64,000 nucleotides of DNA from a virus (IMGVR_UViG_3300029702_000002); one strand, 5' to 3'; shown: positions 1-64,000, counted from the first letter of the stretch. Numbers and translations: made by a program. Notes: generated by a model from the sequence alone, not told the origin.

Positions 1-488
1 ACTTCTCCGCTTTGGAGTTCGGAACCATAGACGCAAGAGAGTCAGCCACGATACAGATTGGTGCTGATTCGGGGATAAGCTCTTCATCACGAACCAATTT
101 AAGTATTGTGCCGATCAACTCTACAGAGTCTTCGAAGGTATCTGGCTGCTTGTATACCCACTGACCGTCATCCTCATCTGCGTTCAGGCCATTGGCGACA
201 GCCAGGCCAACGTCAAAACTGTTTTCATGATCGAGGAATACCGCCAGACCATCTTGTTTTTGAGCGGAGATCATCGCTGCTGTTGCAAGGAACGTTTTCC
301 CTGCACTTGGAGGACCGAATACTTCGACGATACGACCACATGGGAAGCCGCCATCGTAACGACCAGAAATAGCTTTGTTTAACGGTGGAAAGCCTGTATC
401 AATCCAATGAGTTACTTTCTGAATTTCGTCGTTGCTACCGATTTTCTTTTTCAGAGCAAGTGCCAGTGCGGATTTTCCTTTTGCCATG
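1..488 (-). CDS. RecA-family recombinase, N-terminal 162 codons; gene continues beyond the window start
   Basis: Manual translation from ATG at 488..486 (GGAG RBS upstream) gives MAKGKSALAL...GRIVEVFGPPSAGKTFLA...QPDTFEDSVELI...IVADSLASMVPNSKAEK; these align with the RecA Walker-A region (GRIVEIYGPESSGKTTL), QPDTGEQALEI and IVVDSVAAL. No stop before position 1. Not in the ORF track because it is truncated. Confidence 0.75.
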
Positions 489-489
489 A

Positions 490-762
490 TCAGGCTCCTT
501 TTGTTTCGTTGATTCGTTTTAAAGCGGCGGATTCATCGAATACAATCGCATCGTGGTTAAGGAGTCTGGATACACGAGCGAGGATTTTTACGACCTGCTC
601 GCTGACTAATCCAAACTCGCGATCTGTCGCTTTCATTCCGGCAGCGCCTAGAATTGACGGCAGTGCGATGACAGCGTACTCACCGTGATAAAAGACAATC
701 TCTTTTGCCAGTTGGGCAGGGGTGGTTGTAGCGCCATTGATAATCGATTTAAGCATTAGCAA
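490..762 (-). CDS. hypothetical protein (90 aa)
   Basis: ORF track; tightly packed between exonuclease and RecA-like genes on the same strand; no recognisable motif. Confidence 0.4.
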   Translation of the reverse strand: MLMLKSIINGATTTPAQLAKEIVFYHGEYAVIALPSILGAAGMKATDREFGLVSEQVVKILARVSRLLNHDAIVFDESAALKRINETKGA

Positions 763-1751
763 TACCTTTCGAATGGAAGAACAAACACTTCAAGGTCTTC
801 AAGGAACGAACGGAAATTCAGCTCGTAGCACAGTTGCTCGAATGCTTTCACGTCACGATTGCCTTTGATTGTTTCGATTTCGGTAGGCGGAAACTTCGTC
901 TCAATCAGGTTCATTAGCGTGATGTTTCTCTTGAACGCTTCGAGCATTCGACAGCCTGTTTTCTCGTTGAAGGCATTCTTCGCTAGTTTGTTGAAGGCGG
1001 TCTTATGACGCCCTTTATTAACCACGATTGAGCCGTCGTTGATGCCGCGTACCATCGTTGCGACACTTCCCCATTCATGCAGCAGCTCTTTCGCACCGCC
1101 AGCACCAATGCCACCAACACCGCTAATGTTGTCCGAGTTATCGCCTTGTAATGCTTTTGCTTCCAAAAATGCGCGAGGCGTGGCGAATCCTGTCAGCTCC
1201 GCAAATTGCTCAAAATTAACCTGCTTGTTTTTGGCGTCTTCACGCAGGCTTACCCAGCTTACGTTTTCACGAACTAACTGAAGCCAGTCGCTATCGCCTG
1301 TTAACAGATAGATGTGTTCAACGATTGGCTGCGGTGCAATGCTGGCTACCAGCAGCCCGGCCAGATCATCCGCTTCTGCATCTTTTGCAATGAGTTGGGT
1401 AACTCCAAGCGCGGTCATCATTTTGAGGATGTATGGCTTCTGGATAGCAAAGCCTTCCTTCATCTTTTTCATATCAGGATCGTCGTCGCGATTTGCTTTG
1501 TAGTCCGGGTAAAAGTCGCGACGCTTGTCACTAAATCCATCCCAAAGAATCATAGGTCGGGCATGGAGGATGGAGGCATAACGACGGACGTTCTTAACAA
1601 AGCCGAAAGCAGCCTGTACTTCCATTTCGCCGTTGTGCAATTTGTCAGATTGTTGGTGGTAATAACCCAGGCTATTGCCATCTACGAAGAGATAATTCAC
1701 CGGTACATTCCTTCCAAAAAGTAAGGCGTCCGTAGACGCCTTACTGGTCAC
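756..1751 (-). CDS. 5'-3' exonuclease / flap endonuclease (FEN, T4 RNase H / T5 D15-like)
   Basis: 331 aa; acidic metal-site motifs DGNSLGYY and LLTGDSDWLQLV; glycine-rich H3TH-like segment GVGGIGAGGAKELL. Confidence 0.75.
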   Translation of the reverse strand: MTSKASTDALLFGRNVPVNYLFVDGNSLGYYHQQSDKLHNGEMEVQAAFGFVKNVRRYASILHARPMILWDGFSDKRRDFYPDYKANRDDDPDMKKMKEGFAIQKPYILKMMTALGVTQLIAKDAEADDLAGLLVASIAPQPIVEHIYLLTGDSDWLQLVRENVSWVSLREDAKNKQVNFEQFAELTGFATPRAFLEAKALQGDNSDNISGVGGIGAGGAKELLHEWGSVATMVRGINDGSIVVNKGRHKTAFNKLAKNAFNEKTGCRMLEAFKRNITLMNLIETKFPPTEIETIKGNRDVKAFEQLCYELNFRSFLEDLEVFVLPFERYC

Positions 1752-1760
1752 GTAATGGGA

Positions 1761-2789
1761 TTACAGAGAGTCCAGCTCTCTCAGTAGGTCATCCAGACCT
1801 TCATCTTCCGTCGCAGATGCGGCTGCTACAGATGTCGCTGCGACTGCTTCAGACTCTTTGACTGATACTGCAACGGCAGCGGAACTTGCTTCTGGTTTAA
1901 ATTCAGTTTCAACGGCACGGAGGATTTCTTCATCAACCAGACTGGTTGGTTCAGAAGCTGGGGTATGAGCGGTAGCTACAGCCGTCGCTCCTTCTGTATG
2001 ACCAGTGACAGAGCCAAATCCAGGTAGTGCCGCAGCCGATGTTTTCGCGGTTGAGGAAATTGCTGGTGCAGATGCTGCGGCAGTTGGTGCAGCGATGCCA
2101 ATCAGACGACCCATAGTGCGAACTGTCGACAGAAGACGAGTTTCATCAGCCTGATTTGCGTATGCGATCAGATCATGCTGGGTATTCCAGAATTTATCTT
2201 CGATATCGCCTTTGTAGACTTTACGCTTAGGCGAGACGTCATATTTGGTATCGCGACCAGAGCCAGTACGTTTAATCAGGAATGCGTAGCCTTCCTCTTT
2301 GCTCAGTGGATTGCCGATATCATCAGCGATGTCTTCGGTGATTGCTTTGCAGATATCATCGAATACAGTAGACGGCAGCTCGATTAACTGGCATTTCTCA
2401 GCATCTGCGAAATCCTCACGAGCAGAAAGAATGCCGTTGACCAGGTAGCGAGGAGTGGCACGCATTTGACCGATGCGTTCTTCCATTGCTTTGTTACCCT
2501 TGTGACGAGCGCGACCTTCCATCACCATTTCGCATAGCTGACAAGCGCGACCGTGAGTATGTTGCTCACAAATATAAGCGTTGGTTGCTTCTTTACCTTC
2601 CTCGTTCTGATACTTAACGTAGTGCATACCGAAAGTCTGGAAGAACTTACCGTTTGGGTCGTCTTTATTCGGGAAGATGCGGATATAGTTGACGCCGTCT
2701 TTTAAGCGAGTCAGATCAACGTTGTTACCACGTTTGGCGGCAATGTCTTCACGAGTTTTGTTAAGCAAATCAAGTAATGTCTTAGACAT
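1761..2789 (-). CDS. probable single-stranded DNA-binding protein
   Basis: 342 aa; Cys/His cluster CEQHTHGRACQLCEM (zinc-site-like); Ala/Ser-rich linker; acidic C-terminal tail EDEGLDDLLRELDSL; sits between exonuclease and DNA-metabolism genes. Confidence 0.5.
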   Translation of the reverse strand: MSKTLLDLLNKTREDIAAKRGNNVDLTRLKDGVNYIRIFPNKDDPNGKFFQTFGMHYVKYQNEEGKEATNAYICEQHTHGRACQLCEMVMEGRARHKGNKAMEERIGQMRATPRYLVNGILSAREDFADAEKCQLIELPSTVFDDICKAITEDIADDIGNPLSKEEGYAFLIKRTGSGRDTKYDVSPKRKVYKGDIEDKFWNTQHDLIAYANQADETRLLSTVRTMGRLIGIAAPTAAASAPAISSTAKTSAAALPGFGSVTGHTEGATAVATAHTPASEPTSLVDEEILRAVETEFKPEASSAAVAVSVKESEAVAATSVAAASATEDEGLDDLLRELDSL

Positions 2790-2906
2790 GTGTTTCTCCT
2801 TGTTGTGATTTGGCCGATGGCGCTATGCGCGTTGGGCTTTCGTTCATTCGTGGCTCTTTCGAGCTGTTAAATGATAGATCAGCACTTACTTATTATCTAT
2901 CAAAAA

Positions 2907-3338
2907 TCAACGGGGAGTAATAAAGCGTTCAGAGCCTAATCGCTCTAATTCAACAATGGCCATCTTCGACGCCTGAACAATCATGTCTCGGCGATGCGAA
3001 AAGGCGGCAACAGCATGTTTGTATATGTCTGCGATGTGCCGTGCTTCATCCAACTTCTGCCGTTTAGATAGATACTGTGGGTTTGTTTTAACCTTAGCGT
3101 CTAGTACAGATTCGTTGAACTTAATGCCGTTCATACTCAAGTTTTTACGCTCTGTGTCGTATAGCTTTGCTTCAACAGCTTCAAGGTTAAGTTTTGCCTC
3201 TGCGACACTTCTTTCTGCATGGGCGAGCTTTGAACCATACTCCATCAACAGGCGAGGTTGCTGACGCCAGACTTCCTCCAGATTGTCGCGGTCGAATTCA
3301 AGATCGGACATGATTTTTTCGTAGATATCTGCACTCAT
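2907..3338 (-). CDS. hypothetical protein, possibly a recombination mediator (UvsY-like size and position)
   Basis: 143 aa, helical/charged; adjacent to SSB and recombinase module; assignment by size and context only. Confidence 0.3.
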   Translation of the reverse strand: MSADIYEKIMSDLEFDRDNLEEVWRQQPRLLMEYGSKLAHAERSVAEAKLNLEAVEAKLYDTERKNLSMNGIKFNESVLDAKVKTNPQYLSKRQKLDEARHIADIYKHAVAAFSHRRDMIVQASKMAIVELERLGSERFITPR

Positions 3339-3467
3339 TTTTGATAGGTTCCAACTTACTTTAGTGTATTTGATTGTATCAAATAAAAAGAGCTTTACTG
3401 CTATGATTAGCGGTAGACAGTATGGGAGCTAAAGGGCAGAATCAGGGCATAAAGCGAACAGAACAAA

Positions 3468-4448
3468 GTGAGAATAAAATCAATGAATAAAGCTAACAAT
3501 CAAGCAAAAGCAGAAAAGCCTGTGCCGACTAAAGAACTGTCCCCACCCCCAAAAGTTAAGACTGCGAGGTCAGCAGCAGAAAAAAATAAAACTGAAGGCA
3601 TGACATATCCGAAGACCAGCGCAGAAGGACACGCTGGTGAGTACTTATTTGCTTATTGGATTTCTCGTTATTTCAAATGGCCTTGTCGACTGCTGGATAT
3701 TGATATGGGGTTGGATGCACAGGTTGAAATCTATGAAAATGAACTTTCTACCGGTATGTTTATTGGCGTTCAGGTAAAAACCACCTCACGCACAATGAGT
3801 AGTAGTCTAGGAGTACAGATCCCCTATAAAAATTTAAAGTATTGGGGGGAATGCGATTTCCCTATAGTGATCGTTTTAATTTGTCTAAACGAAGATAATA
3901 AGCATGAAGAGCCAGATATTTACTGGCGGCATTTAGACAAACAAACCATCGCATCGTTATCAAGTACAGCGGATTACAATAACTCAGGAAGTACATCAGT
4001 AACATTTAACGAAGACCAATATCTGAAATCTCCAAGGGATAGAGAGAAATGGCTTAGATTATGGCTATCTAGTGAAGATCTGAAGATCATTGAACGATGC
4101 GAAGGTATTGAGAGAAACATTACTGCATTAGGGAAATTCTTTGAAGAAACAATTGTGGACGGGGATTTAAAACAGGGACTACCAACTCTTGATTTTTTTC
4201 GTAATTTAAACGATTTGTTGGACTCATATGATGAGGTGGAATTGGCTATTAGAGGTAACAATCGACTAGAGTATCTATCAGAGGAAGTTAAATCACTTAA
4301 AAAATGTCATGAGCGCTATATGCCTAAAATTATGTATGCCTTTGAACAGGCGTGCGAATCAAATAGTGTCATGATGAGTGATTTCGATCCGTATTCCCCT
4401 ATAAATAATAAACTCCATACTATACTAGTTAATAATAGAATTTATTAA
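3468..4448 (+). CDS. PD-(D/E)xK-like putative nuclease (DUF4365-like), accessory gene
   Basis: 326 aa on the opposite strand to its neighbours; visibly AT-rich; candidate catalytic triad in DIDMGLDAQVEIY...GVQVK (D, E, K spacing typical of PD-(D/E)xK); own terminator directly downstream. Confidence 0.55.
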   Translation: MRIKSMNKANNQAKAEKPVPTKELSPPPKVKTARSAAEKNKTEGMTYPKTSAEGHAGEYLFAYWISRYFKWPCRLLDIDMGLDAQVEIYENELSTGMFIGVQVKTTSRTMSSSLGVQIPYKNLKYWGECDFPIVIVLICLNEDNKHEEPDIYWRHLDKQTIASLSSTADYNNSGSTSVTFNEDQYLKSPRDREKWLRLWLSSEDLKIIERCEGIERNITALGKFFEETIVDGDLKQGLPTLDFFRNLNDLLDSYDEVELAIRGNNRLEYLSEEVKSLKKCHERYMPKIMYAFEQACESNSVMMSDFDPYSPINNKLHTILVNNRIY

Positions 4449-4453
4449 CTAAA

Positions 4454-4484
4454 AGGCCCGTTATATAACGGGCCTGTTTATTAT
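4454..4484. terminator. rho-independent terminator hairpin (bidirectional candidate)
   Basis: aggcccg-ttatataa-cgggcct stem-loop followed by gtttattat on the plus strand; reverse complement is followed by TTTT. Lies between the plus-strand island gene and the DnaE 3' end. Confidence 0.6.
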
Positions 4485-4623
4485 ATTAAGCGACCTTCTT
4501 ACCAAAAATGTTGGATAGCGAGACTCTGGTTTGGCACTTCAGCCTGTACTGTCTTACATCGCCAATCTTGTTTACTTCCATAAACTCTTTTCTCTCTGGC
4601 CACCTTCATGGTGTTCTCTTTGT

Positions 4624-7600
4624 TCATTTGCTAATAGTCTCCGCTACCTCTGCAAGAATTGCTTCCAGCTTTTCGCCTTCCTCTGGGCGAAAGTACAAAA
4701 TATTCGGGTTAAATCCGTAGAAAACGGTCACATCCAGCTCCGGCAGATACTCTTTGCGTCCAACCAGGTCGGATGGTTTGCTCTTGTTGTTGAAGAGCGA
4801 CGTCGCCCGGCTGCCACACGTCAGCACATAGGTCGGATGCACCAGATTGATCTCTTCACGTATAAAGTCGGTGAACTGGCCGATCTCGTCTTTGGTGTAG
4901 TCTTTTTCTTTGTCTTTAACCTTCTTGCAAACGCCTGTGACATAGAGATCGCCCATGCGTAAATCTCCAGCCGTCAATAGCTTGGCCTTAAAATCGTCGT
5001 ATCCGTTCTCCATGAAGTAACCGGTTCGAGCATCATTGCCGTTCGCATTGTCCAGAATGATCATGATTTTCGGCTTAATGCCAATGCTGGGGCGGATTAG
5101 TTCATCACCTAAGCCCATTTCAGCCGCCATCCGTGTCATGAGTGCGTTAATTTCAGCCGATCGTTTGGGGTTCATCTCAAACGGACGTGAGGCTTTAACT
5201 GCGTCTATGACAAGGTTTCCCATCAATTCTGCCTGGTCGCGGAGACGCTCTGGATCAGTTGCTGGCAGACTACCTGGCTCGATGGATGCAAACGCACCTA
5301 CTTTTTGCAGTGATTCGCGCACTCGACTATTACAGGCACGTTTCTCGACAGCTTCTTCGAATTGCGCCAGTGACTCGAATTTGCCGCCAACTTTTTCTCG
5401 CGCTCTCATGATGGCTTGGCAGCCATTCTCAGAACACCCCTTCACAGCAGAGAAGGGCGCATACAGAACCTGGCTGCCATCTTCAAGCGTGCGGATCTCG
5501 ATTCGGTTAGATGACACGTTAACGTCTGGTGGCAATACGCGAATACCATAGGTCAGCGCATCTTTAACCAGCCCTTGGTGTTTATCTTCGCCAAGAATAG
5601 TGAGAGCAGCAGCGAAAAACTCTGCGGGATAATGAGTTTTCAACCACATAGATTGATAACTGATTAAAGAATAAGCAACGGAGTGTGATTTATTGAACTG
5701 ATAGGCTCCGTTTTTCTCAAATGCGGTCCAGATCTCCTTCGCTTTCATCTCTGATAGCCCTGGATGTGACGCTGTAACGCGTACTGCGTTTATAGGTAGT
5801 TTTGCGCCGTGCTCAAGTGCCTCTTCGACAGTTTTCAGAGTTCCGTCTTCGCATTTAAAATGTTCCGCACGGTGAATGCGCTGTGTAGTGCCATCTTCCA
5901 GCTCAACGTCTATCCAGCCAGCTTGAGCCTGAACGATGAACTTCTCGCCCATGCTCTTCATTTTTTCCATGTTCTTCTTACCGATTGCGGAACGCACAGC
6001 GTCAGCTTCAGCCATTGTGAAGCCGGCAAGCAATCGAGTCGCGTTCATCGTCTGTTCCTGATAGAGAATCACGCCATTTGTTTCCGCGGTAAGTTCATCA
6101 AGAACGGGGTGTAATGATTCCGGCGTCATAAAGCCTTTGGCGACAGAAACATAGTCATCCAACATGCCTGATTGAATTGGCCCCGGCCGGAAGAGCGCAG
6201 TTGTAGCGACGACCGTTTTAAAGCTCATTGGCTCAATTCCACCACCTAAATCTTTAAGCAGCTTGCGCATTGGGCCTGATTCAAGCTGGAAAACACCTTG
6301 AGTGTACCCAGCAGCAAAACCATCCAGCACCTTGCGATCTTCAAGAGAAATGGCATCAAGATTGATATCTTCACCTGTGTTCTCTTTTATGTAGCGTTTT
6401 GCACTATCGAGCAAATCGAGAGTTGCCAGGCCAAGCACGTCCAGCTTAATTAGGCCCATAGCCTCGCAGTAACGCTTGTCAAATGCGATACAACGCGCGT
6501 CACCACGGCGCTCAACCGGTGTACGTTCTGTCAGAGGAACACCTGCTACGATCATCCCTGCCGCATGTCTACCAAAGCCACGCATAAGGCTTTGTAACTT
6601 GCAGGCTGCATTGAATGCATCAGGATATTTTGTTGCGTATTTGTCGAGACTTGCCAGTTGTTCGCGCAGCTCTTCCAATGGAAGGCTATCATCCTCGACG
6701 TTCTTCAGTTCTTTTGATACCGCCATATCTGCGGACTCCACACCATAAATACGAGCGGTATCACGTAGTGCAGAGGCTGCGCCCAGGTAGGTGAAGTTCG
6801 GAATACCCGCAACGTAATCTTCGCCGTAGCGTTCATTCAGATACTCGATCACCTCATGGCGACGTGCCTGGCTGAAGTCCAAGTCCGCATCCGGCAAGTC
6901 GAGACGCTCAGGGTTGATGAAACGCTCAAACAGAAGACCGTGACGGATTGGGTCGACGTTGGTTATGCCTATGCACCACGCCACCAGAGAACCGGCAGAG
7001 GAACCACGACCAGGCCCAACGGGAATGCCAGTTTCACGACTATGATTCATCAGATCGCGTACCATCAGGAAGTAACCACAAAATCCCAGGCGAGTCAGCG
7101 TGTCCATTTCGTACTTTAGCCGCTCAACATAAACCCTGTTCTCAGAAGCAGGTGGTGTGTAGCCAAACTCTTTTGTGGTAAGACGTTTACGCAGCCCTGC
7201 AACAGCCAGTTTCATAAGCGTTGCAGGCTCGTCGTCTGCCATCTTTGGCAGTGCTGGCGGCAATTCATGCCAGCGCCATGTGCAGGCATCGATAATGGTA
7301 TCCTGCGTTGTTGAGGCCATTGCAGCTGTTACCGGCACATCCATGCGAACGGAGAAGGCTTTAAGCGCCTCAAGGAGATGGCGGCGACCATTGACGGCGT
7401 TATCTCGCTGGTGGGGGATACGCAGACGATGCGGCTGGTCGATTTTGATGTTGTTCGTAACCATGTGCGCAATGTCTTTAATGTCTGCATCGTCGATCGA
7501 TTCGTAATAAGCGGGATAGAACGCCACTGGCTCTATTTTCAATGCGCTGGCGACTTTCATCGCCCGGACGTTAATCTGGTCGTAGAATGGGGTAGGGTGC

Positions 7601-8142
7601 GGATAAACCACACTATAGAAGTTGTCTTTTCCACCCGCTGTAATCAGTGTGCTTATGATTTTTGCAAAATCGTTGCGTTGGAACACGCTACCGATGTCGG
7701 AAGTAAGCAGGATGATGTTGCCTTTGGCATATGTAGAAACCAACTGTTCGAGCGAGAGACGCGGTACAAAGTAGAACTGTTCTCGTGTGTTGGCCGCCGT
7801 CATTAGTTCGCAGATGTCGCGATATCCTTGCTCATTTTTAATTAGAGCGGTAAACGAGTAGTTACGTCCCCGCTCTAATGATTCCATACATCTCATAGAT
7901 TCTTTAGCAAGTTTAGCCCGGTGCTCGTATGTGGGATCATCAACAATGTTTAGTTTCACACCACAAATAACCGCCATGTCGTCACCAGCGGCACGTTGTA
8001 GTGGAATAACGCTCGCAATATTCATGCTATCTGCTGAAATTACAGCGGTGTAGCCAGCTTCTCTGGCAATCTTCACCGCGTTTTCTGCTTTTAGAGCCGA
8101 CTCCCCAAGTGAGAAGTCAGTTCGAACCATCAGTGCCTTCAT
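4624..8142 (-). CDS. dnaE: DNA polymerase III alpha subunit (DnaE family)
   Basis: 1172 aa; GPGRGSSAGSLVAWCIGITNVDPI, FNKSHSVAYSLISYQSMWLKTHYPAEFFAAALT and FRPGPIQSGMLDDYV match conserved DnaE blocks; N-terminal PHP region lacks the usual His pair (MVRTDFSLGES where E. coli has HLRVHSDYS). Confidence 0.85.
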   Translation of the reverse strand: MKALMVRTDFSLGESALKAENAVKIAREAGYTAVISADSMNIASVIPLQRAAGDDMAVICGVKLNIVDDPTYEHRAKLAKESMRCMESLERGRNYSFTALIKNEQGYRDICELMTAANTREQFYFVPRLSLEQLVSTYAKGNIILLTSDIGSVFQRNDFAKIISTLITAGGKDNFYSVVYPHPTPFYDQINVRAMKVASALKIEPVAFYPAYYESIDDADIKDIAHMVTNNIKIDQPHRLRIPHQRDNAVNGRRHLLEALKAFSVRMDVPVTAAMASTTQDTIIDACTWRWHELPPALPKMADDEPATLMKLAVAGLRKRLTTKEFGYTPPASENRVYVERLKYEMDTLTRLGFCGYFLMVRDLMNHSRETGIPVGPGRGSSAGSLVAWCIGITNVDPIRHGLLFERFINPERLDLPDADLDFSQARRHEVIEYLNERYGEDYVAGIPNFTYLGAASALRDTARIYGVESADMAVSKELKNVEDDSLPLEELREQLASLDKYATKYPDAFNAACKLQSLMRGFGRHAAGMIVAGVPLTERTPVERRGDARCIAFDKRYCEAMGLIKLDVLGLATLDLLDSAKRYIKENTGEDINLDAISLEDRKVLDGFAAGYTQGVFQLESGPMRKLLKDLGGGIEPMSFKTVVATTALFRPGPIQSGMLDDYVSVAKGFMTPESLHPVLDELTAETNGVILYQEQTMNATRLLAGFTMAEADAVRSAIGKKNMEKMKSMGEKFIVQAQAGWIDVELEDGTTQRIHRAEHFKCEDGTLKTVEEALEHGAKLPINAVRVTASHPGLSEMKAKEIWTAFEKNGAYQFNKSHSVAYSLISYQSMWLKTHYPAEFFAAALTILGEDKHQGLVKDALTYGIRVLPPDVNVSSNRIEIRTLEDGSQVLYAPFSAVKGCSENGCQAIMRAREKVGGKFESLAQFEEAVEKRACNSRVRESLQKVGAFASIEPGSLPATDPERLRDQAELMGNLVIDAVKASRPFEMNPKRSAEINALMTRMAAEMGLGDELIRPSIGIKPKIMIILDNANGNDARTGYFMENGYDDFKAKLLTAGDLRMGDLYVTGVCKKVKDKEKDYTKDEIGQFTDFIREEINLVHPTYVLTCGSRATSLFNNKSKPSDLVGRKEYLPELDVTVFYGFNPNILYFRPEEGEKLEAILAEVAETISK

Positions 8143-8320
8143 GTGTTTTTACCTTTCTGGTTTTTTTGATTTTGTCATTGGGGAAGCCTACGAACTTCCC
8201 ATGCATCGAAATCGCAACTTCTTTTGCTGATTGGTGACAATCGGGCTTGTCTGGACACACCAGACAAGCCTTACCAGTTTCAGAAGCAGCGATAAGAGAG
8301 CCGAAACATCCTTTACGCAC
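8117..8320 (-). CDS. small Cys-rich hypothetical protein (67 aa)
   Basis: ORF track; CLVCPDKPDCH cluster; overlaps the DnaE start by 26 nt. Confidence 0.35.
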   Translation of the reverse strand: MRKGCFGSLIAASETGKACLVCPDKPDCHQSAKEVAISMHGKFVGFPNDKIKKTRKVKTHEGTDGSN

Positions 8321-8322
8321 GA

Positions 8323-9558
8323 TTAACCAAATATTTTTTGAACAACTTCACGAGCCGCTTGTGCAGAAGCTGAAGGGAGTTTGTTAATGAAAGAACGCTC
8401 AATACCTGTCACAAAGTCGCCTCGCATCATTCCAATCTTGGCCGACAACAAAAGTTCACGAGGGCCAATTGGCTGACTGATAAGGTGTTCTTCGTATCCA
8501 TCGCGAACGATACCGGCAAACTTAACCATCTTTTCTGCGTATTCATCCACGATACCGGCATTTATCAACATGTTGATCTCTGCCTCTTTGCTCATGTATT
8601 TCACATTCGAAACGATGCCAAAACGCGAAAAGTTCGCGGCGTTCTGGATGTTTGTACCCTGGTACAAGCCGGTTTCATCACCAGATCCGTTCGTGTTGCC
8701 AGTGCCAATGAAAGCAAACCGTTCATGCGGAGTAATGCGACGCCATTCTGGAGTCGCCTCTTTGATGACCAACGCTTCACCTTCCAGCACTGGCTGATAC
8801 ACGCCAAGAATCTGTGGAAACGCAAAGTCGTATTCATCCGCGAGGTAAACCCAGCCATGCTTCATTGCGAGCGCAAGCAAGCCAGGCTCGAAATACGTAG
8901 AGCCATCACGCGCCAGAATTTGTCCCGTAACATGAGCCTCTTCCATTGATGCTGTATGTTGGGCACGGATTAACGGACGATTGAGCAAAGCACATAGTTG
9001 TGTAGGCAATGAAGATTTGCCTGTTCCTGCATGACCCCACAAATAGCCAGGTATGCCAAGTTCAAGCATCATGAAAATGTCTTTGATCAGTTCGAAGTCG
9101 CCATATACGTATCCCTTCTTCACTTCTGGAACGAACTCTGGAAACGGCGTATTGACGTTGACGCTAACCATGAGCGGCGTCCCACGTTTTGTTCCGAGTT
9201 CTTTCACCGTTACATTTAGCAGTTCGTGAGCTGCGACCAGATCTGTCTTGTACTCAACTGTGCCTGTGTAGCCTGGGCTACTGGTCACGCCAGATGATTT
9301 GGCCATTTCGCTTTTTTGCTCGGCACGTTTAGCTTGAATTGCATCAAGTGCCTTTTTCGATAGCGTTGGCTCATCTGGAAACTGTGTTGTGTACATTTTC
9401 AGTACGGTGTCAGGATCGGCATCTTTTACTGACTCAGGAATGCCCTCGCAATTACCATTGGCTACATGGGACTTAAAATAGTGAAATGATTTTCCGCACC
9501 ACTTGCAAACAAGGTAATCAGAAGGATTTTTTTCATTTTGCAGTGCAGTAGTAGTCAT
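8323..9558 (-). CDS. AAA+ ATPase, MoxR/CobS-like, with N-terminal zinc-finger-like motif
   Basis: 411 aa; Walker A GHAGTGKSS; Walker B-like VYLADEYD; N-terminal CKWCGKSFHYFKSHVANGNCEG. Confidence 0.7.
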   Translation of the reverse strand: MTTTALQNEKNPSDYLVCKWCGKSFHYFKSHVANGNCEGIPESVKDADPDTVLKMYTTQFPDEPTLSKKALDAIQAKRAEQKSEMAKSSGVTSSPGYTGTVEYKTDLVAAHELLNVTVKELGTKRGTPLMVSVNVNTPFPEFVPEVKKGYVYGDFELIKDIFMMLELGIPGYLWGHAGTGKSSLPTQLCALLNRPLIRAQHTASMEEAHVTGQILARDGSTYFEPGLLALAMKHGWVYLADEYDFAFPQILGVYQPVLEGEALVIKEATPEWRRITPHERFAFIGTGNTNGSGDETGLYQGTNIQNAANFSRFGIVSNVKYMSKEAEINMLINAGIVDEYAEKMVKFAGIVRDGYEEHLISQPIGPRELLLSAKIGMMRGDFVTGIERSFINKLPSASAQAAREVVQKIFG

Positions 9559-9653
9559 GCGTTTTTCCTTTGTTTTCTAATGAGCGTTCAACTTCTTATA
9601 TAAATATATCATTATCTATCGTAAGTGGTTACTTATCGTTAAGGCTGTTTTGT

Positions 9654-18214: not shown

Positions 18215-19533
18215 TCTTTATCTCCGATTCGATCTTCGGTATCGCGTAAGCAACGCGGCCATTTCAGTCGTGGGTGGCGTAAGCTGCCGTCCGGTGTTTT
18301 CTCGTGACAATGAACCTCAACAATACGACCACGGTACTTCTCTTTGTTGTTCCAGATCTCGTCCAGATATTTATGCTTAATACCGCTCGCACGAACGATG
18401 ACGCCGTTTTCAAGACGAATAACAATTTTTCCAAGTGTGTTGGCAAAACCAGAGTCCGGGTCGCCCGGCTCAAAGTCGATAATTTCACCATCTTCTGAAT
18501 CTTCGTCTTTTAACTTCCACCAGCTGCGGGTACGTTTAAACTCGTAAACAGAGTTCGGATCTTTGCCCATCTCCCCTTCTTCGTTATCGTCCAGGCGTTT
18601 CATGAAGCGTTCGATGAAGTCTTCGTGGCTATGGATGATATAGAACGGATGCAGGTGAATGTCTTGTGTGTAGCCTTCACTGCGATCGTTTTTGAACAAC
18701 GCCACCAGCATAGCCAGGCGCTCTTTCAGCTTCATACCTGTCTTTGCATACTCTTTGGATTTAGCCTGTGCTCGCCATTCCGGTAGGAAGAAGTCGAAAA
18801 CATGATAAATAGCGCCAATTGCCTGCACGTTCTTTTTGCGCAATGCAGATACGGACTGGTTAAATGAACCGGCAGTTCCTTCACCATCGAAGAAGATGTG
18901 TTTGTGGCCTGAAAGTTTGCCTAATTCGAGCATGGCTGGCTTTAGGTGATCGAGAGACGTGATTGGATTACCAGTACGAGAAAGGAAGTTAACCTCTTCC
19001 TCGTCAACAATAACCTCGCAAATTACTCGCAAACCATCGAGCTTAAGACTGCCAATCATCGGCCATTTTGCTTTAGGATTTGGCTTGAAGGGGTATTTGT
19101 CGCCTTTTTCTTTATACGGTGACGCCAGCTGCACCTCGAATTTCGGAATGGGATTTTCAAAAACCTTGTTGCATAGGCTAATCCCAACGCCAGCTTTCGG
19201 GTCTTTTAAGAGGAAACGACGGAACACGTCCTGCCCATCGGCGCACATTGACGCCACGATAGACTCAACAGCTGCTATTGCTGCGTTCCCCGTTAGCTCG
19301 CGAGAGGCCAGCTTATTCAGTACATCAATGGCTTTTTCGTCACTTGGGATGGACTCACTAAGCGGCTCTGCCACTTTGTATTTCTTTACCCCAAAACGGA
19401 TGAAAGGGTTGAGCATCAATGAAACCATGCTTTGTTCAAAGTCATCCATGTTGGCCAATGCCTCTTTTTTTGCATTGGTTCCCATAGCTTTCATTTCGTC
19501 CAGCTTATGCTTAAGTGCGATCAACTTTTTCAT
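18211..19533 (-). CDS. ATP-dependent DNA ligase
   Basis: 440 aa; motif I adenylation site SLKLDGLR (KxDGxR); motif III-like FFDGEGT. Confidence 0.7.
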   Translation of the reverse strand: MKKLIALKHKLDEMKAMGTNAKKEALANMDDFEQSMVSLMLNPFIRFGVKKYKVAEPLSESIPSDEKAIDVLNKLASRELTGNAAIAAVESIVASMCADGQDVFRRFLLKDPKAGVGISLCNKVFENPIPKFEVQLASPYKEKGDKYPFKPNPKAKWPMIGSLKLDGLRVICEVIVDEEEVNFLSRTGNPITSLDHLKPAMLELGKLSGHKHIFFDGEGTAGSFNQSVSALRKKNVQAIGAIYHVFDFFLPEWRAQAKSKEYAKTGMKLKERLAMLVALFKNDRSEGYTQDIHLHPFYIIHSHEDFIERFMKRLDDNEEGEMGKDPNSVYEFKRTRSWWKLKDEDSEDGEIIDFEPGDPDSGFANTLGKIVIRLENGVIVRASGIKHKYLDEIWNNKEKYRGRIVEVHCHEKTPDGSLRHPRLKWPRCLRDTEDRIGDKE

Positions 19534-20012
19534 TGTTGTTTTGCCTCCATATGTTGATCGATTTGCTCATGTGTTTTTTTTGTTGTTTCTTCAAGCAACG
19601 CCGCATACACGTCAGTGATCGCTGTTTGTGATGTGGCGCTCTTCTTAACCATGCTATTAATCGTTACACTGTCACGTTTTCGTTTTATAGTTCTGGCTTG
19701 TTTATTCCGTTCTTCAACCTCCTTAATGAGCGCGGTCATATCTTCGAAATACAGAGATTCTCCTTTACGAATCTCTTCAACCATCATTTTTAACGCCTTG
19801 CATTTGCCTGCTTTGATAGCGGTTGCGCACGACTGGAATGAAGTTCGAGGAAGACGGTTTTCTTTGAAGGCAAGAATGGTGTGCTGGCAAACGGAGTAGC
19901 TGCAATATGCCGACTCACCGTTTATCTTTACTTCCTCACAACGAAGTGAATAACCATTATTTCCTGAAATAGAGGGGATTTTTGACAAATCAGCTTTCAC
20001 AACTACCGCCAT
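19530..20012 (-). CDS. hypothetical protein (160 aa)
   Basis: ORF track; coupled to the ligase gene (4-nt overlap); Cys-containing N-terminal half, basic C-terminal half. Confidence 0.45.
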   Translation of the reverse strand: MAVVVKADLSKIPSISGNNGYSLRCEEVKINGESAYCSYSVCQHTILAFKENRLPRTSFQSCATAIKAGKCKALKMMVEEIRKGESLYFEDMTALIKEVEERNKQARTIKRKRDSVTINSMVKKSATSQTAITDVYAALLEETTKKTHEQIDQHMEAKQQ

Positions 20013-20067
20013 AAATAATCTTGTACTTACCTATCGTTATTTGCGTAAAAAACGACGCGCGGAGAGA

Positions 20068-20844
20068 TTACCAACTTCCCCAGCTAATCATCTTGCGCTG
20101 ATCGCTTTCTAAGCGATAAGGGGCAAGAAGCTCTGTGACATGATTGGTGGCGTATGATTTAGCCTCTTGCTTAATCATCGGTAATTCGTTAGCAATCCTG
20201 ACCATCTTCCCAGCAAATTCCGCCATTACGCCATCACAAGCCTTCCCCGCATCAACAACGATATGCACAAGATCCAACTGGCTTTTGCACATATCCCAAA
20301 GAGACGCGTATTCACTCTCTCTGATTACATTTACGGCACTATTAGCCCCTTTATTAATCAAAACTTCCAACAGATTTTTCGGGGTAACGAAATCTGCTTT
20401 CAGAGATAATGTCTTTTCACCACTTATCGAACGCAAGTACTCTTCGTAGTTATTCTTCATCAAACCGCTGCTGCGCATTGCTAGAACTGCTTCTTGAATG
20501 GCCGCTTCAATAGTTTCGTCGTTTGAAAGACAAAAAACGGTATTTGTGTAGATCACTCTGCCATCAAGCCATGCTCCAACCTGCACTTTAAGACTGAGCG
20601 GGTTTTCTTTGCTAATAAAAACAACTAATGCAGAACGCCGTGCACAAGAAGGTTCGCCCCATACGTGTAACTCAACTTTCAGATAAGGCAACCCTGGTAG
20701 CGGGATCTCGTCCATACGAGCAGCGATATGATTCATTGCTGTATTGACGGCCTTTCCAATGATGTCTAGTCGACTGCCCTCGCTGATTTCTAAACCTGTT
20801 TTATCAATGATGTCACAGGCCAATTTCTGAATTTCGTCTTTCAT
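20068..20844 (-). CDS. hypothetical protein (258 aa)
   Basis: ORF track; no motif recognised. Confidence 0.5.
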   Translation of the reverse strand: MKDEIQKLACDIIDKTGLEISEGSRLDIIGKAVNTAMNHIAARMDEIPLPGLPYLKVELHVWGEPSCARRSALVVFISKENPLSLKVQVGAWLDGRVIYTNTVFCLSNDETIEAAIQEAVLAMRSSGLMKNNYEEYLRSISGEKTLSLKADFVTPKNLLEVLINKGANSAVNVIRESEYASLWDMCKSQLDLVHIVVDAGKACDGVMAEFAGKMVRIANELPMIKQEAKSYATNHVTELLAPYRLESDQRKMISWGSW

Positions 20845-20886
20845 ACCAACTCCTAGCTAACAGATGAAAGTATTCTTACAAAAAAC

Positions 20887-20906
20887 TAAGTATGTATCTA
20901 CTTATC
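20887..20906. promoter_or_regulatory. intergenic motif TAAGTA-N6-TACTTATC upstream of gene 20068..20844
   Basis: Motif-family member about 40-60 nt upstream of the minus-strand start at 20844. Confidence 0.4.
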
Positions 20907-20969
20907 ATTTTAGGCGCAATAGTTCCCTATACGAAGATGCCGGGCTTATAGTCTGCCCGGCATTCACCA

Positions 20970-21383
20970 TTAATGAGCTACAGCCTCACTGTTGCACATC
21001 TTTCTGTAGACCTGCTTATAACGCTGTAAGTCATGAGGATCATTAGGTGCCAACGACTTCGATAGGATTTTGTATACCACCCCTTTCGAAAACATGCCCT
21101 TTGGCTTCATTTCGAGTTCAACAACATATGAGTGATAGCCCACGTATGCACCAAAGCCATTTTTGGCGTTTAATTCACCACACACAAAGCCTGTCACACT
21201 CCCATCGTCATGATCAGTCCTGACAAACTTATCTTTCCTAAACATCACCGACGTGGGATCTTTCATGTCATCCGCAATGGCCTGTTGGCCCAGAGTAATA
21301 GCCTTCTCGTCTGTAGGCTTACACCCAACTAATGCAAACAAAGACAATAAAGCACCTGTTAAAATCAGCTTCTTTTTGCTCAT
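20970..21383 (-). CDS. lipoprotein (137 aa)
   Basis: Signal peptide MSKKKLILTGALLSLFALVGC with lipobox LVGC. Confidence 0.6.
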   Translation of the reverse strand: MSKKKLILTGALLSLFALVGCKPTDEKAITLGQQAIADDMKDPTSVMFRKDKFVRTDHDDGSVTGFVCGELNAKNGFGAYVGYHSYVVELEMKPKGMFSKGVVYKILSKSLAPNDPHDLQRYKQVYRKMCNSEAVAH

Positions 21384-21570
21384 TTTGACTTCCCTTTATT
21401 TATATTTATCGTAGGTATTAGTTAACCAAAACACGAGCAGTGTCACAATAATTCCATAACTTATTATTTCCACTAGTGATTAATACCACATCAACTTTAC
21501 GGTTCATAAATTAAATTATCAAAGCTGACAGATTAACTAAATTTAAGTACCCTTTTCGCACACTTGACGC

Positions 21571-22761
21571 TTGCCGCGTCTAAACTGTTCATCCTATATC
21601 AACAGAATAAAAAACATGAAATACATAAAATCTTCTTCGTTGCTGGCATTAACTTTGCTTTTTAGCTCTGGATTCGTTAACGCAGACAATAAACAAACGT
21701 TGATAGAAGCCGCTACCGCAGGTGATACCGCAGCACAAAGTGAGTTAGGGACAAATTATTTGGATGGTGTCAATGGTTTTGATAAGGATGTAGTTGAGGC
21801 AAAGAAGTGGATTGATCTCGCTGCAGAAAAGGGAGATAAAGTAGCATATTATGCACTTGGAGTTATGTACACATTTGGCGAGGGTGTAGATAAAGACCTA
21901 AATAAAGCTGTTGAGTACTACAAACTTGCGGGGGATGCTCGTGAAGGTAGAGCCTACAACAATCTTGGTGCTATTTATCAAAAGGGGATGCTTGGTAAAG
22001 TAGATCATGCACTCGCCATTAAATACTTCAAACTAGCCTCTGATGTCGGGTATGTTAAAGCAACTTCAGTTCTTGGGGCGTATTACCAATATGGTAAAGG
22101 CGTTAAAAAGAATTATAAAAAGGCTTTTACTTATTACAAAAAGGCGGCAGACCAAGGCAGTTCAGAAGCTATGATAGGATTAGGAATACTATACGATGAT
22201 GGGTTAGGCGTTAAACGCAATGATGCAGAAGCAGTTAAGTGGTATAAAAAGGCAGCGGAACTTGGAAACGCCGACGCCATAACCAATCTTGGCATTATGT
22301 ATGAGAATGGGGAAGGTGTAAAAAAGGACTATAAAAAAGCAGCCGACCTTTATCAGACTGCTTGCAATAAAGGAGAAAAAAGAGGCTGTGAATACATTGC
22401 TGAACTGAAAGAAAGCGGAAAATATCGAGTATCTGATTCCAAAGCCAAATCAAAATCAGATGTACAGCGACTTATTGCTAAATCCATTGATAAAGGCGTT
22501 AACGCAACATTTACCTGGCAGGGTGATGATGCCGTCTTCACCGCTAATGATGGCAAAGTTGACTGCACCTTCTTGAAGGATTTTTCAGAGAAAGGAGGCA
22601 ATCTGGCTACCTCGTTTGTTTGCACCGATAACGTTCAAATCATCCTGAAGCAATTCAGAGATACCAAGAATGCCTACCTCGCGGTAATGACTGACAACTT
22701 CAACACAGAAGTTAAATCATTTTCGGTCAATGTTTACGTGACTAATACTGGTTCAAACTAA
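21571..22761 (+). CDS. secreted Sel1-like repeat (SLR/TPR-like) protein
   Basis: 396 aa; N-terminal signal peptide (LLALTLLFSSGFVNA); about six tandem 36-aa Sel1-type repeats with recurring A..W..KAA..G...A...LG..Y..G.GV..D pattern; about 120-aa unrelated C-terminal domain. Confidence 0.7.
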   Translation: MPRLNCSSYINRIKNMKYIKSSSLLALTLLFSSGFVNADNKQTLIEAATAGDTAAQSELGTNYLDGVNGFDKDVVEAKKWIDLAAEKGDKVAYYALGVMYTFGEGVDKDLNKAVEYYKLAGDAREGRAYNNLGAIYQKGMLGKVDHALAIKYFKLASDVGYVKATSVLGAYYQYGKGVKKNYKKAFTYYKKAADQGSSEAMIGLGILYDDGLGVKRNDAEAVKWYKKAAELGNADAITNLGIMYENGEGVKKDYKKAADLYQTACNKGEKRGCEYIAELKESGKYRVSDSKAKSKSDVQRLIAKSIDKGVNATFTWQGDDAVFTANDGKVDCTFLKDFSEKGGNLATSFVCTDNVQIILKQFRDTKNAYLAVMTDNFNTEVKSFSVNVYVTNTGSN

Positions 22762-24006
22762 TGCTGCTATACCTTTTACCTTGCTTAAAAGTTCAAGCTG
22801 TCGTGAGTAAGGTTTTGCGCAATAGTAGGCTTTGATAATCTGCCCCGGTGTCGCATCGCCGGGGTCGAGTCCTTCCTCGCCCAAACACGCAACTTTGACA
22901 TTAAGACCAATACTTGTGAGTCGCCTGGCTGCGGCCATAGTGTTGCGTATAGCTTGCTTTTCACTATCCCACATCATGATCACATTACGTAATCCACGCG
23001 CCTTGAGCGTCAGGAACGCGCCCAGCTGATCTTCTGCATCCTGAGTGGTGTTGCCAGATAGATGCATCCCGAACGTTCCTATTGGTTCCACGTAATCACG
23101 TAATGTTTCTTCGTCAAAAATAGCTCGTTTGACCCCCATAACATCGAACGCCCCCTCACAGACAACTACCGTCTGTTTGCCGACTGCATTATGGCCGTTG
23201 TAGAGAAACTTACCTGAAGCTGGAAGCTGCATAGGAAAGAGGTAGCGACGTTCTGCTGTACCGGTAATGTCTCGTCCCTGAAATGTCTTCATTACCCCAT
23301 CCAGATCGTAAACCGGTATGAGTATTCGCATATCGAATATCTGTCCTTTTACCTGATCTGTATACGGATCTACATAGGCGTGTTTGCCTTCGACGCAGTA
23401 TCGTAGGTCAAAATACTTTGCCATTTCAGGCGATATGTTTCGTTCAACCAGATAGTCTGGAAGACGGCCATCTATAGGCAGTTCGTAATGACGAGGGAGG
23501 GCAACTGGTCCCTCTAACTCGACTGTGCTTGCAAGCACTATCTCTTCTTTCTTTGGTGTCCATCCCTGAGAAAGAAGGGCGTTCTGCACATATTCTTCGA
23601 ACTGTCGCCGTGATTTACCGCTGTAGTGCTTGAGGAACACCAGCTTATTAAATTGTATTTCTTCAGGATGGTCGCCAGCGAAACATTTACCCACACCACT
23701 GGTCAGATTGAAATATACCTTCCAGTTGGAGCTGCCGCATACCGGACACTCCTTGATATTCACTTCACGACCGCGAGCACTCACGCCTCCGCGCCGATAA
23801 ATGATACCTTCAGTGTCCAACCATTGTTCAAAATCTAATTCGGTAATTAGCTCTTTCAGCTCGCTCACGATAATTCCACTTTTAACAGGCAATATTGTGA
23901 CCAACCTAAATGTTGATATAACATAAAGGCTCATGTGTTTTTCTTTTGTGGTTTGGCAAAAGAAAAGTTGTTTCACCAATGAATCAAGCGTGGAGGCGTT
24001 CTCCAC
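22753..24006 (-). CDS. DNA primase (DnaG-like: zinc finger + TOPRIM)
   Basis: 417 aa; zinc-binding CPVCGSSNWKVYFNLTSGVGKCFAGDH; TOPRIM-like VVVCEGAFDVMGV and MMWDSE acidic motifs. Confidence 0.7.
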   Translation of the reverse strand: MENASTLDSLVKQLFFCQTTKEKHMSLYVISTFRLVTILPVKSGIIVSELKELITELDFEQWLDTEGIIYRRGGVSARGREVNIKECPVCGSSNWKVYFNLTSGVGKCFAGDHPEEIQFNKLVFLKHYSGKSRRQFEEYVQNALLSQGWTPKKEEIVLASTVELEGPVALPRHYELPIDGRLPDYLVERNISPEMAKYFDLRYCVEGKHAYVDPYTDQVKGQIFDMRILIPVYDLDGVMKTFQGRDITGTAERRYLFPMQLPASGKFLYNGHNAVGKQTVVVCEGAFDVMGVKRAIFDEETLRDYVEPIGTFGMHLSGNTTQDAEDQLGAFLTLKARGLRNVIMMWDSEKQAIRNTMAAARRLTSIGLNVKVACLGEEGLDPGDATPGQIIKAYYCAKPYSRQLELLSKVKGIAALV

Positions 24007-24015
24007 GCTTATTTT

Positions 24016-25356
24016 TTAGGTAACGTCTAAGATTCGCTCAATGAAGCGCATTTGTTCGAGGTTTTGTTTAACGCGAATGCTGATCCCTCCCTGCTGGTTA
24101 CGTGAACCAGCAAAGTAGAGACGAGCCTCTCCTTTCGCTTCTTCTTCTTCGGTTTTGTTGATCGTTATTACCAGGTCAGCAATACGTACTTTTTCGATGT
24201 TGTCGGCAGCGTGCATCATTGTGGCAACTTCTGACGCGCCACCTTCACGGTTTGTCTGCGATGCCGTGATCCCAGCAACGTTATGCTTGTCATAAAGAGC
24301 ACGTAAATCGGTGTAGATACTACGAATGTTGGCGCGATCATCACGAAGGTCATAACTGGCACGCATCAAATCTGCGTAGTCGACAACAACCATGTCAGGC
24401 ACCATGCCGTTGGCTTTCATGCTGTTAAGCATACGGTCCAGATCTGCCGGTGACATACTTCCTGACGGACGCTCAACCACCCACAAACTACCAATCCCCT
24501 TCGTGGCTCCCAACTCTGCCAACTTACGATGAACCTCATCGCGCCGTTCCACCAGCTTGGACATTTCTGTCTCCGACAATCTTGCATCAAAACGGTCGGA
24601 TAAAATGGTGGTGTGAACCTCCAGCGAGAGATACAGAACATTGTAGCCAGCAAGCGTTGCGTTTATGGAAAACTCACCCATTGCGGTCGATTTGCCGGAT
24701 TTAGCGAACCCCATGAAGAGCACCATTTCACGCTTCGCCCAGCCTTTTTGGTACAGCAACCTATCGAGCAGAGGGAGTCCAGTTGTAATGCTGTTTGGCA
24801 CATACTCCTCTGAAGCCTCATATTCACGCGCTTTCAATCGCTCACTTGCGGAGGTGTAGTAGTCATAGATTCCGGTCGCTTCGTTCGAGCCTATCTGCTG
24901 AACCTTGGCCATGATTGCCATCGCCCCCTGAAAGTCGCCCTTCTCTTTCAGTTCAGCAGCTTTAATCAGAGCATCATCAAACGCTACACTTTTTGCGAAT
25001 GTGGATACCTGGTCAACCATGTACGAGGTATCAGACAATTTTTCTGCAAGGATGCGCTTAAACGCAGCAACAACATCCGGGAAGAGTTCCTCACGGATGG
25101 TCTTATCGCGTTTCGCGCGCTTAAGCATATCCAGAATCGCAGATGAAGAAGGCGCGCTCTTGTACATACGGTAATAGCCCGAAACCATATTAACCAATAT
25201 GGCATTGGCCGCATTGGCAAATTGGCTAGGCACAACCAGATCTCCCGCACGAGTAAGAAACTCGTGATCACGACAAAAATATGCCGTCAGTCTGTTCTGG
25301 AAATCTTCATCAAACTCTTCGGACAGCCCGCGTCCTGTATGGCAAAGTTCGGTCAT
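24016..25356 (-). CDS. replicative DNA helicase (DnaB / T7 gp4 helicase-domain family)
   Basis: 446 aa; Walker A GFAKSGKST; Walker B-like MVVVDYADL; RecA-fold C-terminal domain. Confidence 0.75.
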   Translation of the reverse strand: MTELCHTGRGLSEEFDEDFQNRLTAYFCRDHEFLTRAGDLVVPSQFANAANAILVNMVSGYYRMYKSAPSSSAILDMLKRAKRDKTIREELFPDVVAAFKRILAEKLSDTSYMVDQVSTFAKSVAFDDALIKAAELKEKGDFQGAMAIMAKVQQIGSNEATGIYDYYTSASERLKAREYEASEEYVPNSITTGLPLLDRLLYQKGWAKREMVLFMGFAKSGKSTAMGEFSINATLAGYNVLYLSLEVHTTILSDRFDARLSETEMSKLVERRDEVHRKLAELGATKGIGSLWVVERPSGSMSPADLDRMLNSMKANGMVPDMVVVDYADLMRASYDLRDDRANIRSIYTDLRALYDKHNVAGITASQTNREGGASEVATMMHAADNIEKVRIADLVITINKTEEEEAKGEARLYFAGSRNQQGGISIRVKQNLEQMRFIERILDVT

Positions 25357-25399
25357 GTGCTTTCCTTTGTTTTTTAAACAAATTGTTTTCTAGTATTAG

Positions 25400-26149
25400 T
25401 TAATTAGATAGGGGATCAATAAACCGCCGTGCTTCTTCCAGTTCTTCTGGAAAGTGGGCGGAAATAAGGCGCTCTGGAACGATTTCCATTAGCCAGATAG
25501 CGGAGAAAATTGCGCGTATGCGCTTGCTGCGAGGTATGGTGCGCAAACGCTCCAGAATCCACTCAAAATAGCTTTCCTGAATCGGGTTGAACTGCATGTC
25601 TCCCATATGCTTAAAGCTAACAAGAGAGTCATCCAGACGGGTTGTTGCGCGTCTGGCTAATTTCTCTTCAAATATCTCAATCAGTTCTGGCTGCCACAAA
25701 TGCTGTGGGCGCGGCAGCTTGTCCCACAGCCGTCGTGCAGCTGCGGAAAGAACGGTGGAGATAAAGTAGTCGTATGAGCAGCAATAGCGATCCGCAAACT
25801 GGCGTGCTTTCCATAGCGACGTTTTGTTGGCAGTCGACAACTCCTGATAAGGCAGGCGTTTTAACCCGGTGGTGAACGGAGCTGTTTCAAAGTGTTCGCG
25901 ACCGTGCGTCAGCATGATATTTGAGTACTGACGTTTGTATGCCTCCGTAAAAAGACAGGTGGCCATGAGAGGATGCATGTCGCGGTAATCAAACCACTTC
26001 GTCTCGAAGAGTTCAGCCTCGTCTTTACAGCGCGACAAACCAATGTTTTCAGCGACCCACTTGTCCATAACAGCGGTATTCCACTCTGTCATGAAGTCGT
26101 ACTGGTCGTTGTCGATGGTATCGAAAAAGATTTGGCTCATGTGGCTCAC
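25400..26149 (-). CDS. hypothetical protein (249 aa)
   Basis: ORF track; AGGTGA RBS; no motif recognised; first gene of the helicase/primase transcription unit. Confidence 0.5.
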   Translation of the reverse strand: MSHMSQIFFDTIDNDQYDFMTEWNTAVMDKWVAENIGLSRCKDEAELFETKWFDYRDMHPLMATCLFTEAYKRQYSNIMLTHGREHFETAPFTTGLKRLPYQELSTANKTSLWKARQFADRYCCSYDYFISTVLSAAARRLWDKLPRPQHLWQPELIEIFEEKLARRATTRLDDSLVSFKHMGDMQFNPIQESYFEWILERLRTIPRSKRIRAIFSAIWLMEIVPERLISAHFPEELEEARRFIDPLSN

Positions 26150-26153
26150 CTGG

Positions 26154-26173
26154 TAGGTAGTTACTTACTTATC
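26154..26173. promoter_or_regulatory. intergenic motif TAGGTAGTTACTTACTTATC upstream of gene 25400..26149
   Basis: Motif-family member 5-25 nt upstream of the minus-strand start codon. Confidence 0.4.
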
Positions 26174-26256
26174 ACAATGAGCGGATGATAGCGACTGGTG
26201 GCAGTTTTTGGAAGTGGAAACGGAAGGGAGTTGTTCTGGTGGTGTCTTTTAAAAGA

Positions 26257-26311
26257 CCTGCTTCCGTATATATTTAATAAGTTACTTATTATTTATATAT
26301 ACAGAAGCAGG
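26257..26311. repeat. 55-bp palindromic element, copy 1 of 2
   Basis: cctgcttccgtatatatttaataagttacttattatttatatatacagaagcagg; identical to 57553-57607; outer 17-bp arms are near-perfect inverted repeats around an AT-rich core containing AATAAGTtACTTATT. Confidence 0.85.
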
Positions 26312-26422
26312 CATAACTTGTCGTCTTAGACGCCCAGAAGCTCTACACTTTGAGCCTGTTAAATTGATTAAAAACTTATGTGTAAAATAGAACGCATTAG
26401 TCAGTAGCAAAGAGATGCAATA

Positions 26423-27190
26423 ATGGACGATTTATCGGTATACGCGAGATCATTGGATAAGGCTAAATACTATGTTTACTGTCTCTATGATACAGAAGAC
26501 AAGATGAAAAGACCGTTTTACATAGGAAAAGGCAAATCGACTCGTTGTCTCGATCACATCAAGTATCCCGATGACTCTCCCAAATCCATGCGGATCAAAG
26601 AACTTTTGGCTAATAAAAAATTAGGCATAGATATACTTCGTCATGGTATGGATGAAACCACAGCCAAACTTGTTGAGGCGACATGCATCGACCTTATGGG
26701 GGTCGGAGAGCTTACGAATAAGGTACGAGGAAGTGGTTCCATGATGGGCAGAATATCACTGGACGCCTACCATCACTTAGTGCTGCAAGAGGAAACTGAA
26801 ATTGCTCCTGAGCACGCCGGTCTTGCCTTCCTGCTAAACAGCACCTACAAGTCAGGAATGTCCGCTCTGGCATTATATGAAGCTACGCGTGGCGTATGGG
26901 CAAAGGTTCCAAGAGACGAGAATCTCAAATATGCCTACGCTACATATGGTGGGCTGATAATGGAAGTTTATCAGATTGAATGCTGGGTCAAAGCCGGTTC
27001 TCAGCAGTACTTTACAAGGGATATAGCTCTTGGCCCCGACACAAAACGTTATGAATTTGTTGGCAGAATAGCCGATGAGCATATTAGAAAACTGTATGTA
27101 GGCAAATTAATCAAGAAGCCACCAAGCTACGGTAGCCCTTTTGTGAAGGTTGGGGTGGTTAGGACTGAACATAGTGTTAGCGCGGCATAA
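26423..27190 (+). CDS. GIY-YIG nuclease-domain protein
   Basis: 255 aa; N-terminal KYYVYCLYDTEDKMKRPFYIGKGKSTRCLDH matches the GIY-(10 aa)-YIG ... R ... H catalytic pattern; plus-strand, own terminator. Confidence 0.65.
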   Translation: MDDLSVYARSLDKAKYYVYCLYDTEDKMKRPFYIGKGKSTRCLDHIKYPDDSPKSMRIKELLANKKLGIDILRHGMDETTAKLVEATCIDLMGVGELTNKVRGSGSMMGRISLDAYHHLVLQEETEIAPEHAGLAFLLNSTYKSGMSALALYEATRGVWAKVPRDENLKYAYATYGGLIMEVYQIECWVKAGSQQYFTRDIALGPDTKRYEFVGRIADEHIRKLYVGKLIKKPPSYGSPFVKVGVVRTEHSVSAA

Positions 27191-27206
27191 AGCTGACACT
27201 GTAGTT

Positions 27207-27244
27207 ATGCATTGGCGCAATGTACGCGCCAATGCATGATTTTT
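27207..27244 (+). terminator. rho-independent terminator
   Basis: atgcattggcgc-aatgtac-gcgccaatgcat 12-bp stem followed by gattttt. Confidence 0.65.
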
Positions 27245-27602
27245 AACCTTTCTTCATCAACTCTCGTTTGATTTCATCGGTACGCATCGTGACATCGGCA
27301 GCGGTGATCGCCTCATTCAATTTCACGATGTCCTCGATTTCCTGCGGTGACTTCTCTGCCAGATGGAAAATGGCTGCTCGAATCACGTCAGAACGAGTGA
27401 ACTTCTCGAAGCGAGGGATGAACTTCATCATCTCCAGCAGTTCGAAGTATTCGTCCTCCAGTGACATTGTGCGGCTTTTAATTTTCTCTTTGCCACGAGT
27501 CGGGCGTCCCTGTGGTCTGACTGGTTGGCGCAAAGGAGTTGTGTTCTTAGCCGGTGCATCAGGCTCTTTGCGCTTTGCTAGGTCACCCATTTTCATGGAC
27601 AT
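27243..27602 (-). CDS. small partition partner protein (ParG-like centromere-binding candidate)
   Basis: 119 aa, basic N-terminus; located immediately downstream of and coupled to parA, as in type Ib partition operons; assignment is contextual. Confidence 0.45.
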   Translation of the reverse strand: MSMKMGDLAKRKEPDAPAKNTTPLRQPVRPQGRPTRGKEKIKSRTMSLEDEYFELLEMMKFIPRFEKFTRSDVIRAAIFHLAEKSPQEIEDIVKLNEAITAADVTMRTDEIKRELMKKG

Positions 27603-28270
27603 TATTCTTCTTCCTCCAGACTCAACAGATAATCTACAAATTCTTCAAACTCGGCTTCCGCCTTTTTGTCGCGCTCGCTACCGGTCATTTCAAAGATAGA
27701 ACGACCAGACTCTTCCGCATCATCATAGACGTTGCGGTTATATAGATTGACTGGCGCAGACTCGATTCCAAACGTCTCAACAATCTCTTTAGCCGCCAGA
27801 ATGCGAGACACTTGTGATGGCAAAGCCGGGCACTGGTTCATGACCGCGCGGACCTTCACTTTATCGTTTACATTGCGAACATTGTCGATAATAGGATCGA
27901 TGTCACGTAAAGATTTCAAATCACGACGCTTAGGACGCAGCGGGATAATGATAACGTCAGCCATCAGCATCGCTTGTCGCTGAATTTCGGAGTCGAAGCC
28001 ACCAGCATCTACCACTACAAACTCAGCTCTACCCTGAAGCGATTTTAGGTGCTTAATGATGTCATCCTGAACGTATGCAAAAGGAATCAGCTCCAGGTCT
28101 TCGTTCTGTCGACGGTCTTCACACCAGCTCGTTGTCGTGCGCTGAATATCTATATCGGTAATATAAACCTTCTTCTTCTTTTTGACTTTCAGGCAAACGG
28201 CAATTTGCTGGGCAACGGTGGATTTGCCAGGCCCGCCCTTTGTGCCGCCAACCACAAAGATCTTGGTCAT
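27602..28270 (-). CDS. parA: ParA/ParF-type partition ATPase
   Basis: 222 aa; deviant Walker A GGTKGGPGKST; size typical of type Ib ParA. Confidence 0.75.
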   Translation of the reverse strand: MTKIFVVGGTKGGPGKSTVAQQIAVCLKVKKKKKVYITDIDIQRTTTSWCEDRRQNEDLELIPFAYVQDDIIKHLKSLQGRAEFVVVDAGGFDSEIQRQAMLMADVIIIPLRPKRRDLKSLRDIDPIIDNVRNVNDKVKVRAVMNQCPALPSQVSRILAAKEIVETFGIESAPVNLYNRNVYDDAEESGRSIFEMTGSERDKKAEAEFEEFVDYLLSLEEEE

Positions 28271-28549
28271 TGGAGAGTTCCCTTTGCGTATATAATTATC
28301 GTCTGAAACAACTTGTTTTCTTATATGTGATATAGCCTAAATGCCTACGGCTGCGGTGTAAAGGTTAAATGGTAGGTTGTGATTAACAATTGGCAAACAT
28401 AGCTTGTATTTGTCTGTTGAAAAAAGTAACAATGACCTCTATATTACAAGTACGGTGATATGCCGTACACAATTTGATAATGCACACGTAATGGGCTATA
28501 GCCTTTTAAAGTAATTTTTGAGTCGAAAACTCAGTTTGAACAGAGGAGA

Positions 28550-28858
28550 TTGATGGCCTTCCTACATCACGGCCATCAGGAGGAATACATGTCAGCACTA
28601 AAAAAGCAGCGCATCGATTTGAGATTAACCGATGACGATAAAAGCATCATCGAGGAAGCTGCCGCAATGTCTAACCAGAGCATTACTCAGTTTATGGTTA
28701 GCAGTGCATCTGAACGTGCCGTGAAAGTTATAGAGCAACACCGTAGACTAGTTCTGAATGAAGAATCCTGGAATCTGGTTATGGACGCTATAAGCAATCC
28801 TCCGGCACCGAACGACAAGCTGAAACGAGCTGCTGATCGTCTGAAAAGCATGGAGTAG
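28550..28858 (+). CDS. DUF1778-type antitoxin (TacA/KacA-like)
   Basis: About 90-100 aa; motif QRIDLRLTDDDKSIIEEAAAMSNQSITQFM; directly upstream of a GNAT gene with an 8-nt gap. Alternative start at ATG 28589 with AGGAGG RBS. Confidence 0.7.
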   Translation: MMAFLHHGHQEEYMSALKKQRIDLRLTDDDKSIIEEAAAMSNQSITQFMVSSASERAVKVIEQHRRLVLNEESWNLVMDAISNPPAPNDKLKRAADRLKSME

Positions 28859-28865
28859 TTTACTC

Positions 28866-29387
28866 GTGGATAATATAAAGATAGAAATTTTCTCTGGAGA
28901 GAAAGATTATGATTTGAATGGTTTTGATTGCGGTGAAGAATCACTAAATGCCTTTTTAACCAACCACTTAAAAAGGCAGCATGAGGGAAAAATTCTTCGC
29001 GCTTATGTGCTTTGCACGAAAGAAGGCAGACCAAAAGTGTTAGGGTATTACACTTTGTCAGGTAGCTGCTTTGAAAAGGAGTCCTTACCTTCAAGAAGCC
29101 AGCAAAAGAAGGTACCTTATCGGAATGTTCCAAGTGTTACTTTGGGTAGGCTGGCTTTGGACAAGTCCCTTCAAGGTCAAGGATTTGGCTCAATGCTTGT
29201 AACACATGCAATGCGCGTTGTGTACAATGCATCTCTTGCTGTAGGCATTCATGGACTTTTCGTTGAGGCGTTAAATGACAAAGCCAAGGCGTTTTATAAA
29301 AGTTTAGACTTTATCCAGCTGGTTGGTAACAACGAGCGTTCTTTGTTCTATCCTACAAAATCTATCGAAAAATTGTTCGAAGAATAA
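28866..29387 (+). CDS. GNAT-family acetyltransferase toxin (TacT/KacT/ItaT-like)
   Basis: 173 aa; GNAT acetyl-CoA-binding motif LQGQGFGSMLVTHAM; partner of the DUF1778-like gene. Confidence 0.7.
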   Translation: MDNIKIEIFSGEKDYDLNGFDCGEESLNAFLTNHLKRQHEGKILRAYVLCTKEGRPKVLGYYTLSGSCFEKESLPSRSQQKKVPYRNVPSVTLGRLALDKSLQGQGFGSMLVTHAMRVVYNASLAVGIHGLFVEALNDKAKAFYKSLDFIQLVGNNERSLFYPTKSIEKLFEE

Positions 29388-29554
29388 TGTACTCCCCTCA
29401 AGTGAGGGGAACTTCGCATCACCAACCGCAAACTCTCTCTCCCATCGTATTGTGAAAAAGGATTTGGCGTTCGGTTTCTTCGGTCATCACATCATTATTG
29501 CTGATATAGATAGGCCCAGCTCCATCGCAGAACAATACGCTGGCGGTTTGTGGT

Positions 29555-29806
29555 TTAATGACGCACCCACTTATCATACAACTCACGATGAACGGCAGAA
29601 GCATCTTTCTGACGTATTTTATTGCTCGTCTCATTCACCACTTCCACTGTGCTTTGAAGTCGTTTTCTGTCTTCCTGTTTTGCCTTCTCTTCCATTGCTC
29701 GTCGCGCCGCATTCCCGCCCATCGTGTAAGCGCCGACAAGAACGAAAAGAACGGCAGCCAGCGTAATCAAAGCAACTTTTAGCTTTGTCATCAGGCTGCC
29801 TAGCAT
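29555..29806 (-). CDS. small membrane protein (83 aa), possible lysis/spanin-like component
   Basis: N-terminal transmembrane segment ALITLAAVLFVLVGAYTM followed by a charged helical tail. Confidence 0.35.
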   Translation of the reverse strand: MLGSLMTKLKVALITLAAVLFVLVGAYTMGGNAARRAMEEKAKQEDRKRLQSTVEVVNETSNKIRQKDASAVHRELYDKWVRH

Positions 29807-29807
29807 A

Positions 29808-30527
29808 TTAGACCATCCCTTTCTGGTATTTTCTTACCTGCGACCAGGCAATGAATCCTGCCACAACAATAGTGGCAATACCGAAGATGATGCGTACTGT
29901 ATCCCCGCTAGAGATATGACCTTGTGCTTTATCCATAGCAGCGGAAACCTGCGGCATAACATCGGCCAGCTGCGCCAGACCAATACCTGCTGTAACAGTT
30001 GCGCCTGCAGTTTCTTTAGTTACAGGAACAGCCTTCACGGTTTTCACCGGCTTAACAACGCCAGCTCGACGCAGACCTTCCTCAATAACTTCTGCCGCAT
30101 ACCAGGTGTTCAGCGTTTTTAGCGGGCCTCGGCCATTCTCGTGGCGAATGATTGCCTCAACCAAAGGTCGAAGGATGTCGTAATCATGCAGATCGATGAT
30201 CATGTCTGCGGTTACACCAACGGCTTTAGACACCTCATTAATGTAGGCGTCAGTATTGTTTTCATTCGGCGGTGCCCAGCGTTCAATAACTTCACGAATG
30301 GTATCGATACTTGTGCCGTCTTTTGCGCGACGTTTATCGTGGTAGGTAATTAGAGTCACCGCCAGCGCACGAATCCCCCAAACAGGGTCTTTAAACGTGC
30401 AAAAGCGCGGTTCGTCTGGATTCGCAACCAGACCTTGCCACGGTGATCCTTTATCAAGATTACCGGGGTTATTATTACGAATGCCTCTCGGAGTCTTCAT
30501 CCTTGATCTCCTGTTATTGCAGTCCAC
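29808..30527 (-). CDS. hypothetical protein with C-terminal membrane anchor
   Basis: 239 aa; N-terminal GIRNNNPGNL motif; C-terminal hydrophobic segment IIFGIATIVVAGFIAW. Confidence 0.45.
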   Translation of the reverse strand: MDCNNRRSRMKTPRGIRNNNPGNLDKGSPWQGLVANPDEPRFCTFKDPVWGIRALAVTLITYHDKRRAKDGTSIDTIREVIERWAPPNENNTDAYINEVSKAVGVTADMIIDLHDYDILRPLVEAIIRHENGRGPLKTLNTWYAAEVIEEGLRRAGVVKPVKTVKAVPVTKETAGATVTAGIGLAQLADVMPQVSAAMDKAQGHISSGDTVRIIFGIATIVVAGFIAWSQVRKYQKGMV

Positions 30528-30849
30528 TTTTTACGCCATACGCGGCTAACCCCAAAAGCAGTGCGGTAATAATGAACGACGTTATTTTAGAAACAATGCC
30601 GCCAAAGAACCCACTTGAGATGGAATCTAACCGGTTAAGGAGTTTGTCCAGATTGGAGTGTTGAATACTATGTTGCGCCGGGGTCATATCACCAAAGTAG
30701 GTTTTCAGCTGATCATTGACCTCCTGGCCAATTTCTTCACGTAGCTCTTTACCTAATTTGCCAACAACCTCCCGAGCAACGATCGCGGCAATACGCTCAA
30801 CTTGCTCTGTTGTAACGCCCGCCATCTCGTTCGACATGTTTTCCTCCAT
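30514..30849 (-). CDS. tail-anchored small membrane protein (holin-like candidate)
   Basis: 111 aa; C-terminal transmembrane segment ITSFIITALLLGLAAYGV. Confidence 0.4.
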   Translation of the reverse strand: MEENMSNEMAGVTTEQVERIAAIVAREVVGKLGKELREEIGQEVNDQLKTYFGDMTPAQHSIQHSNLDKLLNRLDSISSGFFGGIVSKITSFIITALLLGLAAYGVKSGLQ

Positions 30850-30900
30850 GAAAAGTCAAATCGGGATGGCGGATTTATATCACACTTCTCCTTTCAATTA

Positions 30901-30920
30901 TAGGTATATACTTACCTATC
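30901..30920. promoter_or_regulatory. intergenic palindromic motif TAGGTATATACTTACCTATC
   Basis: Motif-family member upstream of minus-strand gene 30514..30849. Confidence 0.4.
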
Positions 30921-31039
30921 TATGCATATGCCGTTTAACGGCTGTTCAAATTCGTATCTAGTAACTCACTAATATATCCCTATGATTGCGGCTGTGAGAT
31001 CGCATTTTAAACCTCACAGCCATATAAATAATGTCTAAA

Positions 31040-34000
31040 TCAGTTACTTGTTGCCCCAACAGTACCTGCAAATTTCAGCCATTGACCTGACGGACTTCTA
31101 TTACTACGGTAGTGATAAACGAGGATTGCGTTTGTAACTCCACCGTAGTCAGCTTTATGTGACGTTGTTAAACGAATTGTATAATCACCGTTAGGTAGAT
31201 TAAAAACTTCGATTATAGATTCTGCTAATTCTACAGCACCAAATCCCGTTATATTGTTGATACTGCCAGCATTGAATCCCATAGCATCGCCAAAGCCAAT
31301 CCAATAACTTTTGCTAAACGCCCCATTTGATTTTAGGTGGCTAATGAATGCGGACAAGCTCATGCCCATATCCCCACCTGAAACAGAGGAAGTTCGCACA
31401 GTCATGCTTGGAAGAGCACTGCTCTTCACATAGGAACTTAGAAGGTTTGTTACCTCTGTTTTCGTGTAAGCATTAAGGTTAGCCGCAGTCAAAGTTATAT
31501 CGGCAGAGCCATCAAACGCCACACCAGCAATTTTCCTTGCTGTCTGCAATTTTGTGGCGGTTGCGGCATTACCAGTAGTGTTCTGATTACCAGTTGTATT
31601 CACACCAGGGATTGAATCCTTAGCGGTATATACCTGCGCCCACGCTGACCATGCCGCACCTGTGTTATCTCTTCGTGAGCGAATGAAAACTGGCGCATGT
31701 GCACCGCTCGTACCACTCCAGCCAATAAGCAACTCTCCCTCACCAGCAGCACTCGCACCTTTCATGTGCAATACGTTGCCATACATGGTCGGGTAGCTAT
31801 TGTTGTACGCCTCATACATTTGAATGCCAGCAGTGCCTTGAGTAGAGCCGCTTAACGCCGTAACTCGGCCACGAGATACCAATGTATTAATATTGATATC
31901 GCCTGAACCATCAAACTTAACACCATTGATGTTTCTCGCTGTTTGCAACTTCGTAGCTGTTGAAGCATTACCGTTCAAACTACCATTTACGCCACCAGTC
32001 ACATTTAGTCCATTACCAATTGATACAGCACCGCTGGTATTATTAATTGTAATAGGTCGCAAACCGTTCCATGAACCTAATGTGTCTCCTGATGCTGTTA
32101 GCATGAAATATGTGTTCGATCCATCATTACGGATAAAGAACCCAAAGCTACCGTAAGCAATGCGGAAACCATTTGCATATTTTGAAATGATCTCGCCAGA
32201 AGATGTCAAACCTCCAGATAATGTACCACCGGTAAGAGGTAATGCACCGACATCAGAGGCTGTTGGTTTGTTTTTCGTGTTATATACTCTTCGCCATCCT
32301 GGAGAATAATCTGTGCCATTAAATACATAGATAAACTCCGCATTAGTGAGAGCACCGGAAACACTTGTCGTTGTGGCCGTTGTTATGCGGATCGTATAAT
32401 TATTTGAACTACTACCGTTATTAAATACTTCTATAACAGCTCCTGCCAATGGAATAACGCCACAACCAGTTTCACTATTTGGTATGGTTGCGCTATTGGC
32501 ATAGGCCCACGCACATCGAGCAATCCATGCCTTTGTGTTAAAGGCTCCATTATTTTGCAATAACGTCACTAACTGGGCTGTTGTTATTGCTCCGCCATTA
32601 CTTCCTGTAGTTAACCAACCAGTAGGAGATGCTGGGCAACCTATATTTGCTGGTGACAAGGAAATATTTGCCGAACCGTCAAACGACACCCCATTAATAG
32701 TACGCGCAGTCTGCAACTTCGTAGCAGTAGCCGCATTACCTGTTGTATTCTGATTACCAGTCGTATTAACACCTGGCAAATTAATATTTGCAGTACCATC
32801 AAAGCTCACGCCGCCGATAGTTCTTGCCGTCTGTAGTTTTGTAGCAGTTGCGGCATTACCAGTGGTGTTCTGATTACCCGTAGTGTTTACACCTGGAAGA
32901 TTAATATTGGCAGAACCGTCGAAACCAACTCCACCGATAGATCTTGCCGTCTGTAATTTCGTTGCTGTAGCAGCATTTCCTGAAAGACTTGAAATAAATG
33001 GATGTGAACAGTAATAACCTCGTCCATTTTTAAAGTCCAAAATTATCTGTGCATTCGTACTTTCTGATAAAGGATCAGTTGCCCCCCACTTATAAGTGGT
33101 TTGACCAACTGCATAATCAGCCGTTGGAACAATCACATTTAATCCTTCCTCAGCAAAAATCTGGATAGGGAATGCTCTTGTCTCAACGTAAAATACACTA
33201 CACAAATCATCATCTTTCACGCTTGCGATAATCGAGTGTATAGATCGTTCAACGGTTGAATATATTGAGAAAAAACCAACAGCATATGAACCGCGATCAG
33301 ACCAACCGCCCGGCATAACAAAACCATTAAACTCACAATTATTCATAGCGTATCCGCCAGCTGAGGAATAAGTGGTGATAACCACTCGTGAGGCTAATTC
33401 ATCTGTGCCACCACCAGTTCGGCGAAAGACTACAGGATACCACTTACCGCTTACTGCATTTGCAGGAGCAGAGAAAGTGTATTTTCGCATCCCCTTTTTC
33501 TTATCCACTTCACCTTTGCTGTAAACATTAATGTTATTCAGGAAGCGGCCCTTGTCGGGGATATCAGCACCATTCTGATCCTTCTGTAGTCTTTTTTCAG
33601 CATTATCATATGCGGCCTTAACTGCTTTTGGCGTTGCGGCCAGCGATTCACTGGTGCTATCGACAGCACTGCTAAGTTTCACAACACCTTTAGTTGTAAG
33701 GCTTGCGTCTTCCATCGCAACTGCACCGGCAATCTCTTCAGCACGATCAGCAGCAGCTTCCGCACGGGTCGCAGCGGATTCAGCAGCAGTTTTGCTCTGA
33801 GATGCTGCCGTCGCACTGCCTGCCGCCTCTGTTGCTTTCGTGGATGCTGTCGTGGCGCTGCCCTTCGCTGCGGACGCTTGTCTGGTCGCCTCATCTTTTG
33901 AAGCAGACGCCGATGATGCCGATGACGCTGCCGAACTGGCGGACGATGCGGCTGCCGTTTTTGAGGATTCTGCACGGGTTTCCGACGCTTTCGCGTTCGT

Positions 34001-35077
34001 TTCGGATGTCTTCGCTGCGGAAGCAGACCTCGCTGCTGCGCTGGCCTGTTCAGTGGCTTCGCCAGCCTTCGTTGTGGCTGTTGAAGCAGACGATGCGGCA
34101 CTTTCTGCCGATTTTCCGGCGGCGGTGGCACTGGCTGAGGCCTGCCCGGCACTTGTTGACGCGGCACTGGCAGACGACGCAGCCGCTGTTTTTGAGCCTG
34201 CCGCAGCCGAAGCGCTCTGTCCCGCTGCCGTTTCAGAAGACCTGGCGTTCGTCTCGGACGTTTTTGCCGCCTTCGCGGAATTTCCTGCCGCCGTTGCCGA
34301 GGAAGCGGCATTACTGGCGCTCGAGGCTGCGCTCGTTTCTGATGATTTCGCTGCCTCTTTTGAGGCCGCCGCATCCCGGGCTGAGGTGGCAGCTTCTGAC
34401 GCTTTCGTGGTCGCGGTGGATGCAGAAGTGGCTGCTGATTGTTGTGACGCTGCGGCATTCGTTTCAGATTTTTTCGCAGCAGTTGCACTCGCACTTGCGG
34501 CACTTTGTGAGGATGCCGCAGCGGATGCACTTTGAGACGCTTGAGAGGCTTTTTCTCCAGCGGTATTGGCGCTTTCTGCTGCTGCGGCAGCACTGGCCGC
34601 CGCCTCACGAGCTTTGTCGCCAGCAGCATCAATCGCGTCAGTGTTATTTTTATACCACTCAACGTTTTCGTTGTGCTCGTTGACGATCTGCATTAGCGGC
34701 TTAACGGTTACTTCTGTACCGTCTTCACGCTCGATTGTCACCTCATCCAGAGCAGTCAACCAACTGCGCATAGACTTGGAATCAGCCGACATACGCGACA
34801 TTAGTGCTGTAAAGCGCGCGCTAAACTGTGTTAAGTCGCCTTCATAGGTCGTAATGATTCGGCACGGAACCTCAGACTGAGTTTCGCCGGTATAAGGTTC
34901 TGAGAGAACAATATTCGTATCGCTTATTACGCGCTTGATCTCATACAGCTTATTGTCGGGGCCAATGACGATCATCCCCGGCAACACACCATTAGCTGTT
35001 ACGTTCCAGGCTGTCCCTGCCCCAACCAGAGTATTGCTACCCTGTGTAAATGTGATAGTACCTTCCCTGTACCACAT
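31040..35077 (-). CDS. tail fiber protein (side tail fiber type) with Ala/Ser-rich fibre repeats
   Basis: 1345 aa; about 300 aa of SETxAxxSxxAA-type low-complexity repeats; four to five copies of NTTGNAATATKLQTAR.I.GV.FDGSA.I.LPGV. Confidence 0.75.
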   Translation of the reverse strand: MWYREGTITFTQGSNTLVGAGTAWNVTANGVLPGMIVIGPDNKLYEIKRVISDTNIVLSEPYTGETQSEVPCRIITTYEGDLTQFSARFTALMSRMSADSKSMRSWLTALDEVTIEREDGTEVTVKPLMQIVNEHNENVEWYKNNTDAIDAAGDKAREAAASAAAAAESANTAGEKASQASQSASAAASSQSAASASATAAKKSETNAAASQQSAATSASTATTKASEAATSARDAAASKEAAKSSETSAASSASNAASSATAAGNSAKAAKTSETNARSSETAAGQSASAAAGSKTAAASSASAASTSAGQASASATAAGKSAESAASSASTATTKAGEATEQASAAARSASAAKTSETNAKASETRAESSKTAAASSASSAASSASSASASKDEATRQASAAKGSATTASTKATEAAGSATAASQSKTAAESAATRAEAAADRAEEIAGAVAMEDASLTTKGVVKLSSAVDSTSESLAATPKAVKAAYDNAEKRLQKDQNGADIPDKGRFLNNINVYSKGEVDKKKGMRKYTFSAPANAVSGKWYPVVFRRTGGGTDELASRVVITTYSSAGGYAMNNCEFNGFVMPGGWSDRGSYAVGFFSIYSTVERSIHSIIASVKDDDLCSVFYVETRAFPIQIFAEEGLNVIVPTADYAVGQTTYKWGATDPLSESTNAQIILDFKNGRGYYCSHPFISSLSGNAATATKLQTARSIGGVGFDGSANINLPGVNTTGNQNTTGNAATATKLQTARTIGGVSFDGTANINLPGVNTTGNQNTTGNAATATKLQTARTINGVSFDGSANISLSPANIGCPASPTGWLTTGSNGGAITTAQLVTLLQNNGAFNTKAWIARCAWAYANSATIPNSETGCGVIPLAGAVIEVFNNGSSSNNYTIRITTATTTSVSGALTNAEFIYVFNGTDYSPGWRRVYNTKNKPTASDVGALPLTGGTLSGGLTSSGEIISKYANGFRIAYGSFGFFIRNDGSNTYFMLTASGDTLGSWNGLRPITINNTSGAVSIGNGLNVTGGVNGSLNGNASTATKLQTARNINGVKFDGSGDININTLVSRGRVTALSGSTQGTAGIQMYEAYNNSYPTMYGNVLHMKGASAAGEGELLIGWSGTSGAHAPVFIRSRRDNTGAAWSAWAQVYTAKDSIPGVNTTGNQNTTGNAATATKLQTARKIAGVAFDGSADITLTAANLNAYTKTEVTNLLSSYVKSSALPSMTVRTSSVSGGDMGMSLSAFISHLKSNGAFSKSYWIGFGDAMGFNAGSINNITGFGAVELAESIIEVFNLPNGDYTIRLTTSHKADYGGVTNAILVYHYRSNRSPSGQWLKFAGTVGATSN
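33680..34640. repeat. low-complexity GC-rich coding repeat region (Ala/Ser-rich fibre repeats)
   Basis: Repetitive gc(n)gc codon periodicity; produces long spurious ORFs on both strands in the ORF track. Confidence 0.7.
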
Positions 35078-35121
35078 GTTGAATATGCTCCTTGATTTGG
35101 CGGGTTATCCTTGCCCGCCAT

Positions 35122-35135
35122 TAAGTAAATACTTA
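35122..35135. promoter_or_regulatory. intergenic motif TAAGTAAATACTTA upstream of the tail fiber gene
   Basis: Motif-family member about 45 nt upstream of the start at 35077. Confidence 0.4.
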
Positions 35136-35170
35136 CCTATTTTTACCGATATAAAATTTTTTTTCCACCA

Positions 35171-38100
35171 TCACAGACGGCCAATTCTTACTCGTAGGAC
35201 GTTGTTATCGTCATAAACGTCAATCCGCTGACCATTTATAACCAATCGCCCATTGCCGCCGCTATTACCGTTGATCTCAAGCGTTCCATTTTTGCCGAAC
35301 CGCCATCCAGATCTACCGCTAACAAAATTGGTAGATTGCAGATCGCCTACTTTTGCATTGGTGATTGTGCCATCCTTGATATACGCTCCATTCATATAGG
35401 CGATACTGTTTTCGATAACAAATGGCGTTGTGATCTTCCCGTTAACAGAGTTGACCAAACCAAACCTGTCCGCCTGAACCAAAAACTGAGATAGCCCAGT
35501 GGTGTCAATACCAAGCGCAATACCGGCAACATACTTCTGCCCTCCGCTCGTTGAAGTCTCCATTTTCAACGTCCACGCGGTTGACACTTTTTTGTTGGTA
35601 TCAGCAATAGCTGTTGCCTGCTGTTGAATTGTCGCGGTATTTCCATCCACCTCTGCTTTCAGAGTATCGATTCGCCCACTTAGAGCATTATCTGCCTGCG
35701 TTCTCGCTGTCGTTTCAGTTGTGACCGCCGCAGAAATGTTGGCTGCTGTTTGAGACTCTAAGTTTGTGATTTGGGTCGCCAATGCCGCATCTTGCTCTGT
35801 ACGCGTTTTCGTTTCGGTTGCCACAGCCGCTTTAATATCCTCTTTGTATTGAGAGGTCAGCTTGGTGATCTGAGATGACAACGCCGAGTCAGCATCAGTT
35901 CGAGCCTGCGTTTCCACTGCAACGGCCGCACTAATATCTTTCGCAGTCTGTGCTTTTAAACTTGAAACCTCTTTTGTTAAAGCGGTATCACCATCTGCAC
36001 GAGCCGTTGTTTCTTTGGCAAGAGACGCCTCGAGATCATTAGCTTTTGCTGTAAGAGATGTAATCTGGCTGGACAATGCACTATCGGCGTCAGTCCTTGC
36101 CTTTGTCTCTACAGCAACGGCTGCGGCAATGTCAGTTCCGGTCTGCGCCCGCAGGCTGTTAATTTCTCGTGAGAGCGCCTCGTCAGCACTTGCTCTGGCC
36201 TCCTGCTCCTGAGTGATGGCGGCTGATATATCACCGTCAACCTTTGCTTGAAGCTGGTTTATTTGTTTAGCTAACGCAGAGTCTCCGCTCGCACGAGCCT
36301 CCTGCTCACTGCGTATTGCAGCAGAAATATCATCATCAACTTTTGCCTGAAGTTGGGTGATCTGGCTTGCCAGAGCCGAATCTTCCGTTGCTCGGGCTTC
36401 TTGCTCTTCCTTAATGGCTGCGACAATATCGTTGCTTACTTTCGACTCAAGCTGAGTTATTTGTTTCGTCAAAGCTTCATCGGCAGATGTACGAGCCTCC
36501 TGTTCTGTACTAATCGCCGCGCTGATATCTCCTTCAAACTTAGATTGCAGCTGAGTGACACGCTTTGCCAACGCTTCATCGCCATCGGCACGAGCGGTGG
36601 ACTCTTCCAGAATACTGGCCTTAATGTCTTCGCCAATTTCTACGCGAATTTCTTCAACCTTCGTAGCCATTGCAGACATATCATCAGCAAAGGTTTTCTG
36701 TGTTGTTGCGATCTTCGCGTTATTGACCATCTGCTTGTGCTGGTCTTCATCTTGACGAAGAGCCAGGTCAATATTTGTTTTGGCTAACGCCTCAATGTTC
36801 GTAGTCAGTTCTGCACTTGCACGATCGACCTCTGCAACCGTCTTTTTCATTTCTTCAACGGCAGCGGAGCTTTCCTCTACCGTTGACTGCAACACTTCCA
36901 GTTGTTTAGCGTTTGCAGCATCGCCTTCAACACGAGCCTCGCTTTCCTTAGCAATAAGAGCCGCCGCTTCATCTCTTGCAGCCTTTATTGCCTCGACTGT
37001 ATTAGCGAGAGCTTTATCGTGTTCAGATACGGTATTTTCGATTTCAACAATTGCAGCATCAGTAGCATCAATTTTTTCAAACGCTTCATTGACCTTGTCG
37101 ATCGTTGCCGAAACCTCACCTTTAAGCTCGGTTTGTGCGTTCTCCAAAGCATCGCTACGCTCGTTGAATTTTATTTCAAAATCCGCGAGGTTATCGCTGA
37201 ACTGCTTATCTAATTCAGCTATATCTTCCTTAACGTCGTTTACCGCCCCCTCCAAAGATTCGACGCTCTGGTTGATATGCTCATTTAACTCGTCAACGGC
37301 TTCTTGAGAGGCTTTGCTGTTGATGTCCTCAAGCAGAGCCTGACCAAGCTCGGAAGATGTAATTTTGCCAGTCAGGAACGACAGTACATCGCGAGTTGTC
37401 GCCTCTGTACCCAAGTTTGAGTTCGGAGGACTTAACATACCTCGCTTGTTCGATGCTCGAACCCAGTAATACCACGTTTCGCTATCCCCAAGACCAGCAT
37501 GTGTAAAGGTGGTGCTTGCAGACTCTGCGATCAGTTTCGCCGTATCCAGATTATTGGTCTGGGACGCGTAAACATTAATGTGATCAAGGTCTACCGAATC
37601 TGGATTAACCCAATTCAGTATCACATTACGATAGTCTCCAACGGCCGTTAATGACGTTGGGGCATCTGGCGGTGTCATTGTGCCCAGCACCTGATAAACG
37701 GTACTGATAATCTCTGTTTTTTTACCGTTGAATGAAACCGCATACAGCTGGAAGTCGTAGCGTCCATTCTCCGCAACATTAACGATTTCGTATTGCTCTT
37801 CGGTTACACGCGCCGATTGCCAGTTCGATACATTGTTTTCATCAGAACGTCGCCAACTGATCCAATACTCTGGAGATTTCCCTTCCCATGTTGCAGTCAG
37901 TTTTACTGACAGGTTGCCAGGGCTTGAGAGATAAGTCCCTTCGGTGATTTGCAAATTAGACGGCTTGGAGTAAGTCGGGTCCAATACCGTCGTATTTTGC
38001 GGGATAAGCGTTGCACCATTGTCGATCGCCTCATATTTAGACGGATTGTTCTCAACAGCGGTGATGTCAAAGCTACCCGGCGTTTCCCCCTGCGCGATGT

Positions 38101-47735: not shown

Positions 47736-48518
47736 TTAACCTGCGGAGTTAATCGTTACTGACTTAGTAGCCTTCTTAGAACCGCTATTGCTGGTGAAGG
47801 AGATGTTTGCAGTACCCTGCGCCACACCGCGCACAAGACCCGTTTGATCTACCGTGGCCTTTTCCTGGTCTTCGGATTCCCAAACACCGGTTTTGTCTGC
47901 GGCATCAGCTGGAGTGATTTCGGCTGTCAGTTGCACAGTTTCTCCAGCTTTTACGGTTGGAGATTCCGGTTTGATCGACACGGTTTTTACCGGTTTAGGG
48001 CCGCTCATTCTTCCCAGAACGCCTTCGTCATCAGGGTACGCACTGAACTGAACAGAGAACACACGAACATCATCAGACTGGTAAGTCATGGTGAAGTTAC
48101 CTGCGGTCGCAGCTTTCGGGATGGTCAGAACGTAGTCGGTAGTGTCCTGCGGAGTCAGAACCAGCTCTTTGGCTACGTCGATCAGGTTGACACCCTGTGC
48201 GGAAGTGATGGTCACAGCGTTGTCGTCTTCGTTCAGAGTAGACCCCGGCATCAGATCGACCATATTTTTCAACACAGACTCGGCCAGCGGCGCAGTAATG
48301 GTAATGTTACGACCCTGCACCAGCTCGGACATAATTGTCTGCCCGTGCTGGTCGACAGTGACTTTCAGCGTTTCAGTGGCTACTTCAACCTGAACACCAC
48401 CTTTGGTGTAACCCAAATCCACACCACCAAACGACACCTTACAGGCACCAAGTTTGATGTTTTTTACATGGGTATTAGACATTGATGGAAAACTCCTTTT
48501 TCCGTTAATTCTACGCAT
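47736..48518 (-). CDS. major tail tube protein with C-terminal Ig-like (Big_2) domain (lambda gpV-like)
   Basis: 260 aa; C-terminal Ig-like segment (TVKAGETVQLTAEITPADAADKTGVWESEDQEKATVDQTGLVRGVAQGTANISFTS); position upstream of G/GT/TMP. Confidence 0.6.
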   Translation of the reverse strand: MRRINGKRSFPSMSNTHVKNIKLGACKVSFGGVDLGYTKGGVQVEVATETLKVTVDQHGQTIMSELVQGRNITITAPLAESVLKNMVDLMPGSTLNEDDNAVTITSAQGVNLIDVAKELVLTPQDTTDYVLTIPKAATAGNFTMTYQSDDVRVFSVQFSAYPDDEGVLGRMSGPKPVKTVSIKPESPTVKAGETVQLTAEITPADAADKTGVWESEDQEKATVDQTGLVRGVAQGTANISFTSNSGSKKATKSVTINSAG

Positions 48519-48532
48519 TCATTGCGCTAATA

Positions 48533-48548
48533 GTAAGTATATACTTAC
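48533..48548. promoter_or_regulatory. perfect 16-bp palindrome GTAAGTATATACTTAC upstream of the major tail gene
   Basis: Exact palindrome 15-30 nt upstream of the minus-strand start at 48518; motif-family member. Confidence 0.5.
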
Positions 48549-48556
48549 CGATTAAC

Positions 48557-49063
48557 TTAATTCAATAAATAGCCAGCAAATTCAACAGGAATGCCTGCTT
48601 CTATTAATGCTCCATCATTTTTGGGATAAATGATTGGCATCGCAATCGGTCGTACCAGTCGAAAATAAACACCACCAGATTCCGTTTCCTCTACTGGAAA
48701 CATCTCAATGATTTTATTGGCTTTCTCAACCGTCGTAGTAATTGACGAACCACGCACAATGATTGTGAATGATTCGTGATAAAAGCCCTGTAGCTCATGA
48801 TCGATGCTGATACCGGTATTTGGGTTAATAAGCAGGACGCCAGATTTCACATTGGCAGGCAAGTAGTGACAGAAAATGTCAGTCCCGACCGTGCCAATCT
48901 TTGCCTTCTGCATCAAACTTGCAAACGCTTCAATAAACACATTAACCTCTCGTAAATCCGGCTTTTCTGGCAGCCTCAAGAATCGCTTCTGAGAACTGCT
49001 TCTCGCTAATTTCCACCGCTCTTTCCAGAAAGTGTGGCCCAACACGGGGTTTAACACCGGCAA
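48557..49063 (-). CDS. head-tail joining / tail completion protein candidate
   Basis: ORF track; overlaps the upstream ORF by about 120 nt, so the true start may be the internal ATG at 48913. Confidence 0.4.
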   Translation of the reverse strand: MPVLNPVLGHTFWKERWKLARSSSQKRFLRLPEKPDLREVNVFIEAFASLMQKAKIGTVGTDIFCHYLPANVKSGVLLINPNTGISIDHELQGFYHESFTIIVRGSSITTTVEKANKIIEMFPVEETESGGVYFRLVRPIAMPIIYPKNDGALIEAGIPVEFAGYLLN

Positions 49064-49415
49064 TTGGTGGGTTTGTCACGTTCTTCATTCGAGAAAGATA
49101 ACCGAGTCGGTATTTACCCAGCTCCATGTACTTAGCATAGTCACCTACTTCTACGCCCGGATGCCCCTGACGTGGTTTTGCTCCAGACACAGAAAGCTCA
49201 ATACGCAGCCCTGAATAACCTTCTTTAATCACCCTGGCAAAGATGGCTGTCTCCAGAGATCCGGTTTCCAGCGGGGCCATTGCACGGCTGAGGCGCTCAA
49301 CCAAACGCGCCAGCTTTTCCATGTCCCGAATAAGATATCGCTTAAATGCTTTCTGGCTGTTGTTGAGTCTATTCCCCGCACGTTTGAACTGATGCGCATC
49401 GTATTTCAGACCCAT
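48942..49415 (-). CDS. head-tail connector protein candidate (157 aa)
   Basis: ORF track; position in the morphogenesis block. Confidence 0.45.
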   Translation of the reverse strand: MGLKYDAHQFKRAGNRLNNSQKAFKRYLIRDMEKLARLVERLSRAMAPLETGSLETAIFARVIKEGYSGLRIELSVSGAKPRQGHPGVEVGDYAKYMELGKYRLGYLSRMKNVTNPPIAGVKPRVGPHFLERAVEISEKQFSEAILEAARKAGFTRG

Positions 49416-49846
49416 ATATTCGCCCCTACTTCAAGATGCCCAGGTCTTCCTCGTAGCCCCCAGCGGCGATGAACACTGGACACCTTTAATTTTTGACCTT
49501 CAAGGATCAGTACATCATCAAGTTGTACAGCCGCTTCTAAAGGGACAACTAACACAGCATCAAACAGCTCCAGACTCGCCTTACCACGACTACCAGAGCT
49601 ATCAGCACGAACTGACGATTTCTCATTACTCTGTTCGAACTTAACCACGCCGACATTCGTCTTCCTGACGAATTGTAATTGCGCCTCACCGTAAACGTTC
49701 TTTGCGCCAAAGCGGTAGATCGCAATTTCTGTTTGCCATGAAATATTCATGCTCTCTCCCTGTTGTTGTCGGTCGCTCTCATTACTGGCCAAAAAACCTT
49801 TCGACCAAAAGTAAATAATGCGACTGGCGTTACGCACGGCGAACAA
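49406..49846 (-). CDS. head-tail connector protein candidate (146 aa)
   Basis: ORF track; position in the morphogenesis block. Confidence 0.45.
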   Translation of the reverse strand: MFAVRNASRIIYFWSKGFLASNESDRQQQGESMNISWQTEIAIYRFGAKNVYGEAQLQFVRKTNVGVVKFEQSNEKSSVRADSSGSRGKASLELFDAVLVVPLEAAVQLDDVLILEGQKLKVSSVHRRWGLRGRPGHLEVGANIWV

Positions 49847-50663
49847 TCATACGGTTGTTGATGTAACTGACCAGCAAGCGCCAGGTACTACGAGCCACAT
49901 GCACGTTTGCAGCTTTACCGGTACGGTACATGTTGGTTGTTTCACCGATGGACTCTGACAAAATGCCATCCTCTCGTGCTGCGGCTACATCATTGCCATT
50001 TGCGATCTCACACGCTTCGTTGACAACGGCAAGCATCAACGCTTCTTTGAAGTAGTCAGGGAACTCTTCAAACTTCTCCTGCGTCATCTTTTCCCAATCG
50101 ACTAAATCATGCCGGTACGCTCCATCTGCTCCCCACGGAATGTCATACACATTCAGCATATTTTGAGGGCGATCGTATCGGTCAAAGTCGATACGTAGAA
50201 TTTTGCGGATTGAGAACGGTAAAGTTTTAATTCGTCTGGTAGCCTCAATGAGACGCTTGCGCATTAAGCCTTCACCATCCGACAGCAAAGTGTCCCCATT
50301 CAGCATATCGATCGCCTGCATTTGAGCATCAGCGACAGTTGCAAACGACTGTTCTGGTATCGACAGTTCAAAACTATTCAGCAGAACATACATTTGCCGC
50401 TCTTCATGCGTCAGACCCGATGCAACAGCCTTCACAATGACGTACCGCAGATCTCGCTCTTTCTCAGAGAGCTGGTTATATTCAGCCGACACGACAACCG
50501 GAATCGACATTTGACCGATGGTAATTTCTAGCGGCTCGCCATCAACGAGAATAGCCCCGGTGCTGTCCTTTACTGTGTAGGTGGCAGATTCGATATCCAG
50601 CACGTTGAAGGCAAATGAAAGAGAAACAGCTTCACCGCTACGATACGAGTCGATCTGCGCCAT
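49830..50663 (-). CDS. structural protein candidate (277 aa)
   Basis: ORF track; coupled to neighbours (1-nt and 17-nt overlaps). Confidence 0.5.
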   Translation of the reverse strand: MAQIDSYRSGEAVSLSFAFNVLDIESATYTVKDSTGAILVDGEPLEITIGQMSIPVVVSAEYNQLSEKERDLRYVIVKAVASGLTHEERQMYVLLNSFELSIPEQSFATVADAQMQAIDMLNGDTLLSDGEGLMRKRLIEATRRIKTLPFSIRKILRIDFDRYDRPQNMLNVYDIPWGADGAYRHDLVDWEKMTQEKFEEFPDYFKEALMLAVVNEACEIANGNDVAAAREDGILSESIGETTNMYRTGKAANVHVARSTWRLLVSYINNRMIVRRA

Positions 50664-51097
50664 TACTCACCGCCTTGTGCTTTCAGGATGCCGTCAATCA
50701 TTTCGACAATTCCTTTCGCTTTGACACCAACCTGATTACCAATAACTCGTAGACCGGCAATACCTTCGTTGTCTGCAATTGACTCCAGCTCTTCTCGTGT
50801 GAAAGTCTGGATCTGTTTGGCCGGTTCATCTGGTGTCCCACGTTTCATTGGCACAATGTCAGGCGCTGCTGGCTCGGTAATCAGGTCTGCTGTCAATTCA
50901 CCACGATCACTGTATGCGGCAGACGGAGAAACATTTTTGCCCTCTACTGTTGACGCTCGCATTGAAGCACAAATCCTTTGCTGATCGATAAAAGGCAACT
51001 CCGCTACGGACACCCCGTTCTCGAACTGAACGCCGCACAACATTCCCGAATAACCGGAAAATTGCGGTTCTAATAAAACAATTTTTGCTGGTTTCAT
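50663..51097 (-). CDS. structural protein candidate (144 aa)
   Basis: ORF track; position in the morphogenesis block. Confidence 0.45.
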   Translation of the reverse strand: MKPAKIVLLEPQFSGYSGMLCGVQFENGVSVAELPFIDQQRICASMRASTVEGKNVSPSAAYSDRGELTADLITEPAAPDIVPMKRGTPDEPAKQIQTFTREELESIADNEGIAGLRVIGNQVGVKAKGIVEMIDGILKAQGGE

Positions 51098-51141
51098 AAC
51101 GCATTCTCTCTACATGGGCGGCTTTCGCCGCCCAATATTGA

Positions 51142-52062
51142 TTATTCCTGTGCAGCAGTGACTTCTACGGTCGCTGTCGCTTTGTGGCTACCATCTTGGG
51201 TAGTAACCTCGATTGTGGCAGTACCAGCCGCAACACCAGTTACAACACCGGTTTCGCTGTCAACCGTTGCAAACTCGGTATTTTTAGATTCCCAAGTAAC
51301 GGTTTTATTTGTGGCTCCTGCCGGCTCGACATTTGCTGTCAGCTGAACAGTTTTGTTTGCCTCAACGGTTGTGCTATTTGGGTCGATTTCGACGCCGGTA
51401 ACAGCCACAACAGGCGCAGTTACTTCCACCGTTGCAGTTGCCTTTTTGCTACCATCTTGGGAAACGATCTCAATCGTCGCAGTGCCAACTTCTACACCAG
51501 TTACGTTCCCGCTCTGGTCTACCGTTGCCTTATCTTCATTTTTGGAAGACCAGGTAACAGCCTTATTCGTCGCATTTGACGGCTGAACATTCGCTTTCAG
51601 ACTGACTGATTTTCCTTTCTCAACAGAGGTTGAGTCTGGCGTTACCGTTACGGATTGAACGGCTACCGGATTTACGGTGACTTCCACTGAAGCGGAAAGC
51701 TGGGTTTCCTGATCAGTTGCAGTAATTTTTACTTTACCTGGGGCTACGCCAGTTACTAATCCAGTGCCGTTAACGGTTGCAATTTGGTCATTGGCTGACT
51801 TCCAGGTGAATGAACTGGCACTCTTACCCATACTAATACCTGCACTAAGTTGAACAGTTTTCCCAACCAAAACTGACGGTGAAGCCGGGGTTATGTTTAC
51901 GGATTGGGAGAGGGGAACCGCCTGCAAACAAGCAGATAGCTGACTTTGTTGCCGCTCGGTTAAAGGTTCATCGGAGATAGAATTGGTAAATCCGGCACGG
52001 CACATATGCCCCGTAAAATCCGAAAATGCCTCTTCCGTAATCTTCATCTTTTGTTCTGGCAT
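51142..52062 (-). CDS. Ig-like (Big_2) repeat protein, candidate capsid decoration protein
   Basis: 306 aa; three tandem Ig-like units (for example VTVTPDSTSVEKGKSVSLKANVQPSNATNKAVTWSS... and VEIDPNSTTVEANKTVQLTANVEPAGATNKTVTWES...); AGGAG RBS. Confidence 0.55.
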   Translation of the reverse strand: MPEQKMKITEEAFSDFTGHMCRAGFTNSISDEPLTERQQSQLSACLQAVPLSQSVNITPASPSVLVGKTVQLSAGISMGKSASSFTWKSANDQIATVNGTGLVTGVAPGKVKITATDQETQLSASVEVTVNPVAVQSVTVTPDSTSVEKGKSVSLKANVQPSNATNKAVTWSSKNEDKATVDQSGNVTGVEVGTATIEIVSQDGSKKATATVEVTAPVVAVTGVEIDPNSTTVEANKTVQLTANVEPAGATNKTVTWESKNTEFATVDSETGVVTGVAAGTATIEVTTQDGSHKATATVEVTAAQE

Positions 52063-52074
52063 TTCTCGCTCCTA

Positions 52075-52101
52075 CAAAAAGGGTGGGCGTATAGCCCACC
52101 C
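52075..52101 (-). terminator. rho-independent terminator downstream of the major capsid gene
   Basis: gggtgggc-tatac-gcccaccc hairpin on the minus strand followed by TTTTTG; strong candidate attenuator after the most highly expressed structural gene. Confidence 0.65.
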
Positions 52102-52135
52102 TTTAACATAGATAACTACTTATCTACTACACTGA

Positions 52136-53011
52136 TTAAATTTTTACATTGGTCAGTGCAGCGATAGCCTTATCGTGCTTATTCGCCAGAGAGCAGTACC
52201 ACTTCACACGGGTACGTACTGCGTCTTTGTTCTGTACAGTACCAATGTTTTCAACAACGATACCTGCGTTGTCGCCGCCATACAGACCAGTAACGCCGTT
52301 CTCTTCTGACAGATGCAGGCAGTAGATGCTTGCTTTGCCAGAATCGGTCGGGATGAAGTCGTTGATGATGAACGGAACGCCGTTATGACACAGCATCGGA
52401 CGACCGAAGTTCTCCATCATGATTTCAGACGGACCTACGTTTACTGTACGCAGCAGCGCACGGTAAGCACGCAGGTGCTCTGAACGCATCATGATGCAGT
52501 CAGCACCAAGATCTTTCACCGCATCGACCAGTTCGTCGAACATAGAGAAAGTCATAGATGCACCGGCGATATCGATCTTCTGATCTGCGTGCATCAGGCG
52601 TGGAATGCCGTCAAACGCCTTGTTGTTGGAGCTGGAGTCACCCAAAATCAGGTTGCGACGGAACGCACGAGCCAGACCTTTAACTTTCTGACGAACCTGA
52701 ATAGCCAACTGGTTGTTGGTGTCGGCCATAGTGGTCGCCAGGAATTTATCAACGTCTACGTCACCAGCCAGAATACGCAGTTTCGCAACGCATTCTTCGA
52801 AGGTTGCTGCACCTTCAGGGATGGTGTCGTTAACGTCGATGAAGGTAGCTTCACTCAGCGTTTTTTCACGGTTGTACAGATATGCCTTTGAATTAATTTT
52901 CATAAAAGGCAGGATGGCAAACAGGTCATCGCGATCGATGATAGTTTCGATCACACCCTGTTCAAGTTCGTTGTTAGACAGCTTTTCAGCTTCTTCACGC
53001 AGTAATGGCAT
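52136..53011 (-). CDS. major capsid protein (HK97-fold candidate)
   Basis: 291 aa; immediately downstream of the scaffold-like gene and followed by a strong terminator; assignment by position and size. Confidence 0.55.
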   Translation of the reverse strand: MPLLREEAEKLSNNELEQGVIETIIDRDDLFAILPFMKINSKAYLYNREKTLSEATFIDVNDTIPEGAATFEECVAKLRILAGDVDVDKFLATTMADTNNQLAIQVRQKVKGLARAFRRNLILGDSSSNNKAFDGIPRLMHADQKIDIAGASMTFSMFDELVDAVKDLGADCIMMRSEHLRAYRALLRTVNVGPSEIMMENFGRPMLCHNGVPFIINDFIPTDSGKASIYCLHLSEENGVTGLYGGDNAGIVVENIGTVQNKDAVRTRVKWYCSLANKHDKAIAALTNVKI

Positions 53012-53036
53012 CTATCAATTCCCTTTGATTTAGATG

Positions 53037-53924
53037 TTACTTAAGTCCAATTTTCCCCAGACCGGAGGCCAACTTATCCATAGTCGACTTGTTCTTCGGT
53101 TGGGATATTGTGTAGGTCGATTTGGAATGTGAGCCTACACCCTGCTTGGCTTCGCTACGCATCAATGCGTCAGCTTCCGGATCTGCCCGCACAATGCGTT
53201 CAATCGCGGATTCAAACGGCAACGGCTTACCTTCACCGTCAACCAGAACAGCTCGTTCTTTATGACCTGCCGGTTTGTCATAACCCACTACGCTACCGTC
53301 TTCACCCACTTCAAAATGAGAACCGTAGATCACGCGGGCTTTTGCCGGGGTCATCAGAACTTTGTCACGTAGGAAGAGAGAGTTACTGAAGGAAGCGCCC
53401 ACGGTCATCTCGACTAATTGAGATTTCAGTGATGCGTTTTCACTTTCCAGTGCTGCATAACGTTCGTCACGCTGTGCCAGCTCTGCCTGGTGTGCTTCGA
53501 TCATCTGTTTTTTAACAGCATCGAACTCACCACGACGCTCCAGTTCAGCTTGCTCCGCCTCACGACGTGCGTTTTCTGCGGCCTGTTCAGCTTCTAAAAG
53601 CTGGCGAGCACGAGCCGGATCGATATCACCGTACTGAGCAAGCTGATCGGCCAATGTGCGCTCTTTCTCTTTGCGCTTCATGTTCTCCTTCAGCAGTTCA
53701 GCACCAGCTTTCTTGGTTTTACGAAGTTCGGCCAGTAACTCTTCCTGAGTCATGCCAGCGTATTCGTCATCGCCCTTCGGCTGCTCTTTTTGTTCACCCT
53801 GTTTGTCAGGATCTTGTGTACTCTGCTCATTATCAGCAGCTACACCGCCAGCGCCTCCACGCTCATGCGCTTCAGCGACATCCATCAGACCACGACGGGC
53901 CAAAAGCATTTGCCACAGATTCAT
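53037..53924 (-). CDS. scaffolding protein
   Basis: 295 aa; highly charged, Ala/Glu/Arg/Gln-rich helical core (EAEQAAENARREAEQAELERR...) typical of scaffolds; between portal and capsid genes. Confidence 0.55.
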   Translation of the reverse strand: MNLWQMLLARRGLMDVAEAHERGGAGGVAADNEQSTQDPDKQGEQKEQPKGDDEYAGMTQEELLAELRKTKKAGAELLKENMKRKEKERTLADQLAQYGDIDPARARQLLEAEQAAENARREAEQAELERRGEFDAVKKQMIEAHQAELAQRDERYAALESENASLKSQLVEMTVGASFSNSLFLRDKVLMTPAKARVIYGSHFEVGEDGSVVGYDKPAGHKERAVLVDGEGKPLPFESAIERIVRADPEADALMRSEAKQGVGSHSKSTYTISQPKNKSTMDKLASGLGKIGLK

Positions 53925-53945
53925 AAAAATTCCTTTTGTTACTTA

Positions 53946-55520
53946 TCACTCGTTCTCTTGAGTAGATGAGTCCCCATTCCCTCGGGGTTGATCTTGCCCG
54001 CTTTCTTGGGCTGCACCACGATCATAAGTAAGTACTGACTTATTTTCAAGGGTATTTAGATCATTTTTTGGAGGAAAATTCAAGAGATCTTTATCAAATT
54101 CCTTTTTCATCGCCTCAGTAATGTTCGGGAAAATCTTCTCAATAAGCATTTCCATCTGGTGACGACGTACAGAGTCCGGTGCCTGAAGTAATGACAGTTT
54201 CTCGGCAACAGAAAATTCATCAGTAAGGCCACGAATATCGAAACTTTCTGGATACGCAATTAAAGAGTGGTCTTCGTCCAGATCTACCCCCATCCATTTC
54301 GCAACCAGTAGCATGATTTGGCGTTCAGCCCTTTCCAGACGCTCTGCTTTTGTGACAAGCAAGCTATTTACACGCTGGAAGTCATACATTTTTGCGGCAC
54401 CAGATGAATTATCGATTCCCTGTGCGTTGTCCTGCTTCGTTCGCTCACCAGCTACACCAACTGAATGGTAGATTTCGTTAATCACCGTCTTAATCGTAGT
54501 GATGATCATCTGAGCTTGTTTCGGGTCTGGTGACAGATAAAACGGCTGGTTTCCACCTTCAGAATCGTAGGTGAAGACTCGCTTTGTGCCCATTTCAAGC
54601 ACTTTAGTGTGGTTTTCATCACCAGGTAAAAGCGACTGTACCGGTATAGCCAACTGGCTAAATGTCTGATCCTGAATAATGGCATCAAGGTTTGACAGAT
54701 AGTTTGCAACCGCACGATCAAGATAAGCGATATCATCGATCAACGATGGGCTGAAATACGGTGATTCACTTTCTCCAATACAATCAACAGGAAACACAGG
54801 AACTACGCCGAGATTATGCTCACCGCTATCCTCTAAAATAACTTTTGCCTGACGGCGACCTGCTCCACCAGCGCCCTTCTTCACTTCCTCACGGAACAGA
54901 TACCACTCGTTTTGTGTCCACAGACGATAACGTTGGTATTCCTGACCTGTAGAAGTAAAAGGATCTGCGTCATCACGAGCGACTTCCACAATTAACGCCC
55001 ACAACATATTCCCGTCGTCGTCCCATGCCACATCCAGCATTTGCTGAGGTGAAATCCAGTAGGCGTAGGCGCGAGCATCTTTCTTTTTCTCGTCAGCTAC
55101 TGACTCAACATCACCACTCATCGTGCTATCGACAACAACCCATATGCGACCGTAAATAGACGACTGCAAATCAATAGCGGCCATAAATGAGTCAATAGAG
55201 GCATTCTGGCGAGTCGCACGTTTCCAGAAATTGCGGATCTGCTCTGGTGCCTCTTCGATATTTCTATGAATGTCTTCTTTAAAGAGATATTTGTTGATGA
55301 GGTTTACCACCTCACGAGTGTGGTTGAAGCGATAAGCACGCTCAACTCGCTCCTTAAACTCCTGATCTCCCTCTTTAAAGTAACGAAAGATATTGTCTGT
55401 AAACCAACCACGCCCGCCAGCGTAAGTGCTGGCGAGGAAGTCCCAATGTTCTTTTTTCTTTTCGTATTCCGGGTGGCGTCGCGCCACCAGATCCTTAATT
55501 TGTTTGTCGTTCAATTCCAT
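53946..55520 (-). CDS. portal protein
   Basis: 524 aa; directly downstream of terminase large subunit; acidic C-terminus; assignment by position and size. Confidence 0.6.
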   Translation of the reverse strand: MELNDKQIKDLVARRHPEYEKKKEHWDFLASTYAGGRGWFTDNIFRYFKEGDQEFKERVERAYRFNHTREVVNLINKYLFKEDIHRNIEEAPEQIRNFWKRATRQNASIDSFMAAIDLQSSIYGRIWVVVDSTMSGDVESVADEKKKDARAYAYWISPQQMLDVAWDDDGNMLWALIVEVARDDADPFTSTGQEYQRYRLWTQNEWYLFREEVKKGAGGAGRRQAKVILEDSGEHNLGVVPVFPVDCIGESESPYFSPSLIDDIAYLDRAVANYLSNLDAIIQDQTFSQLAIPVQSLLPGDENHTKVLEMGTKRVFTYDSEGGNQPFYLSPDPKQAQMIITTIKTVINEIYHSVGVAGERTKQDNAQGIDNSSGAAKMYDFQRVNSLLVTKAERLERAERQIMLLVAKWMGVDLDEDHSLIAYPESFDIRGLTDEFSVAEKLSLLQAPDSVRRHQMEMLIEKIFPNITEAMKKEFDKDLLNFPPKNDLNTLENKSVLTYDRGAAQESGQDQPRGNGDSSTQENE

Positions 55521-55533
55521 TTGAATAACCTTA

Positions 55534-55551
55534 GATAATTACTTACCTATC
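55534..55551. promoter_or_regulatory. intergenic motif GATAATTACTTACCTATC upstream of the portal gene
   Basis: Motif-family member 14-30 nt upstream of the minus-strand start at 55520. Confidence 0.4.
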
Positions 55552-56803
55552 GAGAACCACCAAGAATAACACGGTTTTTGACTGGATACCTACGATGTAC
55601 TGGATAGCCCAATGCGTCTGCACTATGCTCAATGCCACCTGTCTTATCCATATCTCGTGTTCCAGGCTTGTAGATGACTTTTTCCAGTGAATCAATCAAA
55701 TGCTTGCACTTCGGATCGATATACAACCGGATATCTCCAGATGCGGTCATCAGCATTCGGTTAACAGCATTAACACGATCCGCAATTGGCGGGTGCTTTT
55801 TCGAATAATCGACACGTAAGAATCCCTTCTCTTTGAATATGTCGACGTCAGACTCCCCGCGAGCATGTTGGCGATAAGCACCTGCCGGATCTGGAAATAC
55901 CGTTATCTGTGATTTCCAGCGCCAGAAGCGTCTCTCAAGCTCATCACAAACCTCTGCCGTGTTAGAGGAAAAGAGCACCAATTCATCAATTGCCCATAGC
56001 TCACCATTTGGCTGAGGTTGCAAAATTACTGAAGACATCGGGTCAATGTTGAAGTCCTGCCCTACCCATATAGGCAACCGAGGGTTGAACTGAAGCGGTT
56101 TTACATGCACGTTACGATCGAACGGGTAGTAAACGCGCCCGGACATGTTCTCAAAGCTCGCCAGGTACTCCTGAGCGAACGATTTCGGGTCCATATCGTT
56201 CTTAGCAGCTTCAATTTCCGCCGTAGGCACAAACGGAGAATCGGCAGTTACAAACTGCCAGCTCTTCCACTGTCCCTTTCTTTGCAGCTCTACGTTCTGG
56301 CCTATAGTCCACAGTTTGTGAAATTCCGAGAAACCTTTTGGCGTACCAATGATCAGTGCACCGCCGCGTGTCGATGAAAGAGTAGGTCGTAACACCTTGT
56401 ACCAGGTGTCAGCCTTCATATCCTGAAATTCATCAAGCACTACAAAATGCAACGCTACGCCGCGCAGAGTGTCAGGCTTATCAGCACCTTTGAGGGCGAT
56501 CTCCGAACCGTTCTTCAACACGATTGTCATCGTGGTGTCGTTCTTTTTCCTAACCCACTTACGAGGCAGAACTTCCTGTAGATCGTCCCACAAAATCTGG
56601 CGAGCCATCTGGTAAGTAGGAGCGACATACCAGACCCTTTGCTTTTTTTCCTTTGCCGCCGCACGAATAATAGTGGAGATCGACAACCGGGATTTTCCCC
56701 AGCGTCGACCAGCACAAACAACTTTAAATCGATGCGGAGACTGGAAGACTTTCATCTGTCCAGAATGCAGTTGCACAAGACTGAGCGAGGACGGGATTGC
56801 CAT
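55547..56803 (-). CDS. terminase large subunit
   Basis: 418 aa; N-terminal Walker A-like VVCAGRRWGKSRLS; Walker B-like HFVVLDEFQD; start overlaps the small-subunit stop. Confidence 0.7.
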   Translation of the reverse strand: MAIPSSLSLVQLHSGQMKVFQSPHRFKVVCAGRRWGKSRLSISTIIRAAAKEKKQRVWYVAPTYQMARQILWDDLQEVLPRKWVRKKNDTTMTIVLKNGSEIALKGADKPDTLRGVALHFVVLDEFQDMKADTWYKVLRPTLSSTRGGALIIGTPKGFSEFHKLWTIGQNVELQRKGQWKSWQFVTADSPFVPTAEIEAAKNDMDPKSFAQEYLASFENMSGRVYYPFDRNVHVKPLQFNPRLPIWVGQDFNIDPMSSVILQPQPNGELWAIDELVLFSSNTAEVCDELERRFWRWKSQITVFPDPAGAYRQHARGESDVDIFKEKGFLRVDYSKKHPPIADRVNAVNRMLMTASGDIRLYIDPKCKHLIDSLEKVIYKPGTRDMDKTGGIEHSADALGYPVHRRYPVKNRVILGGSR

Positions 56804-57435
56804 TATTCGTCCTCCCCTTCACTTCCATCATCTGTCGCATCAAATTCGCTTAGAGCTTCTTCTTCCAACGTCTCAAGCAATTCGTCATCGATGATTTCAG
56901 GCTCGTCGTCTTCCTGACGTAATTTCGCCACCTGGGAAGGCGTAAGCTCACCAAATACCAGGTTCGGAATTTCTTCCTCGTCATTTTCCGCATGATCCAT
57001 GCCCAATGCTTTGGACGAAACTTCAAAGCATTTTGCAAGGGTATTACTGGCTCTCTGTAAGCTCTTGAGAGAATCCTCAATCGCCCCTAAAGGCTTACCC
57101 TCACGTTTGGCCGTAGTGACTTCGACCATCACCATCTGCCCCAACGCATACGCCCAGCCGTCATAACGTGTACGACGTTCTTCTATCTTTTCCGCACGGG
57201 CTTTAGCGCGAAGCTCTGCGTCAGATTTAAGAGACTCACGAACCATCTTCCCAACAGAGTCCGCGCCTTTCTCTAATCCTCGCTTTTTGAAATGTCTGGA
57301 GAGTGTTTCACGACGAATGCCGTACTCTTCCTCCAGCTTTGAGAGTGTATATTCGCCTGACGTCCATTTGGCTTCAGCTTCGGCCCACTCCGCTGGTGTC
57401 AGGCGAGTTTTTACCTCGTCTTTTTCGACCGTCAT
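56803..57435 (-). CDS. terminase small subunit (DNA-binding)
   Basis: 210 aa; N-terminal HTH-like region (LSKLEEEYGIRRETLSRHFKKRG); acidic C-terminus; coupled to the large subunit. Confidence 0.5.
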   Translation of the reverse strand: MTVEKDEVKTRLTPAEWAEAEAKWTSGEYTLSKLEEEYGIRRETLSRHFKKRGLEKGADSVGKMVRESLKSDAELRAKARAEKIEERRTRYDGWAYALGQMVMVEVTTAKREGKPLGAIEDSLKSLQRASNTLAKCFEVSSKALGMDHAENDEEEIPNLVFGELTPSQVAKLRQEDDEPEIIDDELLETLEEEALSEFDATDDGSEGEDE

Positions 57436-57552
57436 AGATCCCTCTAAAACACACAGAGCGCGTCCATGCGCTCTAAAACAACTTGTTTACTGCATTTTCT
57501 AACCAACTTGTTTTCTGGGTTGTTTAATTAGGTCTGGGCATGTCTTATTAAG

Positions 57553-57607
57553 CCTGCTTCCGTATATATTTAATAAGTTACTTATTATTTATATATACAG
57601 AAGCAGG
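57553..57607. repeat. 55-bp palindromic element, copy 2 of 2
   Basis: Identical to 26257-26311; lies 118 bp upstream of the terminase small-subunit start. Confidence 0.85.
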
Positions 57608-57631
57608 TCTTTAAATAAGCTCCCAGACCGA

Positions 57632-57898
57632 TTACATCACCAGTAACTTCGCTTTGGCTCGACCTAAAGTGGTTAACCCAAGAGTTCGGCGGTGATAGCG
57701 ATTGTCACTGCGTTGGCGCGTATGCCCTTTCTCCACAAGCCCCTTTTTTATCAGAGCGCGAATTGAGAACTGGATACTTTGCTTGGTTGTCTTGTACGGC
57801 AAAACTTCAAGCAATTCGTCCAGATCAAGTAGATGACCTCGCTCATAACCGAGATTGAGCGTTTTGATGATGTCCTTTTGTTTATCGGTTAACGTCAT
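57632..57898 (-). CDS. hypothetical protein (88 aa)
   Basis: ORF track; basic C-terminus. Confidence 0.4.
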   Translation of the reverse strand: MTLTDKQKDIIKTLNLGYERGHLLDLDELLEVLPYKTTKQSIQFSIRALIKKGLVEKGHTRQRSDNRYHRRTLGLTTLGRAKAKLLVM

Positions 57899-57907
57899 GG
57901 CAAATCC

Positions 57908-58798
57908 TTATGCCGGTAAAGCAATTTCTAACGGTTTATCCAAAGGTTGTTTGTCGAATGCCAGCAGTGGCAGCGTGTCAGGCAGTCGACGACCAAAGTC
58001 AGGGTTTCGATACACCCCATACAACGGAGACGTAAAGCTCAGGTTGTGAATGTCCTTGAGCAACTTCACAATGCTGGCCTCGTCCACCAGACTGTCGGCA
58101 ATGTCCTGAATCGTCGTGCCACGATTCCGCCCAGCTTTTGCCAGGGAACTGTTCTTATGGTAGTCCGCCACCAGATCACGCAGTGCACGGCGACGACGAG
58201 ACTCGCTCATTGCGAACAACTCTTTGACGATCGCCTCGTTATCACCCGGGTCGGAACGAAAATGGCGCTGGAATACACGCAGTGCACTTTCATAGCTCTT
58301 CGGTCGCTCAGGGCGGATGAACTTAAACCCTGCTTTCATGGCGAAGGGATTGTATTTGCTCATCGAGGACTGGATCTCAATGATTGGCCGGTCATGCATC
58401 CTGCTAACCAGGTTAATCATTCGATAAGAGACGCCTACGCCACGATACTGAGTATCCACAACTGAGCGACTGATCACCGCAAAGTTGTTATTCACGTACC
58501 GACCCCAGTACTGGTTAGCCACGGTGGTATTAGTGGTTGGTTTCAACTTAGGAAACATGCGGTGGCGAGGTGCCAACAGTAGTTTCGGGTAAGCCATAAC
58601 CACGACGCCCACCAGACGGTCATCAAGTTCGCAGCGATAGTAAGTTGGCGCGAAAGGTTTGCCGTCTGTTTTGTAGTGAAGCGACTTAAGAGCGTGCCAG
58701 TCCTCTACAGTTCCCTTTGTAACAGTCATTCGCTCCAGAAAGTCCAGATGACGCGGAAACTCTTCAGGGCGGTAGCGTTTAATGATGATGTCCGTCAT
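57908..58798 (-). CDS. GNAT-like acetyltransferase-fold protein with C-terminal extension
   Basis: 296 aa; GNAT motif A/B-like AVISRSVVDTQYRGVGVSYRMINLV and PFAMKAGFKFI; last gene of a four-gene coupled operon. Confidence 0.4.
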   Translation of the reverse strand: MTDIIIKRYRPEEFPRHLDFLERMTVTKGTVEDWHALKSLHYKTDGKPFAPTYYRCELDDRLVGVVVMAYPKLLLAPRHRMFPKLKPTTNTTVANQYWGRYVNNNFAVISRSVVDTQYRGVGVSYRMINLVSRMHDRPIIEIQSSMSKYNPFAMKAGFKFIRPERPKSYESALRVFQRHFRSDPGDNEAIVKELFAMSESRRRRALRDLVADYHKNSSLAKAGRNRGTTIQDIADSLVDEASIVKLLKDIHNLSFTSPLYGVYRNPDFGRRLPDTLPLLAFDKQPLDKPLEIALPA

Positions 58799-59460
58799 GA
58801 ATGGACCTCATCATGACTACCATTGTGATATTCCACCTTCACGCGTTCTTTGTAGTGCTTGGTGATCTGCATATCCGGGCGCAGCGCGTTCTTCAGGTCT
58901 TCGTGAGTCGTCGCCACCATTACCGTCGCACCAACCTTTCGCGCGGCACGCTGGAGGTTAGACGCCACAACCTGAGCGGTTACACGGTCGAGAACAGCGC
59001 CGAACTCGTCAGCAGCCCACACTTTAGCGCCTGACTCAATCAGTTTGGCAATCTTGAGACGATATTTCTGGCCGTCTGACATTTCAGAAGGCTTGCGAAC
59101 AAACAGATATGCATCGTTCAGACCAGCCATAGATAACAACCCAAGCGCATCACTGGTCGTTTTGCCCAACTGATCGATGACGTTAACCTCATTATCGAAG
59201 GTAAAATCATCGATGGAGGCTACAGACAGCCCTTCATCCTTCATCTGTCGTTGCAACTCGCGCAGCACAACGGATTTGCCGGAACCGGATTGGCCGGTGA
59301 TGTACACCACATCGCCCTGCTTCACTTCCAGCTCCAGATTGTCGTAAAGCGTCCACTCTTTTTCGTCCAGGCCAAGCCCGAACGACTCAGCGATTTCCAA
59401 CGTGCGCGTGGTTTTATTTACGCGTGTCTGAAACGATATGTTGATGATGTATTTGCTCAT
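58795..59460 (-). CDS. ABC-type ATPase (stand-alone)
   Basis: 221 aa; Walker A GQSGSGKS; ABC-signature-like MSDGQKYRL; Walker B WAADEFGAVLD; H-loop-like ATTHED. Confidence 0.65.
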   Translation of the reverse strand: MSKYIINISFQTRVNKTTRTLEIAESFGLGLDEKEWTLYDNLELEVKQGDVVYITGQSGSGKSVVLRELQRQMKDEGLSVASIDDFTFDNEVNVIDQLGKTTSDALGLLSMAGLNDAYLFVRKPSEMSDGQKYRLKIAKLIESGAKVWAADEFGAVLDRVTAQVVASNLQRAARKVGATVMVATTHEDLKNALRPDMQITKHYKERVKVEYHNGSHDEVHS

Positions 59461-60158
59461 GCAGCCATCTCCCCGGAAGAGATCTTCTCCGCATATGCCA
59501 CAAATGCGTCTACCCCGCTTTCTCCCGTCATTTCTTCCATATGGGCAAGCAAATCACCAACAACAATGGCAGAGCCAGCAGGGAGCGTTTTAAAGCCCAA
59601 TACGTCGACAACACGTACTTCTTCCGCTGCAACTTCACGACTGATCTCGGTGTGTTCATCCTTCTGTCGTTTAGTTTCTTCGCCAAGATCGATAACTAGC
59701 GAGTCGGTGTCCATTTCTTCTGTCATACTGCCAACGAGAACATTCAACTCACGCTCTTCAAAGCCGAAAACCTCGATATCGTCCAGAACAAGCGACTCAA
59801 GCTCTTTCTGTAGCTTAATTGCATCGTAATCAATGCTGGCAAGTCGGTTATCTTCAAGGCGCTTCGCACGAACCTCGTCATCACTGAGATCATCGCGAAC
59901 AATAACCGGTACGCGCTCAAGTCCAGCAAAAATTGCAGCCTCACGGCGGCCGTGGCCAGTAATAATTACGTCGTTCTTATCGACCGTAATTGGCTGGTCA
60001 AATCCGCGCTTTTTAATGGCTGCGGCCAGATCTCGGATCTGCTGTTCATCATGCTTTTTGGCATTCATCTCATAGGGAATAAGATCTGCCGGGTCGCGAT
60101 ATACGATTTCAAACTTTTTGGTCATTACATACGCTCCTTGTAGTAGTCGACCAGCCAC
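59457..60158 (-). CDS. ParB-like nuclease-domain protein
   Basis: 233 aa; ParB/Srx-fold motif ITGHGRREAAIFAGLERVPVIV (compare ParB GERRxRA). Confidence 0.65.
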   Translation of the reverse strand: MAGRLLQGAYVMTKKFEIVYRDPADLIPYEMNAKKHDEQQIRDLAAAIKKRGFDQPITVDKNDVIITGHGRREAAIFAGLERVPVIVRDDLSDDEVRAKRLEDNRLASIDYDAIKLQKELESLVLDDIEVFGFEERELNVLVGSMTEEMDTDSLVIDLGEETKRQKDEHTEISREVAAEEVRVVDVLGFKTLPAGSAIVVGDLLAHMEEMTGESGVDAFVAYAEKISSGEMAA

Positions 60159-60823
60159 ACCAGAGCCTCACCAGCGTTCTCCATTTCATTACCGGTGTTA
60201 ATAGCCTGCTCTTTGATGATGTTTTTTATGGTTTCTGCAACACGATCTGACGCATCGAAAGTTACTTTGAAGCGCATGGTCTGATGTTCCGCACCCACAC
60301 GTTCGGTTTTCTCTCGTTTGTCGGTATCGACAGGCTCATCACTACCACGAGACAACGCCTCCAGTGCTTCAAGGTCGATTGCCGCCTCTTTTGCTAAAAC
60401 CATCGAGATTTCGTCGTCATACGGGGCGATTTCAGACAGTTGATAGTCAAGTTCTGACTGAATTTCTTCAATGAAGCGTTGCAATGCGATTTGGTCGTCT
60501 TCACCGTATCGCTCGTTGTCCACCAGTGACATCTGTTTAGCTACGACATCGCTAATTTTGCCCACAGAAAGCACCGGAACCGTTGAAATTCCTTGCTCAA
60601 TAGCAGCACGCCAGCGATGTTCGCCGCCGAGGATTTCAAAAAATCCATCTTCAAGTTCACGAGCCAAAATTGGCTTAAAAAAGCCCAATTTTTCGATAGA
60701 ACCTTTCAGTTTTTCAAAATTCTGCGCACCAACCGAATTGGTGTTCCAGGTATTCGGGCGAAGGTTGGCAACATCAACCTGCAAAATCGTGATTTTTACA
60801 TCCATTTTATTGCTACAATCCAC
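60125..60823 (-). CDS. ParB-like nuclease-domain protein (second paralogue)
   Basis: 232 aa; ILGGEHRWRAAIEQGISTVPV; first gene of the four-gene operon. Confidence 0.65.
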   Translation of the reverse strand: MDCSNKMDVKITILQVDVANLRPNTWNTNSVGAQNFEKLKGSIEKLGFFKPILARELEDGFFEILGGEHRWRAAIEQGISTVPVLSVGKISDVVAKQMSLVDNERYGEDDQIALQRFIEEIQSELDYQLSEIAPYDDEISMVLAKEAAIDLEALEALSRGSDEPVDTDKREKTERVGAEHQTMRFKVTFDASDRVAETIKNIIKEQAINTGNEMENAGEALVWLVDYYKERM

Positions 60824-60842
60824 TAAGTAATCACTTACTTAT
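60824..60842. promoter_or_regulatory. intergenic motif TAAGTAATCACTTACTTAT in a divergent promoter region
   Basis: Motif-family member immediately upstream of the ParB-like gene start, between divergent operons. Confidence 0.4.
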
Positions 60843-60887
60843 TATAATAGCCAAATAACATACAAAAGGCACTAAGGAAAGAGGTTT

Positions 60888-62447
60888 ATGACTGTTCGGA
60901 TTGTATCTAACGCAGTTAATGCGCTTATTTCTGGCGCAGATGACAAGGTAAAGCAAATGGTGCAACAGATGTTGAGCTACGAAGTCGAGACTGGCGACTG
61001 GAAGGGCACAAGCACGATGTTCAACTGGAGTAAAAACTCGTTCCCTGCTGGCTTTGCCAAGCCTGTAGCGGCGAACTTGAACAAGGCGGGCATCAAATGT
61101 GTTCATATCCGCAAAGACAAAGCCCCGGCGCTTGGTAAACCAAATCCGGCGGTTAACCCATTCCCATACAATCCTGATTATGCGTATCAGGATCAGACTG
61201 TGGAAACACTGGTTCGAGAGGGAATGATGATTGCGCAGATCGCTACTGGTGGCGGGAAATCTAACGTTGCCTGCAAAGCAGCTGCACGTATCGGTCGAAT
61301 GACATTATTTTTAACAACCCGCTCTGTTCTGATGTTTCAAATGGCCGAAAACTTCCAGAGATCCATCGACTACCGCGCCGAAAATGGCGAACCGTGGTTA
61401 AAGGGCCAAAAGGTTGGAGTCATTGGCTCGGGTGAGTTCCAGGTATCACGACATATCAACGTCGCTACAGTTCAAACTCTGGCAAGTTTCCTTGAAGAAC
61501 CACCACGCGATGCAACACCAGATAAAAAGAGCTACCACCTCAAACGTCGGGAGTTGGTGAAACGCTTCCTTTCAAGTGTGTCTCTGCTTATTCTGGAAGA
61601 AGCGCATGAGTCTTCAGGCTCTAATTTCTATGACATTGCCAGATTATGTGTGAACGCAGACTATCGTCTGGCGCTTACAGCCACGCCGTTCATGAAGGAT
61701 TCGACGGAAGCCAACATGCGCCTGATGGCGGTGGCCGGGCGAATTGAAATTAAAGTCACAGAAAAGTACCTGATTGATCGAGGCATTCTGGCAAAGCCGT
61801 ACTTCCTTTATCATAAAGTTGCCTACAAGCCAGACGAGGCCAGAATCAAGGCCGAACTTGCCAACAAACACCTCAATTTTAGAGTTGGTATGAGCACCGC
61901 CTACCAAAAGGCTTATCAGTTGGGGATCGTGTATAATTTGGGACGTAACGAGGCCATAGTGCGCGAGGCATTGCTTTATAAGCAACATTCACTCAACTGC
62001 ATGACTCTGGTTCGTCTTAAACGCCACGGGCAAATCCTGATGGAGATGATGAAGGAGTCAGGTCTTAAAGTTGATTTCATCTATGGGGAATCTAACCAGA
62101 CGACAAGGCAAGCAAAGCTGAACAGTTTAGCGTCTGGAGAAATAGATGTTTTAATAGGCTCGACTATTCTGGATGTCGGTGTTGATGTGCCAAGCGTTGG
62201 TGCGGTCATTCTTGCTGGTGGTGGGAAAGCAGAAGTTGAAATGAGGCAGCGTGTCGGTCGTGGCTTACGAGCCAAAAAAAATCAGGCAAACGTGTGTTTT
62301 ATCACTGATTTCATTGACATTAGCAACAAATACCTGTTGTCTCACTCTTATGAGCGAAAACACATCATCGACACCACACCTGGCTTTGCAGAAGGTGTAT
62401 TGCCTATTGATGGAGCATTCGATTTTGGAGTTCTGAAACGAGATTAG
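60888..62447 (+). CDS. superfamily-2 helicase (DEAH-box-like)
   Basis: 519 aa; Walker A ATGGGKSN; DEAH-like LILEEAHE; C-terminal helicase motif VGRGLR. Confidence 0.7.
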   Translation: MTVRIVSNAVNALISGADDKVKQMVQQMLSYEVETGDWKGTSTMFNWSKNSFPAGFAKPVAANLNKAGIKCVHIRKDKAPALGKPNPAVNPFPYNPDYAYQDQTVETLVREGMMIAQIATGGGKSNVACKAAARIGRMTLFLTTRSVLMFQMAENFQRSIDYRAENGEPWLKGQKVGVIGSGEFQVSRHINVATVQTLASFLEEPPRDATPDKKSYHLKRRELVKRFLSSVSLLILEEAHESSGSNFYDIARLCVNADYRLALTATPFMKDSTEANMRLMAVAGRIEIKVTEKYLIDRGILAKPYFLYHKVAYKPDEARIKAELANKHLNFRVGMSTAYQKAYQLGIVYNLGRNEAIVREALLYKQHSLNCMTLVRLKRHGQILMEMMKESGLKVDFIYGESNQTTRQAKLNSLASGEIDVLIGSTILDVGVDVPSVGAVILAGGGKAEVEMRQRVGRGLRAKKNQANVCFITDFIDISNKYLLSHSYERKHIIDTTPGFAEGVLPIDGAFDFGVLKRD

Positions 62448-62753
62448 TTATGAGCGAAAAGAAAACAACTTATTGTCAGGTAGCATTGTCTGATAAGGCC
62501 AATGACAAACTTGGAAAGTTTCAAGTGAAACTAAAAGAAAAAATATCAAAATGTCTAAGGCTGAAGTCATAAATACCATTCTGGAACAATTGACAATGGC
62601 CGACTTTGACAAGGTTATATCTTCTGTCGGGGCTTCCGCTAAGACTCGTGAGAAAATCATGCGTATCTATGAGAACTCTAATATGACAAAGGAAGATCTC
62701 GAAACGCTATTAAGCAGATTAAAATAATCACGCTATCAATTAGGGAGACAAAG

Positions 62754-63218
62754 ATGAAGTCTCCCATACTGTTCACTTTCTGTTCTAAAACTATCATGAA
62801 ATACTCGCTTCTCCCTCTACTAACGTTACCAGTGTTGATGCTTACCGCGTGCCAATCACGCCCAATATCAATCCATGACGCCAAACCAGCACCGCAGGCC
62901 AAAGTGTTCAAGTATCAAAGCGCAGCGCCAGCTACGTTGGTGGTAATGAGAGACACAGGTTTTGTAGGAGCTGGATGTGATGCTTCCATTTTCATCAACG
63001 GCGAAACTGTCGCAAAACTGGCTACAGGCGAAAAAGCGACTTTCCATTTAAATGCCGGAGAATTAATTGTGGGTGCATCTCTTGAAGGTGCAGGTTTATG
63101 TGCTCTAAACCCCGCTCGTCAAGAGCGAGAAACGACTCTGAAGAATGGAGACACAAAAGCGTTCAGGGTGTTCACCAGCAATTCTGGTGACATCGACATT
63201 CTGCCAACAACTCTGTGA
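62754..63218 (+). CDS. lipoprotein (154 aa)
   Basis: Signal peptide with lipobox LTAC (LLTLPVLMLTACQSRP). Confidence 0.55.
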   Translation: MKSPILFTFCSKTIMKYSLLPLLTLPVLMLTACQSRPISIHDAKPAPQAKVFKYQSAAPATLVVMRDTGFVGAGCDASIFINGETVAKLATGEKATFHLNAGELIVGASLEGAGLCALNPARQERETTLKNGDTKAFRVFTSNSGDIDILPTTL

Positions 63219-63222
63219 TGAC

Positions 63223-63747
63223 ATGACAACCAAAGATATTACCTACGGTATCCAAGCTGAACTCTGGCCGCGAGATTACACTAACGTTGAAAAACTACTG
63301 ATGTTCTGGCGCAGAGAACAAATTCCTGTAAGGGTCACTCTCGAAGATGGCCAGGCGTTTTGCATGTACGTTTATGGCCTCATGCCATCTCGTAACAAAG
63401 TTGACCTTTGCCCAGCCCCTTTTGACAAAGAAAATCGTATAAGGCTCCCACTTGAACGCATTAGTACAATTGAATCAGGTGTGGTTGACAGTATCGCTCA
63501 CGATTTCAAAGGTCGACTAACAGTTCACCCTGATTATGTCGATAATCGGCCATCACGCCGCGATTTTTTTGCAATTTGCAACCAAGCCTACAAAGCAAAC
63601 AAATCTATAAGGGTGTACATGGCGGATGGCCGTGAAATTGAGGGGGTGTCAGCAGGCGCAGATGCTTGTCAGGTTACACTACGTGTCGAGAACGTTAGAA
63701 AAATAGTTGTTTTGTTCGATTGGGTTGAACGAATTTTGCCTTTTTGA
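63223..63747 (+). CDS. hypothetical protein (174 aa)
   Basis: Track ORF 63145..63747 overlaps the upstream lipoprotein gene; in-frame ATG at 63223 (MTTKDITYG...) lies just after its stop. Confidence 0.45.
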   Translation: MTTKDITYGIQAELWPRDYTNVEKLLMFWRREQIPVRVTLEDGQAFCMYVYGLMPSRNKVDLCPAPFDKENRIRLPLERISTIESGVVDSIAHDFKGRLTVHPDYVDNRPSRRDFFAICNQAYKANKSIRVYMADGREIEGVSAGADACQVTLRVENVRKIVVLFDWVERILPF

Positions 63748-63750
63748 GTT

Positions 63751-64000
63751 ATGAAATCGATATTGTTACCACCATTATTTTTACTTTGCTCAGTTGCGGC
63801 AAATGCAATGGACTATAAGCCTGTCATTCAGTCGCTGATGAATGACGTGTGCTCAACGTCTCAGAATGTATCAGTTTGCATGTATCAATTTTCGGCAGCC
63901 GTAAAAGCAGGAAAAGCGATAGGTGAGAATGTGGAACTGTGTAAGAAAGTGGCAAATGAAGAACGGGCAATGTTGGATTGCGAATCTAGCGAGTCATCGG
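63751..64000 (+). CDS. secreted hypothetical protein, 5' part only (runs off the window end)
   Basis: Manual translation from ATG 63751: MKSILLPPLFLLCSVAANAMDYKPV... (signal peptide, several Cys); no stop before 64000. Confidence 0.4.
   Translation, partial: MKSILLPPLFLLCSVAANAMDYKPVIQSLMNDVCSTSQNVSVCMYQFSAAVKAGKAIGENVELCKKVANEERAMLDCESSESS

Follow-up and report, generated by a model that had tools for sequence, protein, structure and literature searches.

A ParB-linked ABC-GNAT module beside the terminase genes of SSU5-like phage-plasmids is a candidate DNA acylation system

TmcA/NAT10 combines a GNAT domain with a P-loop ATPase, and ATP hydrolysis accompanies its acetyl transfer to a base in structured nucleic acid; to our knowledge, it is the only characterized ATPase-coupled GNAT, and it acetylates RNA cytidine. 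A coupling of GNAT domains to ABC-type ATPases has been described computationally: in the passage of PMC7824862 that cites their work, Iyer, Zhang, Burroughs and Aravind (NAR 2013) are credited with the prediction that ABC-GNAT proteins acylate a DNA base, and a protein of Tenacibaculum phage pT24 is given there as their example of a predicted DNA-base acyltransferase. Proteins of the ParB fold also take part in DNA modification. Phage ParB-like proteins without a DNA-binding domain were found experimentally to be required activators of a DNA base-modifying enzyme on double-stranded DNA, and terminases co-occur in 19% of ParB-dependent modification clusters (PMC13229309). When fused to methyltransferases and acetyltransferases, ParB folds bind CTP, ATP or GTP (PMC12704722).

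The window analyzed here, a 64,000-nt stretch of viral DNA, is an SSU5-like phage-plasmid with 98.7% identity to phage Cyrano. SSU5-like relatives are found in 782 plasmid records; such phage-plasmids are common in E. coli, Klebsiella, Salmonella, Enterobacter and Yersinia. On the minus strand, the genes for two ParB-like proteins (ParB1, 226 aa, 60125-60805; ParB2, 222 aa, 59457-60125), a soluble ABC-type ATPase (221 aa, 58795-59460) and a GNAT-fold acyltransferase (296 aa, 57908-58798) follow one another. A TerS-like gene (56803-57435; phrog_867, terminase small subunit in the Cyrano annotation) and TerL (55547-56803, annotated in Cyrano as terminase large subunit) are located directly downstream on the same strand. 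The initial annotation had described four minus-strand genes overlapping start to stop: the coupling stands, while the ParB1 and ParB2 starts needed correction. RefSeq/PGAP, the Cyrano record and the PHROG profile registers place the start of ParB1 at ATG 60805 and that of ParB2 at ATG 60125, not at GTG 60823 and GTG 60158; the GTG at 60823 is an alternative start of ParB1. The ParB1/ParB2 junction reads TAATG, with a 1-nt overlap, the ParB2/ABC and ABC/GNAT junctions both read ATGA, with 4-nt overlaps, and a purine-rich ribosome-binding site precedes each (AAGGAG, GGGGAG and GAGG). The overlapping junctions, each with its own ribosome-binding site, indicate that the predicted translational coupling of ParB1, ParB2, ABC and GNAT is real.

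A further minus-strand gene (57632-57898) starts 9 nt after the GNAT gene and encodes an 88-aa winged-helix-like (wHTH) protein (phrog_900, E 2e-45) with weak matches to LexA_DNA_bind, Sta1 and Lrs14. In distant relatives (42-47% identity), this gene is always the next one after the GNAT gene, and in two of them (L083 and L086) the two genes overlap by 4 nt. The unit therefore extends past the four genes first described, and the wHTH gene is probably its fifth member. The five-gene layout is intact in phages at only 41-47% identity, lytic phages among them, so the cluster is kept as a unit in relatives, and the module is present in 100% of the lineage members examined. Its presence in relatives that are lytic (Pseudomonas nickie-like, Rhizobium and Stenotrophomonas phages) makes the module a phage function, not one of the plasmid. 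Variable genes of the SSU5-like lineage have their insertion point between the ABC and GNAT genes.

The ABC ATPase displays a Walker A motif (GQSGSGKS), signature (SDGQ), Walker B motif (AADE) and H-loop (TTH). A transporter was considered and rejected: annotation and domain searches reveal no membrane protein among the five products, and the ATPase of relatives is fused to a soluble GNAT. In the GNAT protein, the acyl-CoA-binding and motif-B residues are invariant across 42 homologues. Its initially reported 130-aa extension exists, and is composed of five helices (a helical region at approximately residues 165-255) and two conserved terminal strands with an invariant YGxYxNP motif; the extension region is homologous in fused relatives as well. 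An exhaustive profile search returned 928 matches, the distant ones being fusions of an N-terminal ABC and a C-terminal GNAT domain, and in most relatives the two are fused. One fused homologue was modelled as a single compact two-domain protein (pLDDT 89.5, pTM 0.84). The ABC half shows clear homology to the fusion proteins (E 1e-41 to 1e-61) and matches pT24 at 30% identity (E 2e-18); the fused homologue P0279 also matches the pT24 protein (E 6e-15). The SSU5-type GNAT matches phage fusion proteins at the motif level only (hhalign probability 59-63%), and the pT24 GNAT with a probability of 31% over 16 columns. The ABC and GNAT genes are a split form of the widespread ABC-GNAT fusion and form one functional unit. 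An archaeal ABC-GNAT homologue carries a C-terminal TFIIB-repeat DNA-binding domain, in parallel to the wHTH gene here. The initial impression that the combination matches no named system holds for PADLOC systems, but the ABC-GNAT family had already been predicted by Iyer and Aravind, and in the Cyrano and Klebsiella phage records the fourth protein already carries the name 'ABC-type ATPase fused to a predicted acetyl/acyltransferase domain'. The module appears to be a new member of this predicted, uncharacterized kind.

ParB1 contains a ParB/Srx N-terminal (NTP-binding) domain (ParB_N, E 3e-13; phrog_723, E 2e-79), and its alignment to Spo0J places GGEHRWRAA on the GERRxRAA motif and DNER on the ENxxR motif. 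ParB2, with a divergent ParB N-domain (ParB_N, E 1.5e-8; phrog_930, E 1e-112) and the motif TGHGRREAA, is its paralogue, sharing 33% identity over the first 116 aa. Pfam searches (E<=0.1) detect only ParB_N in the two proteins and neither a ParB HTH nor a C-terminal domain, and both reach 43 bits against TIGR00180, whose cut-off is 58.45. In addition, ParB2 has matches to ParB-methyltransferase fusions, in their ParB domain (phrog_498, E 5e-32; PADLOC MTase_II, PDLC03229, E 3e-17), and so follows the same principle of linking a ParB domain to an enzyme that modifies DNA.

As initially observed, a helicase gene diverges from a spacer that carries a recurring palindrome. The SF2 (UvsW/XPB-like) helicase (60888-62447, plus strand; DEAD, ResIII and Helicase_C; phrog_16) is separated from ParB1 by 82 nt (60806-60887), within which lies the palindrome TAAGTAATCACTTACTTA (60824-60841; arms TAAGTAA and TTACTTA around TCAC). 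The window contains 12 occurrences of the motif TAAGT-N0-10-ACTTA versus 0.54 expected, and 9/10 distinct sites are intergenic. Helicase synteny is kept within the SSU5-like lineage only, and the helicases found near ABC-GNAT genes in other phages bear no specific relation to this one. The proposed link of the helicase to the module is thus a lineage-specific synteny and not a general one; the helicase is a neighbor rather than a demonstrated component. A second palindrome, of 55 nt (57553-57607), lies between the module and the TerS gene, inside an imperfect inverted repeat of approximately 100 nt (57531-57629), and has an identical copy at 26257-26311. As single-stranded DNA it folds at -25 kcal/mol (z -8), and the linear Cyrano record is cut inside this element, at 57569/57570. 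Distant relatives carry long AT-cored inverted repeats in the same gap between module and TerS.

The order of ParB, ABC-GNAT and terminase recurs in unrelated phages, and the initially noted linkage to packaging genes is seen in many phages. Gordonia phage Axumite has ParB, ABC-GNAT, Formyl_trans_N and terminase, and Gordonia phage Jace has ParB and ABC-GNAT followed by aspartate decarboxylase and CoA-transferase III, genes that look like a beta-alanyl-CoA donor pathway. In the BcepMu-like phage phiE255 and in Porphyromonas phages, ABC-GNAT and then a formyltransferase come after the tail-fibre genes, where Mu has mom. Streptococcus phage 315.4 displays ParB, ABC, ASCH and TerL, while Lactococcus P335 and Leptospira LE4 phages display ParB, ABC, GNAT and terminase. 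These contexts point to multi-step acyl chemistry on a polymer. Among archaeal-type viral contigs, the largest fused group, no ParB was detectable within 8 kb of the fused genes, and TerL is immediately upstream of ABC-GNAT in 48/80; this pattern fits a packaging role equally well.

We propose that the module, driven by ATP and assisted by its ParB proteins, places an acyl modification on progeny DNA before packaging, a reading that we judge to have an even chance of being correct. The module would be expressed late as a DNA-modification function, with the GNAT as the catalytic core that moves an acyl group from acyl-CoA onto a nucleobase amino group of the phage DNA. The donor would probably be acetyl-CoA, because no donor-synthesis genes accompany the module. 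The ABC ATPase, which is small and transporter-type, would dimerize on ATP and, much as other soluble ABC domains drive their partner enzymes, do the mechanical work of engaging the target base in duplex DNA or flipping it. ParB1 and ParB2, with their NTP-binding motifs and without a recognizable DNA-binding domain, would serve as activators or NTP-gated clamps keeping the enzyme on double-stranded DNA, as in phage ParB-dependent thymine dioxygenases, and the wHTH protein may confer specificity for the site or for loading. Because the module heads the string of terminase and structural genes, its expression would lead to modification of progeny genomes shortly before they are packaged, leave the prophage-plasmid unmodified and shield injected DNA from host restriction. 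Such a modification would be compatible with the earlier suggestion that the module acts on DNA as it enters or leaves the capsid. Universal retention in the lineage counts against the proposal, as it is a pattern expected of core functions more than of anti-restriction accessories. It is from context only that we infer DNA as the acceptor, and GNATs also acylate proteins, RNA and small molecules. Our literature search found no report of modified bases in SSU5-like virion DNA and no published test of DNA-nucleobase acylation by an ABC-GNAT module. Extended further, and with slightly less confidence, the proposal is that SSU5-like virion DNA carries an undescribed acyl (possibly N-acetyl) base modification, that the DNA acyltransferase making it would be the first known to be driven by an ABC ATPase and would work with a winged-helix adaptor and two ParB-fold proteins as NTP-gated clamps, and that the same machine with swapped donors (formyl, beta-alanyl) would create unknown DNA hypermodifications in phages of Actinobacteria, Firmicutes, Bacteroidetes and spirochaetes and in archaeal viruses.

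An ATP-dependent GNAT could instead acylate a protein (virion, terminase or host) or an RNA such as tRNA, the ParB-like proteins being NTP-regulated partners and not DNA clamps. TmcA/NAT10, with its RNA substrate, sets a precedent for this. The ParB/Srx fold is moreover present in non-DNA enzymes (PMC12704722). We nevertheless consider such an acceptor unlikely, given the recurrent linkage to ParB folds whose closest relatives are fused to DNA methyltransferases, the mom-like position in Mu-like phages, and the DNA-binding TFIIB repeat of one homologue together with the wHTH gene that follows here. Identity with TmcA/NAT10 itself was rejected, as Pfam searches detect no match to its domains: the helicase-type ATPase, GNAT_acetyltr_2 and the tRNA-binding domain were not found. 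An accessory role in packaging, with a ParB-like nuclease/NTPase and ABC-GNAT aiding the recognition, cutting or processing of packaging sites and the GNAT being structural or regulatory, would explain why the module is kept in every lineage member examined and lies directly upstream of TerS/TerL, beside the palindrome where the linear Cyrano record is cut. ABC-GNAT also adjoins TerL in three arrangements: SSU5-like, planctomycete proviruses (L099, L102 and L103) and the archaeal-type contigs. However, DNA-modification clusters are often found beside terminases anyway (PMC13229309), and phiE255, Porphyromonas phages and Nonlabens P12024S carry the gene far from the terminase. The residues that bind acyl-CoA are invariant, and packaging offers no rationale for partners such as formyltransferase, aspartate decarboxylase and CoA-transferase. 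There is also a separate TerS-like gene, and a module protein was rejected as terminase small subunit since 56803-57435 already occupies the position upstream of TerL. We regard the packaging role as quite improbable.

Still less can be said for a defence, exclusion or DNA-degrading device, in which ParB-like NTP-regulated nucleases and the ATPase would attack host or competing DNA; we hold this to be very unlikely. ParB/Srx proteins such as Osa and ParB-methylase do show nuclease and NTPase activity, in the summary given by PMC5512222, and the ABC ATPase has weak PADLOC matches to MADS mad3 and mad8 and to PtuA. Yet PADLOC-DB 2.0 yields only generic ATPase and ParB-domain-of-methyltransferase matches and none for the GNAT protein, and none of its models recognizes the ParB or GNAT proteins as a system. 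The GNAT has kept its cofactor motifs, and the module is a fixed core block of the whole phage lineage, not a variable island, with the variable genes sitting between ABC and GNAT. Least credible, to the point of near dismissal, is a second partition or segregation system of the plasmid-prophage, which two ParB_N proteins in an element of a kind that replicates as a plasmid might suggest. The operon has no ParA; the sole ParA-type gene of the window (MipZ/AAA_31, 27602-28270) lies elsewhere with its own partner, a 119-aa gene directly downstream (pair 27243-28270), as the initial annotation had recognized. Both ParB proteins fall below the TIGR00180 cut-off without the further ParB domains, and the unit also occurs in non-plasmid phages of Gram-positive hosts. 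Retention of the layout in distant, partly lytic phages argues against plasmid partition, in agreement with the initial view.

If the acylation proposal is true, very common enterobacterial phage-plasmids harbor a chemically new class of DNA modification, ATP-dependent base acylation, and a function is found for one of the most frequent uncharacterized annotations of phage genomes, 'ABC transporter' and 'ParB'. The part that ParB-fold proteins were newly shown to play alongside DNA-modifying enzymes would be broadened, and the clustering of such genes with terminases would be explained. In practice, phage-plasmids carrying resistance genes would evade restriction, nanopore sequencing of virion DNA would show artefacts, and new DNA-labelling enzymes would become available. 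If it is wrong, the strict conservation beside the terminase leads to an unknown packaging cofactor, also worth knowing. The module could be tested directly in E. coli, where K-12 is usable; PhiR41_1 has its host listed as MG1655 (E. coli K-12).

Compared with known systems, the module shares with TmcA/NAT10 a GNAT coupled to a P-loop ATPase, but the ATPase of TmcA/NAT10 is of helicase type and its substrate is tRNA/rRNA, whereas the ATPase here is ABC-type. In sequence, the GNAT is no closer to Mom of phage Mu, a GNAT-fold DNA adenine methylcarbamoylase, than dozens of other GNATs are, and Mom works without an ABC ATPase or ParB partner. From ParABS partition, ParB1 keeps the ParB N-terminal fold and GxxRxxA motif; here, in contrast, there is no adjacent ParA and no ParB HTH or dimerization domain, and scores stay under family cut-offs. 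ParB-methyltransferase fusions of phages have the N-terminal ParB domain matched by ParB2, but their methyltransferase domain is absent here, where ParB is a separate protein and the enzyme an acyltransferase. ParB-dependent thymine dioxygenases (5mYOX/ParB) likewise place a ParB-like NTP-binding domain protein without an obvious DNA-binding domain beside a DNA-modifying enzyme, often near terminase genes; they comprise an Fe/2OG dioxygenase and one ParB, versus a GNAT, an ABC ATPase and two ParBs with a predicted activity here (PMC13229309). Closest is the ABC-GNAT module of Iyer and Aravind (COG2401-type), itself a computational prediction only, with homologous ABC ATPases, a phage setting and, immediately downstream, a GNAT domain bearing the same DW..L..HY and R.V....(Y/W)(R/Q)GxG motifs. 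The SSU5-like module differs in consisting of two separate, translationally coupled genes, in the helical region of approximately 90 residues within its GNAT, in being coupled to a wHTH protein and a pair of ParB paralogues, and in heading the terminase operon.

Over the region at 57.6-62.5 kb, identity is 98.7% with Escherichia phage Cyrano, 83% with Salmonella phage SSU5 and ~80% with Klebsiella phage-plasmids. The region also matches 782 plasmid records, mostly non-mobilisable and ~110 kb long, from Klebsiella, Escherichia, Enterobacter, Yersinia and Salmonella. Judged by these matches, the window is an SSU5-like phage-plasmid of E. coli. All four minus-strand ORFs that the initial annotation described as a coupled operon are found in the window: two ParB-like proteins (ParB1, 60125-60805; ParB2, 59457-60125), an ABC ATPase (58795-59460) and a GNAT-like protein (57908-58798). 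The starts of the first two required correction, to ATG codons at 60805 and 60125, following RefSeq, the Cyrano record and the PHROG registers. With the corrected starts the proposed start-to-stop overlaps persist as junctions TAATG, ATGA and ATGA, each with a purine-rich ribosome-binding site before it; the translational coupling is real. Pfam profiles agree with the proposed identities of the first three proteins (ParB_N in ParB1, E 3e-13, and ParB2, E 1.5e-8; ABC_tran in the third gene, E 5.8e-13), and the fourth gives only a sub-threshold GNAT match (E 0.037). The four belong to PHROGs families 723, 930, 293 and 886, all of them large phage families. The observation as a whole holds, and the unit extends to a fifth gene: an 88-aa winged-helix-like (wHTH) protein (57632-57898, minus strand; phrog_900) begins 9 nt after GNAT, and in two distant relatives the two reading frames share 4 nt. 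Downstream on the same strand follow a 196-nt gap, a TerS-like gene, TerL, portal and the remaining structural genes. A scan of 56.5-63 kb for sigma-70 promoters and terminators gave counts not above those of shuffled sequences, so no promoter is claimed.

On the other side lies a divergently transcribed SF2 helicase; the 82-nt spacer between it and the unit (60806-60887) contains the palindrome TAAGTAATCACTTACTTA. The recurring palindromic motif noticed earlier is genuine: TAAGT-N0-10-ACTTA occurs 12 times in the window vs 0.54 expected, and nine of its ten distinct sites (9622, 15140, 17534, 20887, 26278, 35122, 48534, 54025, 57574 and 60824) are intergenic. This excess and intergenic bias resemble an operator, and the motif is probably that of a phage regulator. 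The helicase next to the unit is conserved only within the SSU5-like lineage, where it opens an oppositely oriented block; in relatives this block has a dCMP deaminase and small early genes. We rejected the helicase as a component, as those found close to ABC-GNAT genes in Nonlabens P12024S and Tenacibaculum phage pT24 share only generic SF2 similarity with it or none, and we treat it as a module boundary. Further along, at 63145-63747 (plus strand; probable start 63223), lies an FljA-like 'repressor of phase-1 flagellin' (PF03614, E 5e-83), through which the phage-plasmid may silence host flagellin.

A 55-nt near-perfect palindrome, CCTGCTTCCGTATATATTTAATAAGTTACTTATTATTTATATATACAGAAGCAGG, is present in two identical copies. 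The copy at 57553-57607 lies between the module and TerS, within a ~100-nt inverted repeat (ssDNA fold z -8), and the linear Cyrano record is cut inside it, at 57569/57570. The copy at 26257-26311 separates a 249-aa ORF from a GIY-YIG-domain ORF, close to the ParA locus. Candidate roles for the palindrome are cos/pac function, a centromere-like site and bidirectional termination. The GIY-YIG ORF directly beside the copy at 26257-26311 (26423-27190, plus strand) encodes a 255-aa protein with a LEM-3-like nuclease domain (E 5.5e-7). The near-identical plasmid NZ_CP117002.1 has a DUF1778 and GNAT pair near its ParA locus (33574-34372; 29554-30352 in our extracted locus L226), annotated as a TacA/TacT-type toxin-antitoxin; this GNAT is unrelated to that of the unit.

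Surveys of close relatives returned nothing but near-identical SSU5-like elements and added little. By tblastn the GNAT protein is matched in ~105-120 kb siphoviruses of Pseudomonas (nickie group), Rhizobium, Stenotrophomonas and Xanthomonas; psageB1, of the nickie group, is described as lytic. GNAT relatives at 42-47% identity occur in a marine contig, an Ectothiorhodospira genome and a 3.3-Mb assembly, and all three share one order: opposite-strand helicase, ParB1, ParB2, ABC, 0-3 small inserts, GNAT, wHTH, gap, TerS-like, TerL, portal. This order is kept in distant relatives, and a lytic phage is among the carriers; the unit is thus a fixed block in an old lineage of phages and does not depend on plasmid life. 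The ABC and GNAT genes overlap directly in the E. coli window, with no insert, and are separated by a 183-aa insert in Klebsiella phage ST13-OXA48phi12.3. Their junction is a hotspot in relatives for the insertion of small accessory genes (distant loci L083, 7705-7995; L084, 7598-7997; L086, 6961-7999; and relative L215, 4451-5002), the inserts being Phage_gp49_66, a RyR domain, DUF2829 (Rhizobium phages) and the 183-aa ORF of the Klebsiella phage.

ParB1 and ParB2 are paralogues, with 33% identity over the first 116 residues and unrelated C-terminal halves. Both align with Spo0J/ParB over the NTP-binding N-domain: in ParB1 GGEHRWRAA falls on GERRxRAA and DNER on ENxxR, and ParB2 has TGHGRREAA and DNR. 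Neither protein reaches the TIGR00180 cut-off, and no ParB HTH or dimerisation domain is detectable in either. ParB2 also has matches to the ParB domain found in phage ParB-methyltransferase fusions (phrog_498, E 5e-32; PADLOC MTase_II, E 3e-17). The GNAT profile found no relevant match among PDB sequences. The ATPase is 30% identical (E 2e-18) to that of phage pT24, an exemplar of the widespread single-protein ABC-GNAT fusion; on this similarity the ABC/GNAT pair of the window is a member of the Iyer/Aravind family.

Elsewhere, TerL lies directly upstream of the fusion in 48 of 80 archaeal-type viral loci, and some TerL is present in 54; in the same 80 loci ParB, formyltransferase, ASCH, PanD, CoA-transferase and wHTH were undetectable, so ParB is not a universal partner. 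Planctomycete proviruses place ABC and GNAT genes before TerL, at times with a ParB-like gene. Gordonia phage Axumite opens with ParB, ABC-GNAT, formyltransferase and terminase; its gene 3 (1805-2452 in locus L217), labelled 'tRNA-methyltransferase', is Formyl_trans_N by Pfam (E 1e-8). ABC-GNAT is likewise followed by a formyltransferase in Burkholderia phiE255 (BcepMu-like) and in Porphyromonas phages, where both genes come after those for the tail fibre. In Gordonia phage Jace, ParB and ABC-GNAT are accompanied by aspartate decarboxylase and a family-III CoA-transferase; in Leptospira LE4, three small genes separate ParB and ABC-GNAT from TerL. The order in Streptococcus prophage 315.4 is ParB, ABC, small ORF, ASCH protein, ORF, TerL, and that in Lactococcus P335 is ParB, ABC, GNAT, ORF, TerS, TerL. 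In Nonlabens P12024S the fusion sits in the replication module. The neighbours of a Bathyarchaeota fused gene (TrmB, a laminin-G protein, a cytidylate-kinase-like gene and a transposase) are uninformative. Many viral contigs end where the fused gene ends, or no more than a few nucleotides from that point; we dropped the reading of this position as a genome terminus, since the consistent gene-boundary ends look like provirus-boundary trimming. Inteins also occur: one with a LAGLIDADG endonuclease lies inside the ABC domain of an 847-aa fusion (P0285), and an intein-bearing family-B DNA polymerase (L183, 4336-7980) lies directly upstream of another fusion.

We put at about even the chance that the unit is an acyl-CoA-dependent DNA-modification module. 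A modification enzyme that depends on acyl-CoA, with an acyl group that varies by lineage, best explains four features taken together: the invariant cofactor motifs, the fusion to an ATPase, the partners that make or alter acyl donors (aspartate decarboxylase with CoA-transferase, formyltransferase) and, in Mu-like phages, a location behind the tail-fibre genes that in Mu itself is occupied by mom. A packaging accessory role, unlikely in our estimate, agrees with the linkage to terminase and with how strictly the unit is conserved, but leaves unexplained the conserved cofactor site, the chemistry partners and the genes that lie far from terminase in some phages; a separate TerS is, moreover, present. 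That the GNAT acylates protein or RNA rather than DNA is compatible with the fold data and keeps a small though appreciable probability. DNA is favoured as the acceptor by the ParB-fold linkage, the wHTH gene, the ASCH neighbour and one homologue's fusion to a DNA-binding domain. Recognition of modified bases has been proposed as a function of ASCH domains, and YqfB of E. coli hydrolyses N4-acetylcytidine.

A nuclease or defence role is disfavoured by membership tests and appears quite improbable; a PADLOC scan of all components gave no system-level match. On membership tests we rejected an ABC transporter and also partition, a role that the unit is extremely unlikely to have; as the initial annotation stated, a ParA-type gene with a small partner is located elsewhere, at 27243-28270. 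For acyl modification of DNA, we propose that ATP-driven work of an ABC dimer would offer the GNAT a base within duplex DNA, that the ParB paralogues would act as NTP-gated clamps or activators, that the wHTH protein might confer loading specificity, and that late-gene expression would limit modification to DNA about to be packaged. SSU5-like phages have no donor-synthesis gene, which makes a common donor, e.g. acetyl-CoA, the simplest guess.

A literature search turned up no experiments on the ABC-GNAT module, nor any on DNA modification in SSU5-like or nickie-like phages. For thymine dioxygenases, it has been shown experimentally that phage ParB-like proteins lacking a DNA-binding domain are required as activators on double-stranded DNA, and terminases are among the commonest neighbours of ParB/thymine dioxygenase clusters (O'Toole et al. 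2026, PMC13229309). Binding of CTP, ATP or GTP has been shown for ParB folds in fusions with methyltransferases and acetyltransferases (Kaljevic et al. 2025, PMC12704722). The view of the unit as a DNA-directed complex of an unusual kind next to the packaging genes stands in part, the core pair already falling in a family predicted to acylate DNA (Iyer et al. 2013, as cited in PMC7824862). Through this unit that 13-year-old prediction becomes directly testable in E. coli. The unit is a member of this predicted family with a distinctive arrangement of split genes, two ParB paralogues and a wHTH gene.
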